Part shown: positions 1-32,013 of the stretch, piece after piece | How positions within the stretch are numbered: the first letter of the stretch is position 1 | How the letters are laid out: every line of letters starts with the position of its first letter | DNA from: Promethearchaeota archaeon | GTDB taxonomy: Archaea; Asgardarchaeota; Lokiarchaeia; Sigyniarchaeales; SOKP01 | Direction of reading: 5' to 3' | Assembly: GCA_019058015.1 (NCBI GenBank) | Contig: JAHLWH010000138.1 | Coordinates: forward strand, 1 to 32,013 | Length of the DNA stretch: 32,013 nucleotides | The notes under the pieces: model-generated | The model's input: the letters and a program-made list of their open reading frames with translations, nothing else | Databases searched by the model: none | Told to the model about the DNA's origin: nothing | Made by a program: the position numbers and the translations under genes

Positions 1-1283
1 ACACAAATGATGCAAGGTTTTTTGAATTTAGATGAAAGAGTTTTTATAAGTCTTAATGATGGCATAGTGCTTACCCCTAACAACTCTAGGGGTAATCTTG
101 GGACAGTAAAAAGGAACAAGCCACTATCAACATTATGATCGTTGAAAATTGCCTTTAATGCAGGATTAAGAGTAATCATTTGAGATGGTCCTAAATCTAC
201 CGGATTTTTTAATGACACCCAATCAGGAGCCACTGCTCTCATCGATTGAATTGTAACTTCCCCAAGTTTAGCAAGAATAAGTCCTTGTTTTTCTAACTCA
301 TCGCATGCCAAAATTCCGATACTACCAGAGCCAGTTATAATGGCTACATTTTTTCCACTAGGTAAAGGTTGTGTAGCAAAAACTTGAGCAATATTAAACA
401 TTTCATAAAAATTATCTACTCGAAAAGTACATGGATATTGCTTAAAGATAGCGTCAAATATCCGATCATTACCAGCTAATGACCCAGTATGACTTTTAAT
501 TGCGTTAGAACCCAGTTCACTTCTCCCGTTTTTAAGAATTATAATTGGTTTTGTTATTTTTTTCAAGACTTCGATAAAAGCATCACCTCTCTTTACTCCT
601 TCTAAGTATATTGTTATCACTTTAGTATCTGGATCATTTTCAAAATATTCTATCATATCAATTTCATCGACATCAATCTTGTTCCCTAGCGTTACAATCT
701 TTGAGAAACCGATCTTCTGACCAGTACTAGCCCAATCAATAAATACATTTCCTAAAACACCAGATTGAGCAATAATTGCAATATTACCCTTCACCGTTTT
801 TGAAAAATCTACATCAGAACTAGTAAATTCATTATAGAAATTCGTAACACCTACGCAATTAGGGCCAATTATACGAACATTAGATCTTTTAGCGATTTCC
901 TCTAATTCCTCTTGATATTTAATATATCTCTTAATACCTGTCTCTGCAAAACCAGCTGTTTCTATTATTATTCCTTTTACATGCTTATCTACGCAATCTT
1001 TTACAGCTTGAACTACACTCTCATTTCCTACTAAAATTATTGCTAAATCAATATTATTAGGAATATCCTTTATGTTTTTATATGTTTTATGACCAAAAAT
1101 AACATCTTTATATAAATGCACTGGGTATGTCTTAAATTTTGAATTTAATAAATATTTGGTGTTCCAAAAACCAAATCTTGGACTATCAGAAGCTCCGATA
1201 ATTGCTATTATTTTTGGATCGAAAAAGAAATTTAAACTAGACTGCTCTAAATTATTTGTATTTTGTTTTATTTCATTCTCCAT
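1..1283 (-). CDS. acdA: Acetate--CoA ligase (ADP-forming) alpha-type subunit / CoA-binding protein, 3' end outside window
   Basis: Absent from the ORF track because it has no stop in the window. Manual translation from ATG at 1283 gives MENEIKQ...FFDPKIIAIIGASD...IIIETAGFAETG...RIIGPNCVG...IAQSGV...LGNKIDVDE...YLEG...LKNGRSELG...SHTGSLAG, which are ACD alpha motifs. Confidence 0.9.
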   Translation of the reverse strand, partial: MENEIKQNTNNLEQSSLNFFFDPKIIAIIGASDSPRFGFWNTKYLLNSKFKTYPVHLYKDVIFGHKTYKNIKDIPNNIDLAIILVGNESVVQAVKDCVDKHVKGIIIETAGFAETGIKRYIKYQEELEEIAKRSNVRIIGPNCVGVTNFYNEFTSSDVDFSKTVKGNIAIIAQSGVLGNVFIDWASTGQKIGFSKIVTLGNKIDVDEIDMIEYFENDPDTKVITIYLEGVKRGDAFIEVLKKITKPIIILKNGRSELGSNAIKSHTGSLAGNDRIFDAIFKQYPCTFRVDNFYEMFNIAQVFATQPLPSGKNVAIITGSGSIGILACDELEKQGLILAKLGEVTIQSMRAVAPDWVSLKNPVDLGPSQMITLNPALKAIFNDHNVDSGLFLFTVPRLPLELLGVSTMPSLRLIKTLSSKFKKPCIIC

Positions 1284-1482
1284 AATTTTTTTAATATTCT
1301 CACGTTTAATAATGTTGATCTAAAATAGAAAGAAAAATTGAGATTTAATAAATTAATAAGTATATTTTTTTATTAGATTTCCTTTTTGTAAAATAATAAT
1401 TTCATTTAGGATATACCATCAATAGGTTTTTTGTTGATAAAAGCAAATTAATTATTAATTGTAGTTATAAGGAGATTAAAAG

Positions 1483-1776
1483 GTGAAAAATAAAGAAGAA
1501 ATTATAAAAAAAATTAAGGAAAATCTCCCATTTTTAAAAAAAACATTTAATGTTAAAATAATTGGTTTATTTGGGGCTTATGTGAGAGGGGAGCAACGAG
1601 AAGAAAGTGATGTTGATATTCTTGTAGATTTTCTGAAACCTATAGGATTCTTTAAATTTATAGAATTGGAAAATTATCTAATTGAAAAATTAGAAATTAA
1701 AGTTGATTTGATTCCCATAGATGCTTTAAAATCTTTAATAAAACCCTACATTCTAAAGGAGGTTATTTATGTCTAA
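1483..1776 (+). CDS. Minimal nucleotidyltransferase (MNT/MntA-type antitoxin)
   Basis: 97 aa with GLFGAYVRGEQREESDVDILVDF, i.e. the G(S)x10DxD motif with Ser replaced by Ala. Directly upstream of a HEPN gene. Confidence 0.85.
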   Translation: MKNKEEIIKKIKENLPFLKKTFNVKIIGLFGAYVRGEQREESDVDILVDFLKPIGFFKFIELENYLIEKLEIKVDLIPIDALKSLIKPYILKEVIYV

Positions 1777-2121
1777 AATTAGAGCTGTTCAAATTTTTCT
1801 GGAGGATATTCTTGAATCTATAAAAAAAAAAATAAATATACTCATGGTATCAGTTATAATGAATTTTTACAAGATGAGAAAACCCAGGATGCTGTCGTGA
1901 GAAATTTAGAGATAATAGGTGAGGCTGTAAAAAATATTCCTAATGATTTTAAAGAAAAACATCTGGGAATAAATTGGAAATTAATAGTTGGAATGAGGAA
2001 TAAACTTATTCATCGATATTTTGGTGTTAGCCAATTGATTGTGTGGGAAACGATAAAAACCGATATCTCAGAATTAAAACCAAAGATTGAAGAGATTTTA
2101 GAAGAAATAAAAGCTAAGTAA
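1769..2121 (+). pseudogene. HEPN/DUF86 (HepT-type) RNase toxin, frameshifted at an A11 tract
   Basis: ATG 1769 (SD GGAGG, overlapping the MNT stop) reads MSKIRAVQIFLEDILESIKK. The continuation KYTHGISYNEFLQDEKTQDAVVRNLEIIGEA...RNKLIHRY (Rx4HxY) is in another frame, and the switch falls in the A run at 1822-1832. Confidence 0.8.
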
Positions 2122-2311
2122 TGAAATAATCTAATACACTTTTATTAAGAAATTTTATTTTCCATTAAATTTTTAAAAACTTTTAAACAATATACCTTTT
2201 TAATCCATAACAAATAATAATTTATTATTTAAATCTGAAAGCTAATTAGAAATTATTAAATTAAAATGATTATAGAGAATAATGGAGGTATTTTACAAAA
2301 AGGTGTAAAAA

Positions 2312-4240
2312 ATGTCTGATGTTCGCATTGGTGTATTTGTTTGTAGATGAGGTATAAATATTGCGGGGGTTGTCGATGTTTCAAAAACCGTCGAAGAGCT
2401 GGATAAAGAAGAAAATGTCTGGGCTTGGGAGTACTTAAATATATGCACGGACACAGGAGCAGATTTTATTACTGAAAAGATAGAAGAAAAAAATCTTGAA
2501 AGGGTTGTTGTAGCGGCTTGCACTCCAAGAACACATCAACCAGTATTTCACAGTATCCTAAAAGATGCAGGCTTGCCTCCACGAATGCTTGAATTTGTAA
2601 ATATCAGAGAGCATTGTAGTTTTGTCCATATGTCAGAACCAGAAGAAGCAACTGTAAAGGCAATTGAATTAATCAAAGCAGGTATCGCGAGAGCAAATTT
2701 ATTAGAAGCTGTGCCAACCAAAATAGTTCCCGTAAAGAAATCTGCTTTAGTTGTTGGTGGCGGAATAGCGGGTTTGACAGCAGCTATTGATTTAGGAAAT
2801 GAAGGCTTTAAAGTCACTCTAGTAGAAAAAAAATCTACTACGGGTGGAAGAATGGCTCAATTGGATCGAACTTTCCCAACAGATGATTGTAGTATCTGAA
2901 TCTTGGGTCCTAAAATGTTAGAAGCAAATCGTCATCCTAATATTACTATAATGTCTCTAGCTGAAATAAAAGAGATAACAGGATATATTGGAAACTTCGA
3001 AGTTAAGGTACAGAAAAATCCAAGATATGTGTATGAAGAAACTTGCACGGGTTGTGGTCAGTGTACGGATGTTTGTCCAATATACATTCCAAACTATTTC
3101 GATGAAAATTTTTCAGCTAGAAAGTGTATTGACATTGCATTTGCACAAGCAGTTCCAGCAATTTACGACCTTGATAAAGAGTGGTGCGTAGAATGCTATG
3201 CTTGTGTTGATTCGTGTGATGTTCATTGTATTGATTTAAGTCAAGAACCCGAGATTGTTGAACTCGAAGTTGGAACGATTATAATCGCAACCGGTTGGGA
3301 CCTATATCAAGGAGATGAATATGGATACGGAAAATATGAAAATGTAGTAACACAAATTCAACTTGAAAGGATTCTCTCTCCAAATGGTCCAACTCTTGGC
3401 CATTTAAAGCGTCCATCCGATGGAAAGAGACCAAAAAACATATTATTTATTAATTGTGTTGGCTCAAGAAACGAGGAGCATCCGTGGTGCAGTAATGTAT
3501 GCTGTCTTTTATCAGTAAAAAATTCAAAACTAATAAAGTCAGAATATCCAGATGCAAATATTGTGGTTTCATACATAGATATGAGATGTGCAGGGAAAAT
3601 GTATGAAGAATATTATAAGCGTTCCAGAGAAGCCGGAATTATGTATATAAATGGGAAAGTAGGAAAATTAATTGAAGATCCAAAAACTAAGAATCTTGTC
3701 GCTAGTATGGAATCAATTGGGACTGGAGGTATTGTAGAATTTGAAGCTGATTTAGTAGTTCTATCTTCAGCATCATTACCTTCAGCTGGAACTGATGAGA
3801 TTGCACAAGTTCTAAAATTGGAGAAAAGCCCTAGTGGTTTCTTAAAGGAATTTCATCCAAGACTTGATCCCATCGAAACTAAGTCGCCTGGAATCTATAT
3901 TTGTGGTTCTTGCCAAGGGCAAAAAGCGATCGATGCAACTGTCAATCATGCAAGAGGGGCAGCACAAGCTGCTTCAATTCCGATGAACAAAGGAGAATTT
4001 GTTATTGAATTAATTCGGGCTGATCCGATTGATGAAAGGTGTGCAAAATGCTATATGTGTATAGAAACATGCCCTTATAGCGCCATCTCGGTTAATGAAG
4101 CTGGACAAATTGAAGTTGATCTTATAAGTTGTAGAGGATGCGGTATGTGTGCTGCAACTTGTCCATCAATCGCAATTGAGCTTCGTTATTACCGAGATTA
4201 TCAATTCAATGCAGTAATTGACTCATTATTCGAAGCATAA
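2312..4240 (+). CDS. hdrA: Heterodisulfide reductase subunit A, selenoprotein with two Sec (U13, U196), 642 aa
   Basis: One frame from ATG 2312: MSDVRIGVFVCR-TGA(2348-2350)-GINIAGVVDV...VVAACTPRTH...VGGGIAG...RTFPTDDCSI-TGA(2897-2899)-ILGPKM... to TAA 4238-4240. Both TGAs sit at conserved HdrA Cys positions (CxC; DCSxC). This joins track ORFs 2573-2899 and 2903-4240. Confidence 0.95.
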
Positions 4241-4259
4241 ACAAAAGGAGGAAAAAATC

Positions 4260-4688
4260 ATGAGTTCTGATATAAAGATTGCATCCTTTATGTGTTGGAA
4301 ATGAGGGTATGGCTCTGGTGATATGGCTGGTACTATTCGCGCACAATATCCAATAAGTATTAGACCGATATTAGTTCCTTGCGCTGGAAGAGTTGGTTCA
4401 GAGCTAGTTATGAGAACAATCGGTCGTGGTGCCGATGGAGTTCTAATTGTTGGATGATATCCAGGTGAATGTGATTTCGAAACAGGGAATAAATTTGCAT
4501 GGAGAGAAGTTGAATATCTTAATGAAGTTTTAGATACTATAGGTTTTTCTAATAAAAGAGTTAAAATGGCATTCTGCACTTCTGCAGAAGGACAAAAATT
4601 TCAAAGAGTAGCAACCGAATTTGACAAAGAAATTCGAAAACTAGGAAAAAACCCCCTCAAAAACAAAAATTCCGATAAGAATGAATAA
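4260..4688 (+). CDS. vhuD: MvhD/VhuD/FlpD [2Fe-2S] hydrogenase delta subunit, selenoprotein with two Sec (U15, U66), 142 aa
   Basis: Missed by the ORF track. SD GGAGG, ATG 4260: MSSDIKIASFMCWK-TGA(4302-4304)-GYGSGDMAG...VPCAGRV...GADGVLIVG-TGA(4455-4457)-YPGECDF...SAEG...TAA. The TGAs occupy the CxxC and GCxxGEC cysteines of MvhD. Confidence 0.95.
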
Positions 4689-4739
4689 TGTGAAAAAATC
4701 CTGGTCGCATTATGACTACCTATTGCAATGGGATCGGAA
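4670..4739 (+). promoter_or_regulatory. Eukaryote-like SECIS element for vhuD (and probably hdrA)
   Basis: ATGA(4681-84)-a-TAATGTGA-AAAAA-tcctgg-TCGCATTA-t-GA(4714-15)-c. This gives an AUGA/GA core, an 8-bp stem and an A-rich apical loop. Basal helix TTCCGAT(4670-76)/ATCGGAA(4733-39) and an extra hairpin CCTAT-tgca-ATGGG. Folded by eye. Confidence 0.85.
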
Positions 4740-4801
4740 ATAAGTAATTTTTTTAAAAAAAATACCAAAAAAAAGGTTAATAATTGTAAAATAGTATAGA
4801 A

Positions 4802-5953
4802 TTGGTGAAACTCTTGGAACCAATGGAAGAATTCTTAATAAAATATGAAGATGTTAAAAATATTTTATCATCCCTACTAAAAGAAAAGGTAGTGTCGAAG
4901 ATAATTAGTGGTGAGATCAAAAAAGGTCATTTTGCGTTATCTCCAAAATTGGTATCAACACCAGAAGAATTAAATGATTTACCGCTTTCTCAACTTATTA
5001 CTTATGGTTATGCTCGAACCGATAGTGCATCTAAATATTTACATAAAAATGCAAATGGCGCATTGGACGAAAAAATAGGGCTTATTGCTCGTCCTTGCGA
5101 TACAAGAGCAATAATCGAACTTATTAAATTACATCAAATCAATCCTGATAATTTATTTATTATTGCAATTGAAGATATGGGACTAATCCCGTCTTCAATG
5201 ATTACAAAGATATTTAACAAAAGAAAGGAGTTTGATCAAAGTAAAATAATTCGGGATAAATTAACCGCTGAAAATCTTACCCTTGTCTTAGATGGTGGGA
5301 GTTTAGAGGTTTTGGAGTTTAATGATAATTTAAAAATAGCAGATAATTGTTTGAGATGCCTAAGAAAAGTTCCTGTTATAGGTGATTTATCGATAAGTGA
5401 TATCGGAATCTCCGTAAAATCAGATGATTTAATATTACGTATTTATTCTGAGAAGGGAAAGTCTGCTGTTGAGAAAGCTGGAATTAAAACCAGAAAAATT
5501 CCCGATGACCTAAAAAAACACAATACTGAAAGAGTAGCGACTATTTTAAAAAATGCTGAAGAAAAACGCACTAAAGATTTGGAAGAATGGAAAACTATGA
5601 ATCAAGATGAAAAATTGGAAATGTTAAACAAATGCACTATGTGTGGTCTCTGCATTCGCGGTTGCCCAGTATGCTACTGTATTGATTGTATTTTAATGCA
5701 AAAACGAAAAGAAAAATCAATTAATAATACTGCATATCAATTAACCCGCGTTGCACATGTCGCTGACAGATGTGTGGAATGCGGTAATTGTGCCAATAAT
5801 TGTCCAATGAACTTACCATTATCTGAATACTTCCAATCATTAATTGATACATTTAAAGAGAAATTTAATTATGTTGCTGGAGAATCAGTTGACGATATTC
5901 CATTCCGCTCTGGTAAAGCAATAAAGGAAATGGAATTAGAAAAAACCGCTTAA
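4802..5953 (+). CDS. F420 hydrogenase/formate dehydrogenase beta subunit-like (FrhB/FdhB) protein with C-terminal 2x[4Fe-4S]
   Basis: KIGLIARPCDTRA, NCLRC, KCTMCGLCIRGCPVCYC and RCVECGNCANNCP, in the usual position after hdrA-mvhD. The start may be a few codons downstream. Confidence 0.8.
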   Translation: MVKLLEPMEEFLIKYEDVKNILSSLLKEKVVSKIISGEIKKGHFALSPKLVSTPEELNDLPLSQLITYGYARTDSASKYLHKNANGALDEKIGLIARPCDTRAIIELIKLHQINPDNLFIIAIEDMGLIPSSMITKIFNKRKEFDQSKIIRDKLTAENLTLVLDGGSLEVLEFNDNLKIADNCLRCLRKVPVIGDLSISDIGISVKSDDLILRIYSEKGKSAVEKAGIKTRKIPDDLKKHNTERVATILKNAEEKRTKDLEEWKTMNQDEKLEMLNKCTMCGLCIRGCPVCYCIDCILMQKRKEKSINNTAYQLTRVAHVADRCVECGNCANNCPMNLPLSEYFQSLIDTFKEKFNYVAGESVDDIPFRSGKAIKEMELEKTA

Positions 5954-5993
5954 AAATATAATTTTTTATTAAATTCTTACTTAATTTTTTTGA

Positions 5994-6062
5994 ATAATTA
6001 AAGGGCGCAACCCTTTTGTCAATCTTTCACTAACATTTTTTGAAAGATATCATCCAAATTAT
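5994..6062 (-). promoter_or_regulatory. Orphan SECIS-like element (copy 1 of a direct repeat)
   Basis: Minus strand ATGA-t-ATCTTTCA-AAAAA-tgttag-TGAAAGAT-t-GA-c with a perfect 8-bp stem, then hairpin AAAGGG-ttgcg-CCCTTT and basal ATAATT/AATTAT. Positions 6001-6060 match 8521-8580 at 56/60 nt. Confidence 0.75.
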
Positions 6063-6199
6063 ATAGGTTTTTTCAGACTCTCAAAATAATTAGTAAAATT
6101 TCCAATCGCTTTTAAAATAAAAATAGTTATGAGATATAAATCGAAGAATTTAAATTCATATTTACTTTTTTATATCCTATTAATTTATTGGGATAAGAA

Positions 6200-6529
6200 A
6201 TGTCAATTATATTATCCAAAAAATCTCAAGAATTCATAAAAAAAAATAAGATCTCTAATTTATTCATCGATATTAATTTTATTGAAGAAAAATGCGTTCA
6301 AATTTATGAACCAAAAATAAAAATAATAGAAAGAACAGATTTAAACGAATATAATAATTTTGAAAGTATATCTTCTGAAAAATTGACTATTTTTTTATCA
6401 GAAAAATTTATCCAAATTTATGGACAATTGACTGAATATTATTTAGATTTTGCTGGCTTTCTTAAAAAAGAGTTGATTATTGAAAATGCTGAACCAATTA
6501 TAAAAAACCTTTGCAAAATTGGAAAATAA
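6200..6529 (+). CDS. Hypothetical protein, possibly a HesB-like / CC-Se-motif family member (single Cys)
   Basis: 109 aa. The layout MSIILSKKSQEFIKK...KCVQIYEPKI...LTIFLS...LDFAGFLKKELII resembles that family by eye only. Confidence 0.45.
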   Translation: MSIILSKKSQEFIKKNKISNLFIDINFIEEKCVQIYEPKIKIIERTDLNEYNNFESISSEKLTIFLSEKFIQIYGQLTEYYLDFAGFLKKELIIENAEPIIKNLCKIGK

Positions 6530-6570
6530 AGTAATTTAAAAAAATATTTACATGGGGATTTCCATAAAAT

Positions 6571-7242
6571 ATGCCAAAATATAATCCAAAAGAAGCAAGG
6601 GATACTAAAAGAAGAAGACAAAAAAGAATCGCAACTCAAAAAAGGAAAAGAAATTTTAGGAGTTTTACTCATTATGCCCCAATAATTGGGGTTATTGTTA
6701 TGTTGTCGATTGTTGTAATATCTATTTTTTATTTAGTTGGAAACGAGAATGAACTGGCGGCTGGAGGAGTTGATGATGACAGTGGAAATAATAATGATAA
6801 TCAACAAAATGAGATTCCTAATTTGTATCAAACAGATTTAACTTTTACGACGATTGAAGGGGATACAATTAAATTAGCAGATCATAAAGGAAAAGTTATT
6901 ATTTTATTTTTCTTTGGCTTAAATTGTTACCCTTGCGATGTTGAAGCTAGTATTTTAATCGATATCGATAATTATTATTCAAATAGTGAGGCATTAATTA
7001 TTCCTATTGCTACTGACCCCACATATTCATATAACGATTTAAATAATTGGAAAAATAATTATAACCCAAGTTGGGATATCGTTCGTGATGATATTTCTCA
7101 CTCATATAGTAGCTATTTCAGCATTGCGTACCTCCCTACAGTAATAATTTTGGACAAAAATGGTAATATTGAAAAAAAAATAATTGGTCCCGATCAAGGA
7201 AGTTATGATAATATAAAAGAGGAAATTGATACATTATTATAA
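6571..7242 (+). CDS. Membrane-anchored TlpA/ResA-like thioredoxin
   Basis: Basic N-terminus, one TM helix, GKVIILFFFGLNCYPC (CxxC) and LPTVIILDKNG (cis-Pro loop). Confidence 0.85.
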   Translation: MPKYNPKEARDTKRRRQKRIATQKRKRNFRSFTHYAPIIGVIVMLSIVVISIFYLVGNENELAAGGVDDDSGNNNDNQQNEIPNLYQTDLTFTTIEGDTIKLADHKGKVIILFFFGLNCYPCDVEASILIDIDNYYSNSEALIIPIATDPTYSYNDLNNWKNNYNPSWDIVRDDISHSYSSYFSIAYLPTVIILDKNGNIEKKIIGPDQGSYDNIKEEIDTLL

Positions 7243-7288
7243 TTAAAGAATATTTTTAACGTATATGAAAAAAGGAGAGATTTAAATA

Positions 7289-8053
7289 ATGGCTGATATA
7301 ATTTTATTTTTATTGGCAATAAGTGGTGGAATAGTTTCTTTTTTAACGCCATGTAATCTAGCAATATTACCATCGTTTATTGCTTATCTTGGAAACCAGG
7401 CAAATTCAACCAAAAAAAGCACTCTAATGAGTTTTTTCTTTTCATTAGGGTTTTGTTGTATGTTTTCGATAATCGCTGCCTTGTTTATAGTTATTTCTGG
7501 TTTTATTAGATTTACATTTTGGTTAAAATTATTCTCAGGTATTGTAATAATATGTTTGGCAATCTATCTCTTCACTGCAAAACAATTTACACGAAAAACT
7601 CCCTTTTATAAATCATCTCAAAAATCTAATATCAAAAATAAGAATTTGAATTCCTCTAAAATAAGTGAAAATACTGAAGAATTTAATATTTTAGAATTAG
7701 ATGATGAAACAATGAAATATGTGGGTTATAGTGGAGCATTTATTCTTGGATTTTCTCTGGGTTCAACTTGGATTGGATGTATTACACCTATTTATTTGGC
7801 AATCGTTACAATTGCTTCGAATCAAGAAAGTTTTATAGTAGGTATGTTTTTATTTTTCTTTTACGCGTTAGGCATGATGATTCCATATTTAATAATAGGT
7901 GCTTCAATAGGAAAAATAAAACAAAGATTTTTTATTAAACTAATTAAGATTGGTTCAAAAATTCAAAAAATATTTACAATTATCTTAATATATATTGGAT
8001 TTGAATTAATTTTATCGGCTTTTGGTATTCCTGGGTTGTTACCTTTTATTTAA
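7289..8053 (+). CDS. ccdA: CcdA/DsbD-type transmembrane electron transporter
   Basis: GIVSFLTPCNLAILP and GFSLGSTWIGCITP motifs, about 6 TM segments, adjacent to a TlpA gene. Confidence 0.88.
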   Translation: MADIILFLLAISGGIVSFLTPCNLAILPSFIAYLGNQANSTKKSTLMSFFFSLGFCCMFSIIAALFIVISGFIRFTFWLKLFSGIVIICLAIYLFTAKQFTRKTPFYKSSQKSNIKNKNLNSSKISENTEEFNILELDDETMKYVGYSGAFILGFSLGSTWIGCITPIYLAIVTIASNQESFIVGMFLFFFYALGMMIPYLIIGASIGKIKQRFFIKLIKIGSKIQKIFTIILIYIGFELILSAFGIPGLLPFI

Positions 8054-8130
8054 ATTTCATCATCACTATTTTATCGGGACTAAATGAAAACTGTTTGTAG
8101 ATTAAATCATTTTATGGAATTTTATATTTT

Positions 8131-8151
8131 GGGAATAACCGGGAATAACCG
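8131..8151. repeat. 10-bp tandem duplication GGGAATAACC x2
   Basis: gggaataacc gggaataacc g is read directly from the sequence. Confidence 0.7.
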
Positions 8152-8509
8152 TCATAATTACTTTAGATTTTCGTATAGCGTTAAACTCTTAAGAGTTCTC
8201 AATATTATACCCTATTTAATAATTAACCCTCAACAATTTTGAACCTAAGTCAAGTTTAAATCTAAACGATCCACAATCATTCAAATATCATTCTTAATTA
8301 TTCAATGTGAAAAAAGAGAAATTTGAAAAGATTTTGAATTATAATTTAAAAAAATTTACAGAAAAGGAAATAATAAGGTAAGATTAAGTAAAACTGATGT
8401 AAGTAGATGATTTAATTTTTCATAAAAATGAAATTTTTTAATAAAACAAGACATCTTTAAAAATAAATTAATTTTATCGTCAAATAACTGATTTTTTAAA
8501 ATAATACTC

Positions 8510-8582
8510 TAAATTTTAAAGAGGGGGCAACCCTTTTGTCAATCTTGCACTAACATTTTTTGAAAGATATCATACAAATTTA
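8510..8582 (-). promoter_or_regulatory. SECIS element downstream of the UGA-UGA gene (copy 2)
   Basis: Minus strand ATGA(8573-70)-t-ATCTTTCA-AAAAA-tgttag-TGCAAGAT-t-GA-c with 7/8 pairs, hairpin AGGG-ttgcc-CCCT and basal TAAATTT/AAATTTA. Spacing is identical to the vhuD SECIS. Confidence 0.8.
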
Positions 8583-8584
8583 AT

Positions 8585-9040
8585 CTATTTCTTTAGTTTT
8601 TTAAAGTAATGGGCAAAATATTCATTTTCTTTTCCGAATTTTTTCATAATGATCTTTTTGAGTGAACCCATATCTAATCGTTGCTTGACCTTTTCTCATC
8701 AACATCCAGCATCAGGATGTAGCTTAATCTCACTATCTGGATACAAATTGAAATCCAAATTATCCCGAAGAGGCATAAACTGTCTATTAGGTCCATAAGC
8801 ATTCACAGCGCAGTCGTCGTATATCTCATTTTTTTGTGGATTCCAGAATAATTGTAGATAAGTTTTAATATAGCCCTCATATAAAGGGAATGGAGAATTT
8901 TCTGGATTTTCTAAAACATGTTTATCCACAATAGCTAATGCTTCAATAAATTTAGCGTCGTCCTTTACTAATACCTCATATTTTTTACCTTCATTGAGCC
9001 CTTTTACAGGTGCAAAAATTGTAAATTCAATTTTTTTAAT
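8585..9040 (-). CDS. Candidate novel selenoprotein with a Cys-Sec-Sec motif (about 151 aa), possibly beta-grasp-like N-terminal domain
   Basis: The frame is open from ATT 9040 (after SD-like GGTGGTG): IKKIEFTIFAPVKG...KLHPDAGC-TGA(8701-8699)-TGA(8698-8696)-EKVKQRLDMGSLKKIIMKKFGKENEYFAHYFKKLKK-TAG(8587-8585). The SECIS core follows 11 nt later. The start codon is uncertain. Confidence 0.7.
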
Positions 9041-9135
9041 TTTTCACCACCATTTTTTTTTAATAAATTAATTTAATGACAAAAAAGTTATTTAAAATTT
9101 AAGATTTAAAGTCTGAAAGTGTGTGTGTTTTTCAT

Positions 9136-10284
9136 TTATCTTTTTAGGTTATTTATATTTGCTGATGGCTTCTTCATATCTTTCCCAAAAACCATGGCTT
9201 CTTCATATCCTTCCCAAAAACCACGCCTTCCTAAAAATCTACCTAAATATACCATAGACAGCATCACAGGAACTTCCCAGAATAACCCCATTGTAGTACC
9301 TAACGCCGCAATTGAACCAACTCCATACATCGCAACAGCAACGGCAATAGCAATCTCAAAATGGCTCGAAGAGCCAATAATTATTGTAATTATTGCATAA
9401 CGATAGCTCAATTTTAACAGTTTGGTGATTAATATATTGTAACCAACAACAATAGCAAATCCAACTAAGAGGGGGATAGTAATTAATAACAATAAATCTG
9501 GGTTTCCTACAAGGACTTCGCCGTTTAATGAAAATAATACAACTAAAGTCATCAGCAATGCAATTATTGCTACTGTCGATACAGCGGGTTTATACTTAGT
9601 GTTAAACCACACCTCCCCTTTTGTTTTAGTTAAAGCTTTCTTAGTTATTATCCCTAACAATAGTGGTAGCCCAATAAATACAGCTAAAGAAATCAATAAG
9701 GTCATCGGATCTAAAGGAATTTTTTTCTCTAAAGTAATATTTGCTAGAAATACTAGGAGAGTTACAACAGGTATATACAAAAAAATAATAGTGACCGTAT
9801 TTAAGCTAGTTGTAACTACATTTTGTTCTTGATTTCCTTTTGCCATCCAACCCCATACTAATACCATAGCAGTACATGGACTACTGCTAAGTAAAAGAAC
9901 AGCTAAAACGAGTTGTTCATTTACTCTTAGGAATAAGATTGCCATTGCAGCACCCACTAAAGGAGCTACAATCCAATTGGATAATAACGTTAATATTATT
10001 GGTTTGGGATTTTTTCCCAATTTTTTCAGCTCAGATACTTGGAGATTTAACATTGCTGGATACATCATAAGAAAAAGGCAGATACCAATAGGTATAGAAA
10101 TCCCCGCAATTTGCCAAGAATCAATCGTCTCACCTATTCCAGGAACGAACTGCGATAGTAAGATCCCTAATAACATGCATAATGCGATCCAAATAGGAAG
10201 TAATTTCTCGAAAAAACTGATCCCTTTAGGTTTTTCTTTATTACTTTCTACTTCCGCCACAAGTCCCGCCTCAATTTCTGTCAA
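9136..10284 (-). CDS. acr3: Acr3-family arsenite efflux transporter
   Basis: FFEKLLPIWI, LFLMMYPAM, NWIVAP, SPCTAMVLVW, SSHFEIAIAVA and GLFWEVPVML. Confidence 0.93.
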   Translation of the reverse strand: MTEIEAGLVAEVESNKEKPKGISFFEKLLPIWIALCMLLGILLSQFVPGIGETIDSWQIAGISIPIGICLFLMMYPAMLNLQVSELKKLGKNPKPIILTLLSNWIVAPLVGAAMAILFLRVNEQLVLAVLLLSSSPCTAMVLVWGWMAKGNQEQNVVTTSLNTVTIIFLYIPVVTLLVFLANITLEKKIPLDPMTLLISLAVFIGLPLLLGIITKKALTKTKGEVWFNTKYKPAVSTVAIIALLMTLVVLFSLNGEVLVGNPDLLLLITIPLLVGFAIVVGYNILITKLLKLSYRYAIITIIIGSSSHFEIAIAVAVAMYGVGSIAALGTTMGLFWEVPVMLSMVYLGRFLGRRGFWEGYEEAMVFGKDMKKPSANINNLKR

Positions 10285-10353
10285 TTTTTCCTTCTTCCAT
10301 TTTTTCCTTTTTAGATTTAATTAATATTGATTCAATAAATTTAAATTATTTAA

Positions 10354-10383
10354 TAAATAGATATATTTAAATCTATCTATTTA
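10354..10383. promoter_or_regulatory. Palindromic operator candidate (ArsR) in the divergent acr3/arsR promoter
   Basis: TAAATAGATAtATTT|AAATcTATCTATTTA, with 14 of 15 positions symmetric. Confidence 0.6.
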
Positions 10384-10419
10384 ATATAAGAATTAATTAA
10401 AAATTAATATACTAAGATT

Positions 10420-10770
10420 ATGGAAAAAAAAACAATTGAAGAAATTAAAAAGTTAATTGAATGTATTGGTCTTAATGTAGATGTAAATGAATATATTAAA
10501 GAATTAAAGAAAAACAAAGATAAAATTTTATCTAATACTGACTTTAAAAAGATGGTTAATTTTCATAAAGCGCTTGGACATAGGTCTAGGTATTTAATTT
10601 ATAATTTGATAAAGAAAAAAAAAATGTGCATATGTGAGTTAAATGTGATTATAGACTTAGCCCAACCAACAATTTCACATCATGTGAAAATTTTAGAACA
10701 AGCAGATTTGATTGAAGGAATAAAAAATGGTAAATTTACTCATTATCAAATTATAAAGGAAATTAATTAG
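10420..10770 (+). CDS. arsR: ArsR/SmtB-family regulator
   Basis: KALGHRSRYLI...MCICEL...AQPTISHHVKILEQADLI, divergent from acr3. Confidence 0.9.
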   Translation: MEKKTIEEIKKLIECIGLNVDVNEYIKELKKNKDKILSNTDFKKMVNFHKALGHRSRYLIYNLIKKKKMCICELNVIIDLAQPTISHHVKILEQADLIEGIKNGKFTHYQIIKEIN

Positions 10771-10824
10771 TTTCTAAAATTAATTAAGATTTGAACTTCT
10801 ATATTTAAAGTTATTTTTTAAGTT

Positions 10825-11292
10825 CTAGCAATTAATATTTTTTTCTCGTAATTTATCCAAGATATAATTCGAAATTTTTTCAACTTCTTCCTGATTCACA
10901 TCGTTTGCCTTAGGGATTTTTTGAAAAGCGTAAGGATCATTTAAATCTAAATCTTGTTTAGGAACGAATTGTTGAAGGTTAATTACTAAATCGGGTTTTA
11001 TATCAAGAGCTTTTAGGATCTGAACCATACATGATGTTCTACAACCATCAATTACTATTATATAATTTGAAAATAATCGTTGTTTAGTCATTTCAAAAAG
11101 ATTTTCTTTCTTAAGTAAATAATTTCTTAAAAAAAAAGTTGAGCAAAAAAATTCACTAAAATTTGAGATTGAATCATTAACATCTAAGTTTAATGCAATT
11201 TTGCGTGCCAATTCCCCATTATATTCAGATCCTGAGCAGGGTATTAAGATAATACTTTTTTCAGGTGTTTTCATTTCTGTCATTTGTATCAT
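10825..11292 (-). CDS. DGC-domain putative zinc-binding protein
   Basis: IILIPCSG...FFCS...VIDGCRTSC. Confidence 0.75.
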   Translation of the reverse strand: MIQMTEMKTPEKSIILIPCSGSEYNGELARKIALNLDVNDSISNFSEFFCSTFFLRNYLLKKENLFEMTKQRLFSNYIIVIDGCRTSCMVQILKALDIKPDLVINLQQFVPKQDLDLNDPYAFQKIPKANDVNQEEVEKISNYILDKLREKNINC

Positions 11293-11304
11293 CCAATTTT
11301 ATTA

Positions 11305-11589
11305 CTATATTATGCCTTTTTCTTTCAAAAGTTCAGGCAATTTTTGTTTGAATAGAAATGGAGATGTAAAAATTACTTTTCCCTCAACAACTACGCTATT
11401 ACCGCGCAAATTTAATTTACGAGCTTCTTCAGAATCTAAATTTTTAGTTTGAAATTTAATTTTTTTTTTATAATCCTGAAAAGCCGAAAAAACAGAATTC
11501 ATAAATCTTTCCCATATACACGCGCATGTATTTAATGGCACATAAATATCGACTTTAAGTTTATGATCTACATCATTATCCTTTGACAT
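11305..11589 (-). CDS. Small thioredoxin-like / ArsD-like protein with a CxC motif
   Basis: KVDIYVPLNTCAC...NSVVVEGKVI. The fold assignment is by eye. Confidence 0.5.
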   Translation of the reverse strand: MSKDNDVDHKLKVDIYVPLNTCACIWERFMNSVFSAFQDYKKKIKFQTKNLDSEEARKLNLRGNSVVVEGKVIFTSPFLFKQKLPELLKEKGII

Positions 11590-11602
11590 AATACCACCCT
11601 AC

Positions 11603-11923
11603 TTAAATTTCAGCTTGTATTTCTACAATTTTTTTAAATTTTTTATTCCTTTTTATCAAATTATCGATAGTTGCTAACAATTTGAATATTTGAGGATCTT
11701 TAATTCTATAAAGCACTTTCACGCCTTCTTTTCTTCCAACGATTAAGTCAGCATTCATCAATTTTTTTAAATGCCTAGAAAGCGTAGATTGGGACTTTTC
11801 GAACACTTTCTCCAAGTCACAAGCGCACAATTCCTCTCCATGTCTAAGAAGGCTTAGAATTTCGAGACGAGATACATCAGACAGGGCGTTTAATAACTTT
11901 AATCTTAAATTTTGAAGATCCAC
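11603..11923 (-). CDS. arsR: ArsR/SmtB-family regulator (ELCACDL As(III)-type site)
   Basis: ALSDVSRLEIL...ELCACDL...SQSTLSRHLKKL...RKEG. Confidence 0.9.
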   Translation of the reverse strand: MDLQNLRLKLLNALSDVSRLEILSLLRHGEELCACDLEKVFEKSQSTLSRHLKKLMNADLIVGRKEGVKVLYRIKDPQIFKLLATIDNLIKRNKKFKKIVEIQAEI

Positions 11924-12038
11924 ATTAAATTCAAATTTGCATTTTTATACATATATTCATAATAAATATCTTATTCTTAAAATAAAAAGGTTGTCATTAT
12001 AAAATAAATCTGTTTTAATTATTTAATTTTATGTGTTC

Positions 12039-12054
12039 ATGCGCGATAGTGCAT
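12039..12054. promoter_or_regulatory. Possible operator ATGC-N8-GCAT
   Basis: ATGCGCGATAGTGCAT is the only GC-rich dyad in the divergent promoter, just upstream of a TATA-like TATTTAAATA. Confidence 0.35.
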
Positions 12055-12116
12055 ATATTTAAATAATATATTATTTATTTTATCATAGAAAAAAAAATTA
12101 ATTTCCGTGAAGAAGA

Positions 12117-12518
12117 ATGGCAGGAAACGAGAAAGAAAAGGAAGAAAAGGAAATCGGTTTTGTAATGTGCGTTTGTACTGGAAAATGCCCTGGATTCGCA
12201 AGAATGGATATTTGGGATTTTATCAATAGAGTTCGAGTGGAATTGCCAGTAGAATACGGTTTTATTCACCCACAATTATGTGAGGAAGATGGTGATAGAT
12301 TTCTTGATGATTTTTTACGACCTGGGAGAAAATATATAGTTGCTGGTTGCGCTCCAAATATGCAATATAAATTATTCCGGGACGCATTTAAAAAGGCAGG
12401 ACTTGATGTTAAAAAGGATCTAATTCCTTTAGACATACGAGAGATGACTACTGATGAAGCCGTTGATTTAGTGGAAAAGAAATTAGAAGAATTGGAGGAG
12501 GATGGTGATAATGGGTGA
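12117..12518 (+). CDS. Stand-alone HdrA N-terminal-domain-like Fe-S protein
   Basis: IGFVMCVCTGKC...HPQLC...IVAGCAP...LDIREM parallels the HdrA N-terminus in this window (GVFVCRU...NIC...VVAACTP...VNIREH). Confidence 0.75.
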   Translation: MAGNEKEKEEKEIGFVMCVCTGKCPGFARMDIWDFINRVRVELPVEYGFIHPQLCEEDGDRFLDDFLRPGRKYIVAGCAPNMQYKLFRDAFKKAGLDVKKDLIPLDIREMTTDEAVDLVEKKLEELEEDGDNG

Positions 12519-12825
12519 AGGATACGATGCTGATAAAGAAACTTTTATGAGCGTTCCCAGGAAAAAAATACCATGGTGGCCTACGATAGATTACGAAAAG
12601 TGCGATTTTTGCATGGAATGCGATAAATTCTGTCCGCATAATGTATACGCAAAAACTAACGATGATAATAAAAAATTAATTGTAAAAAATCCTTATAATT
12701 GCGTCGTATTTTGTCGCGTATGTGCAAAAGCGTGTGCTCCAAACGCGTTAAAATTTCCGGATAAGAGAAAGATTACGAAATTAATTAAAAAATTGAGGTC
12801 AGAACAAAAAGGAGAATCACAGTGA
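12511..12825 (+). CDS. 2x[4Fe-4S] ferredoxin
   Basis: CDFCMECDKFCP and CVVFCRVCAKACA. ATG 12511 follows GGTGA (track start 12502). Confidence 0.85.
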   Translation: MGEGYDADKETFMSVPRKKIPWWPTIDYEKCDFCMECDKFCPHNVYAKTNDDNKKLIVKNPYNCVVFCRVCAKACAPNALKFPDKRKITKLIKKLRSEQKGESQ

Positions 12826-13718
12826 CAAACTATAAGCTATGTATAATACCATGTAATGGATTAGATAAATCATTAGGGATAATTGCGCGAACTGTTGCCT
12901 TAAAAACCATCGAAAAAGAACCAAAAATAGAATTAATTTGCCCCGTTTTGTTAAACAATGGGGAGAAAAAATACGAAGAAATCTTAAAATCTTCTAAAAT
13001 TGTTGTAGTTGATGGTTGTATGACAGGATGTGCCACCAAATTAATAGAAGAAAGAAATCTAAAGATATTTAAAAAAGTATTCATCCCCGAAATGTCTAAA
13101 AAATTTAAATTAAAACCTGGAAAAAATTTAATCTTGACGGAGGAGGGAATTAACTTAGCTAAAACGATTGCTACTGAATTAATTGAATCATTAGATCGTT
13201 CTGATGACGAGATAACTATTGAATATAAAGAGATAGAAGATATTGACTATTTTGATATAACTGTTGATAAATTCTATTTTCGAGTGCCGAAAAGTGGATT
13301 TAATTTTAACGAAAACGATTGCTGGATAAAACCAGAGGGAGATTTAGGTTTAATTGGTATCACAGATTATTTACAGAACAGCGCCAGCGATATCATGTTC
13401 GTGGAATTACCCGAAATTGGTGGGAAAATTGAACAATTTGATGATGTTGGAAGTTTTGAATCGGTAAAAACTGTTTTACAATTGATTTCACCTGTGTCTG
13501 GAGAGATTGTATCTATAAACAAACTATTAGAGAAACAGCCAGAACTCTTAAACCAAGATCCTTACGGAAAAGGATGGTTTGCTGAAATAAAATTAGCAAA
13601 TTTCGAAGAAGATAAGGAACTTTTAATGGACTGTTCAGAATATTTTGAATATATGAAAAATAAAATTATGAAAGAAAGTGAGCATTTAAAAAAAATGAAA
13701 AGTGAGAAAAATGACTAA
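12822..13718 (+). CDS. DGC-domain / glycine cleavage H (lipoyl carrier) fusion protein
   Basis: N-terminal IIPCNG...LICP...VVDGCMTGC. C-terminal GITDYLQ...FVELP...GSFESVKTV (lipoyl-Lys)...SPVSGEI...LNQDPYGKGW. Confidence 0.88.
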   Translation: MTNYKLCIIPCNGLDKSLGIIARTVALKTIEKEPKIELICPVLLNNGEKKYEEILKSSKIVVVDGCMTGCATKLIEERNLKIFKKVFIPEMSKKFKLKPGKNLILTEEGINLAKTIATELIESLDRSDDEITIEYKEIEDIDYFDITVDKFYFRVPKSGFNFNENDCWIKPEGDLGLIGITDYLQNSASDIMFVELPEIGGKIEQFDDVGSFESVKTVLQLISPVSGEIVSINKLLEKQPELLNQDPYGKGWFAEIKLANFEEDKELLMDCSEYFEYMKNKIMKESEHLKKMKSEKND

Positions 13719-14127
13719 AAAAAAAGTATTCATTATCCCTTGTAGCGGAATAGGCAAGGTTTTTGGTAGTATTGGCAGAGAAACCGCATATATCGTAGCA
13801 AATGAGTTATCAAGAGAAAAAGCTGCATTGGAATGTCTCCCTTTAATAGTGAAAGGGAAAAGCGAAGTTATTGAAGCGTTAAAAGAGAATAAGGTAATTA
13901 CGATTGATGGATGCCCTTTAAAGTGTTCTTATAATAATTTAATGGAGAAAGTGGGAAAGGTTGATTCACAATTCATGACTACAAATGTAGTTAAGGAAAA
14001 TCGGGACTTGAAACCTGAACCAAAAATTATACCAATAGGTGAAAACACTAAAAAATTATCCCAAAAATTAGCAGAACAAGTTGCAAAAGAAGTGGATAGA
14101 TTACTTGAAGAAGAGGGAGTGGAATAG
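13711..14127 (+). CDS. DGC-domain putative zinc-binding protein
   Basis: FIIPCSG...LECL...TIDGCPLKC. ATG 13711 overlaps the upstream gene end. Confidence 0.85.
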   Translation: MTKKKVFIIPCSGIGKVFGSIGRETAYIVANELSREKAALECLPLIVKGKSEVIEALKENKVITIDGCPLKCSYNNLMEKVGKVDSQFMTTNVVKENRDLKPEPKIIPIGENTKKLSQKLAEQVAKEVDRLLEEEGVE

Positions 14128-14131
14128 TCAA

Positions 14132-14551
14132 ATGAAGAAGAAGGTGGGAATTATTGCATGTAGTGGGGAAAATTTATTGGGGGGCACTTTAAGCCGTGCA
14201 GCAGCAAGAATTGTAGTTGAAAAATTACGCCCTAATAATACTATTATATTATGTCAGCCTTTATTCGCAGCTGGTGGGTTAGAAAGGCATGGTGGACAAG
14301 ATGAGCGAGATTTTGCTAAAAATCACCCAACTATTACTATAGAAGGTTGTAAAGAAGAATGCTCAAAAATTGCGGTTGAGCGATATAGCGGACCTGTTGC
14401 AGCAACCATAAGAGTTGACGAGATTATGGAAGCTCATTTCGAACTAAATCCTGAATCTCGGGAAGATTTAGGAGAAAACGGGATGAAATTAGCAGAGATA
14501 GTCGCTGAAGAGATTGCGAAGAAGGTTGACGAATATTTTCGGAGAGAATAA
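14132..14551 (+). CDS. DGC-domain putative zinc-binding protein
   Basis: GIIACSG...ILCQ...TIEGCKEEC, starting at ATG 14132. Confidence 0.85.
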   Translation: MKKKVGIIACSGENLLGGTLSRAAARIVVEKLRPNNTIILCQPLFAAGGLERHGGQDERDFAKNHPTITIEGCKEECSKIAVERYSGPVAATIRVDEIMEAHFELNPESREDLGENGMKLAEIVAEEIAKKVDEYFRRE

Positions 14552-14578
14552 AAGGACTTCAGCCTTTTGCTTTTTTTT
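14550..14578 (+). terminator. Hairpin plus U-tract terminator candidate
   Basis: AAAAGG-acttcag-CCTTTT followed by gc and T8, immediately after the stop codon. Confidence 0.4.
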
Positions 14579-14610
14579 AAATTCCCTTTAATAATAAAAA
14601 GAGATGGTGT

Positions 14611-15330
14611 GTGATTAAAAGAATAAATGGTTTGAAAATTGGTATTATATCTGATGGAAAATACGGAGAAAGGGCTTATGAGAATTTTAGACAAATTTTT
14701 GCAACCGAATGGATTCTTGTTCCCGATATTCCATCAACAGTAATGCTTGATGAGGAAATTGAACTGGACATTCCCGACTGCGATCTTTACATTTCTTATG
14801 TAAGACATCCAGATATGATACTTCAGCTAGCAGAGCTTCAGAAATCTTTGATTTTAGGAATCACGCCTGGAATTGGATTATATCATCAAGCAAAACGGAT
14901 TAATCCTAAAGTTATTAGCCCTCGCACGATGTGTTCATTAGAACCAAACACTGGTATCCCAGAAGTGGATGAATTTGCGAAATATTTTGGAAGACCCATT
15001 TTTAATATAGAATCGAATTCCCAAGGAAATATAACTGATGTTTTCGTTATAAGGTCATCTCCTTGCGGTTCTTCTCAAGCTGGAGCAGATTTTTTTAAAA
15101 ATAAAAAGCTAAGCGTTCAGAATTTACAAGATCTCGCCCTAAGCGTGTGTCACGAATGCAGGGCACCAAGGTTCGGGCACACTTGTGACAAAGAAGTCTC
15201 TGGAATAATTCACATGTTATCGTTCGTAAGTAATATTAAACTTGACGATAATTCGGAGTTAAGTGAAGACTTGAAAATATTTATCAAAGATATTAAAATT
15301 GAATATCAAAAGCGTGCAAAAATCGAATAA
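14611..15330 (+). CDS. DUF166-family protein
   Basis: GKYGERA...HPD...MCSLE...EFAKYFGRP...VIRSSPCGS...CRAPR...IH pattern. Confidence 0.7.
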   Translation: MIKRINGLKIGIISDGKYGERAYENFRQIFATEWILVPDIPSTVMLDEEIELDIPDCDLYISYVRHPDMILQLAELQKSLILGITPGIGLYHQAKRINPKVISPRTMCSLEPNTGIPEVDEFAKYFGRPIFNIESNSQGNITDVFVIRSSPCGSSQAGADFFKNKKLSVQNLQDLALSVCHECRAPRFGHTCDKEVSGIIHMLSFVSNIKLDDNSELSEDLKIFIKDIKIEYQKRAKIE

Positions 15331-15712
15331 TGAAAAATAAAAAAAAATAAGTTTTAAGTCTTTTATTAAAAATTTATCCAGAAAAAGGCGTTTATTTTTC
15401 TCAATATGCTTGGTATGAAATTCCATTCATTTACATCTATAATTATTTTTTACACGCCGGAGTTAGTTTAACTTTTGCCTTTCTAATGTCTGGGATTATT
15501 CAAGTGTTTATCTCTCAAGAGATTATCATAGAGTATCTCGGGTCTAAAAAGAAGAAAAATCTTTTATGATGGGACAGATCTATGATGTCGTTTCAATGGT
15601 ACCAAATAGTAGATTTTTTAAATGGAAAGGAGTTGCATTGTATACAGTAATATATTTCTTATTTTCTGTGATTTCCGGAATTTTTTATGGACTTTTATTA
15701 GGAGAATTATGA
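15330..15712 (+). pseudogene. ArsP/DUF318-like permease remnant with nonsense codon and large internal deletion
   Basis: ATG 15330 is coupled to the upstream TAA, with an in-frame TAA at 15348. The frame continues ...YFLHAGVSLTFAFLMSGIIQVFISQEIIIEYLGSKKK (N-terminal motif), then jumps frame to MMGQIYDVVSMVPNSRFFKWKGVALYTVIYFLFSVISGIFYGLL (C-terminal-like helix). Confidence 0.65.
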
Positions 15713-15871
15713 ATATTTCATTTTGTATCTTTTTTCTTTTTTTTTCATCAATCACAAATGGAAATCATTCGTTTTAAATTACATATTGAGGTTTTTTAAA
15801 GAAGAAATTTATATATTTTTTAAGGTAAGCTCAATTAATATATATATATTTTTTTTTGAGAATTATTAGAA

Positions 15872-15942
15872 GGGGGATCAGACCGTCCGTCGTAAATCAT
15901 CCATTAGATAGATGTCATTAACTTGTTAAGTCATCATTTCCC
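15872..15942 (-). ncRNA. Box C/D 2'-O-methylation guide sRNA
   Basis: Minus strand GGGA-a-ATGATGA(C)-cttaacaagtta-ATGA(D')-catctatctaa-TGGATGA(C')-tttacgacggacggt-CTGA(D)-TCCC. It has a terminal stem and a TATA-like TTTAAA about 25 nt upstream. Confidence 0.8.
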
Positions 15943-16081
15943 AAATTTATATTGAATTTGATATTTTAAAAAAATATGTGAAATTAGCAATAATTATAAA
16001 ATATTTTTTAATATAGAATTAATTTAAGTAATTATTCTAAAATGGATAATGTTAAAATAAAAAAATATGGTGTGAAGAAAA

Positions 16082-16810
16082 ATGTCTTTACCATCCAAGA
16101 AAATTATTGAAATTCAAGATAATGTTTATTCTCATGAATTCAAAATGTTAAATCATGTGAGTGAATTAATTTTTAATAATGATAAATGCATTGAGTGTGA
16201 TTTTTGTGCAAATGTTTGTCCCAAAGAATGCATTGGCTCTCCAGAAGATATGGGAATTGAATCAGATTTAAAAAGATATATCGATATTGATAAATGTATC
16301 TTCTGCGGAATTTGTTCTTTTACGTGTTCTGGATTTGCATTAAATTTGCGAATTAATGGTGAGCCCAAACTTCTTCTTATAGAGAATGGATCTCTTCCTG
16401 AATTAAAAGCAAAAGAACTTAAAATTAAGGAAACGGGTCAGAAAATTCAAAAATTGGTAGAAGGAACTACGAAGATTGAAAGCACAGAAAAGAAAGTTAA
16501 AGCTGTTGAGGATTTTGTAAAAGAATGCGTAGTTGGAGCGCTCTCAAACAAAGAAACCGAAATTATCGTAGATAAGGATCAGTGCATCAATTGTTTTAAA
16601 TGTCAAAAGGCAGCTGAAAAGAATTATCCAAAAATAAATGTGGATGTTACTCGTGCTCGTATCCCAAATGAGGGTGAAGTCTCATCCGTATGGAAAAGAA
16701 TCACCGAGGCATTATTAGGCTTGCCAGCAGCTATTACAGATCTTCAAGGTCCAACAAAAAAGAAAATGACCGAGCAAGTACTTAATTTATTAGGAAAACA
16801 AGCAAAATAA
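16082..16810 (+). CDS. FwdF-like polyferredoxin / 4Fe-4S binding protein
   Basis: CIECDFCANVCP and CIFCGICSFTC, plus a partial third site ECVVGAL...CINCFKC. Confidence 0.75.
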   Translation: MSLPSKKIIEIQDNVYSHEFKMLNHVSELIFNNDKCIECDFCANVCPKECIGSPEDMGIESDLKRYIDIDKCIFCGICSFTCSGFALNLRINGEPKLLLIENGSLPELKAKELKIKETGQKIQKLVEGTTKIESTEKKVKAVEDFVKECVVGALSNKETEIIVDKDQCINCFKCQKAAEKNYPKINVDVTRARIPNEGEVSSVWKRITEALLGLPAAITDLQGPTKKKMTEQVLNLLGKQAK

Positions 16811-16977
16811 ATTTTTATTTAACTCTTTTTAAACTTTTTTCAATTTTAATCATAAATAATTAAGATCTTTTTTTAAAAAGATTAAATATTAAGTGAAATT
16901 AAATACAACTATCTTACATTAAAATTAATTAAAATAATCATATAAAAATTAAATAAAATTAAATAGGTTGAAGAAAT

Positions 16978-17979
16978 ATGGTAAAGCGTGTAGCTATCAA
17001 CGGTTTTGGACGTATTGGCAGAAATTTTTTCAGAGCTGCTTGGGGAAATCCCGGTCTTGAGATTGTTAGTATTAACGATCTCTTTGCCCCAGAATATCTA
17101 GCATATGTGTTAAAATATGACTCTGTATTTGGTCGCTTTAAAGGAGATATCAAACACACTGAGAATAGCCTAATAATCGATGGACGCGAGATACCCATAA
17201 CGGCAGAACGAGATCCTGCAAATCTTCCTCACGCAAGTAACAATATTGATGTCGTATTAGAATCAACGGGATTTTTCACTAAGCGAGATGGAGCAGCAAA
17301 ACATCTTGCTGCTGGAGCAAAAAAAGTCCTAATTAGTGCTCCTGCCACCGATCCTGATGTCACTGTAGTCATTGGAGTAAATGATGATATAATAAAAGAT
17401 GAACATAAAATTATCAGCAATGCGAGTTGTACTACCAATTGTTTAGGCCCAGTAACTAAAGTACTACATGATAATTTTACTATTTCTAGCGGATTTATGA
17501 CAACCATTCACTCTTATACCGGAGATCAAAGAACAGTAGACACAGCTCGAAAAGATTCTCCAATTAAAATGACTCGTGGAAGAGGTGCGGCTGCAAATAT
17601 GATACCAACCAGTACAGGTGCTGCAAAAGCAATTGGTGTAGTAATTCCTGATTTACAAGGGAAGATAGATGGTGTAGCGGTTCGTGTGCCAACTCCAGAT
17701 GGTAGTGTTGTAGATTTAACGGTTGTAGTTGAGAAGGATGTGAGCGTAGATGCTGTAAATTCTGCCATGAAAGCGGCAGCAGAAGGTCCACTAAAAGATA
17801 TTCTCGAATATACTGAAGACCCGATTGTTTCAAGTGATGTTATTGGTAATCCTCACAGTTCTGTCTTTAGCGCTATGATGACTAAGGTTATTGGTAAAAC
17901 TGTCAAAATATTTTCATGGTATGATAATGAATGGGGCTATTCCATGAGATGTGTTGATTTAATTGTAAATAAATTATAA
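16978..17979 (+). CDS. gap: Class I (bacterial/eukaryotic-type) glyceraldehyde-3-phosphate dehydrogenase
   Basis: VAINGFGRIGR, ESTGFF, NASCTTNCL, PTSTGAAKA, RVPT and WYDNEWGYS. Confidence 0.96.
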   Translation: MVKRVAINGFGRIGRNFFRAAWGNPGLEIVSINDLFAPEYLAYVLKYDSVFGRFKGDIKHTENSLIIDGREIPITAERDPANLPHASNNIDVVLESTGFFTKRDGAAKHLAAGAKKVLISAPATDPDVTVVIGVNDDIIKDEHKIISNASCTTNCLGPVTKVLHDNFTISSGFMTTIHSYTGDQRTVDTARKDSPIKMTRGRGAAANMIPTSTGAAKAIGVVIPDLQGKIDGVAVRVPTPDGSVVDLTVVVEKDVSVDAVNSAMKAAAEGPLKDILEYTEDPIVSSDVIGNPHSSVFSAMMTKVIGKTVKIFSWYDNEWGYSMRCVDLIVNKL

Positions 17980-18248
17980 AATAGAACAAATTTCTTTTAT
18001 TTTTATTTTTTCTTTTTTTTATTTTTAAATTTAATTAATTTAATTATGAGTCTATTAAAAATAGTAGAATTTTATTTTATATTGATACTCAAGAATATGA
18101 AACAATGATTAAGGAGATTATTAATAGGATATTTTTACAAGGCAATATATTAATTAGGTTTTTAAGTATATATATAAGTTAAACTTAATATTACAATAAC
18201 TAAATTTCAATAAATAAAAAATCAAAATTTTAAAAGAAGTGAAATTAT

Positions 18249-18638
18249 ATGGCAGAAAAAGAAGTATCAAAAGTGTTAAAAATAACATTCCTCGTCCATT
18301 TTGTTGTAGCTGTTATATTGGGTTTTTTCTACTTGTTTTTACCAGATGAATTTGTGGCTTTGTTTAGTTGGCCTTATTCTGACCCGGTAGCAACCCGAAT
18401 GCTTGGTGCAGCTTTTCTAGGTTTTGGAATCAGTTCATTATTGGGATCAAGGATATCTGATTGGGAAAAAGTTAAGATTGTAGTAGTAATGGAAATAGTC
18501 TGGCTCGCTGTGGCTTTTGTGGTTATGCTTTTGAGTGTAATTATAGCTGGCACAGGATTGGGAGGCTTATTATTTGTTTTTATAAGTGCTGCATTTTTAG
18601 GATTATTCATATTCTCCTATTTCCAAACAACATGGTAA
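18249..18638 (+). CDS. Hypothetical 4-TM membrane protein
   Basis: 129-aa hydrophobic ORF containing WPYSDPVATRMLGAA. Confidence 0.7.
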   Translation: MAEKEVSKVLKITFLVHFVVAVILGFFYLFLPDEFVALFSWPYSDPVATRMLGAAFLGFGISSLLGSRISDWEKVKIVVVMEIVWLAVAFVVMLLSVIIAGTGLGGLLFVFISAAFLGLFIFSYFQTTW

Positions 18639-18688
18639 AACAAATTAAAAACATTTAAATAAATTTTTTATTACTCTTTTCTTTTTTT

Positions 18689-20125
18689 TTAGAGATTCAT
18701 AACATCGCGCCTGTATTTTGCCATATCAATAACTTCTCCTTCAAGTCTTGACTTTTCCGCGGCAAATGCCATTATGTGGCTTTCAAGAGAAGCTTGAGCA
18801 TCTGTAAGAGGTTTTGAAATATTATGTTTCATTAAATCTACAAATGCATTCATAAGTCCGGTATCCCCTCCGCCATGTCCAGTTAGTTCCAGATGTCCTT
18901 CAAATATTTTTTCTTTCTTTCCAGAAAATTTATCATAGAGCCAGATTTGTTCTCCCGAAAATAAAAATTCTCCAATTAATGTTGCCTTAGTCCCATCAAT
19001 TCGAATACTTCTTCCTTCGAAGGCTGAATGACCATGAACAGTGAGATTTGCTGTTACTCCATTTTCAAATTCTATATTAACTGTTTGGTGATCAACTACA
19101 TTATTATCGCAATGATACACACATCTCCCATAAGGGCCTTCTTTAAGTGCTTTCATTTTTCCCTCATAGGTTAAATCATCTGTAATCACACTTACTGGCC
19201 ATCCATTCCATTCAACGGCATCTTTAAGCGGTGGGATTATTTTACTTAAGATTTTTACTGTAGTTCTGTGTTTAATTGCAAGCCATGCAAAAAATTTTAT
19301 GATTTTAATGTCGCAATCCAAACCCACCCGAAATAAAGGCGTATTATCTATATAAATAAAGGGAGCATAAAAAATACATTTATCGGCATAAGGACAACCA
19401 TCTAGGCAACGCTTAGGTGCACCTTCAGGAGCATTTTCTTTTTTATAATATAATAGATTTCCAAATGAACTAATTTTTTTTGGTGGGACTCCAACCATCC
19501 AATACAATAAATCCAAATCATGACAGCATTTAGCAAGGATCATTGGGGAAGATATCTCAGAATTTCTCCAGTTTCCTCGTATATAAGAGTGACTATAATG
19601 AAAATAAGATACATTTTCTTTACATTCAATATTAATTACTTTGCCTAATTTTCCACTTTGTATAGTATCATAAATTGTAGAATAAAAATCGGTATATCTC
19701 AACACATGACAGATTTGGAGGTGCTTACCGGTTTTTTGAGCTTTATTGACAAGTTGAATACACTCCTCTAAGTTATTTGCCATAGGTTTTTCTAATAAAA
19801 CATCATATCCTTGTTCCATAGCGAGTAATGCCGGTTGGGTATGCATATTATCTTGTGTAGTAATAATTGCAGCATCCGCAAATTTGTCCTTCGCTAAAAT
19901 TTCTTCCCATGAGTTAAAACTTCTTTTTTCTGGAATATTATGAATTTTTGCAAAATTTTTACGTTTTGCTTCATTTGGTTCTGCGATACCAATGATTTGT
20001 ATTTTATCCTTATTACTTTCCGCATATCTTCCATAAGCATCACGACCACGCTGTCCAGCACCACAAACTATGGCAGTAATTGGTGTTTCCATTTTTCTCA
20101 TCTTAATTTTAATTATAAAAACCAT
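18689..20125 (-). CDS. Gfo/Idh/MocA-family oxidoreductase
   Basis: GAGQRG, LLEKPMA, CHVLRY, HSYIRGNW, LAKCCHDLD and GHGGGD. The true start is probably ATG 20101 or 20092. Confidence 0.9.
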   Translation of the reverse strand: MVFIIKIKMRKMETPITAIVCGAGQRGRDAYGRYAESNKDKIQIIGIAEPNEAKRKNFAKIHNIPEKRSFNSWEEILAKDKFADAAIITTQDNMHTQPALLAMEQGYDVLLEKPMANNLEECIQLVNKAQKTGKHLQICHVLRYTDFYSTIYDTIQSGKLGKVINIECKENVSYFHYSHSYIRGNWRNSEISSPMILAKCCHDLDLLYWMVGVPPKKISSFGNLLYYKKENAPEGAPKRCLDGCPYADKCIFYAPFIYIDNTPLFRVGLDCDIKIIKFFAWLAIKHRTTVKILSKIIPPLKDAVEWNGWPVSVITDDLTYEGKMKALKEGPYGRCVYHCDNNVVDHQTVNIEFENGVTANLTVHGHSAFEGRSIRIDGTKATLIGEFLFSGEQIWLYDKFSGKKEKIFEGHLELTGHGGGDTGLMNAFVDLMKHNISKPLTDAQASLESHIMAFAAEKSRLEGEVIDMAKYRRDVMNL

Positions 20126-20279
20126 TAATTAGAATTTATAATTTTTGTTAAGATTTATCAATTTCATTAATTAATTACTAAAAAGAGTTTGAACTTATAG
20201 AAATTAGAAAAAAATAATTTAAATAATAATTAATTAGAATAAAAAATAAGAAAAAGTAATTGCTTTAAGGGATAAAAAT

Positions 20280-20588
20280 ATGAAAATTACGGCAATATTA
20301 TGGGGTATTGTTTTTTTATTTGCAGCAGCGTTTTTTTTTATCGTGTTTACATGGCTTCTTGTTTTTTTATGGCCTAGTATTGAAGTGGATATAGCATTAA
20401 CATTATTTTCAATCTTATTTTATATTATTGCAATATTGGTTGGACTTATTTTTGTAGCAGCAATGGGCAGGTGTTTCTATAACGCTAAAACGGGAGATAT
20501 TGGGATTGCCAAATGGATTAAGATTTTTGGTCTAATTGCACTTGCCTTTTTCGCATTATTTATTTTACTTTGGTTATTTCTTCCTTAA
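20280..20588 (+). CDS. Hypothetical 3-TM membrane protein
   Basis: 102-aa hydrophobic ORF with an SD-like AGGGA. Confidence 0.65.
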   Translation: MKITAILWGIVFLFAAAFFFIVFTWLLVFLWPSIEVDIALTLFSILFYIIAILVGLIFVAAMGRCFYNAKTGDIGIAKWIKIFGLIALAFFALFILLWLFLP

Positions 20589-20658
20589 AGTAGGAAATTA
20601 ACAGAAACTAATACTAAAAATTATATAACTCTTAAATTAAATTAATTATGTAAAAGAA

Positions 20659-21624
20659 TTGATGTATGAAAAAAAAGTCCAATTATCTCAAGAGTTAATA
20701 GCCCTAATTAATTCTCAATCAGAAGATTATTGGTTTAAATATGTTTTAAAATCTAAGCCCCATGAAATTAAAGAAAAAATCACTGAAGATTACATACTTT
20801 CAAGAGGATTAAACCTACACATAGATATATATGAGCAAGAACAGGAAGTTCCAACAATAATATTCATTCATGGGACTTCAGTTTATTCACGCTTCTATGC
20901 AGATTTTTTATATCAATTATGGCTGGAAGGATTAAGAATAATAGCTTTGGATCTTCAAGGTCATGGTCGAAGTGAAGGAAGACGTGGTAATTTTACAATT
21001 GAACAGCTAGTAGAAAACATTTATGATACAACAAGTTCTGTTTTTAATAAATACAAATCAAAAATCGGTATAATGGGTTCAAGTTTGGGTGGAATTTTAT
21101 CACTTTATGCCACAGCAAATGATTCAAGAATAAATTCATGTATTTGTCATAATGCTGCAATATTTAACGAAATGGCGCATAAAAAAATAGTAAAAGGAAA
21201 TTTAAAAGTAAAATTATTAAAACTTTTTATCCCTTTTTTTGCTAAACTGATGCCCAATAAAAAATTTAGTGTTTGGACATATTTAGATTTGAATAAATTA
21301 ATCTCACTTGAGGATCTAAAGGAAATGGGTAATTATTTATTAAATGACAATTTATTGGCAGATAAATATACTTTAAGGTCAGTTCGAACTCAAATGATTG
21401 CCCCGTTAGCAAAACCGATAGAAGAAATCTCAACTCCAATTATGATTATAAATGGAGATAATGATTATTTATTCAGTGTTGAATACATGACCGAAATATT
21501 TGAGAGAATTAATTCGAAAAAAAAGTTAGATATAATCCCAAATAGCGGTCATTTAATTTTTCAAGAAAAAATAGAAGAGAGCCTTCAAAGGACTCTCAAT
21601 TGGTTTAATGAAACCTTGTATTAA
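20659..21624 (+). CDS. Alpha/beta hydrolase (lysophospholipase-like)
   Basis: FIHG, DLQGHGRSEG, GSSLGG, GDND and SGH catalytic-triad motifs. Confidence 0.88.
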   Translation: MMYEKKVQLSQELIALINSQSEDYWFKYVLKSKPHEIKEKITEDYILSRGLNLHIDIYEQEQEVPTIIFIHGTSVYSRFYADFLYQLWLEGLRIIALDLQGHGRSEGRRGNFTIEQLVENIYDTTSSVFNKYKSKIGIMGSSLGGILSLYATANDSRINSCICHNAAIFNEMAHKKIVKGNLKVKLLKLFIPFFAKLMPNKKFSVWTYLDLNKLISLEDLKEMGNYLLNDNLLADKYTLRSVRTQMIAPLAKPIEEISTPIMIINGDNDYLFSVEYMTEIFERINSKKKLDIIPNSGHLIFQEKIEESLQRTLNWFNETLY

Positions 21625-21643
21625 AAATTAAAATTTTGTATTT

Positions 21644-22450
21644 TTATCCTCGAAATCTTTTTTGCAATGTTTTTCCATGTAATTTGAATGACAAAAATAG
21701 AAAGCCAAAACCAAAGAGAAATAAAATACCGAAATCAAGTAGTAATCCAAACGATCCGAATGCACTATTTCCTGATAACCCGAAATTTATAATGTCTATA
21801 AAATAAGTCAGCGGAGATATCATTGCACTGGGTACAGATTCAATTGGCATAAAAAGTGGGCTTATAAAGATTAGTGGAAATTTGATTATTACCGTTAAAA
21901 TCATAGTACTTGCAGGTGTATCTGATGGCGGGACTGATAAAATGATGCTAATACAGGAAAATGAAAATGATGACACAAGAATTCCAATAATAATAATTAC
22001 CAAATTTAGCGAACTCCAAAATGAAAAAATTAAAAGACCTAATATTAAAGGAGCAATTGAAATAATCGAACCAAATAGAAATGAAGCCCAAACATCTCCT
22101 AATATAATTGTTTTTATTGAAATTGGACAAGTTATTAATCTTTCGAGGGTTTTTTGTCTTGTTTCCCATGGAAAAGCTATAGGTCCAATAGATGTTGCAG
22201 ATAAAAAGAGAACCATCGCCATTAATCCTGAAATAATATAAATAGGAAGTATCTCTCGTCCAATTGTCATTGCAACAAATAATATCACCGGAAATAAAAA
22301 TCCTTGAATTACTACTGGTCCTTTATTATAATAAATCCTTAAATTTTTTTTCGCAATAGCAATAGATCTTTTCATTTGGGAACTAAATTGTTCAATCTTT
22401 GATTTTTTAGGAAATATTGATTCTTCTTTAATTTTAACCACCTCTTTCAA
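21644..22450 (-). CDS. ABC-2 type exporter permease
   Basis: WETRQKTLERLITCPIS, FISPLFMP and SPLTY, about 6 TM segments. Confidence 0.88.
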   Translation of the reverse strand: MKEVVKIKEESIFPKKSKIEQFSSQMKRSIAIAKKNLRIYYNKGPVVIQGFLFPVILFVAMTIGREILPIYIISGLMAMVLFLSATSIGPIAFPWETRQKTLERLITCPISIKTIILGDVWASFLFGSIISIAPLILGLLIFSFWSSLNLVIIIIGILVSSFSFSCISIILSVPPSDTPASTMILTVIIKFPLIFISPLFMPIESVPSAMISPLTYFIDIINFGLSGNSAFGSFGLLLDFGILFLFGFGFLFLSFKLHGKTLQKRFRG

Positions 22451-23357
22451 TTATCTTTAAAAATACTTCTTCTAAACGAGGTTGATGAGTATTTAATTGT
22501 TTTATTTCTAATTTATTTGTTTTTGCAAAATCTGTAATTTGTATAATAGCTTGATTCACTTCATAAACAATAACGGAAAAACCGTCCTTAACTTTCTTTA
22601 CTTTTTTTATTGAACTTAATCTTTCGAATTCTTCTTTATTAATATCTTGATTGAAAGAGACATCAATTTCTTGAAATTCTTGAAATAATTTCTTGAGATT
22701 CTCTGGAGTATCTAAACTTACAATCTTTCCTTTATTTATTACAGCTATTCGATCGCATAATTCATTGGCAACTTCCATATCATGAGTTGTTAAAAAAATC
22801 GTCGTGCCATTCTGGTTATATTCTTTTATTAATTGCTTTATTATTTTAGCACTTTGAACATCTAATCCAACAATGGGTTCATCAAGAAATAAAATTATCG
22901 GATCATTCATGAGCGCCATACATAATAACAATCGTTGCTTCATGCCTTTTGAATATTTTCTCGTTTTAAAATCCCGTTTTTCAAATAGTTCAAATTGTTT
23001 TAACAATTTTTCAGCGCGTTCTTTATTGCTTTTTTTTGGTACACCATACAATTCACCTATTAACGTTAAATTTTGCATACCTGTAAGATCTGGATAAACA
23101 TTTGCCATTTCAGGGACATTTCCAATAATTTGCTTAATAGGAATAGGATCTTTCCATACATTTTTTTCAAAAATTTTAATTTGCCCATTTGTTGGTTTTA
23201 GTACTCCAGTCATCATTCTAATTGTAGTTGTTTTACCTGCTCCATTGGGACCTAAAAAACCAAATATTTCACTTTCATTCACGGAAAAATTAACTTTATC
23301 TACAGCATGGACCTGACCAAAATATTTCGAAAGATTTTCAACTTCAATAACATTCAT
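22434..23357 (-). CDS. ABC exporter ATP-binding protein (DrrA-like)
   Basis: GPNGAGKTT, YSKGMKQR, LFLDEP and TTHDM. Confidence 0.93.
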   Translation of the reverse strand: MNVIEVENLSKYFGQVHAVDKVNFSVNESEIFGFLGPNGAGKTTTIRMMTGVLKPTNGQIKIFEKNVWKDPIPIKQIIGNVPEMANVYPDLTGMQNLTLIGELYGVPKKSNKERAEKLLKQFELFEKRDFKTRKYSKGMKQRLLLCMALMNDPIILFLDEPIVGLDVQSAKIIKQLIKEYNQNGTTIFLTTHDMEVANELCDRIAVINKGKIVSLDTPENLKKLFQEFQEIDVSFNQDINKEEFERLSSIKKVKKVKDGFSVIVYEVNQAIIQITDFAKTNKLEIKQLNTHQPRLEEVFLKIIERGG

Positions 23358-23435
23358 TCTATATGTTCTCCTCTAATTTCTTATAATTTTTTATAAAATC
23401 TATGCTTTAAGTTTTTCTAAAAAAAATTAAAAATT

Positions 23436-23594
23436 CTATATCTTCCCTTCTTTCTTCAATTTCTCAAAGAATTCTTGTCCATGACACTTTATGATTTGAT
23501 TTTCCGAGCATTGTCCATCTTCGAAGCCATCCCGAATTTCAGGTTTATCGCATTCACAATCATCAGTATGTGATTTTTCATTTTTATCAACCAT
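23436..23594 (-). CDS. Small 52-aa Cys/His-containing protein
   Basis: Not in the track: MVDKNEKSHTDDCECDKPEIRDGFEDGQCSENQIIKCHGQEFFEKLKKEGKI*. It is the first gene before the ABC pair and divergent from HxlR. Confidence 0.7.
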   Translation of the reverse strand: MVDKNEKSHTDDCECDKPEIRDGFEDGQCSENQIIKCHGQEFFEKLKKEGKI

Positions 23595-23640
23595 TTTTTA
23601 TTCTTTCCAAAAATTTTTTAATATTATTTATACTATATTA

Positions 23641-23674
23641 AGTGAAGTATTTAAACTTCAAAGAGTGAAGTATT
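23641..23674. promoter_or_regulatory. Operator candidate for the HxlR regulator
   Basis: Dyad TGAAGT-atttaa-ACTTCA (23643-23660) and direct repeat AGTGAAGTATT at 23641 and 23664. Confidence 0.5.
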
Positions 23675-23742
23675 GAAGTAAATGCGAATAACGGAATTAA
23701 CTATCTGAAACTAAAGTGTAAGAAAAAAGGAGGTATTTTATA

Positions 23743-24141
23743 ATGGATCAAGATATTAAAGATGAAACACAGGAAGAGCCACTCCGTTGGCACTGTCTTC
23801 AGCATAAGGACACACATAATTGTCAAGATGAGTGTTATTTTCAAACTGCAGTATCCTTATTTGGAAAAAAGCATACAATGAGTATTATACGCTTGTTATT
23901 AATTCATGATAAATTACGCTTTAATGAGATATTAAAAAAATTATCTGCAAGTCCTAAAACTATTACTGAACGTTTGAAAGATCTGAAAAAACATGGTTTA
24001 ATAGATAGAAAAGTATTTAATGAAATACCAATTAGGGTTGAATATTCTTTAACTAAGCAGGGAAGATCACTGGAAGATATATTTGAGCGAATTTCCATTT
24101 GGTCAAAGAATATAGTCTCAGAATCATGGGCTCAAAAATAA
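23743..24141 (+). CDS. HxlR-family winged-helix regulator
   Basis: CYFQTAVSLFGKKH...LRFNEI...SPKTITERLKDL...PIRVEYSLT. Confidence 0.9.
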   Translation: MDQDIKDETQEEPLRWHCLQHKDTHNCQDECYFQTAVSLFGKKHTMSIIRLLLIHDKLRFNEILKKLSASPKTITERLKDLKKHGLIDRKVFNEIPIRVEYSLTKQGRSLEDIFERISIWSKNIVSESWAQK

Positions 24142-24294
24142 TTTCTTAAAAAAAATTTTTTTAACTTTGATTTTCTCTAATCTGTAAATAGTAGTAGGTT
24201 TTTAATTAATCAAATATAATTTCTAAATAATATTTGAAAAATAATAGTACTAATAGATATAATGAGGGGATTTTAAATCAGATCAAGTAAACTA

Positions 24295-25137
24295 ATGTCT
24301 TTAGAAGAAGCCATTTCAACCTATGTTCAAAATGGTGACCTTATAGGTATTGGAGGACTTTCTTTTTGGAGGAAACCAGCAAGTGCTTGTAGAGAAATAA
24401 TTAGGCAAGAGAAAAAAGATCTTTCAATTTGCACTTTTGTTGGAGGGATTGAAGTTGATATGCTTATTGGTGCCGGATGTATTTCTGAGGTTAGAGCCTC
24501 ATTTGTAGGAATGGAAGTTTTTGGAATGGCTCCTCATTATAGAAAGGCTGTTGAGGCGGGAAAAGTTAATATTTCCGAAGAAAGTGAAGCCTCACTCGCC
24601 CTAGGGCTTAAATGTTCTTATTTAAAGGTACCTTTTATGCCCTTAAAAGGGATAATTGGAACGGATTTTCCAAAAGTAAGGAAGGACATAAAACAATTCG
24701 AAGATCCTTTAGGTTCAGGCACCCAATTAATGGCATTACCTAAAATCGATCTAGATGTCGCTATTTTATATGTGCCATATGCTGATGAATTTGGAAATGG
24801 AAATATTGCTGGAGCTGTTTGGCTTGATGATGATATGGCAAAAACTGCTAAAAAAACCATCATAATATGTGAAAAATTGGTCGAAACCGAAGATATTCGT
24901 TATCTCCCCGGAAAAGCCCAATTACCCATGCAAACAACAGACGCTGTTGTGAAAATTCCATTTGGTGCTCATCCCACTTCGTGCTACAATCGCTACACAT
25001 TCGATGCTCTACATATTCAAGAATATCTCAAAATGGAATTTGATGAATATAAACGCAAATTTATTGATGTTAAATCTCACGCTCAATACTTAGAAAATGC
25101 AGGGGGGGCACAGATGATTTTAAATATATTATTATAA
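24295..25137 (+). CDS. Family I CoA-transferase subunit A (GctA-like)
   Basis: MSLEEAI..VQNGDLIGIGG, DMLIGAG, VPFMP, ADEFGN and PFGAHPT. Confidence 0.88.
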   Translation: MSLEEAISTYVQNGDLIGIGGLSFWRKPASACREIIRQEKKDLSICTFVGGIEVDMLIGAGCISEVRASFVGMEVFGMAPHYRKAVEAGKVNISEESEASLALGLKCSYLKVPFMPLKGIIGTDFPKVRKDIKQFEDPLGSGTQLMALPKIDLDVAILYVPYADEFGNGNIAGAVWLDDDMAKTAKKTIIICEKLVETEDIRYLPGKAQLPMQTTDAVVKIPFGAHPTSCYNRYTFDALHIQEYLKMEFDEYKRKFIDVKSHAQYLENAGGAQMILNILL

Positions 25138-25169
25138 TAAAATAAAAATAGAATAAAGGGTGTATATGA

Positions 25170-25967
25170 TTGAGTAAAACTGGTAAAAACAATAAAACTT
25201 TAGAATTGATTAAGAACAGAAGGACTATTCGAACATATGATCCTAAACCACTTACTCAAGAAGAAATTAATATGGTTATATACGGAGCAATGAGAGCTCC
25301 TACAGCAGGTAACATGATGTTCTATTCCATTATTCAAGTAACTGATCAAAAAATGAAAGATAAATTGGTAATAACATGTGATAATCAGCCCCATATCGCA
25401 AAAGCTCCCTTGGTTTTGATTTTTCTAGCTGATATGCAACGATGGTGGGATTATTTCAAAATCTGTAAAACACGAGAATTATGCGATGAAATTGGCGTAG
25501 AATTTCAAACTCCACAGGAATCTGATCTACTACTTGCCTGTTGTGATGCATTAATAGCAGCTCAAAATGCTGTTATAACAGCGGAGGCTTTAAGAATCGG
25601 TTCATGTTATATTGGTGATATTGTTGAAAATATTGAAATTCATCGTAAAATGTTTAATCTTACTCGATGGGTATTTCCTATAATAATGGTCTGTTTTGGG
25701 TACCCAAAAGGCAATAAAGAAAAGATTCCTTTAACACCCAGATTTTCTCAAAAATTTATCCATTTTACCAACAAGTACAATAGATTAAATGAGCAAGATT
25801 TTACTGAAATGTTTCAAAATGTGAAGAGAAGTTATGATGTAAAACAAGCTAAGAATTTAGGACAAAAATTTTATTTTGCAAAGTTAGCGGCGGATTATTC
25901 TATGGAAATGCGACGATCAGTTAAAGTAGCTATTAAAGATTGGAGTATGAAAAATAATAATATGTAA
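25170..25967 (+). CDS. Nitroreductase / NADPH-flavin reductase (NfsA/Frp-like)
   Basis: RRTIRTY, RAPTAGN and DALIAAQNAVITAEALRIGSCYIG. Confidence 0.88.
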   Translation: MSKTGKNNKTLELIKNRRTIRTYDPKPLTQEEINMVIYGAMRAPTAGNMMFYSIIQVTDQKMKDKLVITCDNQPHIAKAPLVLIFLADMQRWWDYFKICKTRELCDEIGVEFQTPQESDLLLACCDALIAAQNAVITAEALRIGSCYIGDIVENIEIHRKMFNLTRWVFPIIMVCFGYPKGNKEKIPLTPRFSQKFIHFTNKYNRLNEQDFTEMFQNVKRSYDVKQAKNLGQKFYFAKLAADYSMEMRRSVKVAIKDWSMKNNNM

Positions 25968-26008
25968 ATTAAATTACTGAAAATATTTAATAAAAGAGGG
26001 ATAAAAGA

Positions 26009-26887
26009 ATGAGTGAATATTCAAAAGATTATACGATTGGTGAGATGATGACTGTTTTAATGGCTAGGGAAGTAAAAAATGACGATGTAATGATAGTTGG
26101 AGTAGCCACCCCATGTGTATGGGCTGCGTTCACATTAGCAAAATTAACTCATGCTCCAAATGCAATATATCATTATATTATGGGAAATACTTTTGTTTAT
26201 GAGCCTCGTCAGGTTTCATTGCTTTATTTAGAGATGAATACAGCAAGAGCATATAGATTTCAAAATACAGGTGAATGTACTCTGGAAAGCTTACCTTCGG
26301 ATAAACTTACTACAATTGAATTTTTTAGACCAGCACAAGTTGACCAATATGGAAATACAAACAATATTTGCATTGGTGATTGGAATAAACCAGAGATTAG
26401 ACTTCCAGGTTGCGCAGGAATCGCTGACTTTAGCATGTTTTATTCTCGTGGCTCTTTCCTTTACACACCAAGACATGATACACGAACTTTCGTTCCAACA
26501 GAGAAACTTTACTTTATCTCGGGAGTTGGTTTCCCTGACGGAAAGCCAAGCATTTGTGGCGGTGCTGGGCCCCAATGTGTAATAACTAATCTCGCATATT
26601 TAGATTTTAATGAAAACAGTAAGCGGATGAGAGTCGCAACAATTCATCCTGGTATAGACATTGAAACTGTTAAAAATTCTACTGGCTTTGATTTAATTAT
26701 TCCTGATAATGTAAAAGAAACGAACCCGCCTACTGTAAAAGAAATAAAACTTTTAAGAAAAAAAGTAGATCCATTAGGCATAAGGAAGTTAGAAATTCTC
26801 TCAGGTAAGGAACGAGAAGAATTATTAGATGAGATTATAGAAAAAGAATTAGCAATGAAAAAAAGGTTTCCGAATCTATTGAAATAA
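26009..26887 (+). CDS. Family I CoA-transferase subunit B (GctB-like)
   Basis: AQVDQYGNTN, RLPGCAG, VITNLA, IHPG, TGFDL and DPLG. Confidence 0.88.
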   Translation: MSEYSKDYTIGEMMTVLMAREVKNDDVMIVGVATPCVWAAFTLAKLTHAPNAIYHYIMGNTFVYEPRQVSLLYLEMNTARAYRFQNTGECTLESLPSDKLTTIEFFRPAQVDQYGNTNNICIGDWNKPEIRLPGCAGIADFSMFYSRGSFLYTPRHDTRTFVPTEKLYFISGVGFPDGKPSICGGAGPQCVITNLAYLDFNENSKRMRVATIHPGIDIETVKNSTGFDLIIPDNVKETNPPTVKEIKLLRKKVDPLGIRKLEILSGKEREELLDEIIEKELAMKKRFPNLLK

Positions 26888-27658
26888 ACCATTTTGATTT
26901 GGATATAAAGATATTTTACGACCTATTCTTTTAAGGGAAATTAAATTCTTTTCAAATAATTTATCGATATGATATTTTACAGAACTCCTTTTTAAATTTA
27001 ATTGACGAGCAATTTTACTAGAAAAAATTCCTGGATTCTTTTCGATAATATCTAAAATTTTTAAAGAAGTTTTTGATTTTATGAGAAATATACGGGAATC
27101 ATCATTCTCTTTTAGATTTACAATATTAGGAAAAAAAACAACATATTGACCAATTTTTTCCTTTCTAATTATTCCGTATCGCAGTAATACATGTAAATGC
27201 CATTGTAATTGTCCTTTTTGTAAATTACATTGTCGAAGAAGTTCATTATTATGAATACCTGGTTTTTCAAGGATTTGATTTATAATTTTTTTGCGATTTT
27301 CATTTTCAAATATATCATTAAACGAAAGATAATAGTTAAGTTGTAATGGAACTGTTTTCCTTTTAAAATATTCTCTAAATTGATCAAAAGTTATTGAGAT
27401 AGAAATTGAAATTAAGATTATTATTGGAATTAATAAGAATATAATAAATAACCAATCAAAAAAAGTGATTTCAATACCAAATATATCGAGAATTGATATA
27501 ATTTTGATGGATAATAAGAGAGATAGTAGAATTATTATTGATATTATTACTATAATTTTAAAAAGGTATAATTTGCGGGAATTTTCCTTTATATTTAATT
27601 CTTTCATACTTTTTAAATAAATATCTTTTTTTTTAATATCAATGAGAAAAAATTTCAA
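26876..27658 (-). CDS. Membrane-anchored double winged-HTH transcriptional regulator
   Basis: Two N-terminal TM segments, then NENRKKII...PGIHNNELLR...QLQWHL and NPGIFSSKIARQL...VKYHIDKL. The start is uncertain. Confidence 0.75.
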   Translation of the reverse strand: MKFFLIDIKKKDIYLKSMKELNIKENSRKLYLFKIIVIISIIILLSLLLSIKIISILDIFGIEITFFDWLFIIFLLIPIIILISISISITFDQFREYFKRKTVPLQLNYYLSFNDIFENENRKKIINQILEKPGIHNNELLRQCNLQKGQLQWHLHVLLRYGIIRKEKIGQYVVFFPNIVNLKENDDSRIFLIKSKTSLKILDIIEKNPGIFSSKIARQLNLKRSSVKYHIDKLFEKNLISLKRIGRKISLYPNQNGLFQ

Positions 27659-27703
27659 AACTTTAAATATATTTATCTTAATATATTTTATGTTTAGTTG
27701 AGT

Positions 27704-28297
27704 TTACTTACCTGTTCTTGCTTTAAATACATTTATGAATGGGAGCATAAATGAAACTTTTTCTGCATATTCTAAAAATTCTCCTTCAAATTTTGCTTTT
27801 AACGATAGATCTTCAATCTTACCTAACATAATATAAAGTACTACCTCTGCAACCCATATAAATAATATCCCCGAATAATCTACCATGATTCCGGGTATTA
27901 TACTAATCGGTGATGTTGTTCGAAGGCAAAATAAAGTAAGTCCTAATGTCATAATTATTATTCCGAGGTATTGAGGATGTCGTATGTATTTATAAAGTCC
28001 CGTTATAATTAATCCATTTTTTCTATTTCGAATTAAATGAATCAAAGAATAAAGAAAAACAACTGTACCTAAGATAGTTAAGTATGATTCAGGTGAAAAA
28101 AGAAAAAAGAGAAAATCTTTCCATGCTAAACTAGGATTTATGAAGAAAAACGTCAAATATCCTATTAGTGGCAAACTCATGATTCCAAACCAAATTGTAG
28201 TATTTGGGACATATTGCAAGATTGGAATAAAATAACCTGAGAATTTCAAAATAAAATCTTTTATTTTTTTTTCTTTATTGCATTTTTCTTCTTCCAA
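27704..28297 (-). CDS. ICMT/PEMT-family membrane methyltransferase
   Basis: LIITGLYKYIRHPQYLG and IEDLSLKAKFEGEFLEYAEKVSFMLP. Confidence 0.82.
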   Translation of the reverse strand: MEEEKCNKEKKIKDFILKFSGYFIPILQYVPNTTIWFGIMSLPLIGYLTFFFINPSLAWKDFLFFLFSPESYLTILGTVVFLYSLIHLIRNRKNGLIITGLYKYIRHPQYLGIIIMTLGLTLFCLRTTSPISIIPGIMVDYSGILFIWVAEVVLYIMLGKIEDLSLKAKFEGEFLEYAEKVSFMLPFINVFKARTGK

Positions 28298-28416
28298 TTA
28301 AACCACACTATTTTTTTAATGAAAATTCCTTGATAATCTACAATTGATTCACCTTATAAAGTTTTAAGGTGCACTTTTTAAACATTTTATATTTACGTCT
28401 AATAAAATAAATAAAT

Positions 28417-28461
28417 CATATTTAGATATAGATGAAAAAAGTAAACGGATGAGAGTCACAA
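28417..28461 (+). repeat. 45-nt degenerate copy of CoA-transferase B coding sequence (26595-26639)
   Basis: catatttagatatagatgaaaaaagtaaacggatgagagtcacaa versus catatttagattttaatgaaaacagtaagcggatgagagtcgcaa, 39/45 identical and ungapped. Confidence 0.75.
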
Positions 28462-28525
28462 ATAGCAATGGAAAAAAGATTTCTAGAGTTGTAAATAATG
28501 GAATAAGGGAAGAATGAAGAATATT

Positions 28526-29500
28526 TTAATCTGATTTTTTCATTTCAAATTTTACATTACTAAATAAATCATGAACCATATCATAAATTTTAAACTTTTT
28601 ACCCTGTAAAACAGAATTAGAAATTTTATTTAGATCATCTTCACTTATCAGACTTTCTAGAACCTTTCCTATTTTGGATGATAGTAATTCTTCTATTTTA
28701 TATGCAAATCTATGCTTTTTCTTTTCTTTCAGTAATTCAGAAAGCTCAAGGTGTTCTTTATGATACAATATCTTTTCTATTAATTTATCAACTCCTTCCC
28801 CAGTAATAGAATTTGTCATTACAACCGGTGCCCTCCAACCGCTTTGGACAGTTGCATCGTCAAGCATCATTTCCATTTGCACAACAATATCTTCCCCCCC
28901 TAAATCTTTTTTATTTACAACATAAATATCTCCAACTTCAATTATTCCGGCTTTTTGTATCTGTATCGAATCTCCATACCCAGGAACCATTATTACAATT
29001 GTAGTATAAGCTAAATTATAAATATCAAATTCGGATTGACCTACACCTACTGTTTCAATTATAATAAAATCCATTCCGAAAGCTTCATATAATAAGCTTA
29101 TGTCAAAAACAGCTCGTGAAATACCACCTTTATAACCTCTCGATGCAAGGCTACGTATAAATATATTTGGATGTAAAGAAATGTCCGTCATCCTTACTCT
29201 ATCTCCTAGAAAAGCTCCTCCAGTAAAAGGTGAGGTTGGATCTACAGAAATAATTCCGATTGACTTTCCATTTTCTAATAAAATCTTTGAAAAAGCATTA
29301 ACTAAAGTGCTTTTTCCTACGCCTGGAGACCCAGTTATTCCAATAATATAAGAATCGTTTTCTGAACTATCAAAATTATTAAAAATGTTAGTAGTGGTTT
29401 CAGGATTATTTTCAACAAGAGTTATAAGCCTTGCTAAAGCAATTTTATCCTTTTTTTTAAATTTCTCAATTAAAACATCAATGTCATAATTTCGCTTCAA
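28526..29500 (-). CDS. meaB: MeaB/ArgK GTPase, chaperone of B12 mutases
   Basis: GITGSPGVGKST, VDPTSPFTGGAFLGDRVRM, ETVGVGQSE and VVNK. Confidence 0.93.
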   Translation of the reverse strand: MKRNYDIDVLIEKFKKKDKIALARLITLVENNPETTTNIFNNFDSSENDSYIIGITGSPGVGKSTLVNAFSKILLENGKSIGIISVDPTSPFTGGAFLGDRVRMTDISLHPNIFIRSLASRGYKGGISRAVFDISLLYEAFGMDFIIIETVGVGQSEFDIYNLAYTTIVIMVPGYGDSIQIQKAGIIEVGDIYVVNKKDLGGEDIVVQMEMMLDDATVQSGWRAPVVMTNSITGEGVDKLIEKILYHKEHLELSELLKEKKKHRFAYKIEELLSSKIGKVLESLISEDDLNKISNSVLQGKKFKIYDMVHDLFSNVKFEMKKSD

Positions 29501-29575
29501 ATAAAAATAACACCAAATATATCGTTTATTCTTTTTTAATTAGAATAAGAATCAACTATTCTTAATTATTAACCA

Positions 29576-29980
29576 TTATTTTTTGATATTTTCTACAATA
29601 AATTTAGTGATATCTGCAACGACAGTTCCAGGACCATAGACATTTGCTACACCCATTTCTTTTAATGTGGGAAAATCCATCACCGGAATTACACCACCAA
29701 CAAGTATTAAAAAGTGGTCTTTTACACCTTTTTCTTTTAGGAGATTTATGACTCTTTCAGTATATGCTAAATGAGCCCCTGAATGCATACTTAAACCAAT
29801 AACATCAACATCTTCACTAATCGCAGACTCAACGATTTGTTCGACATTTTGAAACCCTCCAAATATCACTTCCATACCAGCGTCTCTTAAACCTCTTGAA
29901 ACAACCACGCCACCTCGCCAATGACCATCAATACCTGGTTTTGACATCAAAACTCTAATTTTTTTACTCAAGATATTCAC
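29576..29980 (-). CDS. Acyl-CoA mutase small (cobalamin-binding) subunit
   Basis: KPGIDGHWRG (DxHxxG), DVIGLS and VGGVIP. Confidence 0.9.
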   Translation of the reverse strand: MNILSKKIRVLMSKPGIDGHWRGGVVVSRGLRDAGMEVIFGGFQNVEQIVESAISEDVDVIGLSMHSGAHLAYTERVINLLKEKGVKDHFLILVGGVIPVMDFPTLKEMGVANVYGPGTVVADITKFIVENIKK

Positions 29981-29991
29981 TCTCCTTTAAG

Positions 29992-31665
29992 TTAAATGGC
30001 GATGGGCGGCTCCCATATGCCCCAGACTTCTCTATATATATCGCATATTTCACCAACTGTTGCTCCTTCTTTTGTTATTTCCATCATAATGGGCATTACA
30101 TTCTCTTCTTTTTCACATACTTTTCGTAATTTATCAAAAAGTGTTTCTAATTTTGTGTTATCTCTTCGCTTTCGCAAATTAATAATCCTTTCTTGTTCAA
30201 TTTTCACGGCTTCTTTATTAGTTCTAAATACAGTTGTTGTTTGATCATAAGGAACTGGAAATTTATTGACTCCAAGCACGATTTCTTCTCCTTTTTCAAT
30301 ACGATTTTGCCTACGCATAAAAGCATCTCTCATTTCCTTATATAACCAGCCTGTATCTAATGCTCTAGCAATATTTCCAACCTTTTCAATTTTATCTATA
30401 TAAGACAACACTCTTTCTTCGAGCTCATCAGTTAGCCACTCGATAAAATAAGAACCCGCTAATGGATCAATAGTATTTGGAACTCTTGTTTCATCCTGTA
30501 TTACTTGTTGGGTTCTTAAAGCAAGTAAAACTGCTTCTTCGGAAGGTAAGCAAATTGCCTCATCATAAGAATTTGTGTGGAGTGATTGGACTCCGCCTAA
30601 TGCTGCTTCTAAAGCTTGAATTGTTGTTCTTACTATATTTACATTAGGGGATTGAGCAGTTAAGGAGCTTCCAGCAGTTTGAACATGAAACCTAAATTCC
30701 ATAGATCTTGGATTTTTTGCTTCGTATCTATCTTTTATAAGCTTATGCCAAATCCTTCTTGCTGCTCTATATTTAGCTATTTCTTCAAAAAAATCCTTAT
30801 GAGCTGAAAGATGGAATGCAAGGCGACTAACAAAATCGTCAACTTTCCAACCTCTCTCAATTAAATTATCAATATGAGAACATGCACTTGCAAATACAAA
30901 TCCTAATTCTTGAATTGCATCAATTCCACCTTCCCTATAATTATATCCCGTAAAATTAATAGGATGCCACCTTGGGACATTTTTTTGTGGTACACACCAC
31001 TCAATTAAATCACAAGCTAATCGAAGAATATGATAAGGATTTACATTTTTATAAGGAACATATCCAACCGTCATTGTTAAGATATCATTTTGTGTTGTTC
31101 CCATCAATGCTTTAATATCAAGTCCACGCATTTTCGCCATATTATAATACATTGCACATACAGGTGCTGAAGTAAAGGGCTCAACTATTAATGCAACACT
31201 AACTTTATCAATTGGTAGTCCTTCTGTAAGGGCAAACATGCTGTCAATACAATATAATGGGACTCCTGATGTTCCAACTTCCGCATCTCCGTCAGGATTA
31301 GTTGGATCTATACCATTAAATGTTAAAGCATCAACAGCTGCACTAAATCCTGTTTCTCCATGAGAATATAAAAACTTCCATCTCTTATTAGTCGCTTCAG
31401 GTGTCCCATGCCCTGAAAACAATCTCATAGTCCATAATCGTCCTCTGTACATGTTTGGATATACTCCTCTGGTATAAGGAGTGTTTCCAGGAAAACCTAC
31501 ATTCTCTAAATAATTGCTCTTTACATCTAATGGAGTATATAAATTTTTAATTGGAATTCCTGAATCCGTGATAAATTTTATTTCACGTTCTTTTGTATTT
31601 TCAAATTTTTTGTCCCATTCTTGCTTCCTTTCTTTAATTTTTTGAAGGTAATTCTCATCAAACAT
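29992..31665 (-). CDS. Acyl-CoA mutase large (substrate-binding) subunit, methylmalonyl-CoA mutase family with atypical active site
   Basis: PYTRGVYPNMYRGRLWTMR, GTTQNDIL, FFEEIAKYRAARRIW, HVQTAG, QSLHTNSYDEA and DPLAGSY. Confidence 0.92.
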   Translation of the reverse strand: MFDENYLQKIKERKQEWDKKFENTKEREIKFITDSGIPIKNLYTPLDVKSNYLENVGFPGNTPYTRGVYPNMYRGRLWTMRLFSGHGTPEATNKRWKFLYSHGETGFSAAVDALTFNGIDPTNPDGDAEVGTSGVPLYCIDSMFALTEGLPIDKVSVALIVEPFTSAPVCAMYYNMAKMRGLDIKALMGTTQNDILTMTVGYVPYKNVNPYHILRLACDLIEWCVPQKNVPRWHPINFTGYNYREGGIDAIQELGFVFASACSHIDNLIERGWKVDDFVSRLAFHLSAHKDFFEEIAKYRAARRIWHKLIKDRYEAKNPRSMEFRFHVQTAGSSLTAQSPNVNIVRTTIQALEAALGGVQSLHTNSYDEAICLPSEEAVLLALRTQQVIQDETRVPNTIDPLAGSYFIEWLTDELEERVLSYIDKIEKVGNIARALDTGWLYKEMRDAFMRRQNRIEKGEEIVLGVNKFPVPYDQTTTVFRTNKEAVKIEQERIINLRKRRDNTKLETLFDKLRKVCEKEENVMPIMMEITKEGATVGEICDIYREVWGIWEPPIAI

Positions 31666-32013
31666 TAAATAATCACGAATTTTTATTATAAATTAATATT
31701 TATCTAACTAAATATAATTATAATAAACAACTAAAAAATTTAATCTTTTAAACTCAGTTCAAATATTTGAAAAAAATTGTGTAAAAGTGGATTCTAAGAT
31801 TTCAATTCAAATATATGCAGTTGTATCTGAATTTGTTACAATCTAGAGATATAATATCTAAATTTATTATCATCAATCTGCCATGCATAAAAAAAACATC
31901 AAAAGCTTTTTTTGTATCCCATAGATTCTTTATATTTTTAATTCCATTGTAAAGATCCGTTAAAAGTGGCTTATCACATGGATATTTTCTATGTGATGGA
32001 TATAGTTCAAGAT

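Follow-up and report, generated by a model that had tools for sequence, protein, structure and literature searches.

Genes and SECIS Elements in the Window

The window, that is, the whole 32,013-nt stretch of DNA analysed here, harbors two neighboring genes with in-frame UGA codons on the forward strand, followed by a first SECIS element.

2312..4240, + strand: hdrA, with two in-frame UGA codons (frame read with TGA as U), the first at 2348-2350
4260..4688, + strand: vhuD/mvhD (FlpD family), with UGA at 4302-4304 and 4455-4457; Pfam PF02662, E 3e-39
4670..4739, + strand: SECIS element 1, a three-way junction; basal helix P1 formed by 4670-4676 (TTCCGAT) pairing with 4733-4739 (ATCGGAA)

The hdrA product matches Fer4 and FAD/NAD-binding families in Pfam, and its first UGA lies 2.3 kb upstream of element 1. 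No separate hdrA SECIS is present between hdrA and vhuD; one SECIS common to hdrA-vhuD is already described in the text of PMC4989117. The vhuD stop codon TAA (4686-4688) falls within the stem of the element, whose core consists of the AUGA at 4681-4684, a stem of 4685-4693 with 4705-4713, the loop 4694-4704 and the GA at 4714-4715. The same nucleotides can be read as a kink-turn, with G4679-C4716 as the C-helix pair, A4680, A4681 and U4682 as the bulge, and G.A/A.G pairs of 4683-4684 with 4714-4715. A further hairpin, P3, occupies 4719-4732 (CCTAT-TGCA-ATGGG). Element 1 scores 47.1 bits with model R1 and 52.5 bits with model R2. In our best explanation, it is predicted to serve the four UGA codons of hdrA-vhuD. 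One RNA-library contig spans 4353-4677 and ends there; since contigs cannot show transcript ends, it is silent on expression and on 3' ends. Among the differences listed for DNA contigs none falls in 4670-4739, which carries no weight, as 65 further rows lie beyond that list.

Duplicated Elements and a Sec-Sec Gene

Two more elements lie on the opposite strand.

5994..6062, - strand: SECIS element 2, an orphan copy between two + strand genes; AUGA 6053-6050; P1 6062-6057 with 5999-5994
8509..8583, - strand: SECIS element 3; AUGA 8573-8570; P1 8583-8576 with 8516-8509; 57.8 bits with R2
8585..9049, - strand: unannotated Sec-Sec gene of ~155 aa with a tentative start codon and adjacent UGA UGA at 8701-8696 ('GCUU')
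6002..6113 (copy 1) and 8522-8633 (copy 2), no strand assigned: 112-nt direct repeat from a repeat search and pairwise alignment, 79% identity

Element 2 scores 67.3 bits with R2 and carries a regular P3 hairpin at 6016-6000 (AAAGGGT-TGC-GCCCTTT). Element 3 has one A/C mismatch in its core stem and an imperfect P3 at 8536-8518 (AAAGGG-ttgcccc-CTCTTT). An earlier, sequence-only reading of this DNA had claimed that the three elements share one architecture, and we could confirm this: every string it quoted was found in place, and each element has its AUGA/GA core on a 9-bp stem capped by an 11-nt A-rich loop, plus a second small hairpin and a basal helix. The same reading noted two stem types with differing sequence and preserved pairing, resembling covariation. 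Elements 2 and 3 are not independent, both stemming from a single duplication; the window thus holds two independent sequence types, not three. The duplicated 112 nt comprise the SECIS and the terminal ~50 nt of the Sec-Sec gene. The proposed association of the elements with transcripts holds for elements 1 and 3 and fails for element 2, which has no UGA-containing selenoprotein ORF upstream.

The ~155-aa Sec-Sec protein has no Pfam match. Its UU dipeptide is kept in seven full-length relatives and in the gene of a same-genus genome, G040. All 43 database homologues, at 109-147 aa, account for 64-75% of the query, the pattern to be expected from annotation ending at the UGA. In G040, a syntenic stretch of 163 nt, including the 3' part of element 2, is 97% identical, and the counterpart of element 2 follows an intact 154-aa Sec-Sec gene at a distance of 8 nt. 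Element 2 is probably a relic, left when a ~2.4-kb segment parted the Sec-Sec gene from its original SECIS, and element 3 is predicted to serve the UGA-UGA pair of the small unannotated gene. Short contig pieces of other loci from sequencing runs stack on 6002-6062, which is P3 through AUGA; this pile-up is only a hint that the block recurs. A link to arsenic, raised by the ACR3 gene adjoining the Sec-Sec gene, was dropped after tblastn placed no ACR3 beside 12 related loci, most of which have only ~400 nt of upstream flank.

Spread Across Loci and Genomes

The full set comprises 122 distinct elements, drawn from ~31 genomes and located behind six or more gene families, and the architecture of P3 plus P1 is present in 119 of them. 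Roughly 100 of the 122 were gathered with covariance models already holding P1 and P3, so that the set and the alignment A8 lean towards the structure, and many source genomes are closely related, so that the counts are not independent. Further samples were picked irrespective of extra arms. Around vhuD, the core occurs at 19 of 20 loci and P3 plus P1 in 19/19. A core-only regex sample of the window's genome shows both in 7/7 elements picked. The best 150 matches listed from a vhuD protein scan of the phylum all belong to family f1, and other families were sampled separately: six further Sec-vhuD loci from four of these (f2, f32, f19, f13) all display P3 and P1 as judged by eye, and two loci of family f8 have P3, with P1 weak or absent. 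P1 is weak in many elements; it is only 4 bp long in 29/119 elements and was not found in 3/100 elements, nor in L192.

The narrow model R1 gave no match over 25 other families of the phylum, a result showing neither presence nor absence there. Within the 29%-GC genome, the core-only pattern matches 54-107 times, compared with five R1 matches at E<=0.01, all with the full SECIS core; a three-armed model discriminates much better than one limited to the core. A loose pattern search was useless, matching as often as in the reversed control.

The accessory hairpin had been suggested to be a module for decoding several UGA codons per transcript, and both gene-linked elements of the window do serve transcripts with 2-4 UGA codons. 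The hairpin, however, is found equally behind single-UGA genes, namely those for small proteins on contigs C101 and C213 of the same genome and several families in relatives with one UGA each, 'WTYIGKDKTDRPS' and '...FKU' among them. The multi-Sec idea therefore fails, and we consider such a role very improbable.

Anatomy of the Unit

The comparison divides the unit into three helices. The basal helix P1 measures 4-10 bp and is free in sequence. P2 combines a C helix of 1-2 bp closed by G-C, a bulge of (A/G)-A-U, tandem G.A/A.G pairs, a stem of 8-9 bp and an 11-nt loop of the form AAAAA..AG. P3, a hairpin of 3-8 bp, sits in the non-bulged 3' strand right under the C helix, starting 0-2 nt from it, and is enclosed by P1, to which it is linked by 0 nt in 65/119 elements and by 1 nt in 23/119.

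Within P2, AUGA stands directly 5' of the main stem in all three window elements and in 121 of the 122 in the set, the remaining one having GUGA; the relative L165 has UUGA in its place. The stem is followed by GA in all three window elements and by GA (108) or AA (14) across the 122. The last base of the apical loop is G in 119/122, and the loop is 11 nt long in 94 of 101 R1-derived cores. The closing pair joins the base two before AUGA with the base right after GA. This position (-2/+1) is paired in 122/122, with covariation (G-C 110, A-U 6, U-A 5, G-U 1), compared with a mean of 107 and a maximum of 111 in shuffles, and the next position (-3/+2) in 83/122 (shuffles: mean 53, maximum 71). 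With its C helix, 3-nt bulge and tandem G.A/A.G, P2 is a canonical kink-turn, with GA/GA conserved and the non-canonical pairs predicted.

P3 has a stem of free sequence and a conserved loop. UUGC had been singled out as a shared feature of this loop, but it is not UUGC itself that is kept: the conserved motif is G-C(R), more broadly G-Y. GC occurs in 98/119 loops (random expectation 10.1, maximum 22) and G-Y in 117/119 (expectation 33.5).

Folding and Covariation

Unconstrained RNAfold predicts the three-way junction for element 1 (z -2.4) and element 2 (z -3.4) and did not recover it for element 3 (z -0.46). When the core stem alone was imposed as a constraint, 22 of 26 real elements had a strict three-way junction as their minimum free energy (MFE) structure, as against 3/54 core-like decoys from the same genome and 16/1040 flank shuffles. 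Over the whole set, the strict junction is the MFE structure in only 65/122. A P3 directly behind the core is seen in 103/122 real elements vs 11/54 decoys and 139/976 shuffles. The three-way junction thus exceeds chance.

For covariation we used alignment A8 with 88 distinct rows. The seven pairs of P1 are 86.2% paired and the five pairs of P3 93.0%, and both sides vary at every one of these pairs. The covariation score of 0.817, compared with 0.200 in shuffles, was reached by 0/500 of them, and sliding the partners reduced pairing to 34-46%. The 119 elements carry 75 different P3 arms and 81 different P1 arms. Two whole-element MAFFT alignments (A2, A3) left P3 and P1 unaligned and were kept out of the pair counts; alignment A6, built from the narrow R1, was not used because it mis-registers P3.

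These data bear on the simplest alternative, in which the resemblance within the window reflects nothing but the shared ancestry of repeated DNA, free of structural constraint. Such an origin is real for elements 2 and 3, which descend from one duplication. It is contradicted by element 1 and ~120 others, which share pairing and not sequence, with compensatory changes at every pair, and as an explanation of the whole it can practically be dismissed. The earlier proposal that second hairpin and basal helix form a three-way junction, conserved and covarying in Loki-type SECIS, is thereby supported; it was open to refutation by other Loki SECIS in which these helices were absent or did not covary, and it survived that check. 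The comparison with more than 100 relatives suggests that the Lokiarchaeota-type signal is really three-armed, with a conserved side hairpin.

P3 and P1 might also be mere 3'-end hairpins involved in mRNA stability or termination, taking no part in Sec decoding. The elements do lie at transcript ends, and a run of at least 5 T occurs within 40 nt of P1 in 51/97. Such runs are, however, common at 29% G+C, and half of the elements have none; archaeal termination is not known to need a hairpin. Moreover, P1 encloses P3 at 0-2 nt from the C helix, the P3 loop motif is conserved, and P3 is seldom seen in decoy core-like hairpins or shuffled flanks. We therefore regard a pure 3'-end function as improbable.

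Proposed Mechanism

We assign a probability of roughly 80% to the reading that the three elements are Lokiarchaeota-type SECIS (lokiSECIS, the same as Asgard type I eSECIS-like) and that their unit is a three-way junction, with the element roles given above and the following mechanism. P3 would stack on P1, clamping the very short C helix and allowing the kink-turn to form in AU-rich RNA. The kink-turn would then be read by an L7Ae-type protein; the window's genome has only two L7Ae-family genes. The texts of PMC4989117 and PMC11227280 report no SBP2 detected in Asgard genomes. A sequence-specific surface that marks the SECIS off from other kink-turns may be formed jointly by the A-rich apical loop and the conserved loop of P3, with archaeal SelB or another factor as the possible partner. 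As cited in PMC4989117, archaeal SelB did not bind methanogen SECIS in vitro, which makes SelB a less likely reader of P3. Since the 5' strand of P1, frequently along with the stop codon, falls within the ORF or at its end, the terminating ribosome would have to melt the junction. All of these functional steps are inferred. The genome has a tRNA-Sec gene, and selD (TIGR00476) had no match above cut-off in the 94%-complete assembly.

P3 could, on the other hand, act as a second, independent protein-docking hairpin, bound separately from the kink-turn arm. It would then go beyond a structural clamp and work like the SelB-read apical hairpin of the bacterial SECIS, and the element would be a two-site composite. 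Conservation of G-Y in the loop on a stem of free sequence would fit such docking, as would the placement of the G, which is among the first two loop nucleotides in 68/119 elements and among the first three in 95/119. Bacteria show G[G/U] rather than GC, though, and the bacterial element sits within the ORF 16-37 nt past the UGA, while P3 is at the 3' end, up to 2.3 kb away. Nor is archaeal SelB known to carry the bacterial winged-helix domains. We consider this composite rather unlikely. Slightly better odds, still well below even, go to a two-site element in which an L7Ae-type protein would occupy the kink-turn and the GC-loop P3 would be recognised specifically by the Sec elongation factor or a new SECIS-binding protein. 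If so, P3 would fill the role that in eukaryotes later passed to SBP2, and would be a practical signature exposing many unannotated archaeal selenoproteins, e.g., the Sec-Sec family.

On the preferred reading, a conserved third arm with a sequence-specific loop on a canonical kink-turn would provide concrete mutants and baits for the study of archaeal SECIS recognition, and would alter the view of the supposed archaeal-eukaryotic SECIS intermediate. The three-arm model finds elements behind gene families that a 2024 list of seven Asgard selenoprotein families does not include, and one of these additional families has a conserved Sec-Sec dipeptide.

Comparison with Known Systems

The closest relative is the lokiSECIS (Mariotti et al. 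2016, PMC4989117), or Asgard type I eSECIS-like element (Huang, Xiao and Zhang 2024, PMC11227280). The window elements share with it the AUGA before a 9-bp stem, the 11-nt loop with five A first and G last, the GA (or AA) after the stem and the position at the stop codon. The texts present it as a stem-loop (2016, PMC4989117) or as upper stem, internal loop and lower stem (2024, PMC11227280; 2026 review, PMC13188914). Figures aside, their passages do not mention a hairpin in the 3' side of the 'internal loop', a G-C closing the 3-nt bulge or the GC loop. We found no paper describing a third arm in a literature search covering main texts and a minority of the supplements. In Rfam, no family reached its gathering score in the window, and no SECIS family appeared at E<=10 on 4640-4770 (element 1).

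Eukaryotic SECIS elements have a longer helix II and are read by SBP2. Type I of these resembles our unit in its AUGA/GA quartet, the adenines that open the apical loop, the basal helix I, the 3'-UTR site and action at distance; it differs in that the third helix is absent from the descriptions of it used here. PMC13188914 describes the bacterial SECIS as an intra-ORF hairpin, 16-37 nt downstream of the UGA, with G in the first two loop positions. The window elements are instead located at the stop codon, with 230-2300 nt separating them from the UGAs, and the P3 loop has G in its first two positions in only the 68/119 elements counted above.

The box C/D kink-turn of archaeal sRNAs is bound by L7Ae, and its (R)UGAUGA and CUGA-like motif pair by a terminal stem resembles the SECIS unit, making the same protein family (L7Ae) the obvious candidate binder. 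The SECIS unit has neither guide regions nor C'/D' boxes, but lies at an mRNA 3' end and has an extra hairpin and an A-rich loop. In general form it may come close to the k-junction, in which an additional helix, placed in the strand without the bulge, turns a kink-turn into a three-way junction. For the k-junction of the TPP riboswitch, the text of Wang, Daldrop, Huang and Lilley (2014, PMC4005666) places the T helix coaxial with the C helix. The 0-nt linker between P3 and P1 in 65/119 elements would allow similar stacking. P3, however, is inserted 1-2 bp below the bulge, after the canonical G-C closing pair and not directly opposite the loop, and the function differs as well, with ligand sensing there and, as predicted, recoding here.

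SECIS elements and selenoprotein genes of the window

Window ORFs were opened by translating TGA as Sec, and the selenoprotein genes and SECIS elements concerned are listed below.

Selenoprotein genes and SECIS elements of the window
2312-4240, + strand: hdrA, 2 UGA (ORF read with TGA as Sec)
4260-4688, + strand: vhuD/mvhD, 2 UGA; Pfam FlpD, E 3e-39
4670-4739, + strand: element 1; basal helix TTCCGAT/ATCGGAA; second hairpin CCTAT-TGCA-ATGGG
5994-6062, - strand: element 2; basal helix ATAATT/AATTAT; second hairpin AAAGGGT-TGC-GCCCTTT; without upstream gene
8509-8583, - strand: element 3; basal helix TTAAATTT/AAATTTAG; imperfect second hairpin; one stem mismatch
8585-9049, - strand: Sec-Sec ORF, ~155 aa; adjacent UGA UGA at 8701-8696

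All three SECIS strings quoted by the sequence-only reading were found in the window sequence, and the elements belong to a known family, the Lokiarchaeota-type SECIS (lokiSECIS). In element 1, AUGA lies at 4681 and the stop TAA of vhuD falls within the SECIS stem. Unconstrained RNAfold recovered a three-way junction of basal helix, kink-turn core arm (AUGA/GA) and side hairpin for elements 1 and 2; for element 3, the junction was absent from the plain RNAfold result. Comparison of the elements with Rfam 15 gave zero matches, neither at gathering score nor at E <= 10. The window genome (3.84 Mb, 29% GC) carries a tRNA-Sec (tca) according to aragorn, and the best match to selD in this 94%-complete assembly scored 59 bits, below the family cut-off of 125.

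Generality of the three-armed architecture

The generality of the three-armed architecture is carried by samples anchored without regard to the extra arms. A regular expression describing the core only gave 107 matches over the whole window genome, seven of which have the exact published shape: the three elements of the window and those on contigs C28 (vhuU-like gene), C125 (second vhuD), C101 and C213 (each behind a small membrane protein gene that has a single UGA). In 7/7, GA(C) is followed after 1-3 nt by a hairpin, and a helix closes the unit. Both arms also occur in the third vhuD element of this genome, which lies on C143 and was found by model.

A VhuD protein search of public genomes yielded 20 loci, among them a Jordarchaeum MAG (L048) and a GC-rich MAG (L050). 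The core lies no more than ~65 nt from the gene end in 19/20, and both arms are present at all 19 loci having a core. Beyond this first set, the VhuD-anchored sample covers ten genomes from ten other families. Elements of Sec-type vhuD from families f2, f32, f19 and f13 display both arms in 6/6 cases, judged by eye, and the two f8 elements have the hairpin together with a basal helix of 4 bp or none; vhuD is without UGA in the sampled genomes of f7, f5, f22, f27 and f12. At one of the six loci with both arms (L165, G212:C5), ~20-100 nt after the Sec-vhuD, the 5' core reads UUGA in place of AUGA in a SECIS that is otherwise intact in stem, loop, GA-C, side hairpin and basal helix.

A wider collection was gathered with R1, a covariance model built from four near-identical vhuD elements (alignment A4). 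It matched 31 of 151 phylum genomes, namely the window genome, all 25 others of family f1 and all 5 of f16; the zero matches in the other 25 families come from a narrow model with strict filters, so that these blanks do not equal absence. The 104 matches comprise 101 with a recognisable core, two with bulged stems and one false positive (L090). Among the 100 distinct R1 elements, 97 have both a hairpin of 3 bp or more and a basal helix of 4 bp or more, and the three without basal helix still have the hairpin. Once combined with the first, anchored elements, the collection holds 122 distinct elements, with the full geometry in 119.

Fold controls and compensatory changes

In the fold controls, the core stem alone was constrained and the minimum-energy fold was scored. 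The strict three-way junction was the minimum-energy fold for 22/26 of the first real elements. Over the whole set of distinct elements, the strict junction was formed in 65/122 and a hairpin directly behind the core in 103/122; the same counts were 3/54 and 11/54 for decoys (core-like hairpins of the window genome), and 16/1040 and 139/976 for shuffled flanks. By these counts the side hairpin is robust in the predicted folds, and the basal helix is often short, AU-rich and thermodynamically marginal.

The claim of compensatory change is carried by the pair counts of A8, an alignment of 93 elements with R2, a covariance model based on nine diverse elements that share one geometry (A7). In this alignment, which is fitted to the model, draws most rows from searches with a model containing both extra arms and includes many kin genomes, pairing reaches 86.2% over 7 pairs of the basal helix, 97.4% over 8 pairs of the core and 93.0% over 5 pairs of the side hairpin. 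Both sides changed in every pair, with at most five pair types per pair. The covariation score is 0.817 vs 0.200 in shuffles, 0/500 of which reach 0.817, and slid partners are 34-46% paired. The three-armed architecture is supported by the anchored samples, the fold controls and the compensatory changes, which bear out the earlier proposal that an extra 3' hairpin and a basal helix form a three-way junction.

Junction geometry and loop motif

The closing pair, between the second base ahead of AUGA and the one that directly follows GA, is formed in 122/122 elements (G-C 110, A-U 6, U-A 5, G-U 1; shuffled partners mean 107, maximum 111), and the next pair outward, -3 with +2, in 83/122 (shuffles mean 53, maximum 71). 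Because of this pairing, the core reads as a canonical kink-turn, in which a short C helix of Watson-Crick pairs is joined by the 3-nt bulge (A/G)-A-U and G.A/A.G to the 8-9 bp stem as the non-canonical arm. The side hairpin departs from the non-bulged strand immediately below the 1-2 bp C helix, and the linker between side hairpin and basal helix measures 0 nt in 65/119 and one base in 23/119.

The stem sequences of the arms are free: the 119 elements have 75 different hairpin arms and 81 different arms of the basal helix. The side-hairpin loop contains GC in 98/119, against 10.1 expected at random and at most 22 over 2000 draws, and G-Y in 117/119, against 33.5 expected, the most frequent loops being GCA, GCG, AAAGCA, UGCA and CGCAA. 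The UUGC loop singled out from the sequence is hence retained as one instance of a conserved motif, and the conserved feature itself is GC or G-Y.

Duplication and an orphan element

Elements 2 and 3 are not independent, which corrects the earlier reading: they belong to a direct repeat of 112 nt (6002-6113 and 8522-8633, 79% identity), whose unit consists of the SECIS and the final ~50 nt of the gene for the Sec-Sec protein. Among the window ORFs, none with an in-frame UGA ends at element 2. In G040, a genome of the same genus, a 163-nt stretch that takes in the 3' part of element 2 matches the window at 97% identity, and the element follows, at a distance of 8 nt, an intact 154-aa gene with the end ...GCUUEKVK...FAHYF.... 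Because this counterpart sits behind an intact gene, the position of element 2 would be the ancestral one.

A ~2.4-kb segment parts the Sec-Sec gene from element 2 in the window genome and in G227, a relative with 99% identity. The segment holds three + strand genes: one without Pfam match, one AhpC/TSA-like (thioredoxin-fold, CYPC, without Sec) and one DsbD-like, encoding a membrane protein. Bracketed by the 112-nt repeat, the segment resembles an insertion that came between the Sec-Sec gene and the SECIS originally behind it; the arrangement of gene and SECIS is uninterrupted in G040. The SECIS used by the Sec-Sec gene in the window genome is the diverged copy, element 3. The orphan element of G227 displays two changes, both breaking side-hairpin pairs, a single case compatible with relaxed constraint on the orphan.

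Three-armed, SECIS-like elements without an identified Sec gene directly upstream were also seen at L047:261-339 (+) and as the second element of L204 (G135:C103), one lying ~900 nt upstream of a vhuD and one 62 nt downstream of a UGA-free 224-aa ORF. Such elements could be further orphans, or serve Sec genes not resolved here. Separately, a tandem 29-nt duplication (97% alike, length not divisible by three) lies at 9165-9222 of the window, in the 3' end of an ACR3/SBF-family transporter gene.

The Sec-Sec family and other candidate selenoproteins

The Sec-Sec family, unannotated so far, displays a conserved dipeptide, in 'D[AV]GCUUEKVK' or 'HADUUADN', and a C-terminal '..YFAHYF..'; the dipeptide is retained in seven relatives and in G040. 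A Pfam search with the protein gave no match, and PMC11227280 does not have the family in its list of seven Asgard selenoprotein families. Its 43 database homologues, all of 109-147 aa, cover 64-75% of the query, a length that fits annotation halted at the UGA. A full-length Cys form was not found within the searched length range. In-frame ATG, GTG and TTG are all absent from the ORF before 8929 (-), and within 9040-9055 (-) an ATG, at 9052, lies one frame off, just ahead of a five-A run; a homopolymer error, a frameshift or an unusual start could account for this anomaly.

Three-armed SECIS were also observed behind very small ORFs, on contigs C101 near 7822 (+) and C213 near 22483 (-) of the window genome and at loci L100, L084, L132, L140, L097, L119, L121, L134 and L138 of relatives. 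These ORFs encode membrane peptides with GGU/GGGU near the C-terminus ('...PPPNGGGUG') or CxxC...CxxC peptides ending 'FKU', and are candidates for new archaeal selenoproteins.

Genes served and possible function

Side hairpin and basal helix are conserved across at least six gene families: VhuD, the vhuU-like gene, a ~180-aa 'WTYIGKDKTDRPS' family, the small GGU/GGGU membrane proteins, the small CxxC...FKU proteins and the Sec-Sec family. A 'NEMVFRCUR' peptide of f16 may represent a seventh. Because three-armed elements follow single-UGA and multi-UGA genes alike, the initial idea of the accessory hairpin as a module for multi-Sec decoding was dropped.

A role of the two extra arms as mere terminator or mRNA stabiliser is unlikely, because the basal helix encloses the side hairpin, the hairpin loop shows conservation and a T run follows only 51/97 elements, in a T-rich genome. 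In the proposed mechanism, the side hairpin would stack on the basal helix and support a C helix that is too short by itself. The kink-turn would be read by an L7Ae-type protein, and the GC loop might confer specificity for SelB or another, unnamed factor. The window genome holds two L7Ae-family genes; SBP2 is described as undetected in Asgard genomes in the pertinent passages of PMC4989117 and PMC11227280. The end of the ORF lies no more than 12 nt ahead of AUGA, at the UGA of AUGA itself or within the stem in 56/100 elements. Where the ORF overlaps in this way, the 5' strand of the basal helix belongs to the coding sequence, and a ribosome that terminates there has to unwind the junction.

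Comparison with known SECIS elements and kink-turns

In the relevant passages of Mariotti et al. 2016 (PMC4989117), lokiSECIS consists of AUGA, a 9-bp stem, an 11-nt loop and GA, and a single SECIS is common to hdrA-vhuD. The model in the SECIS passages of Huang, Xiao and Zhang 2024 (PMC11227280) comprises upper stem, quartet, internal loop and lower stem; these passages report that conserved nucleotides around the core were not found, and the seven Asgard selenoprotein families came via homology to known ones. The corresponding part of a 2026 review (PMC13188914) restates the same SECIS models and counts 11 archaeal families. In full-text searches, no description of a three-way junction, a k-junction or an additional stem in an Asgard SECIS was found; a supplement drawing could show the arm uncommented. 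The new content is a family-wide three-armed kink-turn architecture with a GC-loop side hairpin, which is apparently undescribed.

A further comparison is with the k-junction, described in the pertinent text of PMC4005666 as a kink-turn that becomes a junction through an extra helix on its non-bulged strand. The Asgard element has a similar predicted topology, its additional helix likewise residing in the non-bulged strand. The two differ in the point of insertion, which is opposite the bulge in the k-junction, whereas in the Asgard element it lies 1-2 bp below the bulge.

What the first reader, a model, noticed from the sequence alone, without database searches (positions are those of the whole stretch)
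8510..9051. Hidden Cys-Sec-Sec (C-U-U) selenoprotein candidate directly downstream of acr3
Seen: the track ORF 8699-8929 appears to end at ...HPDAGC-TGA. The next codon is a second TGA, the frame stays open for 36 more sense codons to a TAG at 8587-8585, and 11 nt later comes an AUGA-N-8bp-AAAAA-6nt-8bp-N-GA hairpin with exactly the spacing of the SECIS behind the unambiguous selenoprotein vhuD. The frame also extends 37 codons upstream of the track start. Established: Lokiarchaeota decode UGA as Sec using eukaryote-like 3' SECIS elements (Mariotti et al. 2016), and As(III) is bound by clustered thiols as in ArsR and ArsD. Inference: an approximately 151-aa protein with C113-U114-U115, matching none of the archaeal selenoprotein families I recognise (HdrA, VhuD, VhuU, SelD, Fdh/Fwd, HesB-like). 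It is co-oriented with acr3 and could be a selenol-based As(III)/metal chaperone or reductase. Gene callers would truncate it at GC. The beta-grasp/MoaD-like look of the N-terminal part is a guess.
Basis: partly seen in the sequence, partly recalled or inferred. Interest (0 to 1): 0.95.

Follow-up and report, generated by a model that had tools for sequence, protein, structure and literature searches.

The report
Ubiquitin-fold selenoprotein with twin selenocysteines
A small gene next to an arsenic pump in a Loki-type Asgard archaeon does not stop at its two adjacent UGA codons but almost certainly reads them as two neighbouring selenocysteines, defining a widespread, so far unpublished selenoprotein family that probably handles arsenic.

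Summary
On the minus strand the frame reads ...HPDAGC-TGA-TGA, then 36 sense codons, then TAG. A Loki-type SECIS starts 11 nt after the stop.

Homologues settle the question. All 40 genes taken from 37 loci keep the two adjacent TGAs in the same column. The tail has 0 in-frame stops in 990 codons. 39 of 40 genes have the SECIS, and its stems covary. The genome has tRNA-Sec and SepSecS, and it uses TGA as an ordinary stop elsewhere.

The 151-aa product starts at AUU, not at the GTG a gene caller picks. It folds with high confidence as a MoaD/SAMP-like beta-grasp. Cys-Sec-Sec sits where those carriers end in Gly-Gly, and a conserved helical tail follows.

The gene recurs in acr3 / arsR / arsM / HgcAB-like operons, so I favour a selenol-based arsenic carrier. 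That function is inferred, not shown.

The family is absent from Pfam and NCBIfam, and from the published Asgard and prokaryotic selenoprotein lists I could read. Public databases hold it truncated at Gly-Cys or with Trp-Trp at the UGA pair.

Earlier notes of this scan describe the same family on other genomes.

The parts
9044..9051 (-). Shine-Dalgarno-like GGTGGTGA, 3 nt before the start codon
   Evidence: Sequence. A GGTGA(T)/GGAGG motif lies a few bases (about 2-10) before the aligned start column in most of the 40 homologues.
8585..9040 (-). Full coding sequence of the selenoprotein (151 aa; AUU start, two Sec, TAG stop)
   Evidence: Conserved over its whole length in 40 homologues. 118 of 134 genomes of the same taxonomic family have a match.
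9038..9040 (-). Inferred non-canonical start codon ATT
   Evidence: The aligned start column reads ATT 20, ATA 8, ATG 7, ATC 1, TTG 1 and other 3, out of 40. In several homologues an in-frame stop lies directly upstream.
8705..9040 (-). Beta-grasp (MoaD/SAMP/CysO-like) domain, residues 1-112
   Evidence: AlphaFold model with pLDDT 92.4 and pTM 0.89. Foldseek best hit is SAMP1 4hro, prob 1.0, E 1.6e-3. VIA-align best hits are CysO 4n6e_B and SAMP1 4hro_A, both Z 7.1.
8696..8704 (-). Cys113 (TGT), Sec114 (TGA), Sec115 (TGA)
   Evidence: The TGA-TGA pair is in the same column in 40 of 40 homologues. Cys precedes it in 31 of 40.
8588..8695 (-). Conserved 36-residue C-terminal tail (helices; motif RLD.G.(F/L)K..I.KK(F/Y)GK..E.F.HYF)
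   Evidence: for the alignment; 0 stops in 990 in-frame codons, against 82 and 99 in the other two frames; helices at 115-118, 124-135 and 143-146.
8585..8587 (-). True stop codon TAG
8539..8573 (-). lokiSECIS: AUGA, 9-position stem, 11-nt loop AAAAAUGUUAG, GA
   Evidence: plus (66.9 bits, E 2e-14). The features match the description in PMC4989117, section 11.
8521..8535 (-). Extra 3' hairpin after the SECIS (AAGGG / loop UUGCC / CCCUC in the model's register)
   Evidence: Helix 2: 4 of 5 pairs show changes on both sides and 89% of cells are paired. The same kind of hairpin follows the genome's other SECIS hits.
5987..6059 (-). Orphan, better-preserved duplicate of the same SECIS plus hairpin, with no gene in front of it
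   Evidence: (88 bits, E 1e-19). One search shows that in a same-genus genome the selenoprotein gene sits exactly here.
9136..10284 (-). acr3 arsenite efflux gene, co-oriented, 95 nt upstream
   Evidence: TIGR00832 acr3, 290.1 bits, over the cut-off of 282.8. Pfam SBF.
10420..10770 (+). arsR-family regulator, divergent from acr3
   Evidence: PF01022 HTH_5, E 6.8e-10.
10825..11292 (-). DGC-domain protein
   Evidence: PF08859, E 4e-11.
11305..11589 (-). 94-aa C-x-C protein. Its homologue lies immediately upstream of the selenoprotein gene in most related loci, and in two loci it is fused to ArsM.
   Evidence: No Pfam hit. The Atlas lead to Thioredoxin_3 scores only 0.88.
11603..11923 (-). Second arsR-family regulator
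   Evidence: PF01022, E 2.2e-15.
4681..4715 (+). Comparator: SECIS behind the hdrA (2312-4240) and vhuD (4218-4688) selenoprotein pair
   Evidence: vhuD matches PF02662 at 3.9e-39; 35.6 bits, E 1e-6.

Best explanation
The gene at 9040-8585 (minus strand) encodes a 151-residue selenoprotein. Translation starts at AUU, 3 nt after a Shine-Dalgarno motif. The two adjacent UGA codons are decoded as Sec114-Sec115 under the direction of the Loki-type SECIS that begins 11 nt after the TAG stop.

The protein is a MoaD/SAMP-like beta-grasp domain. The flexible end of that domain carries Cys-Sec-Sec where sulfur-carrier proteins have Gly-Gly-COOH. It is then held by a conserved helical tail.

Most likely function (inferred): the vicinal selenols, with Cys113 where present, bind As(III) or a methylated As(III) intermediate as a covalent Se/S adduct. 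They pass it to or from the arsenic enzymes and the pump encoded beside it (Acr3, ArsM, the HgcAB-like pair, the small C-x-C protein). This would be a selenium-based counterpart of an arsenic metallochaperone, built on a carrier-protein scaffold.

My odds for each step:
- real Sec-Sec selenoprotein family: about 0.95
- beta-grasp fold: about 0.85
- arsenic/metalloid pathway: about 0.7
- carrier or chaperone by direct binding, rather than a redox relay: about 0.45
For: Shown by calls:

1. TGA-TGA conservation. Every match row printed holds 2 or 3 TGA (37 further matches were not listed). Matches occur in 118 of 134 genomes of the same family, and in other families of the same order and class. 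40 of 40 extracted genes have the pair in one column, down to 23-35% identity.
2. The tail is coding. It has 0 stops in 990 in-frame codons, against 82 and 99 in the other frames. The third codon position varies most. Its motif is kept in distant members.
3. SECIS. It is present in 39 of 40 genes, from -1 to +24 nt of the stop. 91.4% of cells are paired, against 45-55% in slid controls. 13 of 14 pairs have compensatory changes, and 0 of 500 shuffles reach the observed values. A model built without same-genus sequences gives E 2e-14. All features listed by Mariotti 2016 are met.
4. Sec machinery. The genome has tRNA-SeC and SepSecS at 388.5 bits. hdrA and vhuD with in-frame TGA lie in the same window.
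5. TGA is an ordinary stop here: 188 of 1411 long open frames end in it.
6. Fold.
7. Context. The operon order arsR | acr3-arsM-hgcA-like-hgcB-like-CxC protein-selenoprotein occurs in L054; L048 has it with a second selenoprotein copy; L057 and L058 have it without a detected ArsM. Among 20 stretches from 18 genera, Acr3 lies in 9, an ArsR-like gene in 13 and the C-x-C protein in 9. ArsM is over the NCBIfam cut-off.

Inferred: binding of As by the selenols, the hand-over to partners, and the carrier-arm analogy.
Against: - There is no direct evidence of Sec insertion or of expression.
- The usual selenoprotein criterion, a Cys homologue at the Sec position, is not met. The non-Sec relatives from Bathyarchaeia have Ile/Ser/Thr + Thr/Ser at the two columns. 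Their one inspected locus has no ars genes.
- 8 of 40 members have Asp instead of the Cys before Sec-Sec, so C-U-U is not universal.
- The gene-attached SECIS in this window has an internal U-C mismatch. It scores 66.9 bits, against 88 for the orphan copy.
- No tested ars-type gene (Acr3, ArsR, ArsM, ArsC) was found in 8 of the 20 sampled stretches, including most of the distant members.
- A complete same-genus genome (G148) keeps only a 27-residue remnant, so the gene is dispensable.
- Fold scores are moderate: Z 7.1 and Foldseek E 1.6e-3.
- The AUU start is inferred from alignment only.
Confidence: 0.55

Rival explanations
1. The same selenoprotein acts as a redox relay rather than a metalloid carrier. 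The Cys-Sec-Sec arm would cycle between selenol and selenenylsulfide/diselenide, like the Gly-Cys-Sec-Gly arm of thioredoxin reductase. Together with the small C-x-C thioredoxin-like protein it would keep the cysteines of ArsM, ArsC or the HgcB-like ferredoxin reduced, or it would reduce As(V)/MAs(V).
For: Adjacent chalcogen residues sit on a lower-confidence segment of the model (mean pLDDT 74 for residues 111-120). A conserved C-x-C protein with a Thioredoxin_3-like lead is the commonest neighbour. An LMW-phosphatase-type ArsC lies in 6 of the 37 loci with 1.5-kb flanks. A TlpA-like redoxin and a DsbD/CcdA membrane protein lie directly downstream in this window. That most known selenoproteins are redox enzymes comes from the review passages read.
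Against: No reductase or NAD(P)H-binding partner was seen among the recurrent neighbours. The TlpA/CcdA pair is a recent insertion in this genus and not a conserved neighbour. Redox and binding roles are not mutually exclusive.
Confidence: 0.3
2. The protein handles selenium or sulfur itself, for example as a perselenide or persulfide carrier feeding selenophosphate synthetase or cofactor synthesis, by analogy with beta-grasp sulfur carriers. The ars neighbourhood would be secondary.
For: The beta-grasp fold is closest to CysO, SAMP1, MoaD and Urm1. The distant members and the Bathyarchaeial relatives lack ars neighbours.
Against: There is no free Gly-Gly end and no ThiS/MoaD Pfam match. No E1-like or SelD gene was found among the recurrent neighbour clusters. 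The ars linkage recurs across genera, and once in another family of the order (L061).
Confidence: 0.08
3. There is no recoding. The gene ends at Gly-Cys with a double stop, and the conserved downstream stretch is a separate small gene or a conserved RNA.
For: Table-11 gene calls end there. There is no experimental evidence of readthrough.
Against: The tail always stays in frame with the upstream domain, in 40 of 40 genes. It has no conserved start codon: the Met of this window's LDMG is Ile/Phe/Tyr/Met elsewhere. It shows protein-like conservation down to about 25% identity. A lineage-specific SECIS always follows. Non-Sec relatives run straight through the same columns with sense codons into a homologous tail.
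Confidence: 0.03
4. UGA is reassigned in this organism (for example to Trp, as some gene callers assumed), so the residues are not selenocysteine.
For: Public entries of the family carry Trp-Trp at the site. In this window 0 of 19 complete long ORFs end in TGA.
Against: Genome-wide, 188 of 1411 long open frames end in TGA. The only ORFs with in-frame TGA that I identified in the window are hdrA, vhuD and this gene; I did not scan the whole window for others. Trp in this gene is TGG. Several homologues use TGA as their true stop after the tail.
Confidence: 0.01

Closest known systems
Beta-grasp sulfur carriers and ubiquitin-like modifiers: SAMP1, CysO, MoaD, ThiS, Urm1
   Same: The fold is the same. 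The best structural matches cover model residues 1 to about 112-116. The reactive residues sit at the end of the last strand, where these proteins carry their Gly-Gly arm. The preceding stretch 'L.PDS.I.L.PDAG' resembles the 'PP.GG' end of these proteins; that resemblance is recalled from memory, not tested.
   Different: There is no Gly-Gly-COOH. The chain continues through Cys-Sec-Sec into a 36-residue conserved helical tail. There is no Pfam ThiS/MoaD match. No E1-type partner was seen among the recurrent neighbours. The chemistry would be on side chains, not on a C-terminal thiocarboxylate.
Published Asgard selenoproteins with lokiSECIS / eSECIS-like type I elements (HdrA, VhuD, VhuU, PrxL, SelD; Mariotti 2016 PMC4989117; Huang 2024 PMC11227280)
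   Same: The recoding signal is the same: AUGA, a 9-bp stem, an 11-nt A-rich loop ending in AG, then GA, just after the stop. Several Sec residues per gene are already known in this lineage.
   Different: The protein family is different and is not in their lists (sections read; supplements not seen). The two Sec residues are directly adjacent, whereas PrxL has UxxU. The family is not linked to hydrogenase or heterodisulfide metabolism.
ArsD arsenic metallochaperone (features recalled, not tested here)
   Same: It is a small soluble protein encoded in ars operons beside the efflux system. It uses vicinal soft-ligand pairs to bind As(III) and hand it to the pump.
   Different: ArsD has a thioredoxin fold with Cys pairs and serves the ArsA ATPase. 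This protein is a beta-grasp with a Sec pair and sits beside Acr3/ArsM. No sequence similarity was found.
Gly-Cys-Sec-Gly redox arm of mammalian thioredoxin reductase (recalled)
   Same: Both have adjacent Cys-Sec after a Gly, on a flexible terminal arm. Such a site is a known high-affinity target of arsenicals.
   Different: In thioredoxin reductase the motif is the last four residues of a large flavoenzyme. Here a second Sec and a helical tail follow, on a 151-aa stand-alone protein.
Bacterial metal- and metalloid-linked selenoproteins listed in the 2026 review (ArsM UxxG, HgcA CU, HgcB, MbdU CU, SaoC CU; PMC13188914, passages read)
   Same: They set a precedent for Sec as a ligand or active residue in arsenic and mercury pathways. 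Several have Cys-Sec adjacency.
   Different: None is a beta-grasp ('ubiquitin' and 'MoaD' each occur 0 times in that text). None is archaeal, and none is listed with adjacent Sec-Sec. The 'UU' in NCBIfam names such as ArsM_AhpD_UU denotes two or more Sec at separate sites, according to the motifs in that table.
Non-Sec relatives of about 130 aa in Bathyarchaeia MAGs (e.g. P0168, P0150)
   Same: These are true homologues found by profile search. They share the domain, the conserved Cys, and a shorter acidic/helical tail '..GGC(I/S/T)(T/S)(E/D)(W/F)EEP..Y..F.KA'.
   Different: The two Sec columns hold Ile/Ser/Thr and Thr/Ser. The one locus inspected lies beside an actin-fold ATPase-like gene and housekeeping genes, with no ars genes.

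Membership tests
Selenoprotein decoded through an Asgard (Loki-type) SECIS | In-frame UGA conserved at the same position in homologues | tested here: met
   40 of 40 extracted genes have it. All rows printed hold 2-3 TGA.
Selenoprotein decoded through an Asgard (Loki-type) SECIS | Protein-coding conservation continues downstream of the UGA | tested here: met
   0 of 990 in-frame codons are stops, against 82 and 99 in the other frames. The third codon position is the most variable. The tail motif is kept at 23-35% identity.
Selenoprotein decoded through an Asgard (Loki-type) SECIS | SECIS of the lineage's type in the 3' UTR: AUGA, 9-bp stem, 11-nt loop starting with A-run and ending AG, then GA | tested here: met
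   (39 of 40 genes). One search shows covariation. One search gives E 2e-14 with a model built without this genus.
Selenoprotein decoded through an Asgard (Loki-type) SECIS | Sec machinery in the genome | tested here: met
   tRNA-SeC was found by ARAGORN. SepSecS scores 388.5 bits, over the cut-off. PSTK, EF-Sec and SelD were not searched.
Selenoprotein decoded through an Asgard (Loki-type) SECIS | Homologues with Cys in place of Sec | tested here: not met
   I looked at 33 proteins returned by the profile searches. The non-Sec relatives carry I/S/T and T/S at the two columns. None has Cys-Cys.
Selenoprotein decoded through an Asgard (Loki-type) SECIS | Selenium shown in the protein (75Se labelling, mass spectrometry) | not testable with these tools
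   No RNA or proteome data were available (one search listed no RNA holder).
MoaD/ThiS/SAMP/Urm1 beta-grasp sulfur carriers | Beta-grasp fold | tested here: met
   Model pLDDT is 92.4. SAMP1, Urm1 and MoaD top the Foldseek list. CysO and SAMP1 reach Z 7.1 with 84-85 residues aligned. The scores are moderate.
MoaD/ThiS/SAMP/Urm1 beta-grasp sulfur carriers | Free C-terminal Gly-Gly | tested here: not met
   The sequence reads ...PDAG-C-U-U plus 36 residues. 8 of 40 members have ...HAD-U-U.
MoaD/ThiS/SAMP/Urm1 beta-grasp sulfur carriers | Sequence-profile match (Pfam ThiS/MoaD families) | tested here: not met
   0 Pfam families at E up to 10. 0 NCBIfam families.
MoaD/ThiS/SAMP/Urm1 beta-grasp sulfur carriers | E1-like adenylating partner encoded nearby or in the genome | not tested
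   None appeared among the recurrent neighbour clusters. I made no dedicated search.
ArsD-type arsenic metallochaperone | ArsD sequence family / thioredoxin fold with Cys12-Cys13-Cys18 | tested here: not met
   No family match. The fold is beta-grasp.
ArsD-type arsenic metallochaperone | Encoded in arsenic resistance operons | tested here: met
   This window. Homologues: (Acr3 in 9 of 20 stretches, ArsR-like in 13 of 20, plus full acr3-arsM-...-selenoprotein operons).
ArsD-type arsenic metallochaperone | Binds As(III) and transfers it to the efflux system | not testable with these tools
   This needs biochemistry.

The most novel reading that the evidence does not exclude
Lokiarchaeia have turned the ubiquitin/MoaD carrier fold into a 'selenium arm'. 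A vicinal diselenol replaces the Gly-Gly thiocarboxylate. It shuttles arsenic, possibly toxic methyl-arsenic intermediates, between a SAM- and corrinoid-dependent methylation machinery (ArsM plus an HgcAB-like pair) and the Acr3 pump. That would be a new arsenic detoxification pathway built on Se-As chemistry. In the searches I could run I found no earlier report of a natural protein with adjacent selenocysteines.
Probability: 0.25. Interest if true: 0.9.

Novelty: new variant of a known kind. Interest (0 to 1): 0.8.

Why it matters
- **Selenoproteome.** Published surveys of Asgard selenoproteins searched only for homologues of known families. They count 7 families in Asgard archaea and 11 in all archaea. 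This family is present in 118 of 134 genomes of one Lokiarchaeial family and in sister families, so it would be one of the commonest Asgard selenoproteins, yet it is missing from those lists.
- **Chemistry.** It has two adjacent selenocysteines on a carrier-protein fold, inside arsenic operons. [quoted passage not shown]
- **Recoding.** A single 3' SECIS would have to drive two consecutive Sec insertions. That makes this gene a stringent natural test case for the Loki/eukaryote-like recoding machinery.
- **Annotation.** The gene is mis-called at both ends in public data, because of the AUU start and the UGA-UGA pair. Some entries carry an artefactual Trp-Trp. This is a concrete warning for annotation pipelines.

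Tried and rejected
- Pfam and NCBIfam scans of the readthrough product and of the N-terminal part found nothing at E up to 10.
- Rfam at gathering thresholds found nothing over the whole window. Asgard SECIS elements are evidently not matched by Rfam's models.
- The tail as an independent ORF, and a TGA reassignment, were both rejected (see rival explanations).
- A frameshift from the out-of-frame ATG at 9053 was considered and dropped. That ATG is absent in the 93%-identical homologue of G145, and the ATT/ATA column is conserved.
- The search for related loci with the alignment of non-Sec relatives failed because no stretch was conserved enough. With P0168 it found no relative. With P0150 it found one Bathyarchaeial locus.
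- A PDB sequence search with the C-x-C protein profile gave 0 hits at E up to 10.
- The look-up of sequencing runs listed no RNA holder. I did not lay reads.
- Nearest-neighbour folding energies of the short AU-rich SECIS stems were uninformative.
- A crude genome-wide count of ATT/ATA behind GGTGA motifs hinted at wider use (ATA 14 and ATT 9, against TTA 5, TAT 4 and AAT 3, among 143 configurations). It is too noisy to conclude anything.
- A quick script to name the genes in front of the genome's other SECIS hits picked wrong frames for several. Only two further VhuD-like genes and one VhuU-like gene are clear.
- Literature searches for adjacent, tandem or consecutive selenocysteines and for beta-grasp selenoproteins returned nothing relevant.
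- The supplementary tables of Mariotti 2016 and Huang 2024 could not be read. They might list extra candidates.
Full report
**1. The observation**

- The table-11 ORF 8699-8929 ends ...HPDAGC (Cys113, TGT 8704-8702), then TGA (8701-8699).
- The next codon is again TGA (8698-8696).
- 36 sense codons follow (8695-8588), and a TAG closes the frame at 8587-8585.
- Eleven bases later, at 8573-8539, lies AUGA, a 9-position stem, the 11-nt loop AAAAAUGUUAG, the returning arm, then GA.
- Upstream of the GTG that the ORF finder takes as the start, the frame stays open for 37 codons back to ATT 9040-9038, plus one more codon (AAA 9043-9041). An in-frame TGA follows at 9046-9044.
- There is no ATG, GTG or TTG in frame in between.

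A strict pattern for the hairpin hits three places in the window, against 0.005 expected from 200 shuffles.

**2. Is it a gene that reads through UGA-UGA?**

I searched 400 genomes of the phylum with the readthrough product. The search reads through stops and counts them.
- 142 genomes matched. That includes 118 of 134 genomes of the window's own family.
- In other families of the same order the counts were 1/1, 8/14 and 4/4. In other families of the same class they were 3/3, 2/2 and 2/2.
- Outside the class there were only three weak hits. Two of them, inspected, are short and contain other stops.
- Every match row printed covered about residues 5-154 of the query and contained 2 or 3 TGA. 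37 further matches were not listed.

I extracted 40 genes from 37 loci and aligned them.
- All 40 have two adjacent TGA codons in the same column.
- Cys precedes the pair in 31 genes (...PD[ASPV]GC-UU-E[KQ]V...).
- Eight genes form a sister type, ...LIVHAD-UU-ADNM...
- One gene has a third Sec (SSSUGUU).
- Members from other families of the class, only 23-35% identical, still read TPDAGC-UU. They keep the tail motif RL...F...L...FG....Y.

The tail behaves as coding sequence. In 33 genes x 30 codons there are 0 in-frame stops, against 82 and 99 in the other two frames. The third codon position varies most (0.43/0.36/0.54), as in the 20 codons before the Sec pair (0.45/0.44/0.55). The Met inside this window's tail (LDMG) is Ile, Phe, Tyr or Met elsewhere, so the tail has no start of its own.

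**3. The recoding signal**

Mariotti et al. 2016 (PMC4989117, section 11, read) define the lokiSECIS by five features: AUGA; a 9-bp stem; an 11-nt loop whose first five bases are mostly A and whose last is G, usually after A; GA after the stem; and a position just behind the stop. The element at 8573-8539 meets all five.
- A matching element starts between -1 and +24 nt of the stop in 39 of 40 homologues. In several of them the TGA stop is the UGA of the AUGA core.
- On an alignment of 35 elements, 91.4% of cells pair, against 45-55% when partners are slid. 13 of 14 pairs show changes on both sides. No shuffle out of 500 reaches the observed values.
- That count includes a second, 5-bp hairpin directly after GA-C. 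The same kind of hairpin follows the genome's other SECIS hits.
- A covariance model built from 31 elements, leaving out the window's genus, finds three significant sites in the window:
  - the orphan copy, 5987-6059: 88 bits, E 1e-19
  - this gene's element, 8507-8579: 66.9 bits, E 2e-14
  - the element behind vhuD, 4675-4758: 35.6 bits, E 1e-6
  - the next best hit has E about 0.1

The genome carries tRNA-SeC and SepSecS (388.5 bits). The window itself holds hdrA and vhuD, each with two in-frame TGA (vhuD matches PF02662 at 3.9e-39). TGA is otherwise an ordinary stop: 188 of 1411 open frames of 300 or more codons end in it. The reading as Sec-Sec is therefore very well supported by comparative evidence, although nothing here shows the protein itself.

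**4. Gene model**

At the column where some homologues have ATG (MKTI.F...), the family reads ATT 20, ATA 8, ATG 7, ATC 1, TTG 1 and other 3, out of 40. A GGTGA(T)/GGAGG motif lies a few bases upstream. In several genes an in-frame stop sits between that motif and the codon. In this window GGTGGTGA (9051-9044) is followed after 3 nt by ATT 9040-9038.

The gene is thus 9040-8585 and encodes 151 residues. It is mis-called at both ends by standard tools.

Public protein collections confirm this. There were 96 hits, and all that bear a name are called 'hypothetical protein' from MAGs labelled Promethearchaeota, Lokiarchaeota, Hodarchaeota or Hermodarchaeota. Most are 113-122 aa long and end at ...GC. 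Of the 13 I fetched, 9 run through with Trp-Trp at the Sec pair. That is the signature of a caller that chose a TGA=Trp code on a short AT-rich contig.

**5. What the protein is**

With the 40-sequence alignment, AlphaFold gives a confident model: mean pLDDT 92.4 and pTM 0.89.
- The secondary structure is strand 2-8, strand 19-25, helix 31-44, helix 61-65, strand 77-82 and strand 103-109. After that come helices 115-118, 124-135 and 143-146.
- Confidence dips to 74 over residues 111-120, the segment that holds Cys-Sec-Sec.

Foldseek against the PDB ranks H. volcanii SAMP1 first (4hro/3po0; prob 1.0, E 1.6e-3, TM 0.64 on the target). Urm1, HVO_2177 and a MoaD follow.

The Foldseek-independent search puts CysO (4n6e_B, Z 7.1, 84 residues aligned) and SAMP1 (4hro_A, Z 7.1, 85 residues aligned, 20% identity) on top. 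MoaD-related proteins, SAMP1 of M. acetivorans and Urm1 come further down.

The scores are moderate, but both methods agree. The alignments end at model residues 111-116. The Cys-Sec-Sec therefore sits where these carriers end in Gly-Gly. No Pfam or NCBIfam model matches.

A full profile search of 1.84 billion representatives found 90 proteins. I fetched 20 of them.
- Several are non-Sec relatives of about 130 aa. Two that carry names are from Bathyarchaeia MAGs.
- They keep the Cys but have Ile/Ser/Thr and Thr/Ser at the two Sec columns (..PEGGC-IT/IS/ST/TT-EWEEP..), followed by a shorter tail.
- No Cys-Cys form was seen.
- The one Bathyarchaeial locus I could fetch has no arsenic genes.

**6. 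Context and likely function**

In the window the gene lies 95 nt downstream of, and co-oriented with, acr3 (TIGR00832, 290 bits, over the cut-off). Beyond acr3 lie a divergent arsR, a DGC-domain gene, a 94-aa C-x-C protein and a second arsR.

In the 37 loci with 1.5-kb flanks, a homologue of that 94-aa protein lies directly upstream of the selenoprotein gene in 18. In two loci (L009, L025) it is the C-terminal domain of an arsenite methyltransferase (NF008823, 357.6 bits, over the cut-off).

I then sampled 20 stretches of up to +/-8 kb from 18 genera.

| Gene found in the stretch | Stretches (of 20) |
|---|---|
| ArsR-like | 13 |
| Acr3 | 9 |
| C-x-C protein | 9 |
| HgcB-like ferredoxin | 5 |
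| YdjM-family membrane protein | 5 |
| HgcA-like corrinoid protein | 4 |
| ArsM | 3 |
| ArsC | 2 |

- The full order is arsR | acr3-arsM-hgcA-like-hgcB-like-CxC-selenoprotein, seen in L054. L048 has it with a second selenoprotein copy. L057 and L058 have it without a detected ArsM.
- One member from another family of the order (L061) again sits beside arsR and acr3.
- Eight stretches had none of the four ars-type genes (Acr3, ArsR, ArsM, ArsC). Four of those are cut short by contig ends.
- With one or two acr3 genes per genome of about 4 Mb, a random gene would have acr3 within 16 kb less than about 1% of the time. This is my estimate, not a computed control, and related genomes are not independent.

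I therefore place the family in arsenic (metalloid) handling with about 0.7 confidence.

The mechanism I think most likely is a carrier. The two selenols, with Cys113 in most members, sit at the flexible end of a carrier fold. They would bind As(III) or methyl-As(III) covalently and pass it to ArsM, the HgcAB-like pair or Acr3. The main rival is a redox relay with the C-x-C protein, acting like the Cys-Sec arm of thioredoxin reductase. The present data cannot separate the two.

**7. Points against, and caveats**

- There are no expression or protein data. No RNA run was listed.
- No Cys homologue exists at the Sec columns.
- The Cys before the Sec pair is missing in 8 of 40 members.
- This window's gene-attached SECIS has one internal U-C mismatch and a weaker second hairpin than the orphan copy.
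- A complete same-genus genome (G148) has only a remnant of the gene next to the FrhB-like gene.

**8. Known or new?**

Huang et al. 2024 (PMC11227280; sections 6, 13 and 14 read) searched Asgard genomes only with known selenoprotein families. They report seven: SelD, FrhA/VhuU, HdrA, FrhD/VhuD, Prx-like, AhpF-N-like and DsbA-like.

The May 2026 review (PMC13188914; passages read) counts 11 archaeal families. Its table of prokaryotic selenoproteins includes arsenic- and mercury-linked bacterial ones (ArsM, HgcA, HgcB, MbdU, SaoC). The words 'ubiquitin' and 'MoaD' do not occur in its text.

Searches for beta-grasp selenoproteins and for adjacent, tandem or consecutive selenocysteines found nothing relevant.

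Earlier notes of this scan describe the same family and the extra SECIS hairpin on other genomes. I reached the same reading before seeing them and re-tested the claims here.

I rate the finding as a new variant of known kinds: a new selenoprotein family that uses the known Loki recoding signal, on a known fold with an unprecedented Sec-Sec arm.

Noticed in passing
window 5987-6059 (-) and 8507-8579 (-); between them 6062-8522: The SECIS plus its extra hairpin occurs twice as a direct repeat, flanking about 2.46 kb that holds a 109-aa ORF, a TlpA-like redoxin and a DsbD/CcdA membrane protein. In same-genus genomes (L004, L005) the selenoprotein gene directly abuts the FrhB-like gene at the position of the orphan copy. 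The cassette therefore looks like an insertion that duplicated the SECIS. The orphan copy is the better preserved one (88 against 66.9 bits).
   Followed up: partly
window 9038-9040; aligned start column of 40 homologues: The family starts mostly at AUU or AUA (28 of 40) behind a strong Shine-Dalgarno motif. A crude genome-wide count hints that ATA/ATT starts may occur in other genes of this genome too, but that test is noisy.
   Followed up: partly
L048, L054, L057, L058; L016:3-782, L006:2105-2683: HgcA-like (NF040863, 121 bits, below the cut-off of 275) and HgcB-like (NF040864, below its cut-off) genes sit inside acr3-arsM operons of Lokiarchaeia. This suggests a corrinoid/ferredoxin pair working on arsenic rather than mercury.
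   Followed up: no
window 11305-11589 (-); L009:2010-3134, L025:1999-3114: The 94-aa protein carries an invariant C-x-C-x-W motif (..VPL(D/N)(A/T/S)C(A/E)C.W..). It has no Pfam family and is either free-standing or fused to the C-terminus of ArsM. It has a weak, below-cut-off NCBIfam hit to the selenoprotein family TsoX (E 7e-4), and an Atlas lead to Thioredoxin_3 scores only 0.88.
   Followed up: partly
window 10825-11292 (-), 12822-14551 (+), 14611-15330 (+): There is a cluster of four DGC-domain proteins, one of them fused to a glycine-cleavage H-protein domain. A small ferredoxin and a DUF166 protein lie next to the ars genes.
   Followed up: no
public protein entries P0002-P0008, P0010, P0044, P0102, P0110, P0126: Database translations of this family carry Trp-Trp (or W-G-W-W) where the DNA has TGA. 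Gene callers picked a TGA=Trp code on short AT-rich contigs. These are artefacts that hide a selenoprotein.
   Followed up: yes
L007:2055-2507 (-) and protein P0102: A paralogous branch has three selenocysteines in five residues (SSS-U-G-U-U-GG). It is encoded in tandem with a Cys-Sec-Sec copy. Several genomes carry two different paralogues side by side (L007, L013, L020, L046-L048, L055, L056).
   Followed up: partly
L040 (G148, same genus, listed as 100% complete): Only a 27-residue remnant of the gene, with extra stops, remains beside the FrhB-like gene. This is a recent loss in a close relative.
   Followed up: partly
window, 19 complete long ORFs: 18 of them end in TAA, 1 in TAG and none in TGA. 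Genome-wide, 13% of long open frames end in TGA.
   Followed up: yes

Follow-up and report, generated by a model that had tools for sequence, protein, structure and literature searches.

An ArsR-linked gene cassette with a lipoyl carrier, two Fe-S proteins and Cys-rich DGC proteins in an Asgard archaeon, probably for the handling of arsenic by protein thiols

A GcvH-like lipoyl carrier that works outside glycine cleavage is known from the sHdr-LbpA system, and the available text of Cao et al. 2018 (PMC6067878) also describes for it a dedicated LplA-type ligase, a proposed coupling to dihydrolipoyl dehydrogenase (Lpd), Hdr-related Fe-S parts and an ArsR-family regulator, all of which have their likeness in the cassette reported here. 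Unlike sHdr-LbpA, the cassette lacks the HdrB/C catalytic subunits and the flavin-bearing body of HdrA, of which only a 133-aa homologue of the N-domain is present, it has three to four DGC proteins and a carrier that is fused to DGC and has a Cys in its cavity, and its context is ars genes and not sulfur oxidation. The thioredoxin reductase/thioredoxin/ArsC chains, including those with small ArsE proteins of the MTH895 family, are likewise dedicated dithiol reductants in ArsR-controlled ars operons, but in the cassette the dithiol would be the lipoyl arm on a GcvH domain, the proposed electron input is Fe-S proteins and/or Lpd and the Cys-rich acceptor would be the uncharacterised DGC domain. 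The ArsD-ArsA pair resembles the cassette in that small Cys-rich proteins are encoded with arsenite efflux genes, but the redox cofactors of the cassette are absent from ArsD and no sequence similarity to ArsD was found. For Pseudodesulfovibrio mercurii ND132 a report (bioRxiv 10.1101/2022.10.17.512643) places a DGC gene in an arsR-arsP-arsE operon and, as far as its available text goes, this is a single DGC with no function assigned and with no lipoyl carrier or Fe-S partners described. Besides this one we found no ars operon for which a PF08859 gene has been mentioned in print and, supplementary material aside, no description of the cassette in the literature. What is new here is the remodelling of the arm cavity, the candidate palindromic operator abutting the TATA box, and the tandem DGC and DGC-ArsE-type thioredoxin fusions.

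The window, by which we mean the whole stretch of 32,013 nucleotides that was analysed, has on its forward strand an operon at 12117-15330 made up of HdrAN, ferredoxin, DGC::GcvH, DGCb, DGCc and DUF166 and then the deletion remnant of arsP (Table 1). On the divergent side arsR2 is the leading gene of an operon that continues with the small CxC protein and DGCa, and arsR1 and acr3 lie beside it. All the genes named in a preliminary description of this DNA were found where it had placed them, and the operon is as tight as it had said, with neighbouring genes overlapping or only a few bases apart over 12117-14551. Its statement that glycine-cleavage P, T and L genes and arsC are absent also holds, as the window ORFs of at least 90 aa gave no match to a GcvP, GcvT, Lpd or ArsC family.

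Table 1. Positions of the cassette, its regulators and the adjoining features in the window
Feature	Position	Strand	Basis or remark
acr3, arsenite efflux permease	9136..10284	-	TIGR00832 290 bits (cut-off 282.8)
arsR1, MCICEL, divergent from acr3	10420..10770	+	family matches; intergenic palindrome unlike the arsR2-cassette one
DGCa, fourth DGC protein	10825..11292	-	Pfam DGC (PF08859) E 4e-11
Small CxC protein, 94 aa	11305..11589	-	alignment A5
arsR2, ArsR/SmtB repressor, ELCACDL	11603..11923	-	HTH_5 E 2e-15; NF033788 83.8 bits
Candidate ArsR2 operator, palindrome ATGyrT-N4-6-AyrCAT	12039..12063	+	abuts TATA box TTTAAATA of cassette promoter
HdrAN, free-standing homologue of HdrA N-terminal Fe-S domain, 133 aa	12117..12518	+	profile and Foldseek
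Ferredoxin, two [4Fe-4S] motifs	12502..12825	+	Pfam Fer4_10, Fer4 and related families
DGC::GcvH fusion	12822..13718	+	Pfam DGC, residues 7-95, E 1.5e-16; GCV_H, residues 162-280, E 3.3e-35
DGCb, stand-alone DGC	13702..14127	+	Pfam E 2.9e-15; alignment A3
DGCc, second stand-alone DGC paralogue	14081..14551	+	Pfam E 2e-10; alignment A4
DUF166 protein	14611..15330	+	Pfam PF02593 E 4e-31
arsP (ArsP_1 permease) remnant	15378..15709	+	tblastn with relative's L010:6777-7808

When 80 related loci, 33 Asgard-like and 47 bacterial, were compared it was found that the order HdrAN-Fer4-DGC::GcvH-DGCb-DGCc was kept in all of them, in Asgard archaea as well as in at least eight bacterial phyla, and this recurrence of the same five genes puts the cassette far beyond chance. 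HdrAN was present in 72, the ferredoxin in 77 and DGCb in 80 of the 80 loci, the missing ones being cut by contig ends, and the bacteria that bear the cassette are anaerobic. Linkage to arsenic genes was counted within 7.5 kb and only where a locus was flanked by 8 kb or more (39 bacterial and 24 Asgard-like loci). An arsenic-specific gene was found in 28 of these bacterial loci and in 11 of the Asgard-like ones, and when ArsR was counted too the numbers were 35 and 19, respectively, leaving four bacterial and five Asgard-like loci with neither. In a phylum sample, acr3 was within 5 kb of the cassette in 16 of 33 cassette-bearing Asgard genomes, and of the roughly 36 acr3 matches in 45 cassette genomes 17 were within 10 kb of it. 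The cassette is strongly linked to ars genes, and the preferential linkage on which the preliminary description had staked its proposal is thus borne out. Bacterial cassettes stand among arsA, arsD, arsC, arsP, arsM, acr3, lipoate ligase and dihydrolipoyl dehydrogenase genes, and in Caloramator fervidus the arrangement arsR-acr3-arsP-lpd-cassette-lplA-MFS-arsR-arsE-arsP is on one strand throughout. Among the 47 bacterial loci, ArsE-type genes and thioredoxin-type ArsC were each found near the cassette in 14, a cysteine desulfurase gene in 15 and a PF04060 Fe-S protein in 19, and an IscA-like protein was also among the neighbours; DsrE, TusA and YeeE were neighbours in 4-6 loci, and DsrE, DsrH, TusA and YeeE in 4-5 Asgard-like ones. 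The cysteine desulfurase and the DsrE, TusA and YeeE neighbours could instead indicate sulfur chemistry.

Both ArsR genes of the window bear a CxC motif, and the As(III)-type CxC metalloid site was found in 39 of 39 cassette-proximal ArsR proteins; such sites in ArsR/SmtB proteins also serve Sb(III) and, given extra ligands, Cd and Pb. The window and 15 of the 31 other intergenic regions between arsR and the cassette have the pattern of the candidate operator; these 15 are without exception Loki-like and most have it on both strands. Its strict form occurred once in the 3.84-Mb genome compared to 0, 0 and 2 times in three shuffles. The acr3 and cassette palindromes of the window differ, so that co-regulation of pump and cassette is not obvious. 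This acr3 is the sole intact copy found in the genome, the second copy, on contig C242, carrying two stops.

The DGC domain of the DGC::GcvH fusion, for which 237 relatives were found, has four Cys (C11, C40, C66 and C70), and the GcvH part has the lipoyl Lys216 and an altered arm cavity, N165-D166-C167-W168. The lipoyl-lysine motif E[ST]xK is present in 76 and NDCW in 72 of 77 fusions. In the structure model (pLDDT 85.7) the GcvH part superimposes on pea H-protein 1dxm_A with a Z of 22.5 and an rmsd of 1.1 Å over 131 residues. When aligned to solved GcvH, N165, D166 and C167 take the places of Glu-12, His-13 and Glu-14 of the E. coli H-protein, and Ser67, Asp68 and Tyr70 of the latter are L, Q and I in the fusion. 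In the available text of PMC7733448, Glu-12 and Glu-14 of the H-protein lock the aminomethyl-lipoyl arm and His-13 touches the arm sulfur. Judged from this alignment, the fusion has kept the lipoyl lysine but is remodelled at the positions where the H-protein grips its loaded arm, which is new here: the arm-docking cavity no longer has the residues for holding the aminomethyl group derived from glycine, and it has gained an invariant Cys. The fusion has the fold, the lipoyl-lysine motif and the family scores above cut-off of the glycine cleavage H-protein (PF01597, TIGR00527), but unlike it has other residues in the aminomethyl cavity, Cys standing in for Glu-14, is joined to DGC and is unlinked to GcvP and GcvT. 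Lipoate ligase (LplA) was found near the cassette in 18 and true dihydrolipoyl dehydrogenase in 17 of the 80 loci, the neighbouring Lpd scoring 515 bits on TIGR01350 (cut-off 408.8), and this genome has genes for both at places away from the cassette. The lipoyl lysine and these neighbours lend support to the lipoate part of the preliminary description.

HdrAN had no match in Pfam or NCBIfam. It is nevertheless highly conserved, with five invariant Cys (C18, C20, C24, C55 and C78), a mean column identity of 61% in an alignment of 36 sequences (A2) and 60-86% identity between the two domains of life. Its family profile matched solved HdrA chains over residues ~5-93 (7bkb_A, E 1.3e-4; 9sfi_A, 1.3e-3; 5odc_A, 0.033) and, by hhalign, the HdrA of the window itself (E 1.2e-4), and the top seven Foldseek matches of its model were all HdrA chains (E 1.2e-3 to 7e-3, TMq 0.50-0.54), which confirms its earlier naming as a mini-HdrA N-domain. 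The N-terminal domain of HdrA (5odc, 7bkb, 8rvu) is nearest to it in solved structure and in sequence, and four of the five invariant Cys (the CxC, C55 and C78) align with Cys of HdrA. Unlike HdrA, it is free-standing, has an additional invariant Cys (CxCxxxC) and is without flavin or ferredoxin domains; a search for longer fused forms found none. The next gene is a ferredoxin, as had been said, and its Cys 34, 37, 40, 44, 67, 71, 74 and 78 are kept in 85 sequences.

All four PF08859 matches of the genome are in this locus, one of them in the fusion, in agreement with the DGC genes listed earlier. DGCb has the invariants PCSGxGK, C45 and GC71xxxC75 and is homologous to DGCc (hhalign E 2e-30), the true start of which is likely the ATG at 14132, and C19, C50, C84 and C88 of DGCa are kept in 17 sequences. 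DGC folds as a flavodoxin-like sandwich of a generic kind with the uncharacterised protein 3pu6_A as top match (Z 9.8), whereas LMW phosphatase/ArsC-like chains reached only Z 7.0 and 6.8, and no similarity of the DGC domain to ArsC was detectable. Its four Cys could be ligands of Zn, of an Fe-S cluster or of arsenic, or could pair as disulfides. Nine of 20 long homologues examined were tandem DGC-DGC fusions and one protein, P0268, is a natural fusion of DGC and Thioredoxin_3 (ArsE-family). Both kinds of fusion count toward thiol exchange by DGC.

DUF166 has conserved C108, C152, C180, C183 and C192, and C57 is present in 90% or more of the sequences. It extends the operon in Asgard archaea only, being found in 15 of 33 Asgard-like loci and in none of the 47 bacterial ones. 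The arsP remnant was confirmed by two tblastn pieces: 15378-15560 matches ArsP_1 residues 37-97 (72% identity, E 3e-25) and 15560-15709 matches residues 294-343 (84% identity, E 8e-22). Since only these parts of the relative's permease match, about 196 residues have been deleted internally, and contigs from other runs span the junction without a large insertion. The 94-aa CxC protein (invariant P17, C21 and C23; 19 of 33 Asgard-like loci and none of the 47 bacterial ones) had been called thioredoxin-like, and this was not confirmed: it has no Pfam family, a sub-threshold NCBIfam match to TsoX (E 7e-4) and no significant match to ArsE or in the PDB.

We propose, with a probability of about one half, that the cassette, as part of the arsenic-resistance regulon, is a thiol redox relay induced by arsenite or antimonite and centred on the protein-bound lipoyl arm. 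The sequences point to a regulator with a CxC metalloid site divergently upstream and a conserved palindrome overlapping the cassette TATA box, to a GcvH domain that has kept its lipoyl lysine, with lipoate ligase and Lpd encoded beside many bacterial cassettes and elsewhere in this genome, and to an arm cavity that has lost the aminomethyl-holding residues and gained an invariant Cys. Electrons would pass from reduced ferredoxin through the two Fe-S proteins of the cassette, the ferredoxin and HdrAN, or, alternatively, from NAD(P)H through Lpd, and by either route the arm would be maintained as a dithiol and turned over. The dihydrolipoyl arm, Cys167 and the four-Cys DGC domains would bind arsenic and by thiol exchange pass on reducing equivalents and/or As(III), and the trivalent arsenic so produced would be handed to Acr3, ArsP or ArsA for export. 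Thioredoxin-type ArsC co-occurs with the cassette in bacterial loci, so the cassette cannot be taken as a mere replacement for ArsC. The thiol/lipoate/selenol relay for arsenicals that had been suggested earlier stands as to ars linkage and the lipoyl carrier; its selenol part has as its sole basis the conserved Cys-Sec-Sec gene that adjoins the cassette, and Sec did not replace Cys in any cassette protein in the 80 loci.

If the Fe-S proteins merely activated the arm once, the reduced arm, Cys167 and the DGC cysteines could be a trap or metallochaperone that only sequesters As(III) and hands it to Acr3, ArsP or ArsA in the way ArsD does. The invariant Cys in the arm cavity would permit a three-sulfur site, four-Cys domains are numerous and efflux genes adjoin the cassette, but As(III) binding uses no electrons and a trap would thus hardly explain why two electron-transfer proteins are strictly conserved and why Lpd is a frequent neighbour. 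We regard the trap as possible but unlikely; the conservation of these two proteins makes catalytic reduction, in our view, likelier than mere sequestration. As(III) classically attacks lipoyl groups and Fe-S assembly, and the cassette might be a decoy or a repair system, induced by arsenic, for the protection or replacement of lipoyl and Fe-S enzymes that are sensitive to it, with no transformation or export of arsenic. The cysteine desulfurase, PF04060 and IscA-like proteins added in bacterial loci are in its favor. However, the fusion cannot replace GcvH because its cavity has lost the residues that glycine cleavage requires, and the cassette is so tightly set among transporter genes that a part in detoxification itself is favored, and we consider this reading improbable.

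We give an equally small chance to a module that is not for arsenic at all, be it a sulfur/persulfide one like sHdr-LbpA or a redox module for soft metals (Sb, Hg or Cd), with the ArsR-family regulator sensing something else. The pairing of a GcvH-like carrier with its own ligase, Lpd coupling and ArsR-type regulators in sHdr systems (available text of PMC6067878), the DsrE, DsrH, TusA and YeeE neighbours in a few Asgard-like loci and the HgcB-like families that are the top NCBIfam matches of the ferredoxin would agree with it. Yet the window ORFs gave no match to an HdrB/C (CCG) family, the metalloid CxC site is present in all 39 proximal regulators, and in most bacteria the neighbours are arsA, arsD, arsC, arsM, arsP and acr3 and not sulfur-oxidation genes. 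Sb(III) would use the same ars machinery and might also be a target. That the fusion is an ordinary H-protein of glycine cleavage or one-carbon metabolism with an incidental DGC is hardly credible: it has the canonical fold and its scores on the NCBIfam GcvH models barely exceed the cut-offs, but a canonical GcvH with the HEW motif is already beside GcvP on contig C129 of the same genome, all six E. coli residues named above are replaced, and of the conserved clusters of neighbours that were annotated across the 80 loci none was a GcvP or GcvT family.

Asgard lineages are reported to lack arsC1 and arsC2 and, in the words of the available text of PMC10060404, may 'possess different enzyme systems', and in the genome studied here PF03960 ArsC was not found and LMW-phosphatase matches were weak and in non-ars contexts. 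With its lipoic-acid carrier, two Fe-S proteins and four Cys-rich DGC, the gene set is probably one in which protein thiols handle arsenic, and the proposed relay would be a functional counterpart of the thioredoxin reductase/thioredoxin/ArsC chain.

The closest relatives of the cassette proteins are found in Promethearchaeota, and the window has a low G+C content of about 24-38% per kb. The preliminary description had listed here a free-standing HdrA N-domain protein (HdrAN), a ferredoxin, three DGC proteins of which one is joined to GcvH, and DUF166, divergent from an arsR gene and next to acr3, and this gene list was borne out by the ORF listing and the family scans. From 12117 to 14551 neighbouring genes overlap or sit a few bases apart. 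The acr3 gene scored 290.1 bits on TIGR00832, above the cut-off of 282.8, and both regulators are ArsR/SmtB helix-turn-helix proteins whose DNA-binding region contains a CxC site (ELCACDL in arsR2, MCICEL in arsR1). The 3.84-Mb genome has four DGC matches, and this locus accounts for all of them. The arsP remnant named earlier proved to be a true deletion product when matched to the ArsP_1 permease of a relative, and its junction is spanned by contigs from other runs at the DNA level without a large insertion. The genome carries acr3 but no recognisable arsC, and Asgard lineages in general are likewise without arsC according to one report (PMC10060404). A second acr3-like gene of the genome, on another contig, is interrupted by two stop codons. 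A bacterial-type (type I) GAPDH gene adjoins the island; the model for ArsJ-associated GAPDH gave it 348 bits, short of the cut-off of 450, and there is no ArsJ gene nearby. Rfam gave zero matches across the whole window at E <= 1, and a sigma-70/terminator scan of the window, which is uninformative for an archaeon, returned 28 sites against 30.8 expected.

Features of the cassette, of the island around it and of other genes discussed in the text
Feature	Position	Strand	Recognised by
HdrAN, 133 aa, without family	12117-12518	+	ORF listing, family scans
Two-cluster ferredoxin (Fer4)	12502-12825	+	ORF listing, family scans
DGC::GcvH fusion	12822-13718	+	family scans
DGC protein (DGCb)	13702-14127	+	family scans
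DGC protein (DGCc)	14081-14551	+	family scans
DUF166	14611-15330	+	family scans
arsR2 (ELCACDL), 94-aa CxC protein, fourth DGC gene (10825-11292)	divergent from cassette	-	ORF listing, family scans
arsR1 and acr3	left of divergent arsR2 operon		ORF listing, family scans
Candidate operator	12039-12063		palindrome
arsP remnant, residues 37-97 of relative's ArsP_1	15378-15560		match to relative
arsP remnant, residues 294-343 of relative's ArsP_1	15560-15709		match to relative
Type I GAPDH	16978-17979	+	
HdrA	2312-4240	+	
MvhD	4218-4688	+	
ResA/TlpA-like protein	6571-7242	+	
CcdA/DsbD-type protein	7289-8053	+	
Cys-Sec-Sec candidate	8585-8929, with 8507-8578 downstream	-	
Second acr3-like gene	G000:C242:20640-21605	-	

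When relatives of the fusion were collected, 237 were found at E <= 1e-3. One genome per species was scanned, the best 80 of 141 loci were kept, and their six-frame ORFs were searched with the proteins of the window. The order HdrAN-Fer4-DGC::GcvH-DGCb-DGCc was the same in all of these best 80 of 141 loci. HdrAN was seen in 72 of them and Fer4 in 77, the missing ones falling at contig ends, and the DGC genes were seen in all 80. The archaeal carriers include Loki-, Heimdall-, Jord- and Frey-type Asgard and the bacterial carriers include Acetobacterium species, Clostridium ljungdahlii, Eubacterium callanderi, Moorella and Caloramator, and also Actinomycetota, Dehalococcoidales, Melainabacteria and Armatimonadota. 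In a tree of 76 fusions the Asgard clade (29 rows, SH-aLRT 99) stood apart from the bacteria, and with 11 label changes, where 10 is the minimum, the tree followed the phyla. Recent transfer between the domains therefore does not account for the high conservation, which on the evidence of the tree points to constraint. Within the phylum the cassette was found in 33 of 201 sampled genomes, one match to a real HdrA being left out, and in one of three other genomes of the same genus; this patchy spread is the pattern of an accessory module. Two loci (L006 and L019) come from contigs labelled as bacterial MAGs (Nanopelagicaceae and Deferrimicrobium) and show Loki-type synteny and branch within the Asgard clade, and they are probably mis-binned.

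Linkage of the cassette to ars genes elsewhere, which the preliminary description had proposed as a check, was found in both domains. Neighbouring ORFs up to 7.5 kb from the cassette were clustered in the 80 loci and representatives annotated. ArsR was present in 56 loci, Acr3 in 21-23, an ArsE-family thioredoxin-like protein in 15, thioredoxin-type ArsC in 14, ArsA in 13, ArsP in 13 (12 bacterial and one Asgard-like), ArsD in eight and ArsM in five (NF008823, 339 bits against 263). When only loci with at least 8 kb of flank were counted, again with neighbours within 7.5 kb, an arsenic-specific gene was present in 28 of the 39 bacterial loci and in 11 of the 24 Asgard-like ones, and with ArsR included these numbers rose to 35 of 39 and 19 of 24. 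Every one of the 39 ArsR ORFs lying up to 2 kb upstream of a cassette had the CxC site. In 45 cassette genomes, 28 of which have acr3, 17 of about 36 acr3 matches were no more than 10 kb away from the cassette; such a stretch makes up about 0.6% of a genome. In an independent sample of the phylum, acr3 was found in 30 of 33 cassette genomes and in 101 of 168 others, counts to which no significance test was applied because kin are not independent; in 16 of the 33 it lay within 5 kb on the same contig. In C. ljungdahlii the cassette adjoins arsP-acr3-arsA-arsC-arsR, and in Caloramator fervidus, where arsR, acr3, arsP, arsE and arsP form a run on a single strand, it is found in that run with lpd on one side and lplA on the other.

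Other recurrent neighbours were a PF04060 Fe-S protein (19 loci), an LplA-type lipoate ligase (18), dihydrolipoyl dehydrogenase (Lpd; 17 loci, TIGR01350, 515 bits against 408.8) and cysteine desulfurase (15). HdrB/HdrC-type CCG subunits were found neither among the ORFs of the window nor among the recurrent neighbour clusters of the 80 loci, and the HdrBC of the genome is on contig C129 in another context; in this the cassette differs from sHdr-LbpA, where such subunits stand beside the lipoyl carrier. Also encoded in the window are a ResA/TlpA-like thiol-disulfide oxidoreductase with a membrane anchor and a membrane protein of CcdA/DsbD type, the latter weakly ArsG-like (E 5e-5). The pair is near the cassette in 21 of the 80 loci, a hint that reducing power may be exported across the membrane. 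DUF166 follows the cassette in Asgard-like loci only. In Methanococcus maripaludis a DUF166 gene was needed for autotrophy and was co-fit with CODH/ACS and CooC2 (10.1101/2024.03.05.583561), which by analogy suggests a metal-centre or redox helper.

The spacer between arsR2 and the cassette contains a candidate operator, the palindrome ATGyrT-N4-6-AyrCAT, which abuts the TATA box. The pattern recurred in 15 of 31 other arsR-cassette spacers, all 15 of them Loki-like and most with it on both strands, and its strict form occurred once in the genome compared to 0, 0 and 2 times in three shuffles. Heimdall-type and Acetobacterium spacers have other perfect palindromes in the same place. An operator common to acr3 and the cassette was not found in the window. 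Because the palindrome in the acr3-arsR1 spacer is a different one, the pump and the cassette in this window seem, from their spacers, to answer to separate ArsR paralogues.

The GcvH part of the fusion was recognised by two models (NF002270, 122.5 against a cut-off of 117; TIGR00527, 118.3 against 115.85), and its modelled structure superposes on pea H-protein 1dxm_A with Z 22.5 and rmsd 1.1 A over 131 residues, which makes the equivalence of residues between the two credible. The predicted lipoyl lysine, K216, is invariant in the fusion alignment A1, and the E-S/T-x-K motif is present in 76 of 77 fusions. Alignment to solved H-proteins placed Glu-12, His-13 and Glu-14 of the E. coli protein at N165, D166 and C167 of the fusion, and Ser-67, Asp-68 and Tyr-70 at L219, Q220 and I222. 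Except for Q220 these residues are invariant or nearly so in the family, and the NDCW motif occurs in 72 of 77 fusions. As described in an H-protein study, Glu-12 and Glu-14 lock the aminomethyl-lipoyl arm in the cavity, His-13 contacts the sulfur of the arm, and Ser-67, Asp-68 and Tyr-70 guide its release (PMC7733448). With these cavity residues replaced and a cysteine at the Glu-14 position, the fusion appears to be a carrier that is without the residues that glycine cleavage needs and that has acquired a thiol at the very place where the arm's head would dock. Three-sulfur coordination is what As(III) prefers, and the reduced arm together with C167 would offer it three sulfurs. A canonical GcvH with the HEW motif is encoded with GcvP on contig C129, which makes the fusion an extra, specialised carrier; the genome has one LplA and one Lpd elsewhere. 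A role of the fusion in glycine cleavage is for practical purposes excluded by the replaced cavity residues and the lack of association with GcvP or GcvT, neither of which was found among the ORFs of the window.

The four DGC proteins of the window scored 41-61 bits on PF08859 against a cut-off of 27 and have four conserved cysteines, including the D/E/N-G-C-x3-C motif; these cysteines may hold zinc, as the family description proposes, an Fe-S cluster or arsenic, or may cycle as disulfides. DGC is a small family: a search of 1.84 billion proteins gave 582 representatives at E <= 1e-3. Among 20 long homologues examined, nine were tandem DGC-DGC proteins and one (P0268) was DGC fused to an ArsE-family Thioredoxin_3 domain, fusions which support the view that DGCb and DGCc may act as a pair and that thiol-disulfide exchange may be the business of DGC; the other ten comprised two with GcvH, one with DRTGG, one with a glycosyltransferase and six with no second family. 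The modelled domain is a flavodoxin-like sandwich whose top match was the uncharacterised 3pu6_A (Z 9.8, rmsd 2.8 A, 108 residues), followed by flavodoxins, hydrogenase maturation proteases and LMW phosphatases at Z 7-8, and with such assorted matches no function of DGC can be deduced from the fold. A sequence search found no solved structure for DGC, and an Atlas search with one homologue (P0007) returned DGC clusters only. In hhalign comparisons DGC gave no significant match to HdrAN (E 0.085, 0.018), MvhD, DsrE, ArsD or LMW ArsC (E 0.041), which leaves an HdrA-N/MvhD-like Fe-S fold for DGC without support; the models of DGC and HdrAN share no more than a generic Rossmann/flavodoxin-like sandwich. 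Some bacterial DGCc proteins, those of five loci (L050, L076, L080, L030 and L071), are 227-245 aa long and continue at the C-terminus for about 100 aa in an extension that contains CxC motifs and belongs to no known family.

HdrAN showed a mean column identity of 61% across 36 archaeal and bacterial sequences, in which C18, C20, C24, C55 and C78 are invariant. Its profile aligned to about residues 5-93 of solved HdrA (7bkb_A, E 1.3e-4; 9sfi_A, 1.3e-3; 5odc_A, 0.033), four of the five cysteines lining up with those of HdrA, and to the HdrA of the window by hhalign (E 1.2e-4). The top seven Foldseek matches of its AlphaFold model (pLDDT 83, pTM 0.78) were all HdrA chains (E 1.2e-3 to 7e-3, TMq 0.50-0.54). 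A wide VIA search with the model gave no Z >= 8 and no HdrA in the best 50 rows, only generic Rossmann-like rows at Z <= 7.1, and longer or fused homologues were not found at E <= 1e-10. Since the profile, hhalign and Foldseek matches were to HdrA, the earlier name of mini-HdrA N-domain is a fair one; the FAD-binding, thioredoxin-reductase-like body and the ferredoxin domains of full HdrA are absent. The 94-aa CxC protein has invariant P17, C21 and C23 and no Pfam family; its match to TsoX (19.7 bits) was below the cut-off of 52, and it had no significant match to ArsE by hhalign, to the C-terminal extension of DGCc or to the PDB, so that no fold family, the thioredoxin fold included, was recognised in it.

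The source archaeon, a Loki-type Asgard, reads UGA as selenocysteine. The reading frames of HdrA and MvhD in the window stay open only when two in-frame TGA codons in each gene are so read, and in HdrA one of them replaces the second cysteine of the N-terminal CxC. Selenocysteine in place of cysteine was not found in the cassette proteins of the 80 loci, and an apparent U in relatives of ArsR1 is merely the stop codon. A conserved Cys-Sec-Sec selenoprotein candidate, with no Pfam or NCBIfam family, ends in ...GC, after which come TGA TGA and, still in frame, a conserved tail of about 35 aa. Of 14 related ORFs, taken from 12 Loki-like loci, 13 have this tandem TGA and tail, usually beside acr3 and in two subtypes (GC-UU-EKV and AD-UU-ADN). 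Directly 3' of it is a SECIS-like conserved two-hairpin element (AUGA...stem...GA plus a 3' hairpin) with three compensatory pairs in 10 sequences and no Rfam match.

On the best-supported reading, the cassette belongs to the ars regulon and works as a lipoyl/thiol redox relay that arsenite or antimonite induces. Lipoate is the classic target of arsenite. The strict conservation of two electron carriers and the frequency of Lpd among the neighbours favour catalytic reduction over mere trapping. That the cassette is only a new ArsC in the simple sense is counted against by the bacterial loci, which often also carry ArsC. The bolder proposal is that it is a new arsenic enzyme, a ferredoxin- or NADH/Lpd-driven reductase in which the protein-bound dihydrolipoyl arm, docked beside the invariant cavity cysteine, would reduce and chelate arsenic and the DGC domains would form a new class of arsenic-binding thiol-cascade modules, and that Asgard archaea and many strict anaerobes may have in it their 'missing' reductase, which would act in the cytoplasm on arsenate or on methylated or antimony species; we put this at roughly one chance in four. 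Alternatives to the relay are that the cassette serves as a metallochaperone, as a damage-control decoy, or in sulfur or other-metal chemistry.

Arsenic resistance is among the best-mapped detoxification systems, and no description of the cassette was found in the literature searched. In that literature PF08859 appears in one ars operon only, that of P. mercurii, as a lone gene whose function is unknown (bioRxiv 10.1101/2022.10.17.512643). Well-studied acetogens that are open to genetics (Acetobacterium, C. ljungdahlii and E. callanderi) have the five-gene set in their ars islands, as Asgard archaea do. The hypothesis is directly testable in cultured anaerobes. It bears on a question already raised in print, namely how arsenate is handled in Asgard archaea that have acr3 and are without arsC. 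If the proposed enzyme is real, it would give a function to three orphan types, the DGC domain, the free HdrA-N domain and the cavity-cysteine variant of GcvH, lipoate would for the first time be seen turned as a weapon on arsenic, and to the three roles of protein-bound lipoate, in acyl transfer, glycine cleavage and sulfur oxidation, a fourth would be added.
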